Below are positions 1 through 64,000 of a DNA stretch of 64,000 bases, one piece after another. A model generated the notes under the pieces. The model saw nothing but the letters and a program-made list of their open reading frames with translations, was not told where the DNA came from and searched no databases. Position 1 is the first letter of the stretch; the number at the start of each line of letters is the position of its first letter. Origin of the DNA: an uncultured Porphyromonadaceae bacterium (GTDB taxonomy: Bacteria; Bacteroidota; Bacteroidia; Bacteroidales; Paludibacteraceae). Made by a program: the position numbers and the translations under genes. The stretch lies in the NCBI GenBank assembly GCA_949285425.1, contig CASEAJ010000046.1, positions 4,250-68,249 on the forward strand. Reading direction: 5' to 3'.

Positions 1-4
1 ACAA

Positions 5-35
5 ACCGGCTGCAAGGAAGATCCTTGCAGCCGGT
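5..35. terminator. Intrinsic terminator hairpin downstream of hppA
   Basis: accggctgcaagga (5-18) / tccttgcagccggt (22-35), T-run on the right. Confidence 0.75.
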
Positions 36-67
36 CTTTTTCTTAAGAAATATCTTTTTTCGCTCTT

Positions 68-2290
68 CTACAACAGACTCCATGCTACGGTAAGTCCCGC
101 CATGACGATAGACACCATGCTCATCAACTTGATGAGAATGTTCAACGATGGGCCCGATGTATCTTTGAACGGGTCGCCCACCGTGTCGCCCACGACCGTG
201 GCCTTGTGTGCATCGCAGCCTTTGCCGCCGAAGTTGCCTTCTTCAATATATTTTTTCGCATTGTCCCAGGCACCTCCCGAGTTAGCCATGAAAATGGCCA
301 AAACGAAACCGGCCGCCAAACCTCCGGTCAGCAATCCCATGACACCCGAAACGCCCAGCACGATTCCGGTAAGGATAGGAACGATTATGGCCAACAAGGA
401 AGGGAACAGCATTTCGCGCTGCGCCCCTTTGGTCGATATTTCCACACAGCGGGCATAATCGGGGGTTCCTTCACCGGTAAGTATACCTTTTATTTCGCGG
501 AACTGGCGGCGTACTTCTTCCACCATTTTTTGTGCCGCACGACCTACCGCATTCATGGTCAATCCGCAGAACAGGAACGCCATCATGGCACCAACAAACA
601 TGCCGGCCAACACTTTCGGATTCATCAGTGTGACCTGATACCAATCCATGAAATCGCCGAACGAGGCTGCAGAAATTTCCGCTTTGCCCAACAGTTCATT
701 TCCTACACGCACCAGACCATCTACCGAACCTTCGGCCAAACGCACCAGACCAATTTTGATTTCCTCTATGTAAGAAGCAAGCAAGGCCAAAGCGGTGAGT
801 GCAGCCGAACCTATAGCAAATCCCTTGCCCGTGGCTGCCGTTGTATTGCCAAGTGCATCCAACGCATCGGTACGCTTGCGCACTTCCGAGCCCAGTCCGC
901 TCATTTCGGCATTGCCACCCGCATTGTCGGCTATCGGTCCGTAGGCATCGGTCGCCAGCGTAATGCCCAAGGTTGAAAGCATTCCCACGGCAGCAATGCC
1001 TATGCCGTACAGACCAAGACTCAGGTTTTCGGCCGTGAGCATGTGCTGCACGTCAAACTGAATGGCACACAGGTAAGAAAGTATAATGGCAAAAACAATG
1101 GTTACCACCGGTATGGCTGTAGATATCATACCCAATCCCAAACCCGAAATAATAACGGTTGCCGGTCCGGTTTCCGCACTTTTCGCCACCTTCTGCGTCG
1201 GTTTGTATGAGTGTGAGGTATAATATTCCGTACCCTGTCCGATGATGATGCCGGCTACAAGTCCGCAAATGACCGAGAAAGAAATGCCGACCCAGTTTTC
1301 AAGTCCCAGCAGATACAGAATGACAAATGTCAGCACGGCTATCAGAAGCGCACTTACATTGACACCCCGGTTGAGGGCAGCCATCAACTGTTTCATGTCG
1401 GCATTCTCTTTGGTTTTCACCAGGAAAATACCGAAAATGGACAGGAATATGCCCACCGCGGCAATGATCATGGGAGCAAATACCGCTTTGGTCTGCATGG
1501 CCGGATTCATCATGAACGCCGAAGCACCCAATGCCGCCGTTGCCAGAATGGAGCCGCAATATGATTCATACAGGTCGGCACCCATGCCGGCCACGTCGCC
1601 TACATTGTCACCCACATTGTCGGCAATGGTAGCGGGGTTGCGAGGGTCATCTTCCGGAATGCCGGCTTCCACCTTGCCCACCAGGTCAGCACCCACGTCG
1701 GCCGCTTTGGTATAAATGCCCCCTCCCACACGGGCAAACAAGGCCTGTGTCGAAGCTCCCATTCCAAAAGTAAGCATGGTGGTAGTAATGAACATGGTTT
1801 TATGAGCCGCATCGGCTTCTTCGACAAACGCATTGAGAATGAGATACCAGGCCGAAATGTCGACCAAAGCCAGCCCGACAACCACCAGCCCCATGACCGC
1901 TCCCGAACGGAAAGCCACCTGCAAGCCCTTGTTCAATGACTGGGAAGCCGCATGGGCCGTACGGGCCGAGGCATAAGTTGCCGTTTTCATGCCGAAAAAG
2001 CCGGCCAAACCCGAAAAGAACCCACCGGTGAGGAATGCGAAGGGAACCCATGAGTTCTGCAAACCGAAAAACGCCATAACGGCAAACAACACCGCCAGCA
2101 CCACAAACACGATGATAACCACCTTATACTGCTGTTTCAAATAGGACATAGCCCCCTCACGGACATGTTGGGCTATTGTTTTCATTCTGTCCGTACCTTC
2201 ACTCTGCTTCATCATTTGCCTGAAGAAAATCCAGGCAAACAGTAAAGCTGTTACTGCCGCAACGGGCACCAAATAGAAAATGTTCTCCAT
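68..2290 (-). CDS. hppA: Membrane-bound K+-dependent Na+(,H+)-translocating pyrophosphatase
   Basis: GGGIYTKAADVGADLVGKVE, DNVGDNVGD, GNTTAA (Ala = K+-dependent type) and GDTVGDPFKDTSGP motifs; many TM helices. Confidence 0.97.
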   Translation of the reverse strand: MENIFYLVPVAAVTALLFAWIFFRQMMKQSEGTDRMKTIAQHVREGAMSYLKQQYKVVIIVFVVLAVLFAVMAFFGLQNSWVPFAFLTGGFFSGLAGFFGMKTATYASARTAHAASQSLNKGLQVAFRSGAVMGLVVVGLALVDISAWYLILNAFVEEADAAHKTMFITTTMLTFGMGASTQALFARVGGGIYTKAADVGADLVGKVEAGIPEDDPRNPATIADNVGDNVGDVAGMGADLYESYCGSILATAALGASAFMMNPAMQTKAVFAPMIIAAVGIFLSIFGIFLVKTKENADMKQLMAALNRGVNVSALLIAVLTFVILYLLGLENWVGISFSVICGLVAGIIIGQGTEYYTSHSYKPTQKVAKSAETGPATVIISGLGLGMISTAIPVVTIVFAIILSYLCAIQFDVQHMLTAENLSLGLYGIGIAAVGMLSTLGITLATDAYGPIADNAGGNAEMSGLGSEVRKRTDALDALGNTTAATGKGFAIGSAALTALALLASYIEEIKIGLVRLAEGSVDGLVRVGNELLGKAEISAASFGDFMDWYQVTLMNPKVLAGMFVGAMMAFLFCGLTMNAVGRAAQKMVEEVRRQFREIKGILTGEGTPDYARCVEISTKGAQREMLFPSLLAIIVPILTGIVLGVSGVMGLLTGGLAAGFVLAIFMANSGGAWDNAKKYIEEGNFGGKGCDAHKATVVGDTVGDPFKDTSGPSLNILIKLMSMVSIVMAGLTVAWSLL

Positions 2291-2324
2291 ACAATTTAAA
2301 TTTAAATGAATTGATAATTATGAT

Positions 2325-3569
2325 TTACTGTTCTTTTGTCTTTTCTATTCCCATAATCCTTTGATACAATGTCGGGTGTGAATAATAAAAAAACACATAC
2401 AGCGGATGTGGCATAAGATTGCTGAGCGAGGTGGCCGACAGCTTCTTCAAGGCCGACACCAGACGGTCGCCGTATCCGAACGATGCGGCATAACCATCGG
2501 CCTGGTACTCAAACCGCCGCGAAAGCACATTCATGCCCAAATCCAGCACCAGTGTTACCGGCGAGTAAAGAATGGAAAATGCCAAAGCGTTCAGATGAAA
2601 CGAAGCCCGAGTCCCTCCCAATGCCTGTGCAAAGGCATCGCTTTGGAGCACAAAACCAAAGAAAAGAAACAACAATAGCATATAGGGCACGTTCAACAGC
2701 AGATTGATGAGATTATGCCGGTGTTTATAGTGCCCTATCTCATGTGCCAGCACAGCGACAATCTCATCAACGGTCATTTTGTCGAGCAAGGTGTCATAAA
2801 GCACGATACGTTTCTTGGCACCAAGTCCGGTGAAATAGGCGTTTGCCTTTGTCGTGCGCTTGGAACTGTCAATGATATAAATGTTTTTCAATTTGAATCC
2901 GGCCTTGTCCGCAAACGCTTCAATGGCATCGCGCAGTTCGCCCGGTTCCAGCGGTGTCTGCTTGTTGAACAAAGGCACAATGATTTCCGAATAGAACATG
3001 GACATGAACAGGTTGAACACCATGACAACTCCAAAAGCCAGTAACCAGAAAAAATCCGGAGTCCAGGTATATATCCAAATGACTAACGAAAGCAATCCGC
3101 CGCCCATGACAACCGTAAGCAGCCATCCTTTCAGTTTGTCCATTATGAAAACCGCAGGAGTCGTCCGATTGAAGCCGAAGCGTTCCTCTATGCGGAAGGT
3201 ATCGTACCATGCAAAGGGCAGCATCAACAGGTCACTGGCCAGATAAATGATGCCGAAAAACACAAGCGACACCACAATTTCGTTTTCCACCCATGAACGC
3301 ACCCAGGCATCGAGCCAGCCAAAGCCTCCGAAACTGTACATCAACAGCGTAACAAGAAAACTGACAGAACCGGTCAGCATGCCGAAACGGGCATTGGTGC
3401 GGAAATAATCCTGTTGACGGGCATATCGTTCAGGGTCATAAATGCCCTGCAGCACAGCTGGCAATGGAGTTCGGGAATAGCGTACGTTGACAAACGAAAG
3501 ATAGCGTTCCAGCAGGAAATCGGCTATCAATATGAAGATGATTATACCATATAATACATGAACAGACAT
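2325..3569 (-). CDS. M48 family (Ste24-like) membrane zinc metallopeptidase
   Basis: HEIGH zinc motif, KANAYFTGLG, EYQADGYA, SHPTLYQRI. ATG 3569 chosen over TTG 3578. Confidence 0.92.
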   Translation of the reverse strand: MSVHVLYGIIIFILIADFLLERYLSFVNVRYSRTPLPAVLQGIYDPERYARQQDYFRTNARFGMLTGSVSFLVTLLMYSFGGFGWLDAWVRSWVENEIVVSLVFFGIIYLASDLLMLPFAWYDTFRIEERFGFNRTTPAVFIMDKLKGWLLTVVMGGGLLSLVIWIYTWTPDFFWLLAFGVVMVFNLFMSMFYSEIIVPLFNKQTPLEPGELRDAIEAFADKAGFKLKNIYIIDSSKRTTKANAYFTGLGAKKRIVLYDTLLDKMTVDEIVAVLAHEIGHYKHRHNLINLLLNVPYMLLLFLFFGFVLQSDAFAQALGGTRASFHLNALAFSILYSPVTLVLDLGMNVLSRRFEYQADGYAASFGYGDRLVSALKKLSATSLSNLMPHPLYVFFYYSHPTLYQRIMGIEKTKEQ

Positions 3570-3755
3570 AACAACCAAAGGCTAATGTTCAACAAATCAC
3601 TGCAATGTCTTTTGCACTTACAAAAATAGCAAAATCCGCCAATAAATCACACGGAGCAAGGAAAAACATCGGCCGAAATGTCCGTATCCGGCAGATAAGT
3701 AACTCGTAAAAACACAAAATCATCTCGAAAGTTCCTCACAAAATCATACAAATTC

Positions 3756-3812
3756 ACTTAAGGTGGGTTCTATAAATTGCTTTATGGGTGATTTATAGAA
3801 CCCACCTTAAGT
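3756..3812. repeat. Perfect 22-bp inverted repeat with 13-nt spacer
   Basis: acttaaggtgggttctataaat (3756-3777) / atttatagaacccaccttaagt (3791-3812). Confidence 0.9.
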
Positions 3813-3939
3813 TTCGCAAGTGAAAATTCAACCTGTTCATAGCTTGCTGGCAAGGGGCTGTCCGCCCCTTTGTTGCAGGCCATGAACCAATTGCTTGAAC
3901 TTGTGAAACCTAAGCAAATTCATTTTCACGAATTACTTA

Positions 3940-5628
3940 TCAGTAAAAATCCGCTTTTTGGGTCAATTCCAGTTTTTCTCCGGTAACCGGATGGGTAAAT
4001 GTCAGTGACTCGGCATGCAAATAGAGACGGTCAGCTTTCGTTCCATACAGGGCGTCGCCCCGTATGGGACAATGCAATCCTGCCTGATGGGCCGCATGCA
4101 CGCGGAGCTGGTGGGTACGTCCCGTATGGGGATAAAACGCCACAAGCGTACAACCCTCCTTCCGCTGCAGCACCTCAAAATCGGTTACTGCCGGTTTGCC
4201 GTGTGCCCAATCAACCATCTGCCGGGGACGGTCGAGCCAGTCCGGACAAAGCGGCAAATCTATTGTCCCCCTGTCCTGCCCTACCTGCCCAACAACCCAG
4301 GCCACATAACGTTTACGTACAAGCCGGTGCTTGAACTGTGCCTGCAAACGGCAATGGGCCTCCTTCGTCTTTGCCACAACCAGCAGTCCGGAGGTGTCCA
4401 TGTCGAGCCGGTGCACTATCAGCGGACTGTCCGTCTGCGGATAACGCCTGCAGGCCCATTCATATACAGAAAAGGCATTCCCTTTGCCCGGAACCGACAG
4501 CAATCCCGCAGGCTTGTTCACCACCACCAGCCATTCGTCTTCATAGACCACGTCCAACGGCCGTTCACGGTCATTGCCGGAAGGCAGCAATGGATTCGGT
4601 TCCACATCCAGTCCCTGCAACATGTGTTTCAATATCGGTTCGCACTTCCCCTTGCAGGCCGGGTAGTAATGTCCGTGCCGCCTCATTTCCGACACCGGAC
4701 TTGCACCCCACCAGAACTCGGCCATGGCCAAAGGTTTCCAACCATGCAGGTATGCATATTGCAACAGTTTGGGGGCCGCGCAGTCTCCGGCTCCGGAGGG
4801 CGGAACCTTGTGAAGCGTATGTTTGAATATATCGCACAAGTCCTTCTCTTCACCCCGATAGTTCAACATGCGAAAGCGGGAAAACAAACGCTGCTGCAAC
4901 GCGGCGGAGCGCTGTTTCCGTTCCGTCCGCAAAGATTCCAGACGCGATTCATAACCGGCCGACTTCTCCTGCAGGTCAATCAGTTTTCGTTTCCACTGCA
5001 GTTCCTGTCGCTTATATTCCGCCTTCTGAAACTGGCTTTCGCGTATCAGTGCCTCCTCTTCTTCCACCGTCAGGGTCCGTTCGCTTCGGCTGCGGTCCCG
5101 TTCGGCCTTCGCCGTTTTCAATTTCCGTTTGGCTGCGGCCTGCCATTGCTTCATACAGGCCTCTTCATGGGCCAGTTCCTCCCGAAGCACACGGTATTCC
5201 TCCGATGACTCCAAACTCTCAATCAGGGCATTCATGCCCGATATGGCTTCTTCCTCCAGCCTGAAACTATCGTCCAACTGCTGCATGTTGCACACGGGCG
5301 GCACAAAAAACGGCTGTACGCTTTTCCCGGCCAACATGCCGGAAAAAGCGGCCACATAGCCCAACTTACCCTCACCGGCACACACAACCAGCACACCGAA
5401 CATCTTTCCTTTTTCCAGTTCCGCCTGCCATTCGGTTTTTGCCGACAGGTAGGCTTGCACCTCCTCCGCAGCCAATACACAAAGCGGGTGCGGCGTATAA
5501 CAGAACGGATAAGTAAAACGTTCGGGCAACGGGATGTGCGTTACGGGCGAATGAAAAGCATGAAGCACACCCGTAGATGGGGGTTGAGCGACCGTAGTGT
5601 CCACCCGTTTTTCGTCTGCGGTTTCCAT
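3940..5628 (-). CDS. Long-form RluA family pseudouridine synthase with N-terminal coiled-coil/Cys-containing domain
   Basis: C-terminal VNKPAGL, HRLDMDTSG, GRTHQLRVH, LHA motifs. Start uncertain (5568 GTG, 5628, 5694 or 5760). Confidence 0.9.
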   Translation of the reverse strand: METADEKRVDTTVAQPPSTGVLHAFHSPVTHIPLPERFTYPFCYTPHPLCVLAAEEVQAYLSAKTEWQAELEKGKMFGVLVVCAGEGKLGYVAAFSGMLAGKSVQPFFVPPVCNMQQLDDSFRLEEEAISGMNALIESLESSEEYRVLREELAHEEACMKQWQAAAKRKLKTAKAERDRSRSERTLTVEEEEALIRESQFQKAEYKRQELQWKRKLIDLQEKSAGYESRLESLRTERKQRSAALQQRLFSRFRMLNYRGEEKDLCDIFKHTLHKVPPSGAGDCAAPKLLQYAYLHGWKPLAMAEFWWGASPVSEMRRHGHYYPACKGKCEPILKHMLQGLDVEPNPLLPSGNDRERPLDVVYEDEWLVVVNKPAGLLSVPGKGNAFSVYEWACRRYPQTDSPLIVHRLDMDTSGLLVVAKTKEAHCRLQAQFKHRLVRKRYVAWVVGQVGQDRGTIDLPLCPDWLDRPRQMVDWAHGKPAVTDFEVLQRKEGCTLVAFYPHTGRTHQLRVHAAHQAGLHCPIRGDALYGTKADRLYLHAESLTFTHPVTGEKLELTQKADFY

Positions 5629-5771
5629 GTACACAGAAATCAATCTTCCTCGCGGGAAGGTTTCGGGGTTTTGAACTTTCTCTTTTTTTCCCATGCGGCC
5701 TTGCGGGCCAGATAGTCCTCGTATTGTTTTTCCAGATAATTGTCCGCCATAAAAATACAATTTGTAGCTTG

Positions 5772-5779
5772 CAAAAGTA
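5772..5779 (-). promoter_or_regulatory. Bacteroidetes -7 promoter box for rluA
   Basis: TACTTTTG on minus strand (TAnnTTTG). Confidence 0.55.
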
Positions 5780-5871
5780 TCATTTATAATCGGTTTATGC
5801 GAAAAAACATTTCACTTTTTACTGTCAGAAATTTAGACTAAGCGGCTCAAGATACGGTACATTTTTCTCCG

Positions 5872-6070
5872 CCTTGTCCGGTGAGCCGGAAAATCGGCCT
5901 GTAGAAGCCGACCGAAGGCCTGTTGTTCGAGCACAGCGAGTTCAGGCATTCAGGCTTCGCAAGGACGGGTTTTTCCGTGCGAAACGGGCACAGCGGCGGC
6001 GTTCTTTGCCTACTTTCTTCCGCTGTAGGAAGAAAGTATGGTCGGGGTCGCAGGGGCGGACAGCCCCTTT
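5872..6070. mobile_element. GC-rich structured intergenic element (REP/MITE-like or ncRNA)
   Basis: Nested stems; tactttcttcc/ggaagaaagta hairpin 6011-6038; aggggc-ggaca-gcccct hairpin 6052-6068. Confidence 0.5.
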
Positions 6071-6135
6071 ATAGCCAGCCTTATTCGTCAAATGACACGT
6101 TTTATCATGCGTTTTCCCTGTTTCAACAGCCAATA

Positions 6136-6231
6136 TTCTACGACCCACTATGGTGGGTTATATAACTCACGGTGGTGGGTTATACAACTCACTACCTTGG
6201 GTCGTACAACTCACTATAGTGGGTCGTAGAA
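6136..6231. repeat. 4 x 22-bp palindromic tandem array, family A
   Basis: Units at 6140, 6162, 6184, 6206; variants of the palindrome ACGACCCACTATAGTGGGTCGT; bounded by ttct...agaa. Confidence 0.92.
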
Positions 6232-6425
6232 TTTATCAGCATGAGTTATAAAATCCATGCCGGAAAGTCATAAAACACAAGCCGGAAAAAACAGGAAACC
6301 AGCCGCCGTTGCAAAGGCTGCTTCTCTGTACAAACGGCGATTGCTCCGCTTTTTCCCCTAACCGGCCAACGGATGAAAATCATAAAAAATTCGTACTTTT
6401 GTCTCTTGCAAAGACCCGAAACGAC

Positions 6426-9308
6426 ATGAATTCTTTTCTTCGACGCATAGCGCAGACATTCTATAGGGAATACGGAAACGACATGAGCAAGTTTTGCTTC
6501 GTGTTTCCCAACCGAAGGGCCGGTCTGTTCTTTCAACGCTATCTGGCTGAAATCATTGAACGGCCCATGTTCTCACCCGAAATCATAACGATAAACGAGT
6601 GTTTCTTTTCGGCGGTCAACGGCCAGGAGGTCGACCATCTGGGGGCACTTTTCCGGTTGTACGACATTTACCGGCAAACAAGCGGCAGCAACGAAAGTTT
6701 CGACAACTTCGTGTATTGGGGCGAAATGCTGCTGACCGACTTCGACGACATTGACAAGTATCTGGCCGACCCCAAACAGGTGTTCACAAACATTACCGAA
6801 CTCAAGGAAATCGATCTTCTGTTCAATTCGTTCACGGAAAACCAGTTGAAGGCCATACGGGAGTTCTGGAAGAATTTCGACCCGCTGCCCGACAGTCAGA
6901 CCAGCCTGAACTTCATCGCTACCTGGAAAATTCTGTTGCCCCTGTACGAACGTTTCCGGCAGAGCCTGCGTGAAGAAGGACTTTTCACCGAAGGGATGGT
7001 GTGCCGCCACGTAGCGGAATGTCTTGGAAGCGGACAAACCATAGAGGCTTTTGCCGGAAAACAGTTTGTCTTTGTAGGCTTTAACGCGCTTACACTGGCT
7101 GAAAAGACGCTGTTCAAGGAACTGAAGAAATCAAACCAGGCCGATTTTTACTGGGACTATGAGGCGGCCGAACTGCGCGACCCGGACAACCCGGCTTCGC
7201 GGTTCTATGCAGAAAACATAACGGCCTTTCCGTCGAAACTGACCGTAGAACCGGTCGTTGAAGACTTGCGGAGCAAACATTTCGAACTTTGGGCCGTTCC
7301 GTCGCAAGCGGGACAGGCCAAACATGTGCACACGCTGCTCAACGGCATTTTTCCCGAAGGTCAGACAACCGATGGCATCAACACGGCCGTTGTTCTGCCG
7401 GACGAAAGCATGCTTATCCCCCTGCTTCACTCGCTGCCCGTTCAGGTGGAGAAGGTAAATGTAACCATGGGATTCCCTTTGAAAGCCACACCCGCTACCG
7501 GGCTGGTCGAACTTATTTTCGAACTGCAACGCCGGAAAAAGACCACACCGCAAGGCACCAGCTTTTACTTTCAAACCGTATTGAACATACTGAACCATCA
7601 ATACATACATTTGGCCTGCGGAGACCTTGTCCAGACCTTCACCAACGACATTACGGCCAACAACCGAATCTATGTCGACGAAGGCGCATTTGCCGGGCAC
7701 GCGCTGCTTTCCACCCTATTTACTCCGCAGACAAGCACAGACAAGTTTCTGCCTTACCTTATGTCCGTATTGCGGCAGTTGCAGGAGAACTGGCGCAACG
7801 CTACCGAACAGACAGAGTCTTTCCAACTGGAACTGGACTTTCTGTATCAGTACTACATCGTGCTGAACCGCATGCAAGACATCATGCAAAGCCGTCCGGC
7901 CGGTCTGGAAATGTCCACCGACACGCTCATGCGGCTCATTAGGGAACTCACGGCCGGCATTTCCATTCCTTTTGTCGGCGAACCGCTGGCGGGTCTGCAA
8001 ATCATGGGAGCACTGGAAACCCGCGGACTTGATTTTGAAAACATCATCATCACGTCTTTCAACGAAGGTGTTTTCCCGCGCAGAAGCCCTCAAAACAGTT
8101 TCATCCCCTACAATTTGCGCAAAGGTTTCGAATTGCCCACCGCCGAACATCAGGATGCACTGGCTGCCTACAACTTTTACCGGCTCATACATCATGCCCG
8201 AAACATATACCTGCTCTACGATTCGCGCACCGAAGGCCTGCAAACCGGTGAAGTAAGCCGCTTTGCCCATCAGCTGCATTACCATTATGGAGTACCCATC
8301 CAACACAGAGCCCTCACCTTCGATGTGTCTTTCAGAACCCCGTCACCGCTTCAAATAAACAAGACAGACCACATCATGCACAAGCTGTCGGCCTTCCTTC
8401 ACCCGGGACAAGGTTGCAGGGCACTGTCGGCCAGTTCCATCAACTGCTACATTGACTGCCCCATGAAGTTTTACCTCACCCACATTGAGGATATGCGGCA
8501 GGCCGATGAAGTGGCCGAAACCATAGAGGACAACATGTTCGGCACCCTGTTCCATGCTGTCATGGAATACATCTATACCCCGTACAAAGGACAATTGATG
8601 CAGGCTGCCGACTTCGACCGAATCATCGACGACAAAGCCGGAATAGACCGGTACATAGCAAAGGCATTTGCCATCAATTACTTCAAGCGTAAAAACGATA
8701 CGCTGGTACCGCTCGAAGGGAACAACCTGCTGGTGGCCCATGTGCTTAGAAAATACGTGATACAGACCCTGCTCATCGACAAAAAGAACGCTCCGTTCAT
8801 TCACATCACTTCCGAAGAATCATGCCATGTCCGCTTTCCGCTTTCCGATGGCACACGGCAAGTCAACCTGAAGGGATACATAGACCGTGTCGATGAAAAA
8901 GACCGGAAAATACGCATTCTGGACTACAAGACAGGTAGAGGCACACTCGACTTCAAAAATTTTGAAGAAGCCTTCCAGCCCGACCGGGATCCGAAGAAAG
9001 CATCAAAATATCTGTTGCAAACCTTTCTGTATGGAATACTATACAAGGAAAAAGCAGCGGGAAAAGCTATCATGCCCTGCATATACTACATGCGAGACAC
9101 ATTTAAAGACAATTTTGAAGACCGTCTGCATTACAAAAACAAAGACATAGATGAATATATCAACGATTTTTCCCCATACGAAAGCGAATTCAGGGAACAT
9201 CTTACCACCTGTCTGGATGAGATTTTTGACCCTCAAGTACCGTTCAGGCAGAACATAAGTGACAAACCCTGCCAATACTGCGACTACAAAATCATCTGCA
9301 ACAGATAA
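6426..9308 (+). CDS. AddB/RexB-like PD-(D/E)xK nuclease with inactive helicase-like N-terminus and 4-Cys Fe-S staple
   Basis: VFPNRRAGLF start, LETRGLDF, SASSINCYIDCP, GYIDRVD...ILDYKTG, C-terminal CQYCDYKIIC. -7 box TACTTTTG at 6394-6401 supports ATG 6426. Confidence 0.85.
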   Translation: MNSFLRRIAQTFYREYGNDMSKFCFVFPNRRAGLFFQRYLAEIIERPMFSPEIITINECFFSAVNGQEVDHLGALFRLYDIYRQTSGSNESFDNFVYWGEMLLTDFDDIDKYLADPKQVFTNITELKEIDLLFNSFTENQLKAIREFWKNFDPLPDSQTSLNFIATWKILLPLYERFRQSLREEGLFTEGMVCRHVAECLGSGQTIEAFAGKQFVFVGFNALTLAEKTLFKELKKSNQADFYWDYEAAELRDPDNPASRFYAENITAFPSKLTVEPVVEDLRSKHFELWAVPSQAGQAKHVHTLLNGIFPEGQTTDGINTAVVLPDESMLIPLLHSLPVQVEKVNVTMGFPLKATPATGLVELIFELQRRKKTTPQGTSFYFQTVLNILNHQYIHLACGDLVQTFTNDITANNRIYVDEGAFAGHALLSTLFTPQTSTDKFLPYLMSVLRQLQENWRNATEQTESFQLELDFLYQYYIVLNRMQDIMQSRPAGLEMSTDTLMRLIRELTAGISIPFVGEPLAGLQIMGALETRGLDFENIIITSFNEGVFPRRSPQNSFIPYNLRKGFELPTAEHQDALAAYNFYRLIHHARNIYLLYDSRTEGLQTGEVSRFAHQLHYHYGVPIQHRALTFDVSFRTPSPLQINKTDHIMHKLSAFLHPGQGCRALSASSINCYIDCPMKFYLTHIEDMRQADEVAETIEDNMFGTLFHAVMEYIYTPYKGQLMQAADFDRIIDDKAGIDRYIAKAFAINYFKRKNDTLVPLEGNNLLVAHVLRKYVIQTLLIDKKNAPFIHITSEESCHVRFPLSDGTRQVNLKGYIDRVDEKDRKIRILDYKTGRGTLDFKNFEEAFQPDRDPKKASKYLLQTFLYGILYKEKAAGKAIMPCIYYMRDTFKDNFEDRLHYKNKDIDEYINDFSPYESEFREHLTTCLDEIFDPQVPFRQNISDKPCQYCDYKIICNR

Positions 9309-9342
9309 AGCAGAACTGAATCCAACACATATAAATGAACAC

Positions 9343-9828
9343 ATGCAAGAAATAGAACGTAAATTCAAAGTCCATTCCGACCGCTACAAATCGGAAGCAT
9401 TCCGAAGTTGTCCCATTGCACAAGGATATCTGTGCAAGGTGCCCGAACGTACCATCCGCATCCGCATCAAAGGCGAGAAAGGTTTTATCACCATAAAGGG
9501 GAAAAGCAACGATTCAGGCACAAGCCGGTATGAATGGGAAAAAGAGATTCCAAAAGCCGAGGCACTGGAACTGCTAAGATTGTGCGAACCATCCGTCATT
9601 GAAAAAACACGTTATGAGGTCAAAAGCGGAATCCACACCTTTGAAATTGATGAATTTCACGGCGACAACAATGGGCTGGTTATAGCCGAAATCGAATTGT
9701 CAGATGAAAACGAACCCTTCGAACGGCCCGAATGGCTTGGCGAAGAGGTGACCAACAGAAAAGAATATTATAACTCACACTTAAGCGAACACCCATATAA
9801 AGAATGGGAAAAAAACAATTTACAATGA
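9343..9828 (+). CDS. CYTH domain protein (triphosphate tunnel metalloenzyme)
   Basis: EIERKF start motif, IRIRI, EWE, EIDEF, AEIEL. Confidence 0.92.
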   Translation: MQEIERKFKVHSDRYKSEAFRSCPIAQGYLCKVPERTIRIRIKGEKGFITIKGKSNDSGTSRYEWEKEIPKAEALELLRLCEPSVIEKTRYEVKSGIHTFEIDEFHGDNNGLVIAEIELSDENEPFERPEWLGEEVTNRKEYYNSHLSEHPYKEWEKNNLQ

Positions 9829-10601
9829 AAAAACTATCTATTATCCAAATGCTCCTGTTGGCAGGAGCATGCATGAGTGCTTTTGCAGGCCAACCATCCG
9901 ATTTGTTCGAGAAAAAAGACTTTGTGTACAAAGGAGACACATTACATTACCGGATTCTCTATCCGGAACATTATGACCCCGACAAAAAATATCCGTTTAT
10001 CCTGTTTCTGCACGGTGCCGGTGAACGCGGCTCTGACAATGAAAGCCAACTGAAACATGGATCGTTTCTTTTCACTTCACCGGAAAACCGGAACAGCTAC
10101 CCGGCCATTGTCATTTTCCCGCAATGTCCGGCTGATGGTTATTGGGCACCTATGGAACAAGACGGAAATGACCGGATTTTCCCGGAAAACCCGAAACCGA
10201 CCCCTTCCATGCGCATGGTTGAACAACTGGTACGTCACTATATGAAACAGGAGTCTGTCGACCGCAACCGCATGTACATTTTAGGTCTTTCCATGGGAGG
10301 CATGGGAACCTTCGATTACATTTGCCGTCATCCGAAACAGTTCGCCTGTGCCATTCCCATTTGTGGAGGTGTCCATCTGGAAAGACTGAAAAAAGTACGG
10401 CACATGCCTATCCGTATCTATCACGGGTCTGTTGACCCGGTAGTATCCGTCGAGTTTTCAAGAAATGCTTTCATTGAACTGAAAGCCTTAGGATCGGAAA
10501 AAGTAGAATATAAAGAATATACGGGAGTAGAACACGACAGCTGGAACAACGCATTTGCCGAACCCGATTTCCTGGAATGGATGTTCCGGCAGACAAAATA
10601 G
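9825..10601 (+). CDS. Secreted alpha/beta-hydrolase (esterase/phospholipase)
   Basis: Signal peptide, LHGAGERG, GLSMGG nucleophile, HGSVD, EHDSW. ATGA overlap with the CYTH gene. Confidence 0.85.
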   Translation: MKKLSIIQMLLLAGACMSAFAGQPSDLFEKKDFVYKGDTLHYRILYPEHYDPDKKYPFILFLHGAGERGSDNESQLKHGSFLFTSPENRNSYPAIVIFPQCPADGYWAPMEQDGNDRIFPENPKPTPSMRMVEQLVRHYMKQESVDRNRMYILGLSMGGMGTFDYICRHPKQFACAIPICGGVHLERLKKVRHMPIRIYHGSVDPVVSVEFSRNAFIELKALGSEKVEYKEYTGVEHDSWNNAFAEPDFLEWMFRQTK

Positions 10602-10637
10602 AAAGAACAGAAGACGGATTCTCTTTCCAATCAAAAA

Positions 10638-10674
10638 AATTGCCCCTGCTGCAAATTTTGCAACAGGGGCAATT
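10638..10674. terminator. Bidirectional terminator between convergent genes
   Basis: aattgcccctgctgcaaa / tttgcaacaggggcaatt. Confidence 0.7.
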
Positions 10675-10730
10675 CTCGTTCCATTCACATGATGATGGTT
10701 TTTGCTTTATTTACACGAAAAAGCAAAGAC

Positions 10731-11543
10731 TTATTTCTTCTCTATCCTTGAACGGGTGGTAAATTTCACTCCGGTCTTTCCTTTGATGCCTTCGGGTATG
10801 AGAGGCGTGTCACTGCTTGAAAGAAAAATGCCGACCACCTGATCCTTATATCTGTCTTGGTACACACCCATGTCATAATATCTGACATTGTCGGCCGTAG
10901 CGAGATTCAGGTCCTCAAAACGTTCTTTTATATACATTTCCGCTTCTTGCAACGCTTCTTCATCATCCCTTAGAATCACCAAGGTGGACACCAACCCTCC
11001 TTGCTCGAAATAATGAATTTCCTGCTCTATTTTCGCATTGTCAGGCAAGTCATACACCAGCTTTTCTTCCGTACTCTCTTTCTCGTTAAGCGTACCTTCC
11101 GGAACCATTTGCTTTACATAAGCCATTGTACTTCCCGGACGGAACAACAGCAGCACATGATTCAACAAATTGGTTTGCGTCTCTACACTGACCGTACTTT
11201 CGGCATAAATCTTCCCATCCGTAGAGTAAATCCGAACGACAGACACTCCGGCACGTCTGGCCTTGACTACCGCTTCATTGGCTGTGGTCACATTCATTTC
11301 CACGACCCCCTTGTCACTCAGCGACCATTTATAGGCTTTGTTCAATGCATCGCCTGTCGAAGAGAAAGAAGGCACTATCGTATCTGTCTCTCCATAAGCC
11401 AACGTAACATGCTCGGGGGTAAGATACACCTTGCCATGATCCGTCGTGTCTACGAATGGAGGCTCCGGATTCCGGTCATTACATGCCACAAACGACAGCA
11501 CACAACCAGCCAACAGCAAAGAACAGCTCAATAACTTCTTCAT
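10731..11543 (-). CDS. Lipoprotein with Ig-like (Big_2-type) domain
   Basis: MKKLL...SFVAC lipobox; W-S-L-S-D-x-x-V-V and STDG...STVSV Ig-like pattern. Confidence 0.65.
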   Translation of the reverse strand: MKKLLSCSLLLAGCVLSFVACNDRNPEPPFVDTTDHGKVYLTPEHVTLAYGETDTIVPSFSSTGDALNKAYKWSLSDKGVVEMNVTTANEAVVKARRAGVSVVRIYSTDGKIYAESTVSVETQTNLLNHVLLLFRPGSTMAYVKQMVPEGTLNEKESTEEKLVYDLPDNAKIEQEIHYFEQGGLVSTLVILRDDEEALQEAEMYIKERFEDLNLATADNVRYYDMGVYQDRYKDQVVGIFLSSSDTPLIPEGIKGKTGVKFTTRSRIEKK

Positions 11544-11574
11544 AGAATTACCAATGCTTGTATATGTCCTTTTT

Positions 11575-12027
11575 TTATTCTTCCTCCGTCTTTTCTCCTT
11601 TAGCAAAAACCAATGAGGTCTCTCCGTTTTCCAACTTCAGGACATCCTCTTTTTCCAAACAAACTTTTACGCCTTCTTCAGCTGCAAAAGCCATCAGGAA
11701 TTCCGTTTCTGCATTTTCAAACGGACAAGCCATCCGCGTCGATGCCATGTGAGGAGCCCGAAGCATTCCCTTTTCCAAACTGAATCCACCCGTATAGCGA
11801 TTGCATCCCGATGAACCGTACACAATCGAGTCGGTAAAATTAAAATCTATGGTCGGGATCGGACCTTCAAACAAAGTTTTTGCGTCAACGCCGTTCATAC
11901 TCGTCAGCACCCAATGATTGTTTTCAAGCACTGCCGTATCAATACTTTTGCTTCCACAGCTCTGCATTCCGAAAAACAAAGTTACCAAAACGGTAAACAC
12001 AATTCCTTTCATTCCTTTTTTCATCAT
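11575..12027 (-). CDS. META (HslJ-like) domain lipoprotein
   Basis: Lipobox MQSC; WVLTSM, GSSGCNRY, STRMAC. Confidence 0.9.
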   Translation of the reverse strand: MMKKGMKGIVFTVLVTLFFGMQSCGSKSIDTAVLENNHWVLTSMNGVDAKTLFEGPIPTIDFNFTDSIVYGSSGCNRYTGGFSLEKGMLRAPHMASTRMACPFENAETEFLMAFAAEEGVKVCLEKEDVLKLENGETSLVFAKGEKTEEE

Positions 12028-12034
12028 TTTATAC

Positions 12035-12802
12035 CTAAATTAAATTAAACATATCTGCGTCTTTCCATACAGGAAAACCCTTACGCAGTTTTTCCAGATT
12101 CTCTATGGATATATCAACAGTTTCCACACACATTTGGTTGGGAGCAGCTGCCAGCAACACTTCACCTTTAGCATTAATTAACTTGGATTCCCCACTATAA
12201 CAAATGCCATTCCCCTCTCCTATCCGATTCACACCACAAACATAAGCCTGATTTTCTATGGCACGCGCCTCGAGCAAAACATTCCAGGCTTTCATTCGGC
12301 TCACCGGCCAGTTGGCCACGTACAGCAGCAAATCATATTGGTTGCCCACATTGCGCGACCACACCGGAAAACGCAAGTCATAGCACACCAACACACACAC
12401 GTTAAATCCTTTATAGTGCACTATCAAGCGGTCATTCCCTCTTTGGAACGTGCGGTCTTCACCACCGGGAGAAAAAAGATGACGTTTGTCGGCCGTGGCA
12501 ACGGTTCCATCAGGAAACACAAAAAACGCCCTGTTATAGAACTTTCCTGCCTCACAAGCCAAAAAGCTACCGCTTATGGCCATTGTACAGGCAGAAGCCC
12601 AATGTTTCAAAAACCGTACCGTTTTTCCCTGCATATCTTCTGCCAGTTCCAAATGTTCCGGACAAAACCCGGTAGTAAACATTTCCGGCAAAACCACCAG
12701 ATCTGTCTTTCCTGCCAGTCTTTCCAGCCGGTCACCGACATGTTGCAGATTGGCATCCTTATCAGCCCACACTATATGGTCTTGAAACAACGTTATTTTC
12801 AT
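12035..12802 (-). CDS. Nitrilase-family amidohydrolase (omega-amidase/YafV-like)
   Basis: LPEMFTTGF, DKRHLF, CYDLRFPVWSRN (Glu-Lys-Cys triad), ARAIENQ. Confidence 0.92.
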   Translation of the reverse strand: MKITLFQDHIVWADKDANLQHVGDRLERLAGKTDLVVLPEMFTTGFCPEHLELAEDMQGKTVRFLKHWASACTMAISGSFLACEAGKFYNRAFFVFPDGTVATADKRHLFSPGGEDRTFQRGNDRLIVHYKGFNVCVLVCYDLRFPVWSRNVGNQYDLLLYVANWPVSRMKAWNVLLEARAIENQAYVCGVNRIGEGNGICYSGESKLINAKGEVLLAAAPNQMCVETVDISIENLEKLRKGFPVWKDADMFNLI

Positions 12803-12873
12803 AAAATCAAACTGCAGTACGTTTCAAAGAGAGAAAAGACAAACGTTTGAGACGGTTAAATCAGAAGAGGGCA

Positions 12874-13419
12874 TCACGGCTCCAGATAAAATTGTTCCGG
12901 GAACCGTGCCGTAACCCCCCGATAGAAGGATTGTATTTTTTTCAAATCGGCCGCTTCATCTCCTGTCGGATAAAATATTCCGGTAATGCCCAATTCCTTT
13001 TTGCCATAATCAATGTAAGCAAGCTGGATAGGAACATTGGCCTGAACCGCAATGTGATAGAATCCCATTTTCCATTTATTCACACGCTTGCGGGTACCTT
13101 CAGGGGTAATGGCAATATGAAACCGTTCCCGGCTGTTAAATACGTTCACCACCTGCCGTGTTACCGACATTTTACGCGACCGGTCAACCGGAACCCCTCC
13201 CATACGACGCAACACATTGCCTACCGGAAAGAAAAACCACGACTTCTTCATCAGAAAAGAAGCATCGCGACCCTCTGCCCAATAATACAGTTTTCCCAAT
13301 ATGAAGTCCCAGTTACTTGTATGAGGGGCTACACAAATCACACTTTTCGCAGGCTCGGGAACTGTTGTCACATATTTCCATCCGGCTGCCTTCAATGCCC
13401 AACGGCCAAACTTTTTCAT
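12874..13419 (-). CDS. 1-acyl-sn-glycerol-3-phosphate acyltransferase family protein
   Basis: PHTSNWD (HxxxxD) and PEGTR motifs. Confidence 0.9.
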   Translation of the reverse strand: MKKFGRWALKAAGWKYVTTVPEPAKSVICVAPHTSNWDFILGKLYYWAEGRDASFLMKKSWFFFPVGNVLRRMGGVPVDRSRKMSVTRQVVNVFNSRERFHIAITPEGTRKRVNKWKMGFYHIAVQANVPIQLAYIDYGKKELGITGIFYPTGDEAADLKKIQSFYRGVTARFPEQFYLEP

Positions 13420-13556
13420 CTGTAATTACATTCTAAACGCCTGCAAAGCTAAGGCTTTTCATTCGAAAAGCAACCCCCGAACATCCATTATTCCCCAGTA
13501 CAAGAACTTATTTAATATATCTTAACCACCCAACGGCCGATTGGCGCGCATCTTTT

Positions 13557-13754
13557 AACCCCAATCGGTCATTTGGATTTTGCATTGGTTTTTGCTTTTC
13601 TAACGAGAGATTTGTTGTTCCGTGTTGCAGGCGCATAGCGGGCTATACGCCGAAAGACGGAACAACAAGGCACCTGAAGAAAACGAAAACCGGCAAAAAG
13701 TGCAGACACGATAAGTGAAACAATGGCAGAACGTTCTAATGACTCATTGGGGTT
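13557..13754. mobile_element. MITE-like element (~200 bp) with terminal inverted repeats
   Basis: Left aaccccaatcggtcatt vs reverse-complemented right aaccccaatgagtcatt (15/17); internal stem ttgttgttccgt...acggaacaacaa. Confidence 0.6.
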
Positions 13755-13844
13755 TAAAGAACCCATACCTATAAAAAAGATGATGGCAAACCCGATTCAT
13801 CTCTCTTATTTTTTCTACCTTTGCCGCATAAAAACAAACCAGAC

Positions 13845-14555
13845 ATGAAGCTATTGTTAATAAGCAACTCGACCAATCCGGGAGAAGCATATTTGGAATA
13901 TCCGAAATATGAAATACAAAAATTCCTCGGACGTGAAACTATTGAAGCGCTTTTCATTCCCTATGCGGCCGTCACTTTCTCATACGATGAATATGAAGCC
14001 AAAGTAAACAACCGCTTTGCCGAAATAGGACACCGCGTGAAGAGCATCCATCATTTTGACGACCCCAAGCTGGCCGTTGAAAAAGCCAAGGCCATCATCG
14101 TAGGAGGAGGAAACACATGGAAGCTGGTCCGCATGTTACACGACAACGGTTTGATTCCCATCATCCGCGAAAAAGTGTTGGCTGGCACTCCCTATATAGG
14201 GTGGAGCGCCGGTTCCAATGTTGCCTGCCCTACCTTGCGCACAACCAACGACATGCCCATTGTCAACCCGGGAACATTTGAAACGTTCAACCTCGTTCCT
14301 TTCCAAATAAACCCTCACTATCTGGATGACAATCCGGCCAATCACGGAGGCGAAACCCGCGAACAACGTATTGAAGAATTCATTACCGAAAACAAAGAAA
14401 CTTACGTGGTCGGCTTGCGCGAAGGCACCATGCTGCACTATGAGAACGATGAACTGCGACTGACAGGAAAACGTCCGGCACGCATTTTCAAGCATGGCAT
14501 GAAACCCAAAGAAATGAACGCAGAAGACAACTTTGATTTTCTTCTCAAAAAGTAA
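13845..14555 (+). CDS. pepE: Dipeptidase E (peptidase S51)
   Basis: LLISNST, VGGGNT, GWSAG, INPHY, GETREQRI; -7 box TACCTTTG at 13816-13823. Confidence 0.95.
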   Translation: MKLLLISNSTNPGEAYLEYPKYEIQKFLGRETIEALFIPYAAVTFSYDEYEAKVNNRFAEIGHRVKSIHHFDDPKLAVEKAKAIIVGGGNTWKLVRMLHDNGLIPIIREKVLAGTPYIGWSAGSNVACPTLRTTNDMPIVNPGTFETFNLVPFQINPHYLDDNPANHGGETREQRIEEFITENKETYVVGLREGTMLHYENDELRLTGKRPARIFKHGMKPKEMNAEDNFDFLLKK

Positions 14556-14575
14556 ACTCTGATTCATCATATAAC

Positions 14576-14612
14576 AAAACAGGCGCCATTGTTTTACAAC
14601 GGCGCCTGTTTT
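14576..14612. terminator. Bidirectional terminator
   Basis: aaaacaggcgcc...ggcgcctgtttt between convergent pepE and ADH. Confidence 0.8.
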
Positions 14613-14630
14613 TGTTTATGACATATATGA

Positions 14631-15773
14631 CTATTTTGCAGCCTGCAATATCTTTCGGGCCACATCACCGGTTACATTACCGGCCTCACCATAAGCTACA
14701 CCCGATTCATTGAAACGTTTGGCTACGGTTTCAATCGTATCATCGCCTATCCCCACTTCCGATAAACGGGTGGCAAGGCCCAACGAACGGAAAAATTCTT
14801 CTGTCTTCTCGATTGCCATTTCAATGCGTTCATCTTCCGTAGAAGCTTCTACATGGAATATGCGGTCGGCATATTGCAACAGCTTCGAACGCTTTTGCTC
14901 ACGCAATACACGCATTGTAGCTGGCATTACAATGGCCAACGAAGCACCGTGTGTAATGCCATGAAGCGCTGTAAGTTCATGACCTATCATGTGAGTACAC
15001 CAATCCTGCGTCACTCCCATGCTGATAAAATCGTTCAACGCCATTGTGGCGGTCAACATAAAATCGGCCATCGTGGCATAGTCATGCTGGTTTTCCTTTA
15101 TTTTCGGAGCTATTTCAAGTACTGTGAGCAGCAAACCTTCAGCCCAACGGTCCATTACACGCGACTGTCCTGCCGTGGTCATGTACTGCTCCAGCACGTG
15201 CACATAAATATCGGTCAAACCCGCCGCAATCTGATTGGCTGGCAACGAATAAGTCACTTCCGGATCAAGAATTGAAAACTCGGGATAACGGGTATAGAAG
15301 GCAAACTTTTCCTGCGTCTCCCGACGGGAGATAACCGCACCGCTATTCATTTCCGAACCAGTAGCAGGCAATGTCATCACCGAAGCAAACGGAATGCTCT
15401 TGTCGGCTCTCCCCTTCAACACAATGTCCCAGGCATCCGTATCGGTGCACACTCCTGCAGCTATCAGTTTTGTTCCATCCAATACGGAACCTCCACCGAC
15501 GGCCAAAAGGAAATCTACATTTTCTTCCTTGCATTGGGCGATAGCTTTGCGCAAGGTTTCAACGGCCGGATTGGGCTCTATACCCCAAAATTCGATATAG
15601 TTATGTTCCTTCAGAGCCTCTTTCACCTGTTCGTAGACTCCGTTGCGTTTCACACTGCCTCCGCCGAACGTCACCATAATCTTTCTTTCTTTTGGAACAA
15701 GTGCACTCAAACGTGCTATCTGTCCTTTTCCAAAGACCAGTTTGGTCGGATTTTGAAAAATAAAGTTATTCAT
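14631..15773 (-). CDS. Iron-containing NAD(P)H-dependent alcohol/butanol dehydrogenase (YqhD/Bdh-like)
   Basis: GGGSVK, GGGSVLD, TLPATGSE, HMIGHELTALHGITHG. Confidence 0.93.
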   Translation of the reverse strand: MNNFIFQNPTKLVFGKGQIARLSALVPKERKIMVTFGGGSVKRNGVYEQVKEALKEHNYIEFWGIEPNPAVETLRKAIAQCKEENVDFLLAVGGGSVLDGTKLIAAGVCTDTDAWDIVLKGRADKSIPFASVMTLPATGSEMNSGAVISRRETQEKFAFYTRYPEFSILDPEVTYSLPANQIAAGLTDIYVHVLEQYMTTAGQSRVMDRWAEGLLLTVLEIAPKIKENQHDYATMADFMLTATMALNDFISMGVTQDWCTHMIGHELTALHGITHGASLAIVMPATMRVLREQKRSKLLQYADRIFHVEASTEDERIEMAIEKTEEFFRSLGLATRLSEVGIGDDTIETVAKRFNESGVAYGEAGNVTGDVARKILQAAK

Positions 15774-15943
15774 ATATTTTGATATTAAATGAGTTTTCCT
15801 TTTTTGAAGAACAGAAGAATGCAGGCCATAGCTTTTTTCCCTGCGTTTCCCTGTTTAACCGACACACAAAGATACAAATTTTATCCACATGCGGACAGTT
15901 TCCTTGAATTATCCGTTCCTGTTTTCCATTCTCTCCGCACAAA

Positions 15944-16035
15944 TTCTATGACCCACTATTATGGGTTATATAACCCACTATTATGAGTTGTATGACCCAC
16001 TATTATGGGTTATACAACTCACTATTGTGGGTCGT
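15944..16035. repeat. 4 x 22-bp palindromic tandem array, family A (second locus)
   Basis: Units at 15948, 15970, 15992, 16014 (e.g. atgacccactattatgggttat, acaactcactattgtgggtcgt). Confidence 0.92.
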
Positions 16036-16132
16036 AAAACACATGCTCACAAACGGACAAAGCGATTGGTTCGAATCTATGAACCTATACGCCTGTGGAG
16101 CAGAACGGGTTTCCTTTCTGATTATATTGCAT

Positions 16133-16140
16133 TATCTTTG
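16133..16140 (+). promoter_or_regulatory. -7 promoter box for the U32 gene (divergent box for ADH at 15867-15874)
   Basis: TATCTTTG on each strand, flanking the repeat array. Confidence 0.6.
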
Positions 16141-16160
16141 CAACCGGATAACAGAAGACT

Positions 16161-17984
16161 ATGCGAAAAATTGAACTGCTTGCCCCGGCAAAAAACATAG
16201 AATGCGGCTTGGCTGCCATCAACCACGGAGCCGATGCCGTATACATAGGTGCCCCACAATTCAGCGCAAGGGCTGCGGCCGGAGTGTCGGTCAGCGACAT
16301 CGAACAACTGTCACACTACGCACACCGTTTCCGTGCCAAAGTGCTGGTGGCGCTCAACACCGTACTGACTGATGCTCAATTGCTGGAAGCCGAACGGCTG
16401 ATACGGCAAATTTACAATGCCGGCGCCGATGCCCTCATTGTGCAGGATATGGGTATCACCCAACTGGACCTGCCACCTATCGCACTCCATGCCAGCACAC
16501 AGACCGATAACCGCACGGCCGACAAAGTGCGGTTCTTGGAGCAAGCCGGCTTTTCGCGGGTCGTACTTGCCAGGGAACTCTCCTTGCAGCAAATACGGGA
16601 GATAGCCTCGCAAACACAAGTCGAACTCGAGGCCTTCATACACGGAGCCTTGTGTGTGAGTTACAGCGGACAGTGCTACATGAGCCAAGCCATGTGCGGA
16701 CGCAGTGCCAACCGGGGCGAGTGTGCCCAATTCTGCCGGTTGCCCTATGACCTGCTGGACGCTGAGGGCAAAGTGCTGTTAAAAAACAAGCACCTGCTCT
16801 CCCTCAAAGACCTGAACCAATCGGAACACCTGAAGGAACTGATTGATGCCGGAGTATCCTCGCTGAAAATAGAAGGACGACTCAAAGACCGGGAATATGT
16901 ACAGAACATAACGGCATTCTACCGAAAGAAGCTCGATGACATTCTTGATGGAACCCGCTACCGGCAAGCATCATCCGGAAAAACCACGTTCTTCTTTTCT
17001 CCGGAACCGGCCAAAAGTTTCAACCGAGGATTCACCGATTACTTTCTTACCGGACGAAAACCCGACATCATCCAACCGGACACGCCCAAGTCGTTGGGTG
17101 AACCGGTAGGACATACGGCCACATGCGGCACACGTTCATTCACCCTGTCGGGCAACATAGAGCTGAACAATGGAGATGGATTATGTTTCATCAACCGGCA
17201 AGGCTCTCTCGAGGGTTTCCGTGTGAACAAAGTGGACGGAAAAGAGATTTTTCCCTTGGAAATGCCCAAACTGTGGCCCGGCGCGGCTCTGTTCCGCAAT
17301 CAAGACAGCGAGTTTGAAAAACAACTGCAACAGAAAACCGCAGAACGGAACATTCGGATTGACATCGATTTTTCAGAGACACCCGACGGATTCATACTGC
17401 AGTTGACCGATGAGGATGGCATTACAGCGAGCATCCGAACGGTTTACGAAAAACAACTGGCCAAACAGCCGGAACGGGCCATCGAAAACATACACAACCA
17501 ACTGGCTAAACTGGGCAATACCATATACGTAGCCCGGCATATAAACATACAACTGTCAAGCCCTTGTTTTTTCCCGAATTCTACGCTAAACGAATGGCGC
17601 AGGCAGGCAATTGATGCGTTGGAAAAAAATAGAGAACGGTCTTACCGACGTCCGGAAAGACACGCAGGAAACGGAACGGTTGCATTTCCCCAACAAACGT
17701 TGGATTACACAGGCAATGTCACCAACCGAAAGGCCGAAACGTTCTACCGGAATCACGGTGTACAGAGCACAGCACCCGGTTTCGAACTGCATGAACCCGA
17801 CCATGCCACACTCATGTTTTGCAAGCACTGCATCAAATATGCCTACGGTTGGTGTACCAAACAAGGCGGAAGCGTACCCGGCCAAGAACCACTTTTTCTA
17901 CGACACAACGGGCAACGATACCGGCTCAAATTCGACTGCAGGCAATGTGAGATGAAAGTGGAGAAAGACAATGGCATATCATAA
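16161..17984 (+). CDS. U32 family protein, RlhA-like 23S rRNA hydroxylase
   Basis: ELLAPA, HASTQ, HGALCVSYSGQC, NRGECAQFCR, KIEGRLK; long C-terminal region. Confidence 0.88.
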   Translation: MRKIELLAPAKNIECGLAAINHGADAVYIGAPQFSARAAAGVSVSDIEQLSHYAHRFRAKVLVALNTVLTDAQLLEAERLIRQIYNAGADALIVQDMGITQLDLPPIALHASTQTDNRTADKVRFLEQAGFSRVVLARELSLQQIREIASQTQVELEAFIHGALCVSYSGQCYMSQAMCGRSANRGECAQFCRLPYDLLDAEGKVLLKNKHLLSLKDLNQSEHLKELIDAGVSSLKIEGRLKDREYVQNITAFYRKKLDDILDGTRYRQASSGKTTFFFSPEPAKSFNRGFTDYFLTGRKPDIIQPDTPKSLGEPVGHTATCGTRSFTLSGNIELNNGDGLCFINRQGSLEGFRVNKVDGKEIFPLEMPKLWPGAALFRNQDSEFEKQLQQKTAERNIRIDIDFSETPDGFILQLTDEDGITASIRTVYEKQLAKQPERAIENIHNQLAKLGNTIYVARHINIQLSSPCFFPNSTLNEWRRQAIDALEKNRERSYRRPERHAGNGTVAFPQQTLDYTGNVTNRKAETFYRNHGVQSTAPGFELHEPDHATLMFCKHCIKYAYGWCTKQGGSVPGQEPLFLRHNGQRYRLKFDCRQCEMKVEKDNGIS

Positions 17985-18039
17985 CAGGCAATGACTATCA
18001 TCTTGCCCTTTCTGATACATCTTACCGGGGGAACAGACC

Positions 18040-18067
18040 ATGGTGTGTGCATTCGTACACACACCAT
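18040..18067. terminator. Hairpin between convergent U32 and porU
   Basis: atggtgtgtg...cacacaccat. Confidence 0.55.
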
Positions 18068-18087
18068 TCTGTGAAACGAACAACGTT

Positions 18088-21000
18088 TTATTTTATCAAC
18101 AATTTGTTGGCTCTGTAGGAAACAATCTTGTCATCACTCTTCACACTGACCCGATAGATATACACACCGGGTAGCAGTTTTCCGTTAGCCGTCGAGAGGT
18201 CCCAGGTTATGTAGTTGGCAGACTGACGGCTTTCACTCCAAACCCGTTTGCCCGACAAATCGTACACATCGACGGTCATGTCTATCATTTCATCTTCCCG
18301 GTCATGTTTCACCTGGATAGTTGTCTGAGTCGTAGCCGGATTCGGGAAACAAGTTACGGAGAAAATTTCCGGCTTCAGGTCCTTCACAACCTCAAAGTCC
18401 AGGTATTCCATAGTCGACACATTATACAGGTTCCAGGCACGGAACATCAAAGTATAGTGCCCTTCTTCCAGTTTCGGCAACTGATACGTAACCGTACCTT
18501 CCTTGTAGGTATCCAACTCCGACTCATAATAATCGTTCAGCACAAACGACTGGTTGTCATTCAGCATCAGCATAATGTCATGTCCCGGAGTCGGACTGGA
18601 TATATTAATGCCGTTTTCATCGTACAAATGAGCCATGAACACCGGAGTTTCATCCACTTTTCCTCCCGAAACAAACCCTTTATGATTCAAATACAGTTCT
18701 ACCTGAGGCCCGCTGGTCACATTTTCGGCTGTGGAGCTACTTCCACCTATGATGAAATTTTCATTATATCCTTGTCCGCCTTCATTGCCGGTCTCATTCC
18801 ACACGGTAAACACCATTCGTCCAGAGCCATAATTGTATTTTATGTCTTTCGGCAATCTGAATGTTACAGAAAATTCTCCATTCTGTACCGCAGCTGTTCC
18901 CTTGAACAAGATATTGGAATAATCGGTATAGGAAAACGGACCCGCCAGATCTCCATCATTATTCAACGTAGTCACCGAAACTTGCTTGTCATACACGATA
19001 ATCTGTGCCGTACCTTTAAAGTGGCTTGCCTTGTTACCTTGTCTGTCAAGCACACAAGCCTTTACTTTCACTTCAGACAAAGCGCGCAGCGTATCGTTTC
19101 CGGCTACCGGCTTCCCGTTTATCTCCTGCAAAACCACATCATACCGATTCGGATAGTTCAAACGAACCGATGGATCGCCAAAATAGACGTAGGCCAATTT
19201 GTTTGCAGGGTCGGATGTAAGCGTGTTTTTTGCCAGCATGATAGCATCGCCAACAGCCATATTTTCATTGTCGGAGTTGGAAAAAAGAGTTTCGGCAAAA
19301 GCCCGCATCAACGAATAGTTGGGTCCTGGATAAACAGAACGTGTAGCCGAAAAACAGCCTATTGCCCCTCCTTGAGCCGTGAGAACCAATTCTTCCCCAC
19401 CCGACACATACTCCTTGTCATAGCGTGAGAATTCACACGTACCTGCGCTGACCAAAGGCAAACACTGGTTCGTCATATTCTTGATTTCATGTGTCTGCAA
19501 TATGTTTTCATTGGTCCACCCGTTCACATTGGCATGTCCCATGTAGTTGATATAAAGCAACCCCATACGAATAAGATTTTCAAAACGGTTCTTGGCCAGG
19601 GGATATGTTTGTCCGCTGGCATTCACCTCCTGCTGATAGGCATCGAGCAGAATTTTGTTCACATTGTATCCCCTCCGTATGCCAGCTACGGCATCGGCCA
19701 CCCCGTTGGCCTGTTCCATGTGTGTGTTACCATCTCCATCATCACCCAGAAAGCAAAGCTGATTTTTCCAGGCACCGGGAGTGTCATTACGCATGTAGCT
19801 TATGGTCTTCTCCACCACAGCCCAAGCCTGTTCTTCCGTCACTACGGGGAAACGTCCTATGCTGATATCCAACTTGTCTCTGTTACCCAGACTTACCCCT
19901 TCATTGTCATCCAGAAAGCCGAAGTAGTCATCGGTTGTGTAAGACTCCTTGTCTTCTGCTACCGAATTGGCTGACTGATAGGTGAGCAGCAATCTGTTGC
20001 CTGTTCCACTTAGCATTCCCCGATTGTCAAACGAACCTTTTCCAAACAACAAAAGATAGCGCAAAGACACATCCTGCCGTTCATACAACATTTTGGCCGC
20101 CCAGCGATAGGCTGTAGCATCCGGCGTACCTGATGAAAATTCATTATATACCTCATCGGCTGTCACTACTCCCACGTTCAGTCCATCAAGTTCGGCATGG
20201 GCACGAGCCAAAGACTCCGCTGCCGCCTTGAATGCCTGATTTGTAATGATAAGCATATCCACCGAAGCCATGCCATGCACGTTCTGTCTGGGAACTTCAT
20301 CCAACAATGTGGCCGATGGAATGGACGACACCGCATTCAAGTCCACTGCCGCATATGACTTTGCAGTCATCGCATCATCGACAAATGTCAAGGTTCCTCC
20401 CGATACTTCCAACGGCACTTCCTGTACATTGGCCAAATCATTTATATTCCACACCCGTACCGATGAACCGGCTGTGAGGCGATAACGGTTATGCCCACCC
20501 AGATTTTCACGATTATGAAATGTCATATACGCACCGGTCATGGCCAGCGCACGCCGCACATTAACTTCGATATAATCCAAATAACCTATGCTCGAACCTG
20601 TATAAGACAACATAAACGACAACTGGTCCGAAGAAGTCGTGAACGTATTATCGGACGATGATATGCCCTTGGCCCCTCCTCCATTCAGACGCAAGGAAAA
20701 ATAGTTCTTGTCACGAGCCACTTCGGTTCTCACCTCCACGTTTTCCGATTTCACCACATTGGGAAACGAAAATGAAGCGGTAACGGAACTTCCAGTGTTC
20801 ACCTGCTCGTACAATTTCCGTCCTGAACGGTTAACCGAAGCCGATTCCCGTTCATACACGGCATAATCCGTAAACACACTCACGTCGCTTACAGCCTCAG
20901 CCGTCACTTTAGCTCCCTGGGCAATACGTTTTCTTGTCCCTACGGCATCCGAAGTGACAAAATAATAACCATACGTGGAATAAGGATTGATTTCGTGCGT

Positions 21001-21759
21001 AAATTTTCCTGCAGCAGCATTATAAGTCCACTTATTGACACCCTGTGCATAAAAAAGAATGGCATCGCCCGTATCGTACACAGCCACCTCGGGCAAATCA
21101 TCCGGCTTCTGTTTGCTGAAGTCCTCATCCAACACCGCGCCTCCATAACCGAACAAACGCACGTTGGCCGGGTCAATGCCTTTGGAGCGCAAATCGGCAT
21201 AAGTCAGTTTATATACTCCGCTTTCAGTCACTCTTACTTTTACAAAACGCCCCTCCGACAACACCGACTTGGCAGCAAACGAATGCAGTGCCGATTCCAC
21301 CGCAGTTCCCGAACGTTTATGACGGGTCAGTTCCAAATCAAACGACTTCAACTTCAATATTTGTCCATCCCTTTCCACAAACGGACATACCGATACGCCG
21401 TAATATAACTGCTTGCGCGAACACGACATCCGAGCAGAGACAAGCGGTTGAGCCGAAAGCTCCACATCGTCCAACAACGGCAATTCATCCGATGAAACCG
21501 GGACAAACACCCCGTTTTTCAATTCCGCCCTATATTCATCCGTTTTGTCTGCCGACAGTTCATAATGATAGTAAGGCAAATGGTTTTCACCTTGGTACGA
21601 AGCCTGTTCCAAAGCAATCACATCCGTGTAAAGCGAGTCGCTGATACTCCAACGCTCCGTTCCGTTCCACTCCAACTCAACGGGTATAACCGTCTTTTCC
21701 TGTGCCTGCACCCACATAAAGCCGACACAAAGGCAGAGAAACAAATATATCTTTTTCAT
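18088..21759 (-). CDS. porU: Type IX secretion system sortase PorU (peptidase C25 family) with CTD
   Basis: Signal peptide, VYNEFSSGTPDATAYR, TDDYFGFLDD, IGRFPV, YMGH and TCEF catalytic His/Cys, FPNP...GVYIYRV...KLLIK CTD. Confidence 0.9.
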   Translation of the reverse strand: MKKIYLFLCLCVGFMWVQAQEKTVIPVELEWNGTERWSISDSLYTDVIALEQASYQGENHLPYYHYELSADKTDEYRAELKNGVFVPVSSDELPLLDDVELSAQPLVSARMSCSRKQLYYGVSVCPFVERDGQILKLKSFDLELTRHKRSGTAVESALHSFAAKSVLSEGRFVKVRVTESGVYKLTYADLRSKGIDPANVRLFGYGGAVLDEDFSKQKPDDLPEVAVYDTGDAILFYAQGVNKWTYNAAAGKFTHEINPYSTYGYYFVTSDAVGTRKRIAQGAKVTAEAVSDVSVFTDYAVYERESASVNRSGRKLYEQVNTGSSVTASFSFPNVVKSENVEVRTEVARDKNYFSLRLNGGGAKGISSSDNTFTTSSDQLSFMLSYTGSSIGYLDYIEVNVRRALAMTGAYMTFHNRENLGGHNRYRLTAGSSVRVWNINDLANVQEVPLEVSGGTLTFVDDAMTAKSYAAVDLNAVSSIPSATLLDEVPRQNVHGMASVDMLIITNQAFKAAAESLARAHAELDGLNVGVVTADEVYNEFSSGTPDATAYRWAAKMLYERQDVSLRYLLLFGKGSFDNRGMLSGTGNRLLLTYQSANSVAEDKESYTTDDYFGFLDDNEGVSLGNRDKLDISIGRFPVVTEEQAWAVVEKTISYMRNDTPGAWKNQLCFLGDDGDGNTHMEQANGVADAVAGIRRGYNVNKILLDAYQQEVNASGQTYPLAKNRFENLIRMGLLYINYMGHANVNGWTNENILQTHEIKNMTNQCLPLVSAGTCEFSRYDKEYVSGGEELVLTAQGGAIGCFSATRSVYPGPNYSLMRAFAETLFSNSDNENMAVGDAIMLAKNTLTSDPANKLAYVYFGDPSVRLNYPNRYDVVLQEINGKPVAGNDTLRALSEVKVKACVLDRQGNKASHFKGTAQIIVYDKQVSVTTLNNDGDLAGPFSYTDYSNILFKGTAAVQNGEFSVTFRLPKDIKYNYGSGRMVFTVWNETGNEGGQGYNENFIIGGSSSTAENVTSGPQVELYLNHKGFVSGGKVDETPVFMAHLYDENGINISSPTPGHDIMLMLNDNQSFVLNDYYESELDTYKEGTVTYQLPKLEEGHYTLMFRAWNLYNVSTMEYLDFEVVKDLKPEIFSVTCFPNPATTQTTIQVKHDREDEMIDMTVDVYDLSGKRVWSESRQSANYITWDLSTANGKLLPGVYIYRVSVKSDDKIVSYRANKLLIK

Positions 21760-21822
21760 ATATAACATTTGCCGTATGCTGATAATTCAATACAAATCAT
21801 TCCTTTTCGTTCACTTACCATC

Positions 21823-22737
21823 CTAAAATTCATAGGTTTTCATGTCTTCGCCCAACACCACATGAGGGAACACGGCCTTGGCCTCTTCATAAATCATCTG
21901 ATGGTCCGGATAGCGCGCGGAATAATGTCCCAAAATCAGTTTTTTCACACCGGCCAAACGAGCAATCTCGGCCGTCTGCCGTGCTGTGCAATGCAGGGTT
22001 TTGCCGGCCCGGACCAGCTCGCTTTCGGCAAAAGTCGCCTCATGATACAGACAATCAACCCCTGCGATGAGCGGAACCATCTGTTCATTGTACGCCGTGT
22101 CCGAGCAATAGGCAAACCGTTTGGGAGGATCTGCCGCCGTGGTCAGCCGCTGATTGGGCACCCGTTCACCTTCTTCCGTCACATAATCTTCGCCTTGCTT
22201 TATCCTGCGCATCCAAGCCACCGGCACACGATAGAAATCGATCATTTCACGAATGATGTGCCGTTCTTTCGGTTTTTCCTCAAACAGATAGCCGCAAGTA
22301 GGTACCCTATGCTTCAACGGTATGGACCAGACCGAAAGCGAGCGGTCTTCATATACCAAGGCATGCTTGGACGGATTGATCGGATGAAACAGAATTTTAA
22401 AGGGAACATCAGAGCAAAAATACTCAATAAATGGTTTTAGCAACCGCTCCAGGTCGGGATGTGCATGTATATGAAGGTCGGCAGTACGGTTCAACATGCC
22501 AAAAGTGGAGATAAGCCCTATGAGTCCAAAACAATGGTCACCGTGCAAATGGGATATGAATATGTGCCCCAGACGCGTGTCCGATATTTTCATTTGCCGC
22601 AGACGTATTTGTGTTCCCTCACCACAGTCTAAGAGAAACTGCTTGCCTCGCATTTCCAGTAACTGTGCACTGGGAAAATTACGCCGGGTAGGCAATGCCG
22701 AGCCGCAACCCAATATGGTCAGCCGAACGTTCTCCAT
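21823..22737 (-). CDS. rnz: Ribonuclease Z
   Basis: LLDCGEGTQ, SHLHGDH, YCSDT, HEATF, GHYSARY. Confidence 0.96.
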   Translation of the reverse strand: MENVRLTILGCGSALPTRRNFPSAQLLEMRGKQFLLDCGEGTQIRLRQMKISDTRLGHIFISHLHGDHCFGLIGLISTFGMLNRTADLHIHAHPDLERLLKPFIEYFCSDVPFKILFHPINPSKHALVYEDRSLSVWSIPLKHRVPTCGYLFEEKPKERHIIREMIDFYRVPVAWMRRIKQGEDYVTEEGERVPNQRLTTAADPPKRFAYCSDTAYNEQMVPLIAGVDCLYHEATFAESELVRAGKTLHCTARQTAEIARLAGVKKLILGHYSARYPDHQMIYEEAKAVFPHVVLGEDMKTYEF

Positions 22738-22753
22738 ACGACATGCTCCTTTT

Positions 22754-23509
22754 TTATATCACCCTAGTTTTCTTCTTCAGTTCAAAATCACGCCCAAGAT
22801 ATTTCTCGCGTACTATCGGATTGGCAGCCAGTTCTTCCGATGTGCCCTGAAACATGATACGCCCCTCGAAAAGCATGTAGGCCCGGTCGGTAATGCTCAA
22901 TGTTTCATCCACGTTGTGGTCGGTTATCAGAATACCTATGTTTTTGTCCTTCAGTTTCCACACAATGTCCTGAATGTCCTGCACGGCAATCGGGTCAACG
23001 CCGGCAAATGGCTCATCCAGCATGATAAAATTCGGTTCTATGGCCAGACAGCGGGCTATCTCCGTACGGCGGCGTTCTCCCCCGGACAGACGGTCGCCCA
23101 GGTTTTTGCGCACATGTTCAAGGTTGAACTCGGCAATGAGCGTTTCCAATTTCTCCTTCTGGTACTTCTTTGAAAAATTAGTCATCTCGAGCACGGCCTT
23201 CAGGTTGTCCTCCACCGACATTTTCCGGAACACCGAGGCCTCCTGCGCCAGATAGCCAATACCGCTCTGCGCCCGCCGATATACCGGATATTTCGTGATT
23301 TCCTTGTCGTTCAAGAATATCTTTCCGCTGTTGGGAACCACCAGTCCGGTAGTCATGTAAAACGTGGTGGTCTTTCCCGCTCCGTTCGGACCGAGCAGAC
23401 CAACTATTTCGCCCTGTTCCACATGAATGGACACATCATTCACCACCGTACGTTTTCCGTATTTTTTAAACAAATGCTCCGTGCGTAGCACCAGTCCTTG
23501 ATTTTCCAT
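22754..23509 (-). CDS. lptB: LPS export ABC transporter ATPase
   Basis: [48 protein letters not shown]. Confidence 0.95.
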
Positions 23510-23723
23510 TGTCGGCCAGTTTACTTTATCAAGCAAATGTAATGAAAATTCGCATTACGTCCGCAACTTTCCCCTTCGGATTAAGCTATTTTATAAAAAT
23601 ACTGTCCGAAAACAACTTCTGTTCCCGGATGGTACACACCACAAATACTTTCGTCCTGTTTTCTTTCATACGGCATAAAATCTATGGATTCGGACGTAAT
23701 ATCATGCAGCAATGCCTTCAATG

Positions 23724-23817
23724 TTCTTTTTTCACCTATGTGAAACGCTTTTTTCACCTATATGAAACATATTTTTCACCTATGTGAAAAGCATTTTTCA
23801 CATAGGTGAAAAAAGAA
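23724..23817. repeat. 4 x 22-bp palindromic tandem array, family B
   Basis: TTTCAC-(CTAT/ATAG)-GTGAAA cores at 22-bp spacing (tcac at 23732, 23754, 23776, 23798); ends ttcttttttcac/gtgaaaaaagaa. Confidence 0.92.
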
Positions 23818-23880
23818 AACAGACAGCATAAGTACACGACTATCTGCTTTTGCCACACCCAAACACAAGGCATATTCTCA

Positions 23881-23931
23881 AAACGGAAACGAGGGATGCC
23901 TCCTTTCCGGAGCCATCCCTCGTTTCCGTTT
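23881..23931. terminator. Long hairpin downstream of mscS
   Basis: aaacggaaacgagggatg / catccctcgtttccgttt. Confidence 0.7.
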
Positions 23932-23982
23932 GTCCGCTAAAGCAAACAACTGTTTGTTTTATGCACAACCGTCAATGGAACA

Positions 23983-25044
23983 TCATGCTTTTTCCACATA
24001 AAGTGTCTGGGTTGGGAATGCAAAGTTCAAACCGGCATTGTTGAAAGTGGAAAGAATATCCATATTTACATTTGACATGGTCTGATAAATGCCTCCTTCC
24101 TTTTCTATATAGTAAATGAAAGTAATGCCTAACGAAAAGTCACCGAATTCGGTAAACGCAACGACCAAATCTCCGGAACTGACAAAAGAGACCCGTTGCG
24201 GAAGGGTTTTCAACAAATCCATGGCCTCATTCATTTTTTCGGGGGTCGTATCATAGGTCAAACCCAATTTCAATATGACCTTGCGCATGGGTTCGCTGTC
24301 AACATTCTCAATGGCGTCGTCCATGACCTTGTAATTGGGCACTGTCAGCAAGCGGTTGTCAAGCGTACGAATGCGGGTACTGCGCAAACCGATATCTTCA
24401 ACAAAGCCATCAATTCCACTGAAACGTATGCGGTCGCCTATGAGAAAAGGACGATCCACAAAAATAGTGATTCCCGCCAGCAGATTTTTCATGGTGTCTT
24501 GAGCGGCCAAGGCAATCGCAACACCACCTATACCCAAGGCTCCTATCAGCGTTTTAACATCATACCCTCCATTTTTCAAGGCCATCACCCCTCCTATGGT
24601 CCAGACCAGGTAAAGAATCGTCCTGCGTACAAGGGGCATAAAACGAATGTCGAAACGTTTCCCTATTTTTTCCGCTTCCTTTTCGGCGGTCGCCTTGCCT
24701 TTTTCATCAATCAGCGAGGTGAGCAAACGGGCAAAAAACCATGTCACATTCAAGGTAGTCAGGATATGGTATGCGTTTGACAAAAACGCATGGAACTTAT
24801 CCGGCGTTTCCAGGCGATTCAAAGCCACCCATATGGCAATCAACAATATCCCCAAAAGAACAGGCGACTCCAACGACCGGAACAATATATCATCGAACCT
24901 TGTCTTGGTTCGTGCCGCCAATTTCTGAAACACCTTGACATTCAATATCTGTATCAGCTTGTTCAGCAACAACGCCCCTACTATGACAGCCAAAGAAATC
25001 ATCCAATCTTTAAAACTGTTTCCGTAAAATACATTTTCCCACAT
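23983..25044 (-). CDS. MscS family mechanosensitive channel
   Basis: GIGGVAIALAAQDTMKN, DRPFLIGDRI, GFVEDIGLRSTRIRT, FAFPTQ. Confidence 0.93.
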   Translation of the reverse strand: MWENVFYGNSFKDWMISLAVIVGALLLNKLIQILNVKVFQKLAARTKTRFDDILFRSLESPVLLGILLIAIWVALNRLETPDKFHAFLSNAYHILTTLNVTWFFARLLTSLIDEKGKATAEKEAEKIGKRFDIRFMPLVRRTILYLVWTIGGVMALKNGGYDVKTLIGALGIGGVAIALAAQDTMKNLLAGITIFVDRPFLIGDRIRFSGIDGFVEDIGLRSTRIRTLDNRLLTVPNYKVMDDAIENVDSEPMRKVILKLGLTYDTTPEKMNEAMDLLKTLPQRVSFVSSGDLVVAFTEFGDFSLGITFIYYIEKEGGIYQTMSNVNMDILSTFNNAGLNFAFPTQTLYVEKA

Positions 25045-25114
25045 ATTTTGTTCTTTTTATTTGTATTAAACAATCATATCCGCATAATTATGGCAAGCGC
25101 AAATCATTTTCCAT

Positions 25115-27013
25115 TCAGTCGGCATGCATGGCAAAGGGTACCGCATCACTGGGCATCCGCCAATCGCCACGGGGAGAAAGGCTGACCGATCCAACTTTCG
25201 GTCCATCGGGCATGCATGAACGCTTGAACTGCTGTGTGAAGAAACGGCGGAGGAAAACAGCCAGCCATTTCCGAATTTCAGCATCCTGATAGGAATTGCA
25301 GAAGGCCTGCCGGGCCAGAAAAAGAATCTTTTCAGGAGTAAAACCAAAACGTACCAGATAGTAAAGGAAGAAATCGTGCAGTTCATAAGGTCCCACAATA
25401 TCTTCCGTTTTCTGGGATATGGCTCCATCTTGAGCGGCCGGCAAAAGTTCGGGACTCACAGGGGTATCGAGCACATCTTTCAATATCCGTCCGGTTTCAC
25501 CGCCCAAACGGTCGGCCAGCCAGTCCACCAGATAACGCACCAAAGTTTTGGGCACTCCGCTGTTCACACCATACATTGACATGTGGTCACCATTGTAGGT
25601 AGCCCAACCCAATGCCAGTTCCGACAAGTCGCCGGTACCCACCACCAGGCCGTTTTCCTTGTTTGCCACATCCATCAATATCTGTGTACGCTCCCGAGCC
25701 TGTGCGTTTTCGTACGTCACATCATGTACCGTCTCATCGTGTTCTATATCTTTGAAATGCTGTATACAAGCCTGTTTGATGGAGATTTCCTTTCTGGTTA
25801 CTCCCAACGAACTCATTAAGTCAAGCGCATTGGTGTAGGTGCGGTCGGTCGTACCAAAGCCAGGCATGGTTATACCGATAATGCGTTTACGGTCAAAGCC
25901 CAACACATCGGCCGCCTTCACGCACACCAGCAGAGCCAACGTAGAATCCAACCCTCCCGATATGCCGAGTACCAGAGTCTGTGCTTTTGTGTGCTGCCAA
26001 CGTTTGGCCAGTCCGGTCACCTGTATGGAAAACAAGTCTTCACAGTTTTCATCACGTTTTTCACCGGGCGGGATGAACGGCGTTTTTCCTATCGTTCTAT
26101 TCAACTCAAACACATTGTAACGGGCCGGTTCCAAAGCCACCACCCGGTAATCTTCGTCTGAACGAGCCTGTTCGAAATCGGAATTGCGCAGACGTTCAGC
26201 CTGCAGACGTTCGATATCCACATCGGAAACGACCAGTTGGGACTGAAAACTGAAACGGGATGATTCTTTCAGTATGCAGCCATTTTCTGCTATGAAAGCA
26301 TTGCCGGCAAAAACCATATCGGTAGTCGACTCTCCTGCTCCGGCCGAAGCATACACATAAGCGGCCATGCAACGTGCCGATTGCTGTTCCACCAACTGCC
26401 GGCGATAGGCCTGCTTGCCGACCAATTCATTGCTTGCCGAAAGATTGAACAAAACTTCCGCACCATGCAAGGCATGCTGGGAACTGGGCGGAACCGGCGA
26501 CCAAAGGTCTTCACACAACTCAACGGCAAAAGAAAAACTTCCGTCCGAAAACAGAAGCCGCGGTGAAAATACGGTCTGCTGTCCCGACAAAACAACACAG
26601 CCGGGAGCGGAAACAGCCGATGAAAACCAGCGTTTTTCATAAAACTCTTTCTGATTGGGAATATAGGTTTTCGGCACTGCACCCAAAACACGCCCGTTTT
26701 GCATGACAACCGCCGCATTGTACAGTCCTGTTCCTGCCTTGACCGGCATGCCAACGATGGCAACCGGACTCAAGACCGAAGTCTCAGCCAAAATGCGGGC
26801 AAAAGCCTTTTCCGCCTCCTGCAACAATTGCTGCTGGTGAAACAAATCGCCGCAGGTATATCCCGTCACACACAATTCAGGAAAACACACCACCTGCACC
26901 TTTTCCTGCTCGGCCTCCTTCAACAGGTCTATAATCCGTTCTGCATTGAATGAGCAATCGCCCACCTTCAGTTGCGGAACAGCCGCCGCTATACGCACAA
27001 AACCATTATACAT
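25115..27013 (-). CDS. nadE: Glutamine-dependent NAD+ synthetase
   Basis: N-terminal nitrilase domain (FPEL, FYEKRWF, CEDLW) plus SGGLDST, ENAQARER, QQFKRSCMPDGPKV. Confidence 0.96.
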   Translation of the reverse strand: MYNGFVRIAAAVPQLKVGDCSFNAERIIDLLKEAEQEKVQVVCFPELCVTGYTCGDLFHQQQLLQEAEKAFARILAETSVLSPVAIVGMPVKAGTGLYNAAVVMQNGRVLGAVPKTYIPNQKEFYEKRWFSSAVSAPGCVVLSGQQTVFSPRLLFSDGSFSFAVELCEDLWSPVPPSSQHALHGAEVLFNLSASNELVGKQAYRRQLVEQQSARCMAAYVYASAGAGESTTDMVFAGNAFIAENGCILKESSRFSFQSQLVVSDVDIERLQAERLRNSDFEQARSDEDYRVVALEPARYNVFELNRTIGKTPFIPPGEKRDENCEDLFSIQVTGLAKRWQHTKAQTLVLGISGGLDSTLALLVCVKAADVLGFDRKRIIGITMPGFGTTDRTYTNALDLMSSLGVTRKEISIKQACIQHFKDIEHDETVHDVTYENAQARERTQILMDVANKENGLVVGTGDLSELALGWATYNGDHMSMYGVNSGVPKTLVRYLVDWLADRLGGETGRILKDVLDTPVSPELLPAAQDGAISQKTEDIVGPYELHDFFLYYLVRFGFTPEKILFLARQAFCNSYQDAEIRKWLAVFLRRFFTQQFKRSCMPDGPKVGSVSLSPRGDWRMPSDAVPFAMHAD

Positions 27014-27138
27014 TTTTATCTTATTTTTCAACTACCGGTCACAAAACCGCAGTCATCCTTAAACATGAACTTGTTCAACAAAAACGTACGCTTCAAAATT
27101 ATTCACAAACAGCATCAGCCGCAGTCCTCAAACCGTAA

Positions 27139-27543
27139 CTATCCATTCGATTTCCGTTCCATATCACTCAAATAAATCTCCAGCGATTTTGTGGAAACTC
27201 GGATTTCCCATACGGACAATGCAAGCGATACTATCAGAAGCAATAAAGCGACACCAAACACATACACCGATATAACCTGCAAACCGATATATATAAGGAA
27301 CATGGTGGCAACACACAGCAGCAAACTGGCCACTCCGAAAAACTGCATGCTCCGCGTCAATGAGAGACGCTTTCGCAAATTCATAATCTGGGCATGCGTC
27401 AATGCCGACCGGTCCTCCATGTAGCGGTCCTTCAAGCTACGCACCAACTGGGCATACGACAAAAAACGATTCGTATAGGCCAACAGTATCAACGATACGG
27501 CCGAAAACAGAAATGTAGGGGTTACGAGTGTCAATTCCTGCAT
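27139..27543 (-). CDS. DUF2721-like small membrane protein
   Basis: TPTFLFSAVSLILLAYTNRF start; three hydrophobic segments. Confidence 0.75.
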   Translation of the reverse strand: MQELTLVTPTFLFSAVSLILLAYTNRFLSYAQLVRSLKDRYMEDRSALTHAQIMNLRKRLSLTRSMQFFGVASLLLCVATMFLIYIGLQVISVYVFGVALLLLIVSLALSVWEIRVSTKSLEIYLSDMERKSNG

Positions 27544-27616
27544 GATTCCTTACTTTACGAATGACAAGCTGCCAGTTACATGGCCCAAAACAACCACGCC
27601 AACACGCAACCTGCTA

Positions 27617-28807
27617 TTATTTCAATAATTCCGCCATGCGTTCTCCCAAACGCAAACAAGCCTGATAAGTGTCCGCCTTCAAACCCTGTTTTTCTTCCGG
27701 AGCGAAATCGGCCGTTTGCCACTGCATGCCTTCGGCAAAGGCAGCCAGACGCTTCACCGCTGCCCCGGCCCAGGTAAACGAACCGAAATAACCAAACACT
27801 TTATTCTTCACGCCCCGTAACTCCAACTTACGAACAAGGCTGTCTATGGCCGGATAAAGTTCATTGGAATAAGTCGGACTACCGATGACCAGACCTTTGT
27901 ACTTGAATACATCGCGCAAAATGTCCGAAGCATCCGACTTCGACACATTGTGTACCACCACGTTCTTTACCCCGGATGCTGCCAAACCTTGTGCCACAGC
28001 CTCAGCCATGCGGGCCGTATTCCCATACATAGAACCATAAACCAATACTACACCATCTTCCAAATGCTCATAACGACTCATTTTATCATACATGGCCGCC
28101 ACTTGCGGGATATGTGCTTTCCACACCGGCCCGTGTGTACTGCAAATGATTTCAAAGGGTACGGACGACATTTTCTGCAAGGCTTTCTGTACCGGAGCAC
28201 CATATTTGCCGACAATGTTGGCATAATAACGCACCATTTCGTCCCAATAAGGAGCCACGTTCATGTCCTCATCAAGCACGGCCCCGTTCAACGCACCGAA
28301 ACAGCCGAATGCATCTCCCGAAAACAACACACGGTCCGTCCGGTCGAAAGTCATCATGGTTTCAGGCCAGTGCACCATGGGAGTAAGGTAAAACTCCAGC
28401 TCGTGCCGGCCCAGGGTGAGCACTTCTCCATCTTTCACCTCCAATGTGTTGTCGCACAAACCATAATAGCCTTCCACCATTGAAAGCGTCTTGGCATTAC
28501 CAACCAACGTGACATTAGGAAAATATTGGCGCAAAAGACGGATGGAACCGGAATGATCGGGTTCCATATGATTGATAATCAAATAATCCAACGGACGTTC
28601 ACCTATGACCGATTTAACCTTGTCTATGAATTCATCGCCATAACAAGTGTCAACCGTGTCAACCAACGCAATCTTTTCATCCACCACAAGATAGGAGTTA
28701 TATGACACTCCGAACGGCAACGGAAGCATATTTTCAAATTTATGCTTCTGACGGTCGTTCACTCCCACGTAAAAAATGTCCTTCGTTATTTGCTGATTCT
28801 GAAACAT
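27617..28807 (-). CDS. fprA: Class A flavodiiron protein (FprA; O2/NO reductase)
   Basis: HMEPDHSGS, HWPE, SGDAFG, HG, then flavodoxin SMYGNT; no C-terminal rubredoxin domain. Confidence 0.93.
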   Translation of the reverse strand: MFQNQQITKDIFYVGVNDRQKHKFENMLPLPFGVSYNSYLVVDEKIALVDTVDTCYGDEFIDKVKSVIGERPLDYLIINHMEPDHSGSIRLLRQYFPNVTLVGNAKTLSMVEGYYGLCDNTLEVKDGEVLTLGRHELEFYLTPMVHWPETMMTFDRTDRVLFSGDAFGCFGALNGAVLDEDMNVAPYWDEMVRYYANIVGKYGAPVQKALQKMSSVPFEIICSTHGPVWKAHIPQVAAMYDKMSRYEHLEDGVVLVYGSMYGNTARMAEAVAQGLAASGVKNVVVHNVSKSDASDILRDVFKYKGLVIGSPTYSNELYPAIDSLVRKLELRGVKNKVFGYFGSFTWAGAAVKRLAAFAEGMQWQTADFAPEEKQGLKADTYQACLRLGERMAELLK

Positions 28808-29120
28808 ATTGATATTTATTTATTTGTAAACAATCAGGGCTATAAATTGCTGCAAAGGTAATGATTTTCAACCATTCAACCATAAAAGCCATCCATGAAT
28901 CATACGTATCTAATGTTAGAACTGATGGAGTTACGCAAATCCAAGACAAGAAACAGCCACATAAAAAAACATGACCCGGCATAAGTTCTTCGCCGGAAAA
29001 GCCATGCATTCGATATAAAAACAAAAATATTTCGTTGGTTCCAGCACACAAAATCCTTATCCTGACCCTACGTGGTTTCAACCTCATGTACATTGAACGT
29101 TCATTTTGAAGGATGAAAAA

Positions 29121-29157
29121 TGGGCTACAGTCAGTTCTTTGACAAAACTGTAGCCCA
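29121..29157. terminator. Hairpin downstream of yqeY
   Basis: tgggctacagt / actgtagccca. Confidence 0.6.
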
Positions 29158-29175
29158 AATTTCAAAAAAAAGAAT

Positions 29176-29637
29176 TTACGCCTTTGCAGCGAGCAGGGCT
29201 TTCACCTTTTCGGAGATGACACGTCCTTCGGCCTTTCCAGCCAGTTGTTTGGATGCGAGACCCATAACCTTACCCATGTCTTGCGGTCCGGCTGCACCTA
29301 CTTGTGCAATAATGGCCGACACGGCTGCTTCCAACTCAGCATCTGTCATTGGAGCAGGCAGATAGCGCTCTATCACCGCTGCTTCCGCCATTTCGTTTTC
29401 CGCAAGGTCGGCACGGTTCTGTTCCTTGTATATTTGTGCGGACTCCTTACGCTGCTTCAGCATTTTCTGCAATATCTTCAATGCCTGGTCATCATGCAAC
29501 GTGCCATCACCGCCTTTGGCTGTTTTGGCTTCCAGAAATTCCTTCTTGATGCCACGCAACGCTTCAAGCGTCACTTTCTCACGCGCCAGCATGGCTGTCT
29601 TGATGTCATTGTTTATTTGTTCGAACAATGTTTCCAT
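29176..29637 (-). CDS. GatB/YqeY domain protein
   Basis: DIKTAM, KQRKESA, YLP, DMGKVMG, G.I...VK. Confidence 0.93.
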   Translation of the reverse strand: METLFEQINNDIKTAMLAREKVTLEALRGIKKEFLEAKTAKGGDGTLHDDQALKILQKMLKQRKESAQIYKEQNRADLAENEMAEAAVIERYLPAPMTDAELEAAVSAIIAQVGAAGPQDMGKVMGLASKQLAGKAEGRVISEKVKALLAAKA

Positions 29638-29665
29638 AAAATAAATTTTTATTGATTATGTTACA

Positions 29666-30514
29666 TTAGAATTTTCTTTTCACTATTTGCAGGAAGCTCT
29701 CCACCGTTTCATCTTCTTCATTCCAACGGAATGTCGCCAACAGGTAGCTGCTTGCTTCTTCGTAGCTTTCCATTTGGTTCAGTTTCGTAAGGGTCTTGTT
29801 CAGCAGTTCACCGTTACCGGCAAAAAGTTCGCGCTGAAAACGGAAGCGGTCACCTATGCTGATGGCCTGTCGGATGTCGTCAATCTTTTTCAAGCTATGT
29901 GCATCGGCAATGGTGTTATTTACGGATTTTTCCGTGTTTGTCATTGCCACACGGACCTTTTCCTGTACTGGCGGCCTTTGTTCCTCTTCGGCCGTTTCGG
30001 CCGTTTCCACCATCGAAACCTCAACCGCATTCGCTACTTCAGCCTCCACTTCCAAAATTTCCGGCACTTCCACAAGTTCTTCCTCCGTAACACTATCTGT
30101 ACTATTGTCCCCACCGGCATCTTCATCGGTGTCAGGCATTTGCGGCTCGTCTTGTTCATCTGCAGGCTCTTCTTCGGCCAGCAAATCCGGTTCTTCTTCA
30201 TACACGGGAGCAGAAGCTGTCTGTTCATTGTCATCCTGCACGTCCTCCGGCACAAAAACATCCATTTCAACGGCAACATCAGCCGTTTCGCGAGCCGTTT
30301 CACCGACTGCGACGCTCATTTCTTTCGGCCCGGCCGTTTCTTCTTTCTTTATGGCGCCCAGTTGCCGTATGTAGTCAAGCACATCTTCTGTCTTGCGCTG
30401 TGCCAACTGAATGATGACCGCCGGATATTCGTTCATCTCCATGAATCCTTCCGTCATCATGGCCAATTCCTCTATGTCTTTTTGCAACAATGTCACTATC
30501 AGCTTTCTTTCCAT
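29666..30514 (-). CDS. Hypothetical protein with acidic disordered linker and helical C-terminal domain
   Basis: Helical N-terminus, E/D-rich middle, C-terminal ISIGDRFRFQRELF...W...F...RKF. Confidence 0.75.
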   Translation of the reverse strand: MERKLIVTLLQKDIEELAMMTEGFMEMNEYPAVIIQLAQRKTEDVLDYIRQLGAIKKEETAGPKEMSVAVGETARETADVAVEMDVFVPEDVQDDNEQTASAPVYEEEPDLLAEEEPADEQDEPQMPDTDEDAGGDNSTDSVTEEELVEVPEILEVEAEVANAVEVSMVETAETAEEEQRPPVQEKVRVAMTNTEKSVNNTIADAHSLKKIDDIRQAISIGDRFRFQRELFAGNGELLNKTLTKLNQMESYEEASSYLLATFRWNEEDETVESFLQIVKRKF

Positions 30515-30655
30515 TTTTATCGATTGGCTTTTATTAATTCGTATATAATTTACTAAATTTGCCGTCGGACACGGCCTTTCGCCCATTGCGAGCAAAAACG
30601 CTGTAAAGTTAAGCGAAACAAAGCACAAACCGAACTAAATTAGGAGAAAATTAAC

Positions 30656-31234
30656 ATGATTTATTCCGAACAGAATCACCCCGTACAACAGAAGCGTGGC
30701 AGCATTGAGGTTATTTGCGGTTCCATGTTCTCAGGAAAAACGGAGGAACTGATACGACGGATGAAAAGGGCACAATTTGCCAAACAACGGGTTGAAATAT
30801 TCAAACCCCAGATAGACACCCGGTATTCGGAAAACGAAGTGGTGTCGCACGACCGGACTTCCATACGTTCAACCCCTGTCGACTCTTCTGGAAGCATTTT
30901 GCTGATGACCGGCGATGTGGATGTGGTAGGAATAGACGAAGCACAATTCTTTGATGACGGACTGCCGGATGTATGCACCCAACTCGCCAACCAGGGTATA
31001 CGGGTTATTGTTGCGGGACTTGACATGGACTTCCGGGGGGTACCTTTCGGTCCTATGCCTGCTTTATGTGCCATTGCCGAAGATGTGTACAAGGTACATG
31101 CCATCTGTGTACGTTGCGGTGGACTGGCCTATGTGTCTCATCGCCTGGTAGACGATGAAAAACGGGTTTTACTCGGTGAAACCGGAGAGTACGAGCCCAT
31201 TTGCCGCGACTGTTACAACAAATTAAAGCACTGA
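30656..31234 (+). CDS. tdk: Thymidine kinase
   Basis: [32 protein letters not shown] zinc site. Confidence 0.97.
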
Positions 31235-31300
31235 TGCTCCTATTAGCCAGCTTACAAGGCTTGAAAAAGACAATCAACAAACCTAAACACACTAAAAAGC

Positions 31301-32446
31301 ATGCACCCGAAACCTTATACATTCGACCGCGTTGTCCGTATGCTGATCGGACTTGCCGTACTTGTTATTCTGGCACTCCTGATTAACAAACTAAGTACCG
31401 TATTACTTCCATTTGCCATCGGTTGGCTGTTGGCTTATCTGTTTTACCCGATTATCCTTTTTTTCCAGAACAAGTTGAAAATAAAAAGCAGGGCATTGTC
31501 CATTCTGTGTACAATTCTGTTTTTATTGCTAATCATCGGAGGAATTGTTTCTTTCGTAATACCGCTCATCATCAAGGAAGTTGACAAGTTCTCACAACTT
31601 ATCACACTTTACACCCACAATTTTAATGTTGACAATTTTCTGCCGGTCGCCTGGCAGACCAGGATTCGGGACTTTTTTGCCCAACTGGATTTAACATCCA
31701 TTTTAAACGATCCCAATGCCACAGACTTTCTTAAAAGCCTGGCCCCCAAACTATGGAAAATCGTGAACAGTTCATTGAGTTTCATTTTGGGTATCGTGGC
31801 TTTTGTCATTGTATTCCTGTACTTCATATTCATATTACTTGACTATGAAAAAATAAATGCAGGTTTCATTAATGCCATTCCTGCAAAATACCGCACATTG
31901 GTCATGGAAATCAGCTACGACATAAAAAACGGCATGAACAAGTATTTCCGTGGACAGGCACTCATTGCCTTGATTGACGGAGTCTTGTTTGCCATCGGTT
32001 TTTATATTGTGGGACTGCCTATGGGGGTGGTATTGGGATTGTTCATGGGACTGTTGAACCTGATTCCCTACCTGCAAGCACTCGGATACGTTCCTGCCAT
32101 GTTATTGGGACTGCTACAAGCCTCGGAAACAGGAGACAGCTATTGGAAAATACTATTGGGCATCCTGATTGTCATTGTTGCCGTCCAAGTGCTCGAACAA
32201 ATGATACTCACCCCAAAGATTATGGGAAAAGCCACAGGACTGAACCCAGCCATTATCTTATTGTCACTCTCTGTCTGGGGTACTTTACTGGGCTTACTGG
32301 GCATGATTATCGCCTTGCCGGCGACAACGCTTATCATTTCTTACTACAAACGCTTTGTACTTAACGAAGAACCCTTAAAAGAAGAAGAAGAAATCAAACC
32401 TATAGAGCCCCAACAACCAGCAAACGAAGAAACAACCGACATGTGA
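31301..32446 (+). CDS. AI-2E family transporter
   Basis: YFRGQ, LIPYL, PKIMG..GLNP, GLLGMIIALP. Confidence 0.9.
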   Translation: MHPKPYTFDRVVRMLIGLAVLVILALLINKLSTVLLPFAIGWLLAYLFYPIILFFQNKLKIKSRALSILCTILFLLLIIGGIVSFVIPLIIKEVDKFSQLITLYTHNFNVDNFLPVAWQTRIRDFFAQLDLTSILNDPNATDFLKSLAPKLWKIVNSSLSFILGIVAFVIVFLYFIFILLDYEKINAGFINAIPAKYRTLVMEISYDIKNGMNKYFRGQALIALIDGVLFAIGFYIVGLPMGVVLGLFMGLLNLIPYLQALGYVPAMLLGLLQASETGDSYWKILLGILIVIVAVQVLEQMILTPKIMGKATGLNPAIILLSLSVWGTLLGLLGMIIALPATTLIISYYKRFVLNEEPLKEEEEIKPIEPQQPANEETTDM

Positions 32447-32468
32447 GAACGCATCCACAAGCCGGTTA

Positions 32469-33062
32469 TCAGCACTTCAATGAATACACATTAAAAACTA
32501 CATGGTTTTTCTTTAACAGCGTGAAAGGGACTGCTACACCTATGGTTTCCCAACGAGTACCATCGGTTGCACGATTGTGTGCTTGAATAAGAAATACCTT
32601 TACATTATCATTGCCTGACACGAAGCGTTTTTCTACAACCAACTTTTCAGAAGCGTACAGTTCTGCATACCACTGTGAAGGTATGGCAGGAAACAAAGTC
32701 TGCTGACAAAACGTCTTCAAACTTTTATGTTCAATAAGATACACGGCATCCGGCATGAAATAAGCCAATACATCGGGAGAACCCGTATGCATCCAACCTG
32801 GTTTATCCGGATATTTACTGAATACCTCGATATATAAATCGCCAAAGTTTTCTTCCCGAAACTTTTCAGACACGTGGCAGGTTGTCCCGTCCAGCAAAGT
32901 TAATGTCAGGTCTACATCTCTACGTTGCCAGTCCATGTCATATTCGGTGTCCGCATCATAGCGCACGATATCTGACACGGGCAAATGGTCCCGATAAAAA
33001 TCATCGGCAAATGCCGCTTTGGCCCGTTCACAACGCAAACTGTTCTCAAAATTATGCAACAT
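32469..33062 (-). CDS. Hypothetical protein, possible PD-(D/E)xK restriction-nuclease-like fold
   Basis: Q..DVD...SEK.R....D...E......GW pattern; 20 nt downstream of ispE. Confidence 0.6.
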   Translation of the reverse strand: MLHNFENSLRCERAKAAFADDFYRDHLPVSDIVRYDADTEYDMDWQRRDVDLTLTLLDGTTCHVSEKFREENFGDLYIEVFSKYPDKPGWMHTGSPDVLAYFMPDAVYLIEHKSLKTFCQQTLFPAIPSQWYAELYASEKLVVEKRFVSGNDNVKVFLIQAHNRATDGTRWETIGVAVPFTLLKKNHVVFNVYSLKC

Positions 33063-33082
33063 AAACCTGATATTCCTTTCCC

Positions 33083-33910
33083 CTACTTCTCCATGTAGCC
33101 ACCAGCCAAGAAATAACGTTTAAAGCCTTGTATGGTTTCTTCCAAAGGCGGCGTTTCAAAAATGCCATAAACAGCAGACCCGGAACCCGACATGGAAGCA
33201 TACAATGCTCCTGCTGAGTATAGACCGGCCTTTATTTCGGCTATTTCCGGATAAAGTGCAAACACCGATTCCTCAAAATCATTCTTTACCACACCTCTCC
33301 ATTCTTGAACAGGCAAAGACAACAAATCAACCAAGGAGCGTTCCGATTTCCAGGGGACAACCCTGGAATATGCTTCGGGGGTTGACACATGAATATCAGG
33401 TTTTACCAACAACAGAAAATAGCCTTTCAAAGAGAGTTTGATAGGTGAAAACACATTGCCTATGCCCGAAGCAAACACCGGCTTATTGCGCACAAAAACC
33501 GGACAGTCGGCACCCAAACTTACAGCCAACTGTTCCAACTTCCGGGGAGACAACTTCAGAGCGAACAGTTCATTCAATGCTTTCAACATGAATGCCGCAT
33601 CAGATGACCCCCCCCCAAAACCGGCACCAAACGGGATCCGTTTTTCCAGCGATATATCCACCGGAGGCACTCCATACTCGTGCTGCAACAAGCGGTAAGC
33701 CTTTACTACCAGATTATCCTCCGGATTACCGTCCACAGAAATACCTCCGGCCGAGAAACTGTAGTCCGAACACATAACAGATGGCTCTACACTCAACACA
33801 TCGTGCAAACCTATGGGATAGAAAACAGTTTCTATGTTATGATATCCATCCGGACGTCTTTCTACGACATTGAGCCCGATATTTATTTTCGCATTCGGAT
33901 AAAGAATCAT
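33083..33910 (-). CDS. ispE: 4-diphosphocytidyl-2-C-methyl-D-erythritol kinase
   Basis: NAKINIGL, KRIPFGAGFGGGSSDAA, LGADCP, NDFE, MSGSGS. Confidence 0.97.
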   Translation of the reverse strand: MILYPNAKINIGLNVVERRPDGYHNIETVFYPIGLHDVLSVEPSVMCSDYSFSAGGISVDGNPEDNLVVKAYRLLQHEYGVPPVDISLEKRIPFGAGFGGGSSDAAFMLKALNELFALKLSPRKLEQLAVSLGADCPVFVRNKPVFASGIGNVFSPIKLSLKGYFLLLVKPDIHVSTPEAYSRVVPWKSERSLVDLLSLPVQEWRGVVKNDFEESVFALYPEIAEIKAGLYSAGALYASMSGSGSAVYGIFETPPLEETIQGFKRYFLAGGYMEK

Positions 33911-33936
33911 ATGCTTCTATCTGTTATTTATAGTTC

Positions 33937-35778
33937 TCATTCCACCGTTACCGATTTGGCCAGGTTGCGTGGCTGATCCACATCACAACCCTTCACCACG
34001 GCAATGTGGTAGGCCAGCAATTGCAATGGTACCACTGCAAGTAAAGGCACCAGACATTCTTCCGTATCGGGGATGCTGATGGAATAATCGGACAAAGCAG
34101 TCACCACTTCATCACCTTCCGTAACCACCGATATAATCCGGCCTTTCCGCGCCTTTATTTCCTGGATGTTGCTGACTACCTTTTCATACATTCCGGCACT
34201 CGGCGCTATTACCACAACCGGCATTTCCTGACTGATGAGTGCAATGGGACCATGCTTCATTTCTGCCGCTGGATAACCTTCGGCATGGATATATGATATT
34301 TCCTTCAATTTCAAAGCCCCTTCCATTGCCACCGGATAATTGTAACCCCGTCCCAAATAAATGAAGTTCTGGGCATAGGTAAAGGTCTTGGCAAACTCAG
34401 CTATCACGTCATTCTGTTTCAGAATATGTTCTATTTTATCAGGCACATGGGCCAGTTCACGGACAATTTTCAGGTAATGTTCCTCGCTCAAAGTACCTTT
34501 TTCCCTGCCTATGAGCAGTGCCAGCATGGTGAGCACCGTAACCTGTGCCGTAAAGGCCTTGGTGGAAGCCACTCCTATTTCCGGTCCTACGTGAGTATAA
34601 GAGCCCGAATGCGTGTTGCGAGGTATGGACGAACCTACCACGTTGCAAATGCCGTAAATAAATGCACCATGCCGTTTGGCAAGTTCTACCGCCGCCAACG
34701 TGTCGGCCGTTTCGCCCGACTGGGAAATGGCTATCACCACATCATCCTTGTTTATAACCGGCTTACGGTAGCGGAACTCCGATGAGTACTCCACTTCCAC
34801 CGGAATGCGGGCAAACTCCTCTATGGCATACATACCTATCAAGCCAGCATGCCATGACGTGCCGCAGGCAGTGATGATGATACGTTTGGCATTCAGGAAC
34901 TTTTCCTTGTGGTCGATAAAGCCTGAAAGTGTCAGGTTGTTCTCTTCGACGTTAATACGTCCCCGCATGCTGTCGCGTAACGTGTTGGGCTGTTCAAAAA
35001 TCTCCTTTATCATGAAATGCGGGTATCCGCCCTTTTCCAGCTGGCTGAGCGTCAGCTCCAGACGCTTCACTTCCGGAGTCTTTTCTATGTTGCTGATGGT
35101 TTTTATTTTCAAATCGCTTCCACGGCGTATCGTCACTATTTCTTCATCGCCCACATACACCACCTTGTCTGTAAATTCGACAATCGGAGTGGCATCCGAA
35201 GCCAGGAAGTATTCTTCATCGCCAATGCCAATGACCAGCGGACTTCCCTTGCGAGCCGCTACCATAATGTCGGGACGGCCTTTTTCCACCACCGCTATGG
35301 CGTAGGCTCCCACCACTTGGTTCAATGCCAGTTGCACTGCCGTAGGCAGGTCTACCCTATCCTTTTCCTTGAAATACTCTATCAGCTGCACCAACACTTC
35401 CGTGTCCGTTTCGCTGCGGAATGTGAAGCCGTGTTCCTTCAACGATTCTTTCAACACAGCATAATTCTCAATGATGCCGTTATGTATCAAAGCCAGTTTT
35501 TCTGACTGAGAATAGTGCGGATGGGCATTAATCTGGTTCGGCTCGCCGTGTGTGGCCCAACGCGTGTGCGCAATGCCGACCGTTCCGCTCACATCCTGCC
35601 CTTCGGCAAAACGTTCAAGGTCGGCCACCTTGCCTTTAACTTTATATATGTTCAGCTTGTCATCATGCAACAAAGCGACCCCCGCACTGTCATAGCCGCG
35701 ATATTCAAGCCGCTTCAAACCTTTTATCAGAATGGGATAAGCTTCGCGCTTGCCCATGTAAGCCACAATTCCACACAT
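33937..35778 (-). CDS. glmS: Glutamine--fructose-6-phosphate aminotransferase
   Basis: MCGIV, HTRWATHG, SQSGETADT, PRNLAKSVTVE. Confidence 0.98.
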   Translation of the reverse strand: MCGIVAYMGKREAYPILIKGLKRLEYRGYDSAGVALLHDDKLNIYKVKGKVADLERFAEGQDVSGTVGIAHTRWATHGEPNQINAHPHYSQSEKLALIHNGIIENYAVLKESLKEHGFTFRSETDTEVLVQLIEYFKEKDRVDLPTAVQLALNQVVGAYAIAVVEKGRPDIMVAARKGSPLVIGIGDEEYFLASDATPIVEFTDKVVYVGDEEIVTIRRGSDLKIKTISNIEKTPEVKRLELTLSQLEKGGYPHFMIKEIFEQPNTLRDSMRGRINVEENNLTLSGFIDHKEKFLNAKRIIITACGTSWHAGLIGMYAIEEFARIPVEVEYSSEFRYRKPVINKDDVVIAISQSGETADTLAAVELAKRHGAFIYGICNVVGSSIPRNTHSGSYTHVGPEIGVASTKAFTAQVTVLTMLALLIGREKGTLSEEHYLKIVRELAHVPDKIEHILKQNDVIAEFAKTFTYAQNFIYLGRGYNYPVAMEGALKLKEISYIHAEGYPAAEMKHGPIALISQEMPVVVIAPSAGMYEKVVSNIQEIKARKGRIISVVTEGDEVVTALSDYSISIPDTEECLVPLLAVVPLQLLAYHIAVVKGCDVDQPRNLAKSVTVE

Positions 35779-35843
35779 AATTACATTAATTTTATATTCT
35801 GTTTTCTATTCATTCTTTCAAGAAATTGAAGTCTGCCTCCGCT

Positions 35844-36497
35844 TCAGAAGGCCGTTTTCAGATACTGCTCCACCTTTTCCATGAACAAGGCTATATGTGC
35901 TCCATCGACAAACGAATGGTTCACCGACAAGCCAAGCGGCATGAACATCCGTCCATCTCGGCACACGGCTTTTCCCGCATTCATCAGCGGGTAATCCATT
36001 GTATGCCCCACGGCCATCTGCGTATAAGTGACGGAGGTGAAGTAAAGTTTCGGTGTCGCACTGAGCAGAAACACGTCAAAATCGCCCTGTTCCATCACCT
36101 GCTTGTCGGTGCCGTAAGGGTCGCCATCGGCCGGAATGGAGTGCATGATGCGGTGTGCTTCTTCATAAAAGGCGGCAAAATCCTCCCGATAGGGTATGCG
36201 CACGGTGTAGAACGTTTTCCCGGGAACGGCTACGGGCGTCAGCACATCGACCGTGTCGTGCAATACGACACGTCCTTGCTTATCGATGCGGTAACGGAAC
36301 TCCTTCACTTCGTTCACCGCCCGCAACACGGCGTACAAATAATGCAGGAAAAACGACCGGCCTTCCGTTTTCGAGGTTTCATAGGCCACGGTGCAGTCCA
36401 CCTCACTGGTCAAGGCAATCCAAGGATTGGCAAAGGAACGGAAATACAAATAATTGTCACGCCGTTCCCAAGTATCTATATCTATGACATGTTTCAT
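35844..36497 (-). CDS. CatA-like O-acetyltransferase (chloramphenicol acetyltransferase family)
   Basis: [12 protein letters not shown] start; [16 protein letters not shown] with catalytic HxxxD. Confidence 0.85.
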
Positions 36498-36683
36498 AAT
36501 CGGGACAAAAATAGTGAAAGGTGAGTGGAGAAACAAATGAAAACGCAGTTTTCAATTTTGTTTCTTCCGAATCGCCTCCTGTTTTATCTAAAAACACAAA
36601 TAATTGACAAATACGCACAAAATACACACGCTACATTCCAAAATGAAACATCCGATTGCGCCTCTGAATGAAGCGGTCGGAAC

Positions 36684-36925
36684 GGGTCGGACAAGTCAGT
36701 GCGACGAGTTGCCCAACTCGCATGGGCGAGTTGGGCAACTTATGTCGGCGAGTTGAGCAACTCAAGAAGCCGAGTTGGGCAAGTCAGGAGGCTGAGTTGG
36801 GCAAGTCAGGAGGCTGAGTTGGGCAAGTCAGCCTGCCGAGTTGGTGAAGTCAGCTCGCTGAGTTGGTGAAGTCAGCTCGCTGAGTTGGTGAAGTCAGCCA
36901 ACTAAGTTGGGCAAGTCATAAGCAT
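36684..36925. repeat. 11 x 22-bp tandem array, family C
   Basis: GAGTTG-NN-CAA(C/G)TC cores at 36706, 36728, ... 36882, plus degenerate end units at 36684 and 36904. Confidence 0.95.
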
Positions 36926-37002
36926 AGGATGCGGTTATCGACCGTTGAAGTCACCTGTTTTCCTCCGATGAATACGGACAAAAACGGGCTCCAAAATACC
37001 TG

Positions 37003-40000
37003 TCAGGCAGTCTGCACAACCGTTTCACGGTGCTTTATTTCCTCCTGCGCATTGCGTATCATAAAATGCAGCCGGTTGAACACATTCGCCTCGGCCATGT
37101 TGCTGTCAAAGTCAAGGAAAAGCAGGTTCAAGGTCGGATAGAGTTCCTTGGCCCGTTTTTCAATGCCTTTCGATATGACCTGGTTGGCAATGCAACCGAA
37201 TGGCTGCAGGCTGACCACATTGTTCACTCCCATGCGCACAAAGTGAGCGAACTCGCCCGCTATGCCCCAGCCTTCGCCGAACTGTGCGTTCAGACTGATG
37301 ATGTCGGAAGCATGCCGTGCCATCACGTGAGGACTTTCCACCCGGTCAATGAACGGGAATGCCGCCGCGTGGTCCTCCATTTTGTGAATCATCTTGAACA
37401 CGAACTTTTCCGCCAAATCCACAAACGGCTGTGCCAGGCGGGAGGTTGTATCCACCCGCCCCCTTTCCCGAGCCACACGACTGGCGAAGAAAGAGGTGAA
37501 GAAGTTGCTTAAGGGAGGCACCACGGGCTCGACACCCTGGCTTATCAGCCAGTTGACAATGTTGCCATGGCCGAAATTGTTGTATTTTACGAAAATTTCT
37601 CCCACAATGCCGATGCGAGGAATGTGTCGTCCGTTGTTTACCCGCATGAAATCATCGGCGGCCCTTTCGGCCAAAGCGTAGAAGGCTTTCGTGTCGGCAC
37701 GTTGCAAGGCCTCGGCACCCAGACGTATGTATTTCTCCTTCAGACGGACAGCAGCTCCCTCCTTCAGCTCACGGGGAGCCGTTGCATAATACATTTGCGA
37801 CAGGCAGTCGGCATAAGCCATACAGGCAATGATTGGACGGATGATACGGCCCCATTTCACCTTGAAACCGGGCTGTTCGTTGATGGTGCCCGATGCAGTG
37901 GAAACCGTTATGACGGGCACATCGTCAAAACCGGCGGCTATCATCGCCTTCTTCAACAGCGTGACATAGTTGGTGGCACGGCACTGTCCTCCGGTCTGTG
38001 TAAGTCCCAACGCCACTTGCCGGCGGTCATATTTACCACTGTCCAACGCCTTCATGAAGTCGCCAACCACCAACGTAGCCGGATAGCATATTTCGTTGTT
38101 GGAGTACTTCAAACCATACTCTGCCGATGACATGTCGCTTGGAGGCAAATTCTCGGCCTTATAGCCCAGCAGTCCGAAAGCCGCCGGCAGGAAAGGCGAA
38201 TAAAAGTCGGCAAACCAAGGCATCAATATGGTGCGATGACGGTCCTCGGGAAGAAAAGGCTTCGTCTGTACCGGCCTGCGGTCCTTGCACGGCTCCTGTT
38301 CGCGACGGAACTTCAGGCTTTCTATCAGCGAACGGATACGCAGACGGGTGGAACCTATGTTGTTTATGTCGTCAATTTTCAGGAAAGTGGCATTTCGTCC
38401 GTTTCGTCTCATAATGTCAGCCACTTCATCGATAATGAATGCATCGGGTCCGCAACCGAAAGAGGTCAATTCTACATAGTGGATAAACTCCGGTGCCTTG
38501 GCCGCCCAAAGGGCCGCTTTCAATATGCGATTGGTGTAGGCCCACTGCATGATGCTTTGCACTTGGGTTGAGTCGGGCTCTGCGTCACGCACCACATCTT
38601 CTGTTATCACATCAGCCCCGAATCCGGCCACCACATCAGCTATCTTGTGTTGTATTAACGGGTCACTGTGATACGGACGCCCGGCCAACAGCACAACCAA
38701 ACGGCCTTGGCGACGGGCTTCATCCAACACCGACCGGCATCGCTCGTTCATGAATCTCGCATAGGCATCCTGCGCCTCAAGTCCTTTGGCAAATGCCCGG
38801 TCTATCATCTGCTTGTCAATGCCCGGCAAAATAGAGCGAAGGTATTCGGCACAAGCCTTTTTCATCAATTTCTCATCCTTGAAGGAGAAAGTGGGCGAAT
38901 CGAACGGAACACCATAACGGCCTTGCGGATCAACGGCACTGCGAATCACCTCGGAATATCCCGTCACAATCGGACAGTTGTAACTGTTCACCGTGCCAAC
39001 ATTCTCTTTCCTTTCATGCACAACGAAAGGCATGAAAATGCGGTCCACCCTCTTTTCTATCAAATTGAATATATGTCCGTTGGCCAGCTTGGCGGGAAAG
39101 CATATGTTATCGGCCATCACCGTTGCAATACCCTTCTCATAAAGCTTCATGGTCGATGGGTCAGACAGCACGACCTCTATGCCACACTCCGAAAACAAGG
39201 CATGCCAGAAAGGATAGTCCTCATACATGCCCAATGCTCTCGGAATGCCTATACGCATTCTTCCGTTTATTATCGCCGGACGGTCAAACAGCAAACGGAA
39301 CTTCTCTTCGTACATATTAATGCCCTTTGCCACCTTCGTCCCTGCGTTGCTGAACACCTTTTCACACTTGTTGCCCGAATAGTAACGGTTACCATTTTCA
39401 AAGCGGAACTGCGTCACCGTACACTGGTTCTCACAACCTTTACACACAGTCATTCTCGATGTGTACTGCTGCGGACATACCATATCACTCAAATCCACTT
39501 CCCTATTCAATCCGTTCGCAGCACGGTCTTTGGCAAAAAGAGCTGCTCCATAAGCCCCCATCAGTTCCGGATAGTCCGTCACCATGACATGCTTGCCCAA
39601 TTCGTTTTCCAATGCACGGATGACAGCCAAGTTTCGGAATGTTCCTCCTTGCACCATAATGTGCTCACCCAATTCGGAGGTATCTTTCAACTTCAACACC
39701 TTATTCAAACAATTCTTTATGACAGAATATCCCAAACCGGCCGATATATCTGGCACAACGGCACCTTCGCGTAACGACTGCTTCACCTTCGAATTCATGA
39801 ACACCGTACAACGAGTTCCCAAATCGCAAGGCTGTTGAGAAAGAAAAGCTATTTCCGAAAACTCCTGCGGAGTATAATTTAACGAGCGGGCAAAAGTTTC
39901 TATGAACGAACCACACCCCGAAGAACAAGCCTCGTTTATTTCCAGCCGCTTGATCACTCCGTTTTCTATGAACGTGGCTTTCATGTCCTGCCCACCGATA

Positions 40001-41274
40001 TCCAAAATAAAACTGACCTGGGGATTGAAGTGATAGGCTGCCGTATAGTGAGCAATGGTTTCAACCATCCCTGCATCGAGCGAAAATGCGTTTTTCAACA
40101 AATCTTCCCCATATCCTGTCACACAACTGCCCATTACCTTAAGATTTCTTCCTGCTTGTCGTACTTCTTCGTACAATTTGGACAACCCCACAGTTGCTGT
40201 TTCCAAAGAATTGCCCTTGTTCTTGTCGTAAAAACGGAAAAAGACACGTCCTTCCGCATCGGTAGCAACAATCTTTGTCGTTGTCGAGCCACTGTCTATG
40301 CCGACAAAACAAGTATCATCAGTCATGTGTTCCATATCCACATGAGGCAAAACAAACTTCTTCTTTTCTGCCTCCCACAATACACGTTCATCCTTACTAC
40401 GGAACAAAGGTTGCAAACGGCTTTTCGCATAAACCCATTTCTTTTCTCCCGTCCGTCTTATACAATCGACAAACTCCGACAAAGACTTTCCTTCCAACTG
40501 TTCTTTCGCATGAACGGCAGCTCCCCAAGCCGGAATGACTTCCGCGTATTCTGACAAATAAAAACTGCTTTCCGCCAAACCCGACTGTTTCATAAAAGCT
40601 ACCCGCAAAGCGGGAATAAACGTAAACGGACCGCCACACAAAAAAACTTTCGGCAATATATCATAACCTCGGGCCAAAGATGTAATCACCTGCATGCTTA
40701 CCGCATGAAAAATTGAAGCGGCTATATCCTCACGACTCACATTGCGTGCCAACAGATTTTGTACATCCGTCTTGGAGAACACTCCGCAACGTGAAGCTAT
40801 GGGATAAATGGTTTTGGCCTTTTTTGCCAAATCTCCCAGTTCAGCCACATCTACATTCAATATGGTAGCCATTTGATCAATGAACGACCCTGTTCCACCA
40901 GCACAATTTCCATTCATGCGGATGTCCGGCGACATTCCATCACGGAAAAATATCATTTTTGCATCTTCCCCTCCAATATCTACCAATGTCTTTATTTCCG
41001 GGAATTTTTTCAATACAAGTTCACACGCAGCAACCACCTCCTGCACAAAAGGAATACCTGCCCGTTCGGCAATACCCATACCAGCAGACCCTGTGACTGA
41101 CATACACACAGCCACATCTCCAATCTTTTCCTGCAAACTGCCGAGCAAAGAAACAGCTGTGCCGTTTATATCTGCAAAATGACGACGATACTCCTTGAAT
41201 AAAACCGTTCCCTCTTCATTTGTCGCTACTACCTTCACCGTGGTAGAACCGGCATCCAAACCAACATAAACCAT
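37003..41274 (-). CDS. Fused 2-hydroxyacyl-CoA dehydratase activase (two BadF/BcrA ATPase domains) + DUF2229/dehydratase-like domains
   Basis: GLDAGSTT / GIDSGSTT, DIGGED / DIGGQD, CAGGTG..RCGVF and CSSGCG..RCTVF, CKGCENQC, CFPAK, SFGCGPD, CYPA, QPFGC. Confidence 0.9.
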   Translation of the reverse strand: MVYVGLDAGSTTVKVVATNEEGTVLFKEYRRHFADINGTAVSLLGSLQEKIGDVAVCMSVTGSAGMGIAERAGIPFVQEVVAACELVLKKFPEIKTLVDIGGEDAKMIFFRDGMSPDIRMNGNCAGGTGSFIDQMATILNVDVAELGDLAKKAKTIYPIASRCGVFSKTDVQNLLARNVSREDIAASIFHAVSMQVITSLARGYDILPKVFLCGGPFTFIPALRVAFMKQSGLAESSFYLSEYAEVIPAWGAAVHAKEQLEGKSLSEFVDCIRRTGEKKWVYAKSRLQPLFRSKDERVLWEAEKKKFVLPHVDMEHMTDDTCFVGIDSGSTTTKIVATDAEGRVFFRFYDKNKGNSLETATVGLSKLYEEVRQAGRNLKVMGSCVTGYGEDLLKNAFSLDAGMVETIAHYTAAYHFNPQVSFILDIGGQDMKATFIENGVIKRLEINEACSSGCGSFIETFARSLNYTPQEFSEIAFLSQQPCDLGTRCTVFMNSKVKQSLREGAVVPDISAGLGYSVIKNCLNKVLKLKDTSELGEHIMVQGGTFRNLAVIRALENELGKHVMVTDYPELMGAYGAALFAKDRAANGLNREVDLSDMVCPQQYTSRMTVCKGCENQCTVTQFRFENGNRYYSGNKCEKVFSNAGTKVAKGINMYEEKFRLLFDRPAIINGRMRIGIPRALGMYEDYPFWHALFSECGIEVVLSDPSTMKLYEKGIATVMADNICFPAKLANGHIFNLIEKRVDRIFMPFVVHERKENVGTVNSYNCPIVTGYSEVIRSAVDPQGRYGVPFDSPTFSFKDEKLMKKACAEYLRSILPGIDKQMIDRAFAKGLEAQDAYARFMNERCRSVLDEARRQGRLVVLLAGRPYHSDPLIQHKIADVVAGFGADVITEDVVRDAEPDSTQVQSIMQWAYTNRILKAALWAAKAPEFIHYVELTSFGCGPDAFIIDEVADIMRRNGRNATFLKIDDINNIGSTRLRIRSLIESLKFRREQEPCKDRRPVQTKPFLPEDRHRTILMPWFADFYSPFLPAAFGLLGYKAENLPPSDMSSAEYGLKYSNNEICYPATLVVGDFMKALDSGKYDRRQVALGLTQTGGQCRATNYVTLLKKAMIAAGFDDVPVITVSTASGTINEQPGFKVKWGRIIRPIIACMAYADCLSQMYYATAPRELKEGAAVRLKEKYIRLGAEALQRADTKAFYALAERAADDFMRVNNGRHIPRIGIVGEIFVKYNNFGHGNIVNWLISQGVEPVVPPLSNFFTSFFASRVARERGRVDTTSRLAQPFVDLAEKFVFKMIHKMEDHAAAFPFIDRVESPHVMARHASDIISLNAQFGEGWGIAGEFAHFVRMGVNNVVSLQPFGCIANQVISKGIEKRAKELYPTLNLLFLDFDSNMAEANVFNRLHFMIRNAQEEIKHRETVVQTA

Positions 41275-41337
41275 CTTTCTTTTTTACTATACCTTTTATG
41301 TAACACTTGAAACAAACATTGACCGTTTGTCAAATCA

Positions 41338-41949
41338 TCATTCAAAATAAGCTCTCAATAGCTTCTTTACAATAGCTTTATGCTCTGTCAAAAAGTTTTC
41401 CCGTTCCATTTTGTCCGCTTCACGATACATGGCCAGCAAAGGCTCCAACAAGTAAGGAACAAATTGCAATCCAAAGAAAACCGTTATCAAATGTACTTTT
41501 TGAAACTTAGCCTTCATTTGAGGTACATTCAATCCATCATTGAGCAGCACACTTAAGGCTTTTAAATACAACTGTGCCTTTTCACTCTTGTCTACAAAAT
41601 CATATATCAGTTTCGGATTACGCTGTATTTCCACAAAGACGAAACGAGGTATATATTCGTTTTGTCGAAGTACTTGGTCATAGATTTCTACTATCGCATC
41701 TATTTTTGAGTCAATATTCCCTTTTAAGGCAGAAAGATTTTCTACCTTCGGCAAAAGGATATTGAATATCTGTTCTATTATCGCATAGAACAGGTTTTCT
41801 TTAGTTCGATAATAATAATTCAAAGCCGTACGGCTCATTCCCGCACGCTCCGCGATATCGGACATTTTCGCACCATCCAATCCTTTTTCTATAAAAACCA
41901 ACTTGGATGCTTCTATAATCCTACATTCAGTTTCTTGATTATCAATCAT
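41338..41949 (-). CDS. TetR/AcrR family regulator
   Basis: F.EKG..GAKMSDIAERAGMSRTALNYYYRTKENL HTH. Confidence 0.93.
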   Translation of the reverse strand: MIDNQETECRIIEASKLVFIEKGLDGAKMSDIAERAGMSRTALNYYYRTKENLFYAIIEQIFNILLPKVENLSALKGNIDSKIDAIVEIYDQVLRQNEYIPRFVFVEIQRNPKLIYDFVDKSEKAQLYLKALSVLLNDGLNVPQMKAKFQKVHLITVFFGLQFVPYLLEPLLAMYREADKMERENFLTEHKAIVKKLLRAYFE

Positions 41950-41970
41950 TTTATTTTACCGACAAACCTG

Positions 41971-41992
41971 TTTGACAACAGCGTCAAAATTA
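41971..41992 (-). promoter_or_regulatory. Candidate TetR operator overlapping the -7 box
   Basis: TTTGAC-N6-GTCAAA (41971-41988) overlaps TAATTTTG (minus strand, 41985-41992). Confidence 0.55.
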
Positions 41993-42298
41993 AAAAAAGA
42001 AATGAAATCTTGACTCTACTTTCAAGGAGGTTTAGCGAAGTTTAACAAGAACAGGCCGGGTAAAGCCATGGCTTTATTCCCCAATCTTTTGTTCTTCATT
42101 CATTTTTATATATATTTGCATAATCAAGCCATGAAATTTTCACGGTCTTTTTTTCCTTTTTTCATTCCTCCCTCCAAGCTAAATGATGCACTTCCTATAG
42201 TAGATTTCCCAACTTCCTATAGCACATTTTTTAACAGTTGTTCTTTTCTACCCGTTATACATTACCTGTCAGTTCGTTGCGTAGTACACAACGAGAAA

Positions 42299-42386
42299 AG
42301 AACAACTATAGTACATTGTACAACTAACTATAGCACGTTGAGCAACTAACTATAGGTAGTCGGACAACCTACTACAGGTACTTTTT
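42299..42386. repeat. Degenerate 4 x 22-bp array related to family A
   Basis: caactaactatag at 42321 and 42343, caacctactacag at 42365, agaacaactatag at 42299. Confidence 0.75.
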
Positions 42387-42477
42387 ACACTGCTATTATT
42401 GATTGTTTTGACACGTAGGAATATGAGTAAAAGTATATTTTATACACTATATCCACAAAACAAGTTACATCGAGCAA

Positions 42478-43458
42478 CTAAAATTTCTTGTTTTTGATGC
42501 GAATGAGGAACTGAAATAATTGAGCCAAAAGACAACATTTATAATGAAGGGCACACAATACCATTTTTTCTCCCAAACGGCATTTGTATAAATACTTCAA
42601 CTCAAAGTCACGAAACATGAAAGCATATTTTTTTTTCAATACATAAGAATTCGTGTCAATCATTAAGCGAAGTTTCATACAGACTTTTGCCCATTCTGCA
42701 TATTCTTCATATTGCCTCCAAACCCCTTCCTGCTTCAAGAAACTATCCAACAATGTCCACAAAGTTATCGTATCCTCAAAATGTCCCAGCACCACTTTAT
42801 GTGTAATAGAATTTACATTTGAATGAGTATAATGATAAAAGGCCCTATCAACCTTTACTATTTTTCGAGCCTTGAAATACAATCGTGTCACGACACACCG
42901 GTCTTCACAATAACGAATATTGTCCGGAGCAAAAGCATCAGTCTCCAACCAAAACTGACGTCTTATCATTTTATTACATAATGACGGACTTACTTTCCCA
43001 GTACATACAAGCATATCTGCCTTGTTTTTTTCTGTATCGGCCGAAACATGATCATAATAAATTTCAGTCTTATCCGGATATTCCATCCATATGTCCGACA
43101 CCACGATATCAGCACTTTCTGCCACAGCCTTTTCATACATGACTTCCATCATGTCTTTATCAAGGTAATCATCACTATCAACACAGCACACATAATCACC
43201 CAAAGCCGCCAACAAAGCCATATTGCGAGCAACACCTGGCCCTTGATTATATTCGTTATTAATGATTTTCACATTGTTTGATCTACGAGGATATCGTTGG
43301 ATAAGCTCTACTAGTTTCTCCATACTATCATCCTGCGTACAATCGTTAACAAATATATATTCAATATTATCCAGTGTCTGCTCAAACAAACTACGCGCAC
43401 ATCTCTCTATAAAAAACGACACATTATAAACAGGAACTAACACTGATACTTTCGACAT
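42478..43458 (-). CDS. Glycosyltransferase family 2
   Basis: VSVLVPVYN, VNDCTQD, VDSDD, CED. Confidence 0.93.
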   Translation of the reverse strand: MSKVSVLVPVYNVSFFIERCARSLFEQTLDNIEYIFVNDCTQDDSMEKLVELIQRYPRRSNNVKIINNEYNQGPGVARNMALLAALGDYVCCVDSDDYLDKDMMEVMYEKAVAESADIVVSDIWMEYPDKTEIYYDHVSADTEKNKADMLVCTGKVSPSLCNKMIRRQFWLETDAFAPDNIRYCEDRCVVTRLYFKARKIVKVDRAFYHYTHSNVNSITHKVVLGHFEDTITLWTLLDSFLKQEGVWRQYEEYAEWAKVCMKLRLMIDTNSYVLKKKYAFMFRDFELKYLYKCRLGEKMVLCALHYKCCLLAQLFQFLIRIKNKKF

Positions 43459-43582
43459 AACCTTGAATTTTCCAGCAAAATATCATACAATAAACTCTTT
43501 TCGACTCAATATCATATATGTAAGAGCCATACAATCAAACCACACCAAGACTTCAGATTTTCTTTTAATTATAGTTATATTT

Positions 43583-44566
43583 TCAACTGTTCCTATTCTT
43601 TAAGTGCAGCAACAACAAAAACCAATAAGCAACCACATAAAGTTTAAAATGCAACAAGATCAATGTCACCTTTTCTCCTCTTCGAAGTCTTCGACTACCA
43701 ATATACTTCAATTCAACATCATGAAATAAAAATCCATACTTTTTCAACAATGCATACGAATTAACTTCTACCATAAAACGAACCTTCAACAACACTTTCG
43801 ACAAATCGGTCACCTTCTTGTATTTTTCCAAAGCCCCATGGTTTTCCAAAAACACATCCATGGTTTTCCAAAAAAGAATTATATCACTCAAATGAGACTC
43901 ATTTCTTTGAAACGTAATTGAATGCACATTAGTACAAACATAATGATAAAAAGCTCTATTCACTTTCACTATCTTCTTGGCATAAAAGTAAAGCCGGGAT
44001 ACAACAAACCAATCCTCACAATAACCCATTCCTTGAGGAACAAAAGCATTTGATTCCAACCATAAAGTCCGCCTGATCATTTTCGAACACAGAAACGGAC
44101 TGTTATGCTCACAATCCAGCATATTGGCAAAGTTTTCCTCATTATCCGTGGACACAACATAGTTTGTCACTTCAATCTTATCGGCATATTCAAACTGTCT
44201 GTCCGACACAACAATATCCGCTTGTTCAATCACCGCTTTCCGGTACAAACATTGCACCATATCAGCATCTATATAATCATCACTATCAACACAACACACA
44301 TATTCACCCGTTGCCGCCAACAAAGCCGTTTCCCGAGCCACACCTGGCCCTAAATTGGATTTATGAGTAATAATATTCACCCGATTCTTCCTATGGGGAT
44401 AACGGCGGACAATCTTTTCCAGTTTGACCATACTATCATCCGGAGTACAATCATTGACAAATATATACTCAATGTCATCAAAGGTCTGTTCAAACAAACT
44501 ACAGACACAACGTTCAATATAATCTGACACATTATAGATGGGCACCAACATAGAAACCTTTGCCAT
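43583..44566 (-). CDS. Glycosyltransferase family 2 (paralog of the downstream gene)
   Basis: VSMLVPIYN, VNDCTPD, VDSDD, CED. Confidence 0.93.
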   Translation of the reverse strand: MAKVSMLVPIYNVSDYIERCVCSLFEQTFDDIEYIFVNDCTPDDSMVKLEKIVRRYPHRKNRVNIITHKSNLGPGVARETALLAATGEYVCCVDSDDYIDADMVQCLYRKAVIEQADIVVSDRQFEYADKIEVTNYVVSTDNEENFANMLDCEHNSPFLCSKMIRRTLWLESNAFVPQGMGYCEDWFVVSRLYFYAKKIVKVNRAFYHYVCTNVHSITFQRNESHLSDIILFWKTMDVFLENHGALEKYKKVTDLSKVLLKVRFMVEVNSYALLKKYGFLFHDVELKYIGSRRLRRGEKVTLILLHFKLYVVAYWFLLLLHLKNRNS

Positions 44567-44573
44567 ATATTTC

Positions 44574-45680
44574 TCACTGCAATACAAATTCAACAAACTT
44601 ATTTTCCAACATTTTCCAATTATATTTTTCCTCTGCAGCCCGACGGGCATTCTGTGCATACTTCAGATAAAGGTCCGGCTGATTCACACAATCTATTATA
44701 AAACGGCATATAGATTCTATATCATCTGGATCAACCAAATAACCAAAATCTATTTCATCAATTTCTTTCCGGATAGCTTTCAAATCAGAAAAAACAATTG
44801 GGCGCCCACAAGCTAAATAATAAAACAATTTTATCGGCAAACTATATGTGTTCCGTAAATTCCTTAAATCCAATAAAAAATGACAATCCCCTATCATCAA
44901 GCAATAATCTTTAAACGGCAAATATCCAACCTGTTCCACATATACATTCGATGGTACATTATTCAAAAACTGTTGATAATATTGTTTGTCTATTTCTGTT
45001 TCAAAGGAAACAATCAGTTTTAAATTTATAGTCGATTCCGGTTGTAACTTTGCCAACAACGATACCACATTCAATACATTATACCCTCCCCTATCTTCAT
45101 TAAAAACTCCACTATACAATAAATCGATACCATTCTTAAAGCTTTTCAACGGATATTGTTTTATATATTCCAAATAAGGAAAATAAGGTAATTTGATCTT
45201 TTTCTTCCAAAAAAACACTTTGAACGGAAATGATTTATAATACTCTCCAAATATAAATCTGTCAGACAAAAATGCCGCACAAATATTAATCGAAGTTAAC
45301 AGCATTTTTTTCATTCTCCTCTTCAGTCCTACCATTCCAACCAAATTATGGTTTGCCGGATAACGTTCAGTTATATCATACACAATAACTCTTTTCGTTT
45401 TTTTTCCCACTGCAGCAATAATCGCTATCGGATTGTCACAAACAATCACATCCGGTTTGCTATGGCTCAACCTTATACGTACCTCTTTTATTTTATCTAC
45501 AGGTGATAAACAACTGCCATCGAAAGAATCCACATAAACTCCTTCAACAACCGATTTCATATCACAGTGTGCTGAAATAACAGTAACACAAGAATGTTTC
45601 AACATACTATATGCTTGATGATAAAAGGTTCTATCATCAAATGGCATATGAGTCATATTTACAAATGCAATTTTTTTCAT
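44574..45680 (-). CDS. Glycosyltransferase, GT4-like (GT-B)
   Basis: THMPFDDRTFY, YSG.....RG, PIKLFYYLACGRPIV, YNW. ATGA overlap with the upstream gene. Confidence 0.85.
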   Translation of the reverse strand: MKKIAFVNMTHMPFDDRTFYHQAYSMLKHSCVTVISAHCDMKSVVEGVYVDSFDGSCLSPVDKIKEVRIRLSHSKPDVIVCDNPIAIIAAVGKKTKRVIVYDITERYPANHNLVGMVGLKRRMKKMLLTSINICAAFLSDRFIFGEYYKSFPFKVFFWKKKIKLPYFPYLEYIKQYPLKSFKNGIDLLYSGVFNEDRGGYNVLNVVSLLAKLQPESTINLKLIVSFETEIDKQYYQQFLNNVPSNVYVEQVGYLPFKDYCLMIGDCHFLLDLRNLRNTYSLPIKLFYYLACGRPIVFSDLKAIRKEIDEIDFGYLVDPDDIESICRFIIDCVNQPDLYLKYAQNARRAAEEKYNWKMLENKFVEFVLQ

Positions 45681-47281
45681 TGGTATTCTTTTTCTGTTGA
45701 AGCTATTTCCTTTTTTACCTGTAAAAGATACCATTCTGAAAATACGCCATTCATTGATATAATCGCCCTACTATTACCTTTTAACTCTTTCACAATAGGT
45801 TGCACAAAGCGTTCGTAATCAAAATAATCATATTGGAATACCAATCCACTCTTTCTCAGCCAAGGGAATAAACGTTTTACAAAAACTTTCAAGTTTTCTT
45901 TCCATGGGACTTCCAACAAATTCACTCTGTCTTTGGAAAAATTCAAGTCATATTCATCAAACAATTCCCACAAAACTTCTTTATACAATTTTTGTCCGAC
46001 TCTGTATTCAAAAGGAAGAGAAACAAAAAAGTTCATCAGTTCCACATCACACAAAGGCATCTGAACCTCAACACCAAACTGTTCCCATAGTTTGTTTGTA
46101 TTTATAATGTATTTGGCTTGGCGTTCCTTCAAATCCCAATTTTCTACCATACCAAAGAGAGGAGCCGAAAAATTATCACTCAGCTCACGTCCTATCTCTT
46201 TACGAATTATTCTTCTGTCTTTCATCGAAAGTTTTACAATGTTACAATGTATATATTGCAAATCTTTCGCCAATGTTTTCAATGACCTATAATTTCTCAT
46301 ATAAGACCGCAAATGACTTCCTGAAAAGAAATCACCACCATGTCCTTGCAACACACAAGCCGTTGAATTTATTTTAGCATGATTCAACAAATAATCGGCA
46401 GCAAAATACTGCATAAAACCAAATTTTGACACATATTGAGATTCATACTTATAAAAATTGATAAACTGATTCTTCGTATAAAAATCAAGAGCTTCAATTT
46501 TTGTGTAATCGATGAACAACCATTCAAAGCCTAACCTATCAGCTACCTTTTGAGAATATTCCCATTCCGGATTACCTTGTTTCCTGCCAAACGTATAACA
46601 TAACACATCTTTCTTACCTGCTTTTTTCAACATATAGGCAAGTAACCTTGAGTCCAACCCACCACTCAACGAAAGAAGAACAGGTCTATTTTCCAACAAA
46701 ACAGACATTTTTTCCGTTACACGATTGATTATTTTCTTTAATTCTTCCTTTGCTTCAGCAAAACTTATATCATTTCTGATTTCAGACAAGAACACATGAT
46801 AAAAATTCGAAGAAATATGTCCATTACTAACAATAAGACATTCACCAGCTTGCATTTGATGCACATTTGCAATAAGAGTTTTATTACCCAACACATAACT
46901 CAAACCCGAATAAACAATTGCTGAATTTTCATCAAGCTCTTTACGTTCACCCTCTGTAAAAACATTGTCAACCTCATCTCCCACATAAACAGTTCCATTG
47001 TATTGCCTATAAAACAAAGGAAAACTCCTGAAACGATCCACAGCCAAAAACCATGTTTCTCCGTTATTCACAACTACAGAAAACAGACCATTAGCTTCCA
47101 ATAATTTTTTCTTAAATTCATTTTCATCTGATATATCATTAAAATAATCACATACTTCTTCATTTTTAAGCAAGCGTCCATCACCTGTGAACAAATATCC
47201 TTTGGCATACACATTATCCTTACAATACCAAGGGAATACTTTATTCCGTATCAAACTAATATTTACCGATCCTGTTTTCAT
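45677..47281 (-). CDS. Asparagine synthase-like amidotransferase/amide ligase
   Basis: NGLFS, AVDRFRSFPLFY, LSGGLDSR PP-loop, GHGGD; no N-terminal Cys. Confidence 0.85.
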   Translation of the reverse strand: MKTGSVNISLIRNKVFPWYCKDNVYAKGYLFTGDGRLLKNEEVCDYFNDISDENEFKKKLLEANGLFSVVVNNGETWFLAVDRFRSFPLFYRQYNGTVYVGDEVDNVFTEGERKELDENSAIVYSGLSYVLGNKTLIANVHQMQAGECLIVSNGHISSNFYHVFLSEIRNDISFAEAKEELKKIINRVTEKMSVLLENRPVLLSLSGGLDSRLLAYMLKKAGKKDVLCYTFGRKQGNPEWEYSQKVADRLGFEWLFIDYTKIEALDFYTKNQFINFYKYESQYVSKFGFMQYFAADYLLNHAKINSTACVLQGHGGDFFSGSHLRSYMRNYRSLKTLAKDLQYIHCNIVKLSMKDRRIIRKEIGRELSDNFSAPLFGMVENWDLKERQAKYIINTNKLWEQFGVEVQMPLCDVELMNFFVSLPFEYRVGQKLYKEVLWELFDEYDLNFSKDRVNLLEVPWKENLKVFVKRLFPWLRKSGLVFQYDYFDYERFVQPIVKELKGNSRAIISMNGVFSEWYLLQVKKEIASTEKEYQ

Positions 47282-47467
47282 CTTTCTATTTCTATAATCT
47301 TCATCAAAAACCATGTTGTCATAACAATTCTATTGCTCACCTCTTCTTATAAAATCATTTTTCCAACATTTTATCAATAAACCAACAACAATTAACAAAA
47401 CACATATGAAAGCAACTATTCTCCAAATCATTTTTCAGTTCAATCAACAAACTATATGTTCTCAACT

Positions 47468-48358
47468 TTAACAAAGTTTCAGTTTCCCAATAATATCATT
47501 TACACTTCTTTTTTTCAATTCTCCATAAGGCTTCATTATTCCTCCAAAGCCCTGGTAAAAGCGAGCTATCCCCTCTACTCTAGAGCCTTCAAAATCGAGC
47601 ACACGTTCCGAATGCGAACAGGAACGGACAATGTGGTCTATTATCATAAACATGGCAGAAGTGCGTTTGCCTTCTTCGTTTGAAACTGGCAACAAATAGA
47701 CCAACCGTTTATCCGAAACCAGCAGGCACAACGCGGCTATCGGTTGTTCCTGGACATCATATGCCCCCAACAGCAACAATTCTGAACGGGCAAACCCCGC
47801 ATCCAACAGTTTTATTACAACATCTGTATGCGGAACAACATATTTTTTCTCCACTCCGCAATAAAACTTCAGAAACTCTTGTGGTGTAAGTCCCTCACGT
47901 ACAGAAACACCGGCTATCTGTGCCTTGTGTATGTTCCGTTTTGTGTTTTTTGAAAAACCGGCATACAGTTCTTCATACGTCCGGTTCAAATTCAGCACAT
48001 AGTTCGGCAATTGTACTGCACGTAAACTGGCATTACCTTCATTCAAATTCAAATGATAACTCAAATAAGGAATTTTTCGTATAAAGACTTCCGCTATATT
48101 TTCACCAATTTCATGTTGGGAAAAAATGCCCAATTGTTGTGTAAGAGGCGGCTGCACCAAATATGCAAAGCCACATTTACACTTGCGTGGCAAAGGCATT
48201 ACATATTCATAGTCACCGGCTACCAACGCTTCCCAACCAGGTGACACGATATCAAGATACCATGTCAATGCATAAACAAATGAATTTGCAGCCCCCTTTA
48301 TACACTGATCCCATTTCACATAATCTATTTCTTTATGTCTTAAATAGCGTACTTGCAT
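47468..48358 (-). CDS. GNAT/FemAB-like acyl- or aminoacyl-transferase
   Basis: KWDQCI, VMPLP, QQLG, FSKNTKRNIHKA, LDFEGS..GIARFY.GFG. Confidence 0.75.
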   Translation of the reverse strand: MQVRYLRHKEIDYVKWDQCIKGAANSFVYALTWYLDIVSPGWEALVAGDYEYVMPLPRKCKCGFAYLVQPPLTQQLGIFSQHEIGENIAEVFIRKIPYLSYHLNLNEGNASLRAVQLPNYVLNLNRTYEELYAGFSKNTKRNIHKAQIAGVSVREGLTPQEFLKFYCGVEKKYVVPHTDVVIKLLDAGFARSELLLLGAYDVQEQPIAALCLLVSDKRLVYLLPVSNEEGKRTSAMFMIIDHIVRSCSHSERVLDFEGSRVEGIARFYQGFGGIMKPYGELKKRSVNDIIGKLKLC

Positions 48359-48551
48359 GACTGAATACAAATGAATAAAACACGGATAATGGTTTCTCAC
48401 ACCATTCCGTTATCCAACGGTCATCACCCTCTTTCCTTCAATTTACAAAAGTAATGGTTTTCCTTTATAAATACAGAAAAAAGCCCCTCTAACAGACTAT
48501 TTGTTTTGTGGTTGAAAAAGATTATTGTAATTTTGACACAAAATTTGAATT

Positions 48552-48950
48552 ATGGCAAAAGAAAAAGACACTATTTCCGGCTCCGGAGTGGTATATAATT
48601 CCCTTACTTACGGAAGCAAGATTATCGGCAAAATCATAGCCGACAAAGATTACCGAATCGATGGTGAAATTGAAGGTGAAATCATTTGCAGCGGCAAAGT
48701 CGTCATCGGACAAAAAGGTGTGTTGAAAGGCACTCTGCAATGTGCATTCGCTGAAATATTAGGACGTGTAGAAGGTAAAATCAATGTTTCAGACACACTT
48801 TCACTGCGCGAAAACTCAATTATAATCGGCGATATCAAAACCCAGACCCTGGTTGTCGAACCTAAAGCCGTATTTGAAGGCACATGCTCCATGATGAAGG
48901 AAAATGCCAAGCAGGAAAACCCCAGCAATACAACAAAGAAAACGGTCTGA
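48552..48950 (+). CDS. Bactofilin (polymer-forming cytoskeletal protein)
   Basis: RIDGEIEG, VVIG..G...G, GDI....L.VE..A.FEG.C.M. Confidence 0.9.
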   Translation: MAKEKDTISGSGVVYNSLTYGSKIIGKIIADKDYRIDGEIEGEIICSGKVVIGQKGVLKGTLQCAFAEILGRVEGKINVSDTLSLRENSIIIGDIKTQTLVVEPKAVFEGTCSMMKENAKQENPSNTTKKTV

Positions 48951-49085
48951 AAACCGTTTCCGATGCAAAACTTACCACACAATACACGCAAACAACAACA
49001 AATAACAACAAACACTATGTCTTGTTTGCGTGTATTACAATAGTACGCAGAAAATACTTTCCTCACAACGACAATTCACGACAGC

Positions 49086-49907
49086 ATGCGACACACATTT
49101 ATCTTACTTCTTTCCGCTGCGTTCCTTTGCACCGCCTGTGACTCCGCCCGAAAGAAAGCAGAAAAAGACATCAAACACAGGTTCGAACACATAGAAACTC
49201 TATTAAACGAGAACTCACTTCATGCAGCCCGCATCGAATTGGACAGTATTCACACGCTGTATCCCCGCATGGTCGATGCACGCCGGCTGGCAAAAGCACT
49301 GAACGACACGATAACCTTGCGGGAAAGTTGCCGCACACTGGCTTATTGTGACAGCCTGCTACCTATCAAACAACACCAAGCTGACTCCATACAAAAACAA
49401 TTCCGTTACGAAAAAAACGACACCTATGAGAATATAGGCCACTATGTATACAAAGCCTTACGCATAGAAGCAAACATAGACCGTACGTATCTTCGGGCAT
49501 ATGTAGACGAGCATGCCGACTTCTATCTGATAAGCAACTTTACCGGAAATTACACCCTGCAACACACCCGTATCAAAGCCTCAGTAGACGACATGTATGC
49601 AACGACCGACAGCATTGCTATCGACAGTCCGCTCAACCACAGTTTCAATGATAATGGCACCTATTGGGAAATTGTCACATTCAAGAACGAAGCTTCCGGC
49701 AACCTGCCTGTATTCATAGCCCAATATGCACAAGAACGCATAAAAATCACCTTACAAGGCAAACGGAACTATGTGTTCTACCTCACCGAAACCGACAAGA
49801 AAGCATTGAGCGAAACTTACAATCTATGGGTTGCAAAAAAAGATGTGGCCATGCTTCAGCAGGAAATAAGAAAGGCACAAGCAACCATTGACAGAATAAA
49901 ACAATGA
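49086..49907 (+). CDS. Hypothetical lipoprotein
   Basis: Lipobox CTAC; helical N- and C-termini. Confidence 0.7.
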   Translation: MRHTFILLLSAAFLCTACDSARKKAEKDIKHRFEHIETLLNENSLHAARIELDSIHTLYPRMVDARRLAKALNDTITLRESCRTLAYCDSLLPIKQHQADSIQKQFRYEKNDTYENIGHYVYKALRIEANIDRTYLRAYVDEHADFYLISNFTGNYTLQHTRIKASVDDMYATTDSIAIDSPLNHSFNDNGTYWEIVTFKNEASGNLPVFIAQYAQERIKITLQGKRNYVFYLTETDKKALSETYNLWVAKKDVAMLQQEIRKAQATIDRIKQ

Positions 49908-50013
49908 AAGGCAGATAAGCAGCTCTACGCGCAAGCGGAAGCGCGTATTTCTTCAAAAGAACATCGTCCGGTCAGGTTTTCTTTTCCACAAAGGGATATG
50001 AAGATTTGACCGG

Positions 50014-51069
50014 TTAACGGTTCGTTTCAAGAAACATTTCCGTCAACCTTGAAACCGCATAACGATCTACCTCACTCTCAGCAATGGTCTGCAAGCTGTC
50101 AAAAAAACAATTTCCACGTTCGACCTGCACCGTTACAAACCGGGCAAATATATTCCGGTGGCTAAGCACATGCTTCATCACCTGTGAAACGGCACGCATT
50201 TCAACCTTTCCACAGTTTTCAAACATGGTCTCGAAACGCTTGTCGGCCATGAGTTCATCAAGTGTCAGCAATGTATCAGTTTCTATTAGCGGGAATTCAT
50301 ACAAGCCTTTCCACACATCGTTTCCCGTACGTTTCTGCAGAAAAGTCATTCCTTCATGCAGAACATAAAAATAGTTGAAATAACGGTTTTTTATTTTTGT
50401 CTGTTGCCGTTTGACCGGCAAACTTGCCACCATGCCCCATTCAAAGGCCTTGCACTGCGCCTGTAAAGGACAATGTAGACAATCGGGCGATTGAGGCACA
50501 CACTGCAAAGCTCCGAACTCCATCATGGCCTGGTTGTGCAGGCCAGGACGGTCGTACGGCAACAACTCCTGAGCCAGAGCAGCAAACGCTTTCCTACCCT
50601 CTCCCGAATCAATGGGCATATCCAAGGCAAACAAGCGCGACAGCACCCGGTACACATTGCCATCGACCGTGGCATGAGGCAAACCATAGGCAAAAGAGGC
50701 TATTGCCGCCGCAGTATATTCGCCCACCCCATTAAGAGACAATATTTCTTTATAGTCGTGCGGGAATGCCCCTGCAAAGTCGGCCAAAATCCTCTTTGCC
50801 GCCTTGTGCAAATTGCGTGCCCGGGAATAGTACCCCAACCCCTGCCAGTATTTAAGCACCTCATCCTCTTCAGCCTCCGCCAATGTCCGCACATCCGGAA
50901 ATCGGCCGATAAAACGCAAATAATAATCCATTCCCTGATTCACACGGGTCTGTTGAAGTATTATTTCCGACACCCATATGCGGTACGGGTCGGTAATGCC
51001 ACGCCACGGCAAGTCACGCTTATGTTCCAGATACCACGCAACAATCCGCTCCGAATATATTGTATCCAT
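50014..51069 (-). CDS. mutY: A/G-specific adenine glycosylase
   Basis: RDLPWR, SEIILQQT, GLGYYSRARN, GVGEYTA, VDGNV, C-x6-C-x2-C-x5-C. Confidence 0.97.
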   Translation of the reverse strand: MDTIYSERIVAWYLEHKRDLPWRGITDPYRIWVSEIILQQTRVNQGMDYYLRFIGRFPDVRTLAEAEEDEVLKYWQGLGYYSRARNLHKAAKRILADFAGAFPHDYKEILSLNGVGEYTAAAIASFAYGLPHATVDGNVYRVLSRLFALDMPIDSGEGRKAFAALAQELLPYDRPGLHNQAMMEFGALQCVPQSPDCLHCPLQAQCKAFEWGMVASLPVKRQQTKIKNRYFNYFYVLHEGMTFLQKRTGNDVWKGLYEFPLIETDTLLTLDELMADKRFETMFENCGKVEMRAVSQVMKHVLSHRNIFARFVTVQVERGNCFFDSLQTIAESEVDRYAVSRLTEMFLETNR

Positions 51070-51103
51070 TGAATAACGATTGATATTTTCTGTATTTGCC
51101 GAA

Positions 51104-51177
51104 CAAAGATAGTGCAAATGCGAGCAAAATCCATCAAGCTTACTAAATGGTTTTGTAGAATACAACTTATTCTTTCT
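51104..51177. repeat. Degenerate copy of the ~75-bp promoter-bearing hairpin element
   Basis: caaagatagtgcaaatg...gcaaaa...ttttg..gaatacaacttat; TATCTTTG faces mutY. Confidence 0.7.
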
Positions 51178-51565
51178 ATCTACGCATACGGTCTGGTTCA
51201 TGTTTTTCCCGACTCATATTTTGTTTCTTTCTGACATAAGTTCTATAACTCAAATTGTAAACGATATAATCCAAGCGCAAGGTCATAGACTATTTACGAC
51301 TAAAACCACAAAACTATACGTACAGACAAAAGAAAACAAGTTCACAAAGACAGGAAATCTCCGTTTCACCACAATGGACATGACAAAACAAAAATCTGCC
51401 AGTCTTCACATGTCAAGACATGAAAGCCGGAAAACTTTACCATAGACGGTATTTACAGCAAAATACGGCCTAATCCAAGATTGGACATCAATCCCTTCAT
51501 TGGCAATGACAATGGACTTATGAATCCCAACGCTGTTAAACACCAGCAAACAATTCGTCCCTGCC

Positions 51566-51988
51566 CTACTTTCCGGCACATGCGGGACAAAATCCTTTCA
51601 CCGTGTAATTAATGGAATTAATGACATATCCTTCGGGCAAAACAGCCACCGGTATCTTGATGTCATCAAGGCAAAACGTGCGGTGGCACGCTTCGCAGAA
51701 AAAATGAATGTGACGGTCGCCAACATGGCACACATCGGATGTATTGCGACACAGTTCATACTTTACAGAACCACTGCCATCCTCAAAAGCATGCAGCACA
51801 TGATGTTCCAGCAAGACGGAAAGAGAGCGTGATATGGTCGACTTATCCAACGTGCCCAACTCAGTTTCCAGTTCAAAGAGAGAAATGGGGCTGGTGAGTT
51901 CCGACAATTTCTGTACAATCAGAATACGTGCCGCCGTAGGACGCACCCCCTTATGAATCAGATGTTCTTCACTTTGCTTGCTTAACAT
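51566..51988 (-). CDS. Fur family metalloregulator
   Basis: RPTAAR, DKSTISR, HIHFFCEAC...CPAC. Confidence 0.92.
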   Translation of the reverse strand: MLSKQSEEHLIHKGVRPTAARILIVQKLSELTSPISLFELETELGTLDKSTISRSLSVLLEHHVLHAFEDGSGSVKYELCRNTSDVCHVGDRHIHFFCEACHRTFCLDDIKIPVAVLPEGYVINSINYTVKGFCPACAGK

Positions 51989-52025
51989 AACCGCCTTTTT
52001 TACTGTTCACACTCACTGTCACCTG

Positions 52026-52098
52026 CAAAGATAATGCAAATGAGGGCAAAATAAGTCAAGCGGCTTGACTTATTTTGCCGAGTACAGCTTTATCTTAT
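52026..52098. repeat. ~75-bp promoter-bearing hairpin element
   Basis: caaagataatgcaaatgag + perfect stem ggcaaaataagtcaagc/gcttgacttattttgcc + gagtacagctttatcttat; TATCTTTG faces fur. Confidence 0.85.
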
Positions 52099-52160
52099 CA
52101 TTTTTTCAGAAAATTCCATCTGTCATTTCCGCCTGCTGTTCATGTCGTTTCAGCATCATG

Positions 52161-52254
52161 TTCTTTTTTCACATAGGTGAAAAGCATTTTTCACATAGGT
52201 GAAACATATTTTTCACATAGGTGAAAAGCTTTTTTCATATAGGTGAAAAAAGAA
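52161..52254. repeat. 4 x 22-bp palindromic tandem array, family B (second locus)
   Basis: Cores at 52169, 52191, 52213, 52235; same 94-bp length and ends as 23724-23817. Confidence 0.92.
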
Positions 52255-52404
52255 CTTTATCGGCAAAAGTGCACGACTTCGTCAGTACCGATGCACGACA
52301 CCGAAAGCGGCGACCATCCCTCACATGCTGTTTTCCAACGAAAGAGCCACTGAGATTAACGAAAAATTTCTCTAATTATACTTCTTCATCCGTGAAAAAA
52401 TGTT

Positions 52405-52412
52405 TAATTTTG
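52405..52412 (+). promoter_or_regulatory. -7 box of the nqr operon promoter
   Basis: TAATTTTG about 170 nt upstream of nqrA. Confidence 0.55.
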
Positions 52413-52585
52413 CGGTGTTTTTTTCAAGAATCATATTTTGCTGAAAATCAACTACGACCAGTTATTCATGCCGAAAAAAACAGTGGACGTGCATCTGCGG
52501 ATAAGTTGCCAACTGTTGTCTATCGGCAACCGATAACCGTTGCCGTTGAACGACGAACAAACTATCATTATTATATATAATAAAT

Positions 52586-53968
52586 ATGGCGAACCTAATT
52601 AAGACTAAACGTGGTTTGGACATTGAAATCAGCGGGAAAGCTCAAGAAACCATTGGCAGCGCCCTGCCTTCGGAAGTAATTGCTATCATTCCCGACCATT
52701 ATCACGGCATAGTGCCGAAAGTAATGGTGAAAGCCGGTGAAAAAGTAAAAGCCGGTACGGCTGTATTTCATGACAAAACAGTTGAAAGCATGAATTTCGT
52801 ATCGCCCGTAAGCGGTGAAGTTATTGCCGTGAACCGTGGTGAAAGACGAAAAGTGTTGAGCATTACCATTGCTCGCGACTCAGTAATCGAATACGAAAAA
52901 TTCGATTTCAAACCCCTCGAACAACTTTCGGGAGAAGAAGTGAAAGCCGCCCTGCTGCAAGCCGGGCTTTGGGCCTACATCAAGCAGCGTCCATACGATG
53001 TCATTGCCAATCCGGCAAAAACACCGAAATCCATCTTCATTTCCTCTTTCGATTCCGCTCCGCTGGCTCCGAACAACGAGTTTGTCATGCGAGGACAGTT
53101 CGATGACTTCCAGACCGGTATCAACGCTTTGGCCAAGCTGACTCCCGGAAAGGTACACCTCGGTTTAAAGGCCGGCAGCAAATCGACCGATTTCCGCATG
53201 ATACACGGTGTGGAATTTACCGAATATGAAGGTCCTCACCCAATTGGCAATGTAGGAGTACAAATCAACCACGTTGACCCCATAAACAAAGGGGAAACCG
53301 TATGGACAATTGGCGTGCAAGATGTGCTGTTCATCGGACGCTTGTTCAACAAAGGCATCGTCGACCTGTCGCGCCTTGTTGCATTGACCGGTCCCGAAGC
53401 CTACGAAACACAATACTACCGCACATTACCGGGAGCAAGCATTGCCCCTATCGTAAAAGGAAATGTACATACAGGCATTCCGTTGCGGTACATCAGTGGG
53501 AATGTACTCACCGGGATGCAGGTTGAAGCCGATGGTGTCATCGACCCCTACGCCACACAAATCACCGTACTTGATGAAGGTAGCGAAACGCACGAACTCA
53601 TCGGCTGGGCCATGCCCCGTTTCAACCGTTTCAGCAGTACGAACCTGTATTTCAGCAAACTGTTGAAATGCCCGCTCGTAGAAAAGGCTTTCGGAAAAGT
53701 GCAATTCAAGTGGGATGCGCGCCTCATGGGCGGACGCCGCGGTATCATCATGACCAATGAATATGACAAAGTGCTGCCGATGGACATTCTCCCCGAATTC
53801 CTCATCAAGGCCATGCTCGCCAAGAACATCGACAAAATGGAAAATCTCGGTGCCTACGAAGTGGCCCCCGAAGATTTTGCTCTCTGCGAGTTTGTCGACA
53901 CTTCAAAATTGCCGCTTCAGGCTATCGTTCGTGAAGCATTGGATTATTTAAAATCAGAAGTAGAATAA
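52586..53968 (+). CDS. nqrA: Na+-translocating NADH:quinone reductase subunit A
   Basis: KRGLDI, SPVSG, RGERR, GPHP.GNVG, EDFALCEFVDTSK. Confidence 0.96.
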   Translation: MANLIKTKRGLDIEISGKAQETIGSALPSEVIAIIPDHYHGIVPKVMVKAGEKVKAGTAVFHDKTVESMNFVSPVSGEVIAVNRGERRKVLSITIARDSVIEYEKFDFKPLEQLSGEEVKAALLQAGLWAYIKQRPYDVIANPAKTPKSIFISSFDSAPLAPNNEFVMRGQFDDFQTGINALAKLTPGKVHLGLKAGSKSTDFRMIHGVEFTEYEGPHPIGNVGVQINHVDPINKGETVWTIGVQDVLFIGRLFNKGIVDLSRLVALTGPEAYETQYYRTLPGASIAPIVKGNVHTGIPLRYISGNVLTGMQVEADGVIDPYATQITVLDEGSETHELIGWAMPRFNRFSSTNLYFSKLLKCPLVEKAFGKVQFKWDARLMGGRRGIIMTNEYDKVLPMDILPEFLIKAMLAKNIDKMENLGAYEVAPEDFALCEFVDTSKLPLQAIVREALDYLKSEVE

Positions 53969-53970
53969 TT

Positions 53971-55170
53971 ATGAGCGCATTAAGAAACTATATAGACAAA
54001 ATCAAGCCGAATTTTGAAAAAGGCGGCAAATTCGAAAAGCTTCACTCGGTGTTCGACGGATTTGAAACATTCCTTTTCGTTCCCAACACGACGTCAACAA
54101 AAGGAACACATATACACGACGCCACCGACTCAAAACGCACAATGATTATCGTTGTGCTCGCACTCATACCGGCCATGCTGTTCGGTATGTACAACGTAGG
54201 CTACCAGCACTTCATGGCCATTGGCGAAACAATGGGATTCTGGGGCACATTCTTTTTCGGCTTCCTTGCCGTATTGCCGCTGATTCTCGTTTCGTATATC
54301 GTCGGTTTGGGAATCGAGTTCATCTCGGCACAAATAAAGGGTCATGAAATACAGGAAGGTTTTCTTGTAAGTGGTTTTCTCATTCCGCTTATCGTTCCGG
54401 TTGACACTCCACTGTGGATGGTTGCCGTAGCCACTGCGTTTGCCGTTATCTTCGCCAAAGAAGTGTTCGGCGGAACCGGCATGAACATATTCAACGTAGC
54501 GCTGGTTACCCGCGCATTCCTGTTCTTCGCCTATCCTACCGCCATGTCGGGCGACCAAGTCTGGGTTCGTACCAAATCGGCTTTCGGTTTCGGAGGAGGT
54601 GAAGCCATTGATGCTTTCTCGGGAGCAACTCCCATGGGACAGGTAGGAACGGCTGCAACATCTGCCGTTGACCTCACCGGCATTGTGGGACAACCTTTGA
54701 ACTTCTGGGATGGGGTTATCGGACTGATACCCGGTTCTGTTGGAGAAACATCAATCATTGCCATTGCATTAGGAGCACTTCTCCTGCTCATCACCAAGGT
54801 TGCAAGTTGGAAAACCATGTTGTCCGTATTCCTCGGAGGTGCGTTCATGGGATTCATATTCAACCAGTTCGGACCTGACACTGCCGTTGCCAATTTCCCG
54901 TGGTACAATCATCTGGTATTTGGCGGATTCGCATTCGGAGCTGTGTTCATGGCAACCGACCCGGTAACTTCGGCACATACCGAAACCGGGAAATGGATAT
55001 TCGGATTCCTCATCGGTGCTCTGGCCATCATTATACGAGTACTTAACCCGGGATATGCGGAAGGTATGATGCTCGCCATCCTGTTCATGAACATGTTTGC
55101 CGGATTGATTGACTACTATGTGGTACAGGCAAACATCAAGAGAAGACTGAAACGTGTAACGACAAAATAA
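53971..55170 (+). CDS. nqrB: Na+-NQR subunit B
   Basis: KEVFGGTGMN, SGATP FMN-Thr site, MATDPVT, EGMMLAIL. Confidence 0.96.
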   Translation: MSALRNYIDKIKPNFEKGGKFEKLHSVFDGFETFLFVPNTTSTKGTHIHDATDSKRTMIIVVLALIPAMLFGMYNVGYQHFMAIGETMGFWGTFFFGFLAVLPLILVSYIVGLGIEFISAQIKGHEIQEGFLVSGFLIPLIVPVDTPLWMVAVATAFAVIFAKEVFGGTGMNIFNVALVTRAFLFFAYPTAMSGDQVWVRTKSAFGFGGGEAIDAFSGATPMGQVGTAATSAVDLTGIVGQPLNFWDGVIGLIPGSVGETSIIAIALGALLLLITKVASWKTMLSVFLGGAFMGFIFNQFGPDTAVANFPWYNHLVFGGFAFGAVFMATDPVTSAHTETGKWIFGFLIGALAIIIRVLNPGYAEGMMLAILFMNMFAGLIDYYVVQANIKRRLKRVTTK

Positions 55171-55180
55171 ACAAGAAACT

Positions 55181-56014
55181 ATGGCAACTAAAAAATATAG
55201 ATGTAAAGTGTGCGGGTATATACATGAAGGAGATAAAGCTCCTGAAAAGTGCCCCGTATGCCAAGCTCCTGCATCAGAGTTTGAACTGATTGAGGATGGA
55301 GGCAAAGCAAAGAAAGGCATCGACAAAAACGGCAATGCCTACATAATGGTCTACACGATAGCCATTGTCGTCATTGTAGCGTTGGTACTTTCTATCACTT
55401 CGGGGGCTTTGAAGAGCCGCCAAAACGCCAACGTAGAACTGGACAAGAAAAAACAAATACTCTCGTCACTGCCGGCCGTTGCGCTTGAAGGTGCCGATGC
55501 GGCAAAACTGTTCGCTGATGACATCAAGCATATATATATATTGAACGGGCAAGGCGATGTAGTCAAAGAACTTGATCCGGTAAAAGACTTCAACTATGTT
55601 CCGGCATCAGAAGAATATTTAATTTACATGGCCGAAGTCAATCAGGAAACAAAATGGATTATCCCTCTGAACGGTAAAGGACTTTGGGGTGCCATTTGGG
55701 GGTATATTGCTCTGAATGATGACCGCAACACGGTTAACGGCGTATTCTTCTCGCATGCCAGTGAAACTCCCGGGTTGGGAGCCAACATTGTAACTCCCGC
55801 TTTCCGCGGACAGTTTGAAGGCAAACAATTAATGAAAGACAACAAGTTCGTTTCCATTGCCGTAATGAAAGTCGGACAAACCGCACAAGGTCAAGACCAG
55901 GTGGATGCTCTCTCCGGAGGTACTATCACCAGTAAAGGGGTCGAATCCATGCTCTTGAACAGCATCGCTCCGTATGAACCATTCTTGAAAAAGGCGGCTG
56001 GCATAACTAAATAA
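55181..56014 (+). CDS. nqrC: Na+-NQR subunit C with N-terminal rubredoxin-like domain
   Basis: CKVC-x12-CPVC, then TM anchor, GKGLWG, ETPGLG, DALSGGTITS FMN-Thr site. Confidence 0.93.
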   Translation: MATKKYRCKVCGYIHEGDKAPEKCPVCQAPASEFELIEDGGKAKKGIDKNGNAYIMVYTIAIVVIVALVLSITSGALKSRQNANVELDKKKQILSSLPAVALEGADAAKLFADDIKHIYILNGQGDVVKELDPVKDFNYVPASEEYLIYMAEVNQETKWIIPLNGKGLWGAIWGYIALNDDRNTVNGVFFSHASETPGLGANIVTPAFRGQFEGKQLMKDNKFVSIAVMKVGQTAQGQDQVDALSGGTITSKGVESMLLNSIAPYEPFLKKAAGITK

Positions 56015-56032
56015 CAAAGGAGGAAAAAGAAT

Positions 56033-56656
56033 ATGAAAAGCGATAAATTTAAAGAAACCCTGCTCGGCCCGTTAAACAAGAACAACCCGGTAGTTGTACA
56101 AGTATTGGGTATTTGCTCGGCTTTGGCTGTAACCGTAGAGTTGAAACCGGCCATCGTAATGGGACTTTCGGTAACTGTCATAGTTGCCCTGGCCAACGTA
56201 ATCATATCATTGTTGCGCAACACCATTCCAAACAATGTGCGCATCATCGTACAATTGGTTGTGGTAGCCGCCGTCGTTACCGTTGTAAGTGAAATATTGA
56301 AAGCATTTGCTTATGATGTCAGCGTACAATTGTCGGTATACATTGGTCTTATCATTACAAACTGTATTCTAATGGGACGTCTCGAAGCGTTTGCCATGGG
56401 CAACAAACCTTGGGATTCGCTGCTCGATGGTCTCGGAAACGGGATCGGATATTCATGGATACTGATTGCCGTGGCATTCGTCCGCGAATTGCTGGGTAGC
56501 GGCAAACTGTTCGGTTTCCAGGTAATACCCGAATGTTTCTACGAAGCAGGATATACAAACAACGGTTTAATGCTGATGCCGTCCATGGCTTTGATACTCG
56601 TAGCCTGCATCATCTGGATACACCGTTCAGTGAACAAGGATTTACAAGAAAAATAA
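56033..56656 (+). CDS. nqrD: Na+-NQR subunit D
   Basis: NNP..VQVLGICSALAVT, GLIITNCILMGRLEAFA. Confidence 0.96.
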   Translation: MKSDKFKETLLGPLNKNNPVVVQVLGICSALAVTVELKPAIVMGLSVTVIVALANVIISLLRNTIPNNVRIIVQLVVVAAVVTVVSEILKAFAYDVSVQLSVYIGLIITNCILMGRLEAFAMGNKPWDSLLDGLGNGIGYSWILIAVAFVRELLGSGKLFGFQVIPECFYEAGYTNNGLMLMPSMALILVACIIWIHRSVNKDLQEK

Positions 56657-56672
56657 GAAATTCACATAAGAT

Positions 56673-57317
56673 ATGGAACACGCATTAACATTATTCGTCC
56701 GCTCTATATTCGTGGACAACATGATTTTCGCATTCTTCCTCGGAATGTGTTCATACCTGGCCGTGTCGAAGAACGTGAAAACTTCAATAGGACTCGGTAT
56801 TGCAGTAACATTCGTGCTTCTCATCACTCTGCCGGTAAACTACCTGCTCGAGACTAAGGTACTCAGCAAAGGCGCACTTTCCTGGCTGGGCGATGGTTTT
56901 GCCGATCTCGATTTAAGCTATTTGAGCTTCATTCTGTTCATTGCAGTAATTGCTGCCATTGTACAGTTGGTTGAAATGGTGGTTGAAAAATTCTCACCTT
57001 CACTGTATGCATCGTTGGGTATATTCCTGCCTCTGATTGCCGTTAACTGTGCCATCATGGGGGGAGCCCTTTTCATGCAGCAGCGCGTCGGACTGGAACC
57101 GACCGACCCTAAAGCCCTTACCAACATGCTCGACGTAGTTGCCTATGCCTTGGGTTCCGGTATCGGTTGGGCACTGGCCATTGTCGGTCTGGCCTCCATA
57201 CGCGAACGCCTGGAGTACAGCGATGTGCCGGCTCCGTTGAAAGGGCTGGGCATTACGTTCATCACCGTTGGGTTGATGGCTATGGCTTTCCTCTGCTTCT
57301 CCGGATTGGAAATTTAA
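56673..57317 (+). CDS. nqrE: Na+-NQR subunit E
   Basis: [31 protein letters not shown]. Confidence 0.96.
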
Positions 57318-57355
57318 ATGAAACAGAACGTTGAACGAAAAAGACTTATAAAATT

Positions 57356-58645
57356 ATGATGCTGTTAGAAATAAATTCATTGAGCCTCATTTCCAGTCTG
57401 GTGGTGTTCCTGGTGGTCATCATTCTGCTGGTGGTGATATTGCTCGTGGCTAAGAAGTACCTTGTGGCCTCCGGCAAGGTAAAAATACTCATGAACGGGG
57501 AGAAAGAAATGAATGTGGACGCCGGCGGTTCACTGCTGAGTGCCATGGCGAATGCCGGAGTCTTCCTGCCTTCGGCTTGCGGTGGAAAAGGTTCTTGTGC
57601 CCAATGTAAATGTCAGGTACTTGAAGGAGGTGGTGAAATACTGCCTACCGAACTGGTACACTTCAGCCGTAAACAGGTAAAGGACCACTGGCGGTTGGGT
57701 TGCCAGGTAAAAGTGAAAGGCGACCTTTCCATTAAGGTGCCCGAATCGGTACTCGGCGTGAAGGAATGGGAATGCGAGGTTATCAGCAACAAGAACGTGG
57801 CTACCTTTATCAAAGAATTCATCGTTGCATTGCCCAAAGGCGAACACATGGACTTCATTCCCGGTTCGTATGCCCAGATTAAAATTCCGGCATACAGCAT
57901 GGATTATGACAAGGACATAGACAAGAGCCTTATCGGTGACGAATACCTGCCGGCATGGCAAAAATTCGGCCTGTTCGGCCTGAAATGCCAGAACACCGAA
58001 GAAACCATACGTGCCTACTCCATGGCCAACTATCCGGCCGAAGGAGACCGCATCATGCTGACTGTGCGTATAGCCACACCGCCCTTCAAACCGAAAGAAC
58101 AGGGAGGCGGATTCCAGGATGTAATGCCGGGTATCGCCTCGTCGTACATTTTCACACTGAAACCGGGCGACAAGGTTATCATGAGCGGTCCTTACGGAGA
58201 CTTCCACCCCATATTCGATTCGAAGAAGGAAATGATGTGGATTGGCGGGGGCGCCGGCATGGCACCGTTGCGTGCGCAAATCATGCACATGACCAAGACC
58301 CTGCACACCACCGACCGCAAGATGTCATACTTCTACGGTGCACGTGCGCTGAACGAAGTGTTCTATCTCGAAGACTTCCTGCAGCTGGAAAAAGACTTCC
58401 CCAACTTCTCGTTCCACCTGGCACTCGACCGCCCCGACCCTGCTGCCGATGCCGCTGGAGTGAAGTACACACCGGGATTCGTGCATAACGTGATTTATGA
58501 AACTTACCTCAAGAACCACGAGGCACCCGAAGACATCGAATACTACATGTGCGGCCCCGGCCCTATGAGCAAAGCCGTAGAAGGCATGCTCGACAGCCTC
58601 GGTGTGCCGGCCGAAAACCTGATGTACGACAACTTCGGAGGATAA
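57356..58645 (+). CDS. nqrF: Na+-NQR subunit F
   Basis: CGGKGSCAQC..C 2Fe-2S site, RAYSMAN, GGGAGMAP, YMCGP, DNFGG. Confidence 0.97.
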   Translation: MMLLEINSLSLISSLVVFLVVIILLVVILLVAKKYLVASGKVKILMNGEKEMNVDAGGSLLSAMANAGVFLPSACGGKGSCAQCKCQVLEGGGEILPTELVHFSRKQVKDHWRLGCQVKVKGDLSIKVPESVLGVKEWECEVISNKNVATFIKEFIVALPKGEHMDFIPGSYAQIKIPAYSMDYDKDIDKSLIGDEYLPAWQKFGLFGLKCQNTEETIRAYSMANYPAEGDRIMLTVRIATPPFKPKEQGGGFQDVMPGIASSYIFTLKPGDKVIMSGPYGDFHPIFDSKKEMMWIGGGAGMAPLRAQIMHMTKTLHTTDRKMSYFYGARALNEVFYLEDFLQLEKDFPNFSFHLALDRPDPAADAAGVKYTPGFVHNVIYETYLKNHEAPEDIEYYMCGPGPMSKAVEGMLDSLGVPAENLMYDNFGG

Positions 58646-58683
58646 AATCCACTGACTGGCCGGATGGCCGGACATACAAACAA

Positions 58684-58713
58684 GCGAGGGCGGATAAAAC
58701 TATCCGCCCTCGC
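58684..58713. terminator. Hairpin after nqrF
   Basis: gcgagggcggata / tatccgccctcgc. Confidence 0.7.
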
Positions 58714-58773
58714 TGCATCTGTGCCGGTTGTGCGCCGCGTAACGTCAAACCGTCGTTTGTCAGCCGCCAACTA

Positions 58774-59106
58774 CTATACGGCACTTTCGAGCACGCCCGT
58801 CACCAAGCTGACAATGATGCTGAAAAGCAACGCCCACCAGAAACTGTCGACGTGGAAACCGTTGACAAGCCAGCCTGCCAACAGGATAATCACCGTGTTG
58901 ATGACCAGCAGGAACAAGCCCAGCGTCATCACCGTAATGGGAAACGAAACGATTTGCAGGAACGGCTTGACAAATGCGTTCAGCAAGCCCAACACGATGG
59001 CCACCATAATGGCCGTGCCGTAGCCATTGACCGAAATGCCCGGCAACAGCCATGCCGTGAAATAGACGGCTACACTTGAAATGAGAATGTACAACAGGAT
59101 ACTCAT
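58774..59106 (-). CDS. YvlD-like 4-TM 'phage holin family' membrane protein
   Basis: LLNAFVKP.L....P....TLGLF..VIN, F.VDSFW.A. Confidence 0.88.
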   Translation of the reverse strand: MSILLYILISSVAVYFTAWLLPGISVNGYGTAIMVAIVLGLLNAFVKPFLQIVSFPITVMTLGLFLLVINTVIILLAGWLVNGFHVDSFWWALLFSIIVSLVTGVLESAV

Positions 59107-59271
59107 AGCTTCTTTCTTTTTAATTTTTCCTATTAGTTCTATCGCATTCTATAACAATCGGGCCGCTCATATTGTTCACATGCTGCGGCAACCGCCCTTT
59201 CCCGGCTGGCTATACCACCCGACCATTGCACCCACCTGCGCCTTGTGGAATGACGCACTTGTGCCGTTGGT

Positions 59272-59386
59272 TATCACGGACGTCCGTCGTAAGTCATCAC
59301 GGACGTCCGTCGTAAGTCATCGCGCACGTCCGTCGTAAGTCATCGCGCACGTCCGTCGTAAAGCATCGCGCACGTCCGTCGTTTCA
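59272..59386. repeat. 5 x 23-bp tandem array, family D
   Basis: catc(acgg/gcgc)acgtccgtcgtaagt units at 59272, 59295, 59318, 59341, 59364; core palindrome ACGGACGTCCGT. Confidence 0.95.
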
Positions 59387-59417
59387 AGGGGGTCACGTCC
59401 CCGTCTGTCTGCATACA

Positions 59418-59456
59418 ACGAGGGGCGGGTGGAACCTTTCTCCACCCGCCCCTCGT
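59418..59456. terminator. GC-rich hairpin after the DUF5103 gene
   Basis: acgaggggcgggtgga / tccacccgcccctcgt. Confidence 0.7.
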
Positions 59457-59475
59457 GCGGCCTGCCTGCCAATGG

Positions 59476-60732
59476 TCACTCGATGGTCTCCACTCCTACC
59501 AACTTGTCGTAGCGTCCGCCCCACGGACGATGATAGACGTAGATAGTATATTCGTTGCGGGCTTCCCAAAAACTGCCTTCTACCCTCTCCACGCTGGCGC
59601 GGCTTCCGCCCTTGGGCAGGAACCAGTACTGGTAGTTGTAGCCTCCCTGCTTGAGCAGAAGGGTCTTGAAATATCGTCCCGAATTGAAATCGTACTGCAT
59701 GCGCGACGCCTCATTGAGCAGGTTGTAGTTCCAGTCGCCGCCTATGTATATCTGCCCGTCGAAGAAGGGCTCGTCGCGCGGGATGCTGAAGTGCACGTTG
59801 ATGTAGTCGGCATCGGTGTCAAGGTCGAAATGTGACTCCTGCAGGTTGATGACGTATCGCCCGTTCACATCGGGCTCGGTGATGTAGACACGGTTAGGCT
59901 GTATCTGGTCTTCATACAGATAGGCATCGTAGTGCTGTCGGTCATACTCCATGCGCTCTATCTGGTTGGTCCCGGTGTAGACCGACGAAATGTCGAAGCG
60001 GTGATACTCGTTGCCTCCCTCGAAAATGAGTGCCTTGTTGTTGATGTAGCTGAGGCGGTCGCCCTGCAGATAGGTGGGCTTGAGGCCGCTCACCTCGTTG
60101 TCGTAACGGTTGTTCTGACGCACGGTCACCTTGATTTCCTCGCGCGGGTCGCTCACCGCGTAGCTGCCAAGGTCAATTTCGAAGTCGAGCTGCTGCAGGC
60201 GTCCGCTGAGCTCCGTGTCGGTGTTGCCGCGTATGCTCCCGCTAATGCCCACATGGGGTTCAACCACCGAAAAGCATACCTGCGCCACGGGACGGTCCTG
60301 CTCGCCATCCTCGTACACCTGCAGCACGTAGTTGCCCGAAAGGGTAAAACTCATATCCTCGTTGGGCACCGACAGCTTGTAGTTGGTGTAGATGTAGGTG
60401 GTTGTGGTGGAGGTGGCGTATTCGGAAATGATGCCGGTGGGGAAACCGGCGAGGTATTCGGTCGATGAGAGCGAAGAGGGTGTCCAGTCGGCATTGCAGT
60501 GAAACACGCGGTAACTGTACGAGCGGATGTCGTGCGACATTTCATCAAACTGTATGTTGAGCACGTCCGTTCCGCCGAGCGTGAGCAGGGGCAGGTCGAA
60601 CGGACGGTCGTTGAGCCGCACCTGCAGTGTCTTTATGTTGGGGGCAAGCGTGGCGGTTCGATAAGGGGCCTGAGCCACCGCAGCAAGCACACAAAAGCAC
60701 AGCCCGAAAGCTGTCACAAAGTTCTTGTTCAT
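59476..60732 (-). CDS. DUF5103 family protein (T9SS plug-like)
   Basis: Signal peptide, HCNADW, SGNY, QNNRYD, GGNEY, LKQGGYNYQY, NEY...VY.R..G.RYD. Confidence 0.8.
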   Translation of the reverse strand: MNKNFVTAFGLCFCVLAAVAQAPYRTATLAPNIKTLQVRLNDRPFDLPLLTLGGTDVLNIQFDEMSHDIRSYSYRVFHCNADWTPSSLSSTEYLAGFPTGIISEYATSTTTTYIYTNYKLSVPNEDMSFTLSGNYVLQVYEDGEQDRPVAQVCFSVVEPHVGISGSIRGNTDTELSGRLQQLDFEIDLGSYAVSDPREEIKVTVRQNNRYDNEVSGLKPTYLQGDRLSYINNKALIFEGGNEYHRFDISSVYTGTNQIERMEYDRQHYDAYLYEDQIQPNRVYITEPDVNGRYVINLQESHFDLDTDADYINVHFSIPRDEPFFDGQIYIGGDWNYNLLNEASRMQYDFNSGRYFKTLLLKQGGYNYQYWFLPKGGSRASVERVEGSFWEARNEYTIYVYHRPWGGRYDKLVGVETIE

Positions 60733-60756
60733 GAGCTGATGGTTTTAAAGGTTAGG

Positions 60757-61656
60757 TCAATGGAACAGATGCAGGAAGTTCCTGGGCACGGGCGTCTCGA
60801 AGTGCACGGGTTTCTTCGTCACCGGATGGGTGAATTCCAATATGCGGGCATGCAGTGCAAGCCGGCCTATGGGGTTCGTCTTCGCACCGTAACGCTTGTC
60901 GCCGATAACGGGGTGTCCAATCGACTGCATGTGCACGCGTATCTGGTTCTTGCGGCCCGTGGCCAGTTCGATTTCGAGCAGCGAGTAGTCGTCGTTCGAC
61001 TTGATGACCCGGTAGTGGGTCACAGCCTGCTGCCCTCCGTTGTCGACCGGGCTGGAATGCACCTTGAGCGATTTTTCATTCTCCGTAAGCCAGCTCACTA
61101 TGGTATCTTCCTGGCGTTCCATGCGGCCTTCGACCACAGCCACGTAAATGCGTTTCTTCACATCGGTGTGCCAGTTTTCCTGCAAGGCGAGCTGCACGCT
61201 GCGGTCCTTGGCAAACACGAGCACACCCGAGGTTTCGCGGTCGAGCCGGTGCACGGTGTAGATGCGGTTGAACTTGGAGGCTTTCAGCACATGTTTCTTG
61301 AGTATGGAGTAAGCGGTGAGCTCGTTTCCGTTGTCGGTCCTGACCGTCAGCAAGTTTTCCTTCTTCTCTATCACAATCAGGTAGGGGTCTTCGAATATCA
61401 CCCGCACTTTCGGGTGCATCAGTTCGGTGTTGCCGCGTTCGCTGCTCACGGTGACCACGTCGCCCGGCTTCAGCAGAGTATTATATTGCGTCGTCACTTC
61501 CGCATTGACCGACACTTGCCGGTGCGACAAAAGCGCCTTCACCGAATTGCGTTTCATGCCTCCCATCTTGGCCAGCAGGAAGTCCATCAGTTCCATAGGT
61601 TCCGACACATTGAGGCGGGTTTGCCTCACAGCCGGTTTTCTGTCGTTCATTCTCAT
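60757..61656 (-). CDS. RluA/RluD family pseudouridine synthase with S4-like N-terminus
   Basis: VHRLDRETSG, TGRKNQIRVH, GDKRYG, LHA. Confidence 0.93.
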   Translation of the reverse strand: MRMNDRKPAVRQTRLNVSEPMELMDFLLAKMGGMKRNSVKALLSHRQVSVNAEVTTQYNTLLKPGDVVTVSSERGNTELMHPKVRVIFEDPYLIVIEKKENLLTVRTDNGNELTAYSILKKHVLKASKFNRIYTVHRLDRETSGVLVFAKDRSVQLALQENWHTDVKKRIYVAVVEGRMERQEDTIVSWLTENEKSLKVHSSPVDNGGQQAVTHYRVIKSNDDYSLLEIELATGRKNQIRVHMQSIGHPVIGDKRYGAKTNPIGRLALHARILEFTHPVTKKPVHFETPVPRNFLHLFH

Positions 61657-61705
61657 TGATTTCCTATTGTTTTGTTTCGTTATTTTTCATAATGACAAAG
61701 TCCGT

Positions 61706-63283
61706 TCACTGCCCGACGGTAGCCGAAAGATAAGCCGCCGCCTTGCGCGCCATGTTCTGCCCGTCGACAGCCGACGAAGTGATGCCTCCCGAATAGCCGG
61801 CACCCTCGCCTGCAGGAAAGAGCCCGCGCACGGCAGGATGTTGTCCGCTTTCCGGGTCGCGAGGAATGCGCACGGCCGATGACGAGCGTGACTCCACACC
61901 CACCACCACAGCCTCGTTGGTGAGATAACCTCGCATCTTGCGGTCGAACTTGCGGAATCCCTCACGCAGCCGGCTCGAAATGAACTCCGGCAACCAGAAA
62001 TGCAAGGGCGAAGATATGAGACCCGGCAAATACGAACAGGGAGGCAAGTCGGACGACAACCGCCCGTCGACAAAGTCGCGCAGGCGTTGTGCAGGAGCCA
62101 CCGCCCCTTGTCCGCCGTTATTCAAGTAAGCCAAATTCTCAACATGCTGCTGAAACTTCAGCCCGGCCAGGTCACCATAGGCTTGAAACTCGGCAGGTAT
62201 ATCTTCCGGGCGTATCTCGACCACAATGCCCGAATTGGCATAGGGCGAATTACGTTTGGACACGGACATGCCGTTGACCACCACCTGCCGTTCACCGCTC
62301 CCGGCCGGGACAATGTGTCCGCCGGGACACATGCAAAACGAATAGACGCCCCGCCCATCAACCTGTTCCACCAGATTGTAAGAGGCTGCCGGCAAGTATT
62401 TGCCCCGTTCCTTGCAGTGGTACTGTATGCTGTCGATAAGTTTTTGCGGATGTTCCACCCGTACCCCCATGGCAAAACCTTTCTGTTCAAGTCCGATGCC
62501 CTGCTTGTGCAACAGTTCATACACATCGTGCGCCGAATGTCCGGTAGCCAATATCAATGCCTGTGCATGAAAAACGGTACCATCGGCCGTTTCACATCCG
62601 GCTATCCGATCGTCATCCAACAACAGGCGGGTCAGCTTCTGACCGAAATGCACCTCACCTCCACAGTTTCTTATGGTATCGGTCATGCGCCCTATCACCA
62701 ACGGCAATTTGTCTGAACCTATGTGAGGATGAGTTTCATAAAGCACCGACTCATCCGCTCCGTGATAGTAGAACAGTTCAAACACCTTGCGTACATCACC
62801 TTTTTTACGCGAACGGGTATGCAGTTTCCCGTCCGAGAACGTACCTGCCCCACCCTCTCCGAAACAATAGTTAGACTCGACGTTAAATGCTTTGTTCCGG
62901 TTCAGCTGTGCAATGTCAACCTTACGGCTATGCGCATCTTTTCCCCGTTCTATGACTATCGGACGAAATCCAAGTTCTATCAACTCCAAAGCAGCAAACA
63001 GCCCGGCCGGTCCCGAACCTACTATCAGCACAGAAGGCCTGTCTCCCACCGGCTTGAAATCAAACTGAGGCATCGTTTCCTTCGGAGGCTGCTCATCCCA
63101 ATACACTTCCAAGGTAAGATTTATTTTCGGACGTCCTCCACGCGAATCTATTGCCTTTTTCTGCATACGTACCCGTGTAATGCGTTCAGGTGCAACATGA
63201 AGTTCCTTTGCCACTTGTTCATACAACAGTTCCGGCTCGCCGGCTTGTTGGGGAGAAAGTATCAGTTGAAGTTGAGAATACAT
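61706..63283 (-). CDS. FAD-dependent oxidoreductase
   Basis: GSGPAG, GEGGAGTFSDGKL, ATGHSA, SFCMCPGG, GEGAGYSGGI. Confidence 0.9.
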   Translation of the reverse strand: MYSQLQLILSPQQAGEPELLYEQVAKELHVAPERITRVRMQKKAIDSRGGRPKINLTLEVYWDEQPPKETMPQFDFKPVGDRPSVLIVGSGPAGLFAALELIELGFRPIVIERGKDAHSRKVDIAQLNRNKAFNVESNYCFGEGGAGTFSDGKLHTRSRKKGDVRKVFELFYYHGADESVLYETHPHIGSDKLPLVIGRMTDTIRNCGGEVHFGQKLTRLLLDDDRIAGCETADGTVFHAQALILATGHSAHDVYELLHKQGIGLEQKGFAMGVRVEHPQKLIDSIQYHCKERGKYLPAASYNLVEQVDGRGVYSFCMCPGGHIVPAGSGERQVVVNGMSVSKRNSPYANSGIVVEIRPEDIPAEFQAYGDLAGLKFQQHVENLAYLNNGGQGAVAPAQRLRDFVDGRLSSDLPPCSYLPGLISSPLHFWLPEFISSRLREGFRKFDRKMRGYLTNEAVVVGVESRSSSAVRIPRDPESGQHPAVRGLFPAGEGAGYSGGITSSAVDGQNMARKAAAYLSATVGQ

Positions 63284-63307
63284 ATATAAGATTCCTTTTA
63301 TCCGTGG

Positions 63308-63448
63308 CAAAGATAATGCAAATGAGTGCAAAAGCAATCAAGCTCGCTTGAATTGTTTTTGCCGAATACAGCTTATCTTATCTAAAGATAATGCAAATGA
63401 GTGCAAAAGCACCTAGTTCACTTGAATTGTTCTTACCGAATGCATTCC
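63308..63448. repeat. Two tandem copies (75-bp period) of the promoter-bearing hairpin element
   Basis: aaagataatgcaaatgagtgcaaaagca at 63309 and 63384; TATCTTTG of the first copy faces the oxidoreductase gene. Confidence 0.88.
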
Positions 63449-63648
63449 ACCTTTCTTCTATCACCCTGCAAACGATGTAAATGACAACGCCAATTGAATA
63501 TAAAAGACTGATTGGATTCACTCTCTATGCTAATGTGGTACAAAAAGTGATAAGTTCTGTTAAGATGCAAAAAATATCATGCTGTTGGCTTATTTTTTGA
63601 AACTATGAAGACAGATAACATTCAAAAAAGAATTTAATTATAAAAGGT

Positions 63649-64000
63649 ATGAAAAAGAAAAGTTTTGTTTTACTGACCGTATTGGCTGCGGCGTTGGCCT
63701 CGTGCCAAAAGAGTCCCGACTTGGAAAATTTGGATTACGAGTACCTGGTGTACACACAACGTGACACTACGGCCGACTGGTCGGCTCACACTACGTATTA
63801 TGTAGCTGACAGCATCCTGATTATCGGCAATTCGGAAGATCCTATGTACTGGAACGATGATGAAGCGGAAAAACTGCTCAGCATGATTACAACCACCATG
63901 GACGAACGGGGTTATACCCGCAGCACGACCAAAGAAGAAGCCGATCTCGGCATTCAGGTAAGCTACATCAGCAGCACCCATTTCTTCGTCAATTATCCGG
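63649..64000 (+). CDS. DUF4136-like lipoprotein (partial, runs off the window; absent from the ORF track)
   Basis: MKKKSFVLLTVLAAALASC lipobox; open to the end of the window; TYYVADSIL, M..RGY......ADLGIQVSY. Confidence 0.75.
   Translation, partial: MKKKSFVLLTVLAAALASCQKSPDLENLDYEYLVYTQRDTTADWSAHTTYYVADSILIIGNSEDPMYWNDDEAEKLLSMITTTMDERGYTRSTTKEEADLGIQVSYISSTHFFVNYP

Follow-up and report, generated by a model that had tools for sequence, protein, structure and literature searches.

A rubrerythrin-type rubredoxin-like domain (Rd) is fused in frame to the N-terminus of a complete NqrC, a subunit of the Na+-pumping NADH:quinone oxidoreductase (Na+-NQR). The gene is the third of a six-gene nqrABCDEF operon in which all subunits were identified, in order. 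The operon occupies positions 52586-58645 of the window, by which we mean the whole stretch of 64,000 nucleotides that was analysed, and each subunit was assigned by curated NCBIfam models (Table 1).

Na+-NQR is a structurally well-studied respiratory pump, and the conserved, predicted metal centre on its cytoplasmic face would be an addition to it. If this centre is redox-active, NADH oxidation would be linked directly to rubredoxin-dependent chemistry, and the complex would become a concrete candidate for powering peroxide or oxygen scavenging in these 'anaerobes'. From prior work on Bacteroides fragilis, Na+-NQR is reportedly the main NADH dehydrogenase of gut Bacteroidales. In Prevotella melaninogenica, nqr is induced at 2% O2 (PMC13492135).

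The nqrC gene and its N-terminal domain

The ATG of nqrC (55181) follows the TAA stop codon of nqrB (55168-55170) after a gap of 10 nt, and the list of open reading frames and their translations gives a protein of 277 aa (P0001). Its N-terminus, MATKKYRCKVCGYIHEGDKAPEKCPVCQAPASEFE, contains Cys8, Cys11, Cys24 and Cys27 in the pattern CxxC-x12-CxxC, and the reading frame continues without a stop codon or an internal Met from this Cys domain into KKGIDKNGNAY and the transmembrane (TM) helix. The earlier note on this DNA had claimed an ORF starting 10 nt past nqrB, with these four cysteines at its N-terminus and an uninterrupted read-through into NqrC, and both the coordinates and the translation agree with it. 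TIGR01938 (NqrC) matches residues 48-271 of P0001 with 192.2 bits (cut-off 144), on the same ORF as the rubredoxin-like match described below. The single TM helix is followed by PF04205 (residues 167-260, E 1.4e-16), which includes the predicted flavinylation Thr; this residue, Thr248, is invariant in the alignment of NqrC homologues.

In a Pfam scan of P0001, PF21349 (RUBY_RBDX; 'Rubrerythrin, rubredoxin-like domain') matched residues 6-35 over its full 30-position profile, with 58.5 bits (cut-off 26.5, E 4.3e-16). Among solved structures, it is matched best by the Fe(Cys)4 domain of Desulfovibrio vulgaris rubrerythrin (1RYT residues 153-186, E 1e-9, 19 of 34 residues identical). The Cys spacing is of the rubrerythrin type, as had been proposed from the sequence. 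Classical rubredoxins could be aligned to the domain knuckle by knuckle only; their family, PF00301, scored 11.6 bits, below the cut-off of 23, and there are only 12 residues between the knuckles. The same scan gave weak matches to zinc-ribbon families, no match to PF02915, the diiron four-helix bundle of rubrerythrin proper, and no match at E <= 1 to PF04400 (NqrM). By homology with 1RYT, the four-Cys site may hold Fe in a redox-active Fe(Cys)4 centre.

The second shell of the site differs from that of its solved relative. The CRNC and CAHP motifs of D. vulgaris rubrerythrin are CKVC and CQAP in the NqrC domain, like those of classical rubredoxins, with Asn160 and His179 of the former corresponding to Val10 and Ala29 of P0001. 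The rubrerythrin site has an unusually high potential, which is attributed to its polar second-shell residues. As both are replaced here, the midpoint potential of the NqrC domain is likely to be lower than that of rubrerythrin and similar to that of an ordinary rubredoxin.

The classical rubrerythrin of the same genome retains CRNC and CAHP, and its reverse rubrerythrin opens, like the fused NqrC, with an Rd at the very start of the protein, which is 62% identical to that of NqrC (MKKKWICTVCGYVHEGDEAPEFCPQCKQP...). Many Bacteroidales reverse rubrerythrins have an N-terminal Rd that is 55-68% identical over residues 3-41, which makes the 5' end of such a gene a plausible source from which the NqrC module was derived. 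The Rd of rubrerythrin (D. vulgaris, 1RYT/1B71) and the N-terminal Rd of reverse rubrerythrin belong to the same short CxxC-x12-CxxC family, PF21349; however, rubrerythrins carry a diiron four-helix bundle, whereas the Rd of NqrC comes without one.

In the AF2 model, the rubredoxin-like part of P0001 is a folded three-stranded knuckle domain (pLDDT 78-89), residues 40-48 of the linker are disordered (pLDDT <50), and a long helix (residues 52-94) follows. Across 40 fused homologues, between 19 and 32 residues separate the last Cys from the N-x-Y motif of NqrC.

Judged by codon and homologue comparisons, the domain is translated and under strong selection. Over codons 1-46, comparison with two genomes of the same genus gave 25-26 synonymous codon differences versus 1 non-synonymous difference. 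An N-terminal extension is present in 104 of the best 120 homologue clusters, and the four-Cys pattern is complete in all 104; the remaining 16 begin at the membrane helix with no extension, and a Cys-degenerate form of the extension was found in none of the 120. Since every extended cluster keeps the four Cys and the codon changes are mostly synonymous, the fusion is not a product of chance. Across the 104 clusters, Y13, G17, P21 and P25 are invariant, and G12, F34, K9, H15, E16, S32, E33 and E35 are 92-99% conserved. In 41 fused operons, no part of the protein is better conserved than the Rd segment, with a mean pairwise identity of 69%, compared with 48.5% over residues 52-270 and 54% in the FMN domain.

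Table 1. Features of the nqr operon and of the fused nqrC gene (positions in the window)
Feature	Position	Strand	Basis
nqrA	52586..53968	+	NCBIfam NF003761 573 bits, TIGR01936 473 bits
nqrB	53971..55170	+	NCBIfam NF003756 531 bits
nqrC with N-terminal rubredoxin-like domain	55181..56014	+	ORF, PF21349 + PF04205, TIGR01938
Rubredoxin-like domain, residues 1-38	55181..55294	+	PF21349 E 4e-16, 1RYT match, AF2, codon changes
Cys codons of the rubredoxin-like domain	55202-04, 55211-13, 55250-52, 55259-61	+	
Flexible linker (IEDGGKAKKGIDK, residues 39-51) with the conserved basic KKG motif at its end	55295..55333	+	AF2
Single transmembrane helix of NqrC, ~residues 52-74	55334..55402	+	AF2, alignment to V. 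cholerae NqrC TM
Periplasmic FMN-binding domain	55679..55960	+	PF04205; aligns with 3LWX and 7XK3 chain C
Predicted flavinylated Thr248, SGGTITS motif	codon 55922-55924	+	aligned to SGATLTS (V. cholerae)
nqrD	56033..56656	+	NCBIfam NF006777 310 bits
nqrE	56673..57317	+	TIGR01940 295 bits
nqrF, 'L-type'	57356..58645	+	TIGR01941 568 bits; NqrF tree + alignment

Distribution and variants of the fusion

NqrC homologues were searched for an N-terminal rubredoxin across the Bacteroidales, a check that the earlier note had proposed, and the fusion was found to be patchy and spread over several families. In a family-balanced set of 400 Bacteroidales genomes, NqrC was present in 320 and the fusion in 6, from 4 families; it was absent from the ~393 genomes outside Bacteroidales in a sample of the phylum Bacteroidota. 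Named records with the fusion include Parabacteroides distasonis An897, P. bouchesdurhonensis, P. massiliensis and P. segnis, together with Segatella paludivivens DSM 17968, Prevotella sp. JUN01a and Bacteroides sp. Marseille-P3684, and it was also found in MAGs of Paraprevotella, Alistipes/Rikenellaceae and Paludibacteraceae.

A record titled Desulfovibrionaceae bacterium (L047) contains a Parabacteroides-type operon with the fusion. Its NqrC is the sister of P. segnis NqrC with strong support, and the label of the bin is probably wrong or the bin contaminated.

Fused and unfused forms occur side by side within genera: in genus g1 four genomes are fused (G000-G003) and two unfused (G004/G005), and in genus g37 one is fused (G205) and two unfused (G068/G419). 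Maximum-likelihood trees needed 15 changes of fusion state for the NqrC core and 10 for NqrF, and in both trees at least 9 of the changes are forced by well-supported branches. Certain unfused relatives start with MATKNAETEAQEPKKKG or MAENE(T/Q)KKG (among them MATK...KKKG). In these, the start and the basic linker are kept and the domain is gone, which gives the appearance of a deletion, and such starts look like deletion scars. With at least 9 gains or losses while the rest of the operon stays intact, the module is, on the evidence of the trees, accessory; it has either undergone repeated loss or been transferred through recombination at the 5' end of nqrC. The unfused sister operons can be regarded as natural, built-in controls.

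A mosaic comparison was made between the operon of the window and those of loci L005, L006, L007, L009 and L029. NqrA and NqrB are 80-95% identical to those of the genus-mates G004/G005, while NqrC (50%), NqrE and NqrF (50-78%) have their nearer relatives in other genera of the family (G022, G017, Aphodosoma), NqrF being up to 95% identical to these in comparison windows. The operon thus looks mosaic, pointing to recombination in the stretch from the end of nqrB to nqrE. Elsewhere, an insertion of ~1.9 kb separates nqrD from nqrE in one Paludibacteraceae MAG (L023:7481-9371), and in Bacteroidales UBA6828 one of ~1.7 kb separates nqrE from nqrF (L061:8043-9701).

Across loci L005-L102, the NqrF proteins of Bacteroidales fall into two deeply split types that cut across taxonomy. 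The S-type resembles Vibrio cholerae NqrF; the derived L-type has an insert, DKDIDKSLIG, at ~residues 186-195, the motif PFKPKEQ at ~245 (Lys245), and M310/M312, and neither the insert nor Lys245 is present in V. cholerae NqrF. The fusion is strongly associated with the L-type, which is found in 33 of the 36 fused operons (33/53 L-type operons are fused, compared to 3/35 S-type operons). Covariation of Rd presence with residues of NqrA, NqrB, NqrD, NqrE and NqrF was examined as a possible docking signal. The top columns, NqrF K245, M310/M312 and the insert positions 190-192, proved to be clade markers and were rejected; after controlling for NqrF clade, no covariation with residues of the other subunits was left, and therefore no docking-site signal. 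Since the L-type markers are identical in fused and unfused operons, the association of Rd with L-type NqrF may reflect descent only.

More than one Rd can be present in the same protein. Cluster P0072 (55 members), located within a canonical nqrABCDEF operon (L104), has three Rd domains, and clusters P0225, P0226 and P0227 (5, 27 and 62 member sequences, respectively) have two. The tandem copies are separated by Pro/Gln/Glu-rich linkers, an arrangement in keeping with swinging-arm carriers but not with a structural ribbon that is docked. Separately, four Parabacteroides-type gene calls of 390-468 aa (P0140, P0141, P0154 and P0167) join Rd-NqrC to an Rnf-Nqr (NqrD-like) membrane domain, and may be putative fusions or missed stops.

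These patterns bear on whether the domain has a purely structural role. A four-Cys ribbon, with either Zn or Fe, could stabilise or modulate the helices of NqrC, NqrF and NqrD, for example by damping or gating the NqrC helix, with no electron transfer at all. Many CxxC...CxxC ribbons are structural, and the weak zinc-ribbon matches of P0001, the shift in position of the NqrC helix between NQR conformers (PMC10739449) and the near confinement of Rd to one NqrF clade all agree with such a role. However, the domain matches an Fe(Cys)4 domain of proven redox function by far the most strongly, the NqrF-clade markers do not differ between fused and unfused operons, and both the tandem copies on long flexible linkers and the variable length of the linker are a poor fit to fixed docking. 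The repeated clean loss of Rd also indicates that the NQR complex does not need it. We therefore consider a structural ribbon to be rather unlikely.

Probable placement beside NqrF and a possible side exit for electrons

The helices of NqrC and NqrF are in contact in V. cholerae NQR (PMC9325719, Kishikawa et al.). That of NqrF exits the membrane on the cytoplasmic side toward the mobile [2Fe-2S] domain of NqrF, and this domain must dock on NqrD/E (PMC12174285). Going by the known N-in topology of NqrC, the rubredoxin-like domain is on the cytoplasmic side. As the NqrC helix touches that of NqrF and the Rd is only 8-20 flexible residues away, we infer from the V. cholerae enzyme that it would be found at the foot of NqrF, on the cytoplasmic side, next to the point where NqrF leaves the membrane and where the mobile [2Fe-2S] domain docks on NqrD/E. 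Complex prediction of Rd(1-52) with NqrF, NqrD and NqrE, each supplied as an alignment, gave an ipSAE of 0.00 in both runs, a score that speaks neither for nor against this placement.

The explanation that we favour, to which we give a little less than an even chance, is that the Rd is a swinging-arm Fe(Cys)4 carrier taking electrons from NqrF to rubredoxin-dependent scavengers of peroxide or oxygen. A diversion of NADH electrons to such enzymes was the first suggestion of the earlier note. The domain would bind Fe as Fe(Cys)4 and act as a tethered one-electron carrier, reduced by the [2Fe-2S] cluster of NqrF in the order NADH, FAD, 2Fe-2S, Rd. It could then hand the electrons to soluble acceptors (rubrerythrin, reverse rubrerythrin, flavodiiron proteins or superoxide reductase). 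NqrF and Rd-NqrC would together make up a membrane-bound NADH:rubredoxin oxidoreductase, which would serve as a side exit by which electrons leave Na+-NQR without pumping when the cell is under stress from oxygen or peroxide.

An electron-carrier role is supported indirectly by the closest solved relative being a proven Fe(Cys)4 domain and by the contact between the NqrC and NqrF helices in V. cholerae. A mobile carrier is favoured over a docked ribbon by the variable, flexible linker, by the clean dispensability of the domain and by the variants with two or three Rd copies. Rubredoxin-type centres have redox potentials above those of the 2Fe-2S cluster and flavins of NqrF; an exit would therefore be downhill and an entry into the pump uphill, which favours the side exit. 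Against it, the short tether near the membrane would make soluble partners dock on the complex, and the domain is dispensed with by most functional NQRs of the Bacteroidales (P. bryantii, PMC6560451; PMC8516057). The missing covariation with other subunits and the frequency of free rubredoxin in fused genomes also weigh against it.

A broader proposal, which we hold only tentatively and think somewhat doubtful, is that part of the Bacteroidales, including Parabacteroides distasonis, has an NQR with two outlets, one to the Na+ pump and menaquinone and the other through an Rd arm of one to three copies that would feed rubrerythrin-type peroxidases or oxygen/superoxide reductases. If true, the NADH:rubredoxin oxidoreductase step of oxidative-stress defence would be provided in this way; to our knowledge, that step is not established for these anaerobes. 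The fusion is carried by cultured species (Parabacteroides spp., Segatella paludivivens and Bacteroides sp. Marseille-P3684), making the hypothesis directly testable.

Another use of the same position would be an in-line relay from the 2Fe-2S cluster of NqrF to that of NqrD/E, or an entry point into the pump from a soluble ferredoxin or rubredoxin. The Rd is placed where the ferredoxin domain of NqrF must come near NqrD/E, and the long gaps between NQR cofactors need bridging movements (PMC9325719). The metagenomic protein P0112 (442 aa) could also point in this direction, as it has an added 2x[4Fe-4S] ferredoxin domain at its upstream end, followed by ~100 residues, the Rd, a TM helix and the NqrC core. 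However, P0112 is known from one pig-gut metagenome contig of 6157 bp (L103:3912-6156) with no nqrA or nqrB upstream, and the Rd is dispensable in most lineages. Moreover, a rubredoxin-type centre normally has a far higher potential than the clusters of NqrF and NqrD/E, so that a relay would be an electron trap and an entry would run uphill. Both forms of this explanation are, in our view, improbable. On the P0112 contig, a 207-aa protein with two rubredoxin-type domains is encoded upstream and nqrD downstream, and the contig could be a distinct system or a misassembly.

The domain could also be a built-in maturation factor, a counterpart of NqrM that supplies the intramembrane NqrD/E cluster with Fe or Fe-S while the complex is being assembled. 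NqrM of the proteobacterial NQR is said to have been the subject of work by Kostyrko et al. in 2016. NqrM (DUF539) is likewise associated with NQR and has one TM helix and four conserved cytoplasmic Cys, an architecture analogous to the TM helix and cytoplasmic four-Cys module that Rd-NqrC places next to NqrD. A PF04400 search of the genome gave no match, and control genomes gave none either; NqrM has been described for proteobacterial NQR only (PMC12174285). Unlike Rd-NqrC, however, NqrM has the opposite order of domain and helix and is a separate protein outside the mature complex, and P0001 has no sequence relation to it. Most Bacteroidales assemble an active NQR without the Rd, and tandem copies would make no sense for a maturation factor, so this explanation is very unlikely.

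Finally, the site could tune the activity or stability of NQR to O2 or iron through its oxidation state or its metal occupancy; a redox sensor had also been suggested in the earlier note. Fe(Cys)4 sites are oxygen- and iron-sensitive, and a divergent 140-aa ORF with two CxxC pairs (51566-51988, reverse strand), ~600 bp upstream of nqrA, is weakly Fur-like. Its match to the Pfam FUR family (20 bits) is below the cut-off and no counterpart is located beside nqr in other loci, and it was therefore rejected as an nqr-linked gene. As there is also no evident output domain or partner, and the tandem copies would be left unexplained, a redox or iron sensor is highly improbable.

For the side exit, candidate electron acceptors are present in the same genome (contigs C33, C125 and C49), which encodes a classical rubrerythrin of 191 aa and a reverse rubrerythrin of 184 aa, both separately from nqrC. 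A third match to the rubrerythrin family is weak and has no Rd domain. No classical rubredoxin (PF00301) was found in this 89%-complete assembly. The idea that the tethered Rd substitutes for a free rubredoxin was considered, as the first 11 fused genomes were also without PF00301, but it was discarded when 16 of 30 further fused genomes were found to have it, against a background of 238 of 401 (59%) in the Bacteroidales order sample. Fused genomes are thus not depleted in PF00301, so the Rd is not simply a rubredoxin replacement, and the early pattern can be explained as a lineage effect.

Relation to known proteins

The fused NqrC shares with V. cholerae NqrC (7XK3 and 8A1T, chain C) its place in the operon, the N-in TM helix, the linker helix, the periplasmic FMN domain and the flavinylated Thr motif. 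Vibrio NqrC begins at the TM helix, whereas the fused protein has ~50 extra cytoplasmic residues, the Rd and its linker, in front of it. The NqrC of P. bryantii B14, from a characterised Bacteroidales NQR, is likewise unfused (210 aa; PMC6560451), and the domain is therefore extra with respect to characterised NqrC proteins, as the earlier note had stated for Vibrio.

A structural-genomics entry of P. distasonis NqrC, 3LWX, has a periplasmic domain ~50% identical to that of P0001 (E 2e-46). Its peptides recur in P0132, a 270-aa Rd-fused protein that represents a 90% cluster with 1387 member sequences, and we take this to be the parent-sequence type of 3LWX. The crystallised construct starts after the TM helix (it aligns to residues 76-270), and as a result the Rd domain was never seen in the crystal. 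A study that used 3LWX (PMC4348036) treats the flavin domain only.

No description of the Rd-NqrC fusion was found in the literature searched on NqrC, rubredoxin, Bacteroides NQR and P. distasonis. The homology-modelling paper on P. bryantii and a 2025 review of RNF and NQR (PMC12174285) describe NqrC as a TM helix, a helical linker and a globular domain, and rubredoxin is not mentioned. The architecture is visible in precomputed Pfam annotations; the data are thus public, and the Rd module on NqrC appears to be undescribed in the literature searched.

Redox enzymes with built-in or tandem rubredoxin modules include the flavorubredoxin NorV and the two-domain AlkG. As proposed for Rd-NqrC, these use a tethered or duplicated rubredoxin to shuttle single electrons from an NADH-dependent reductase. 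They are, however, soluble proteins with classical PF00301 rubredoxins, whereas Rd-NqrC carries a short rubrerythrin-type module on a membrane ion pump.
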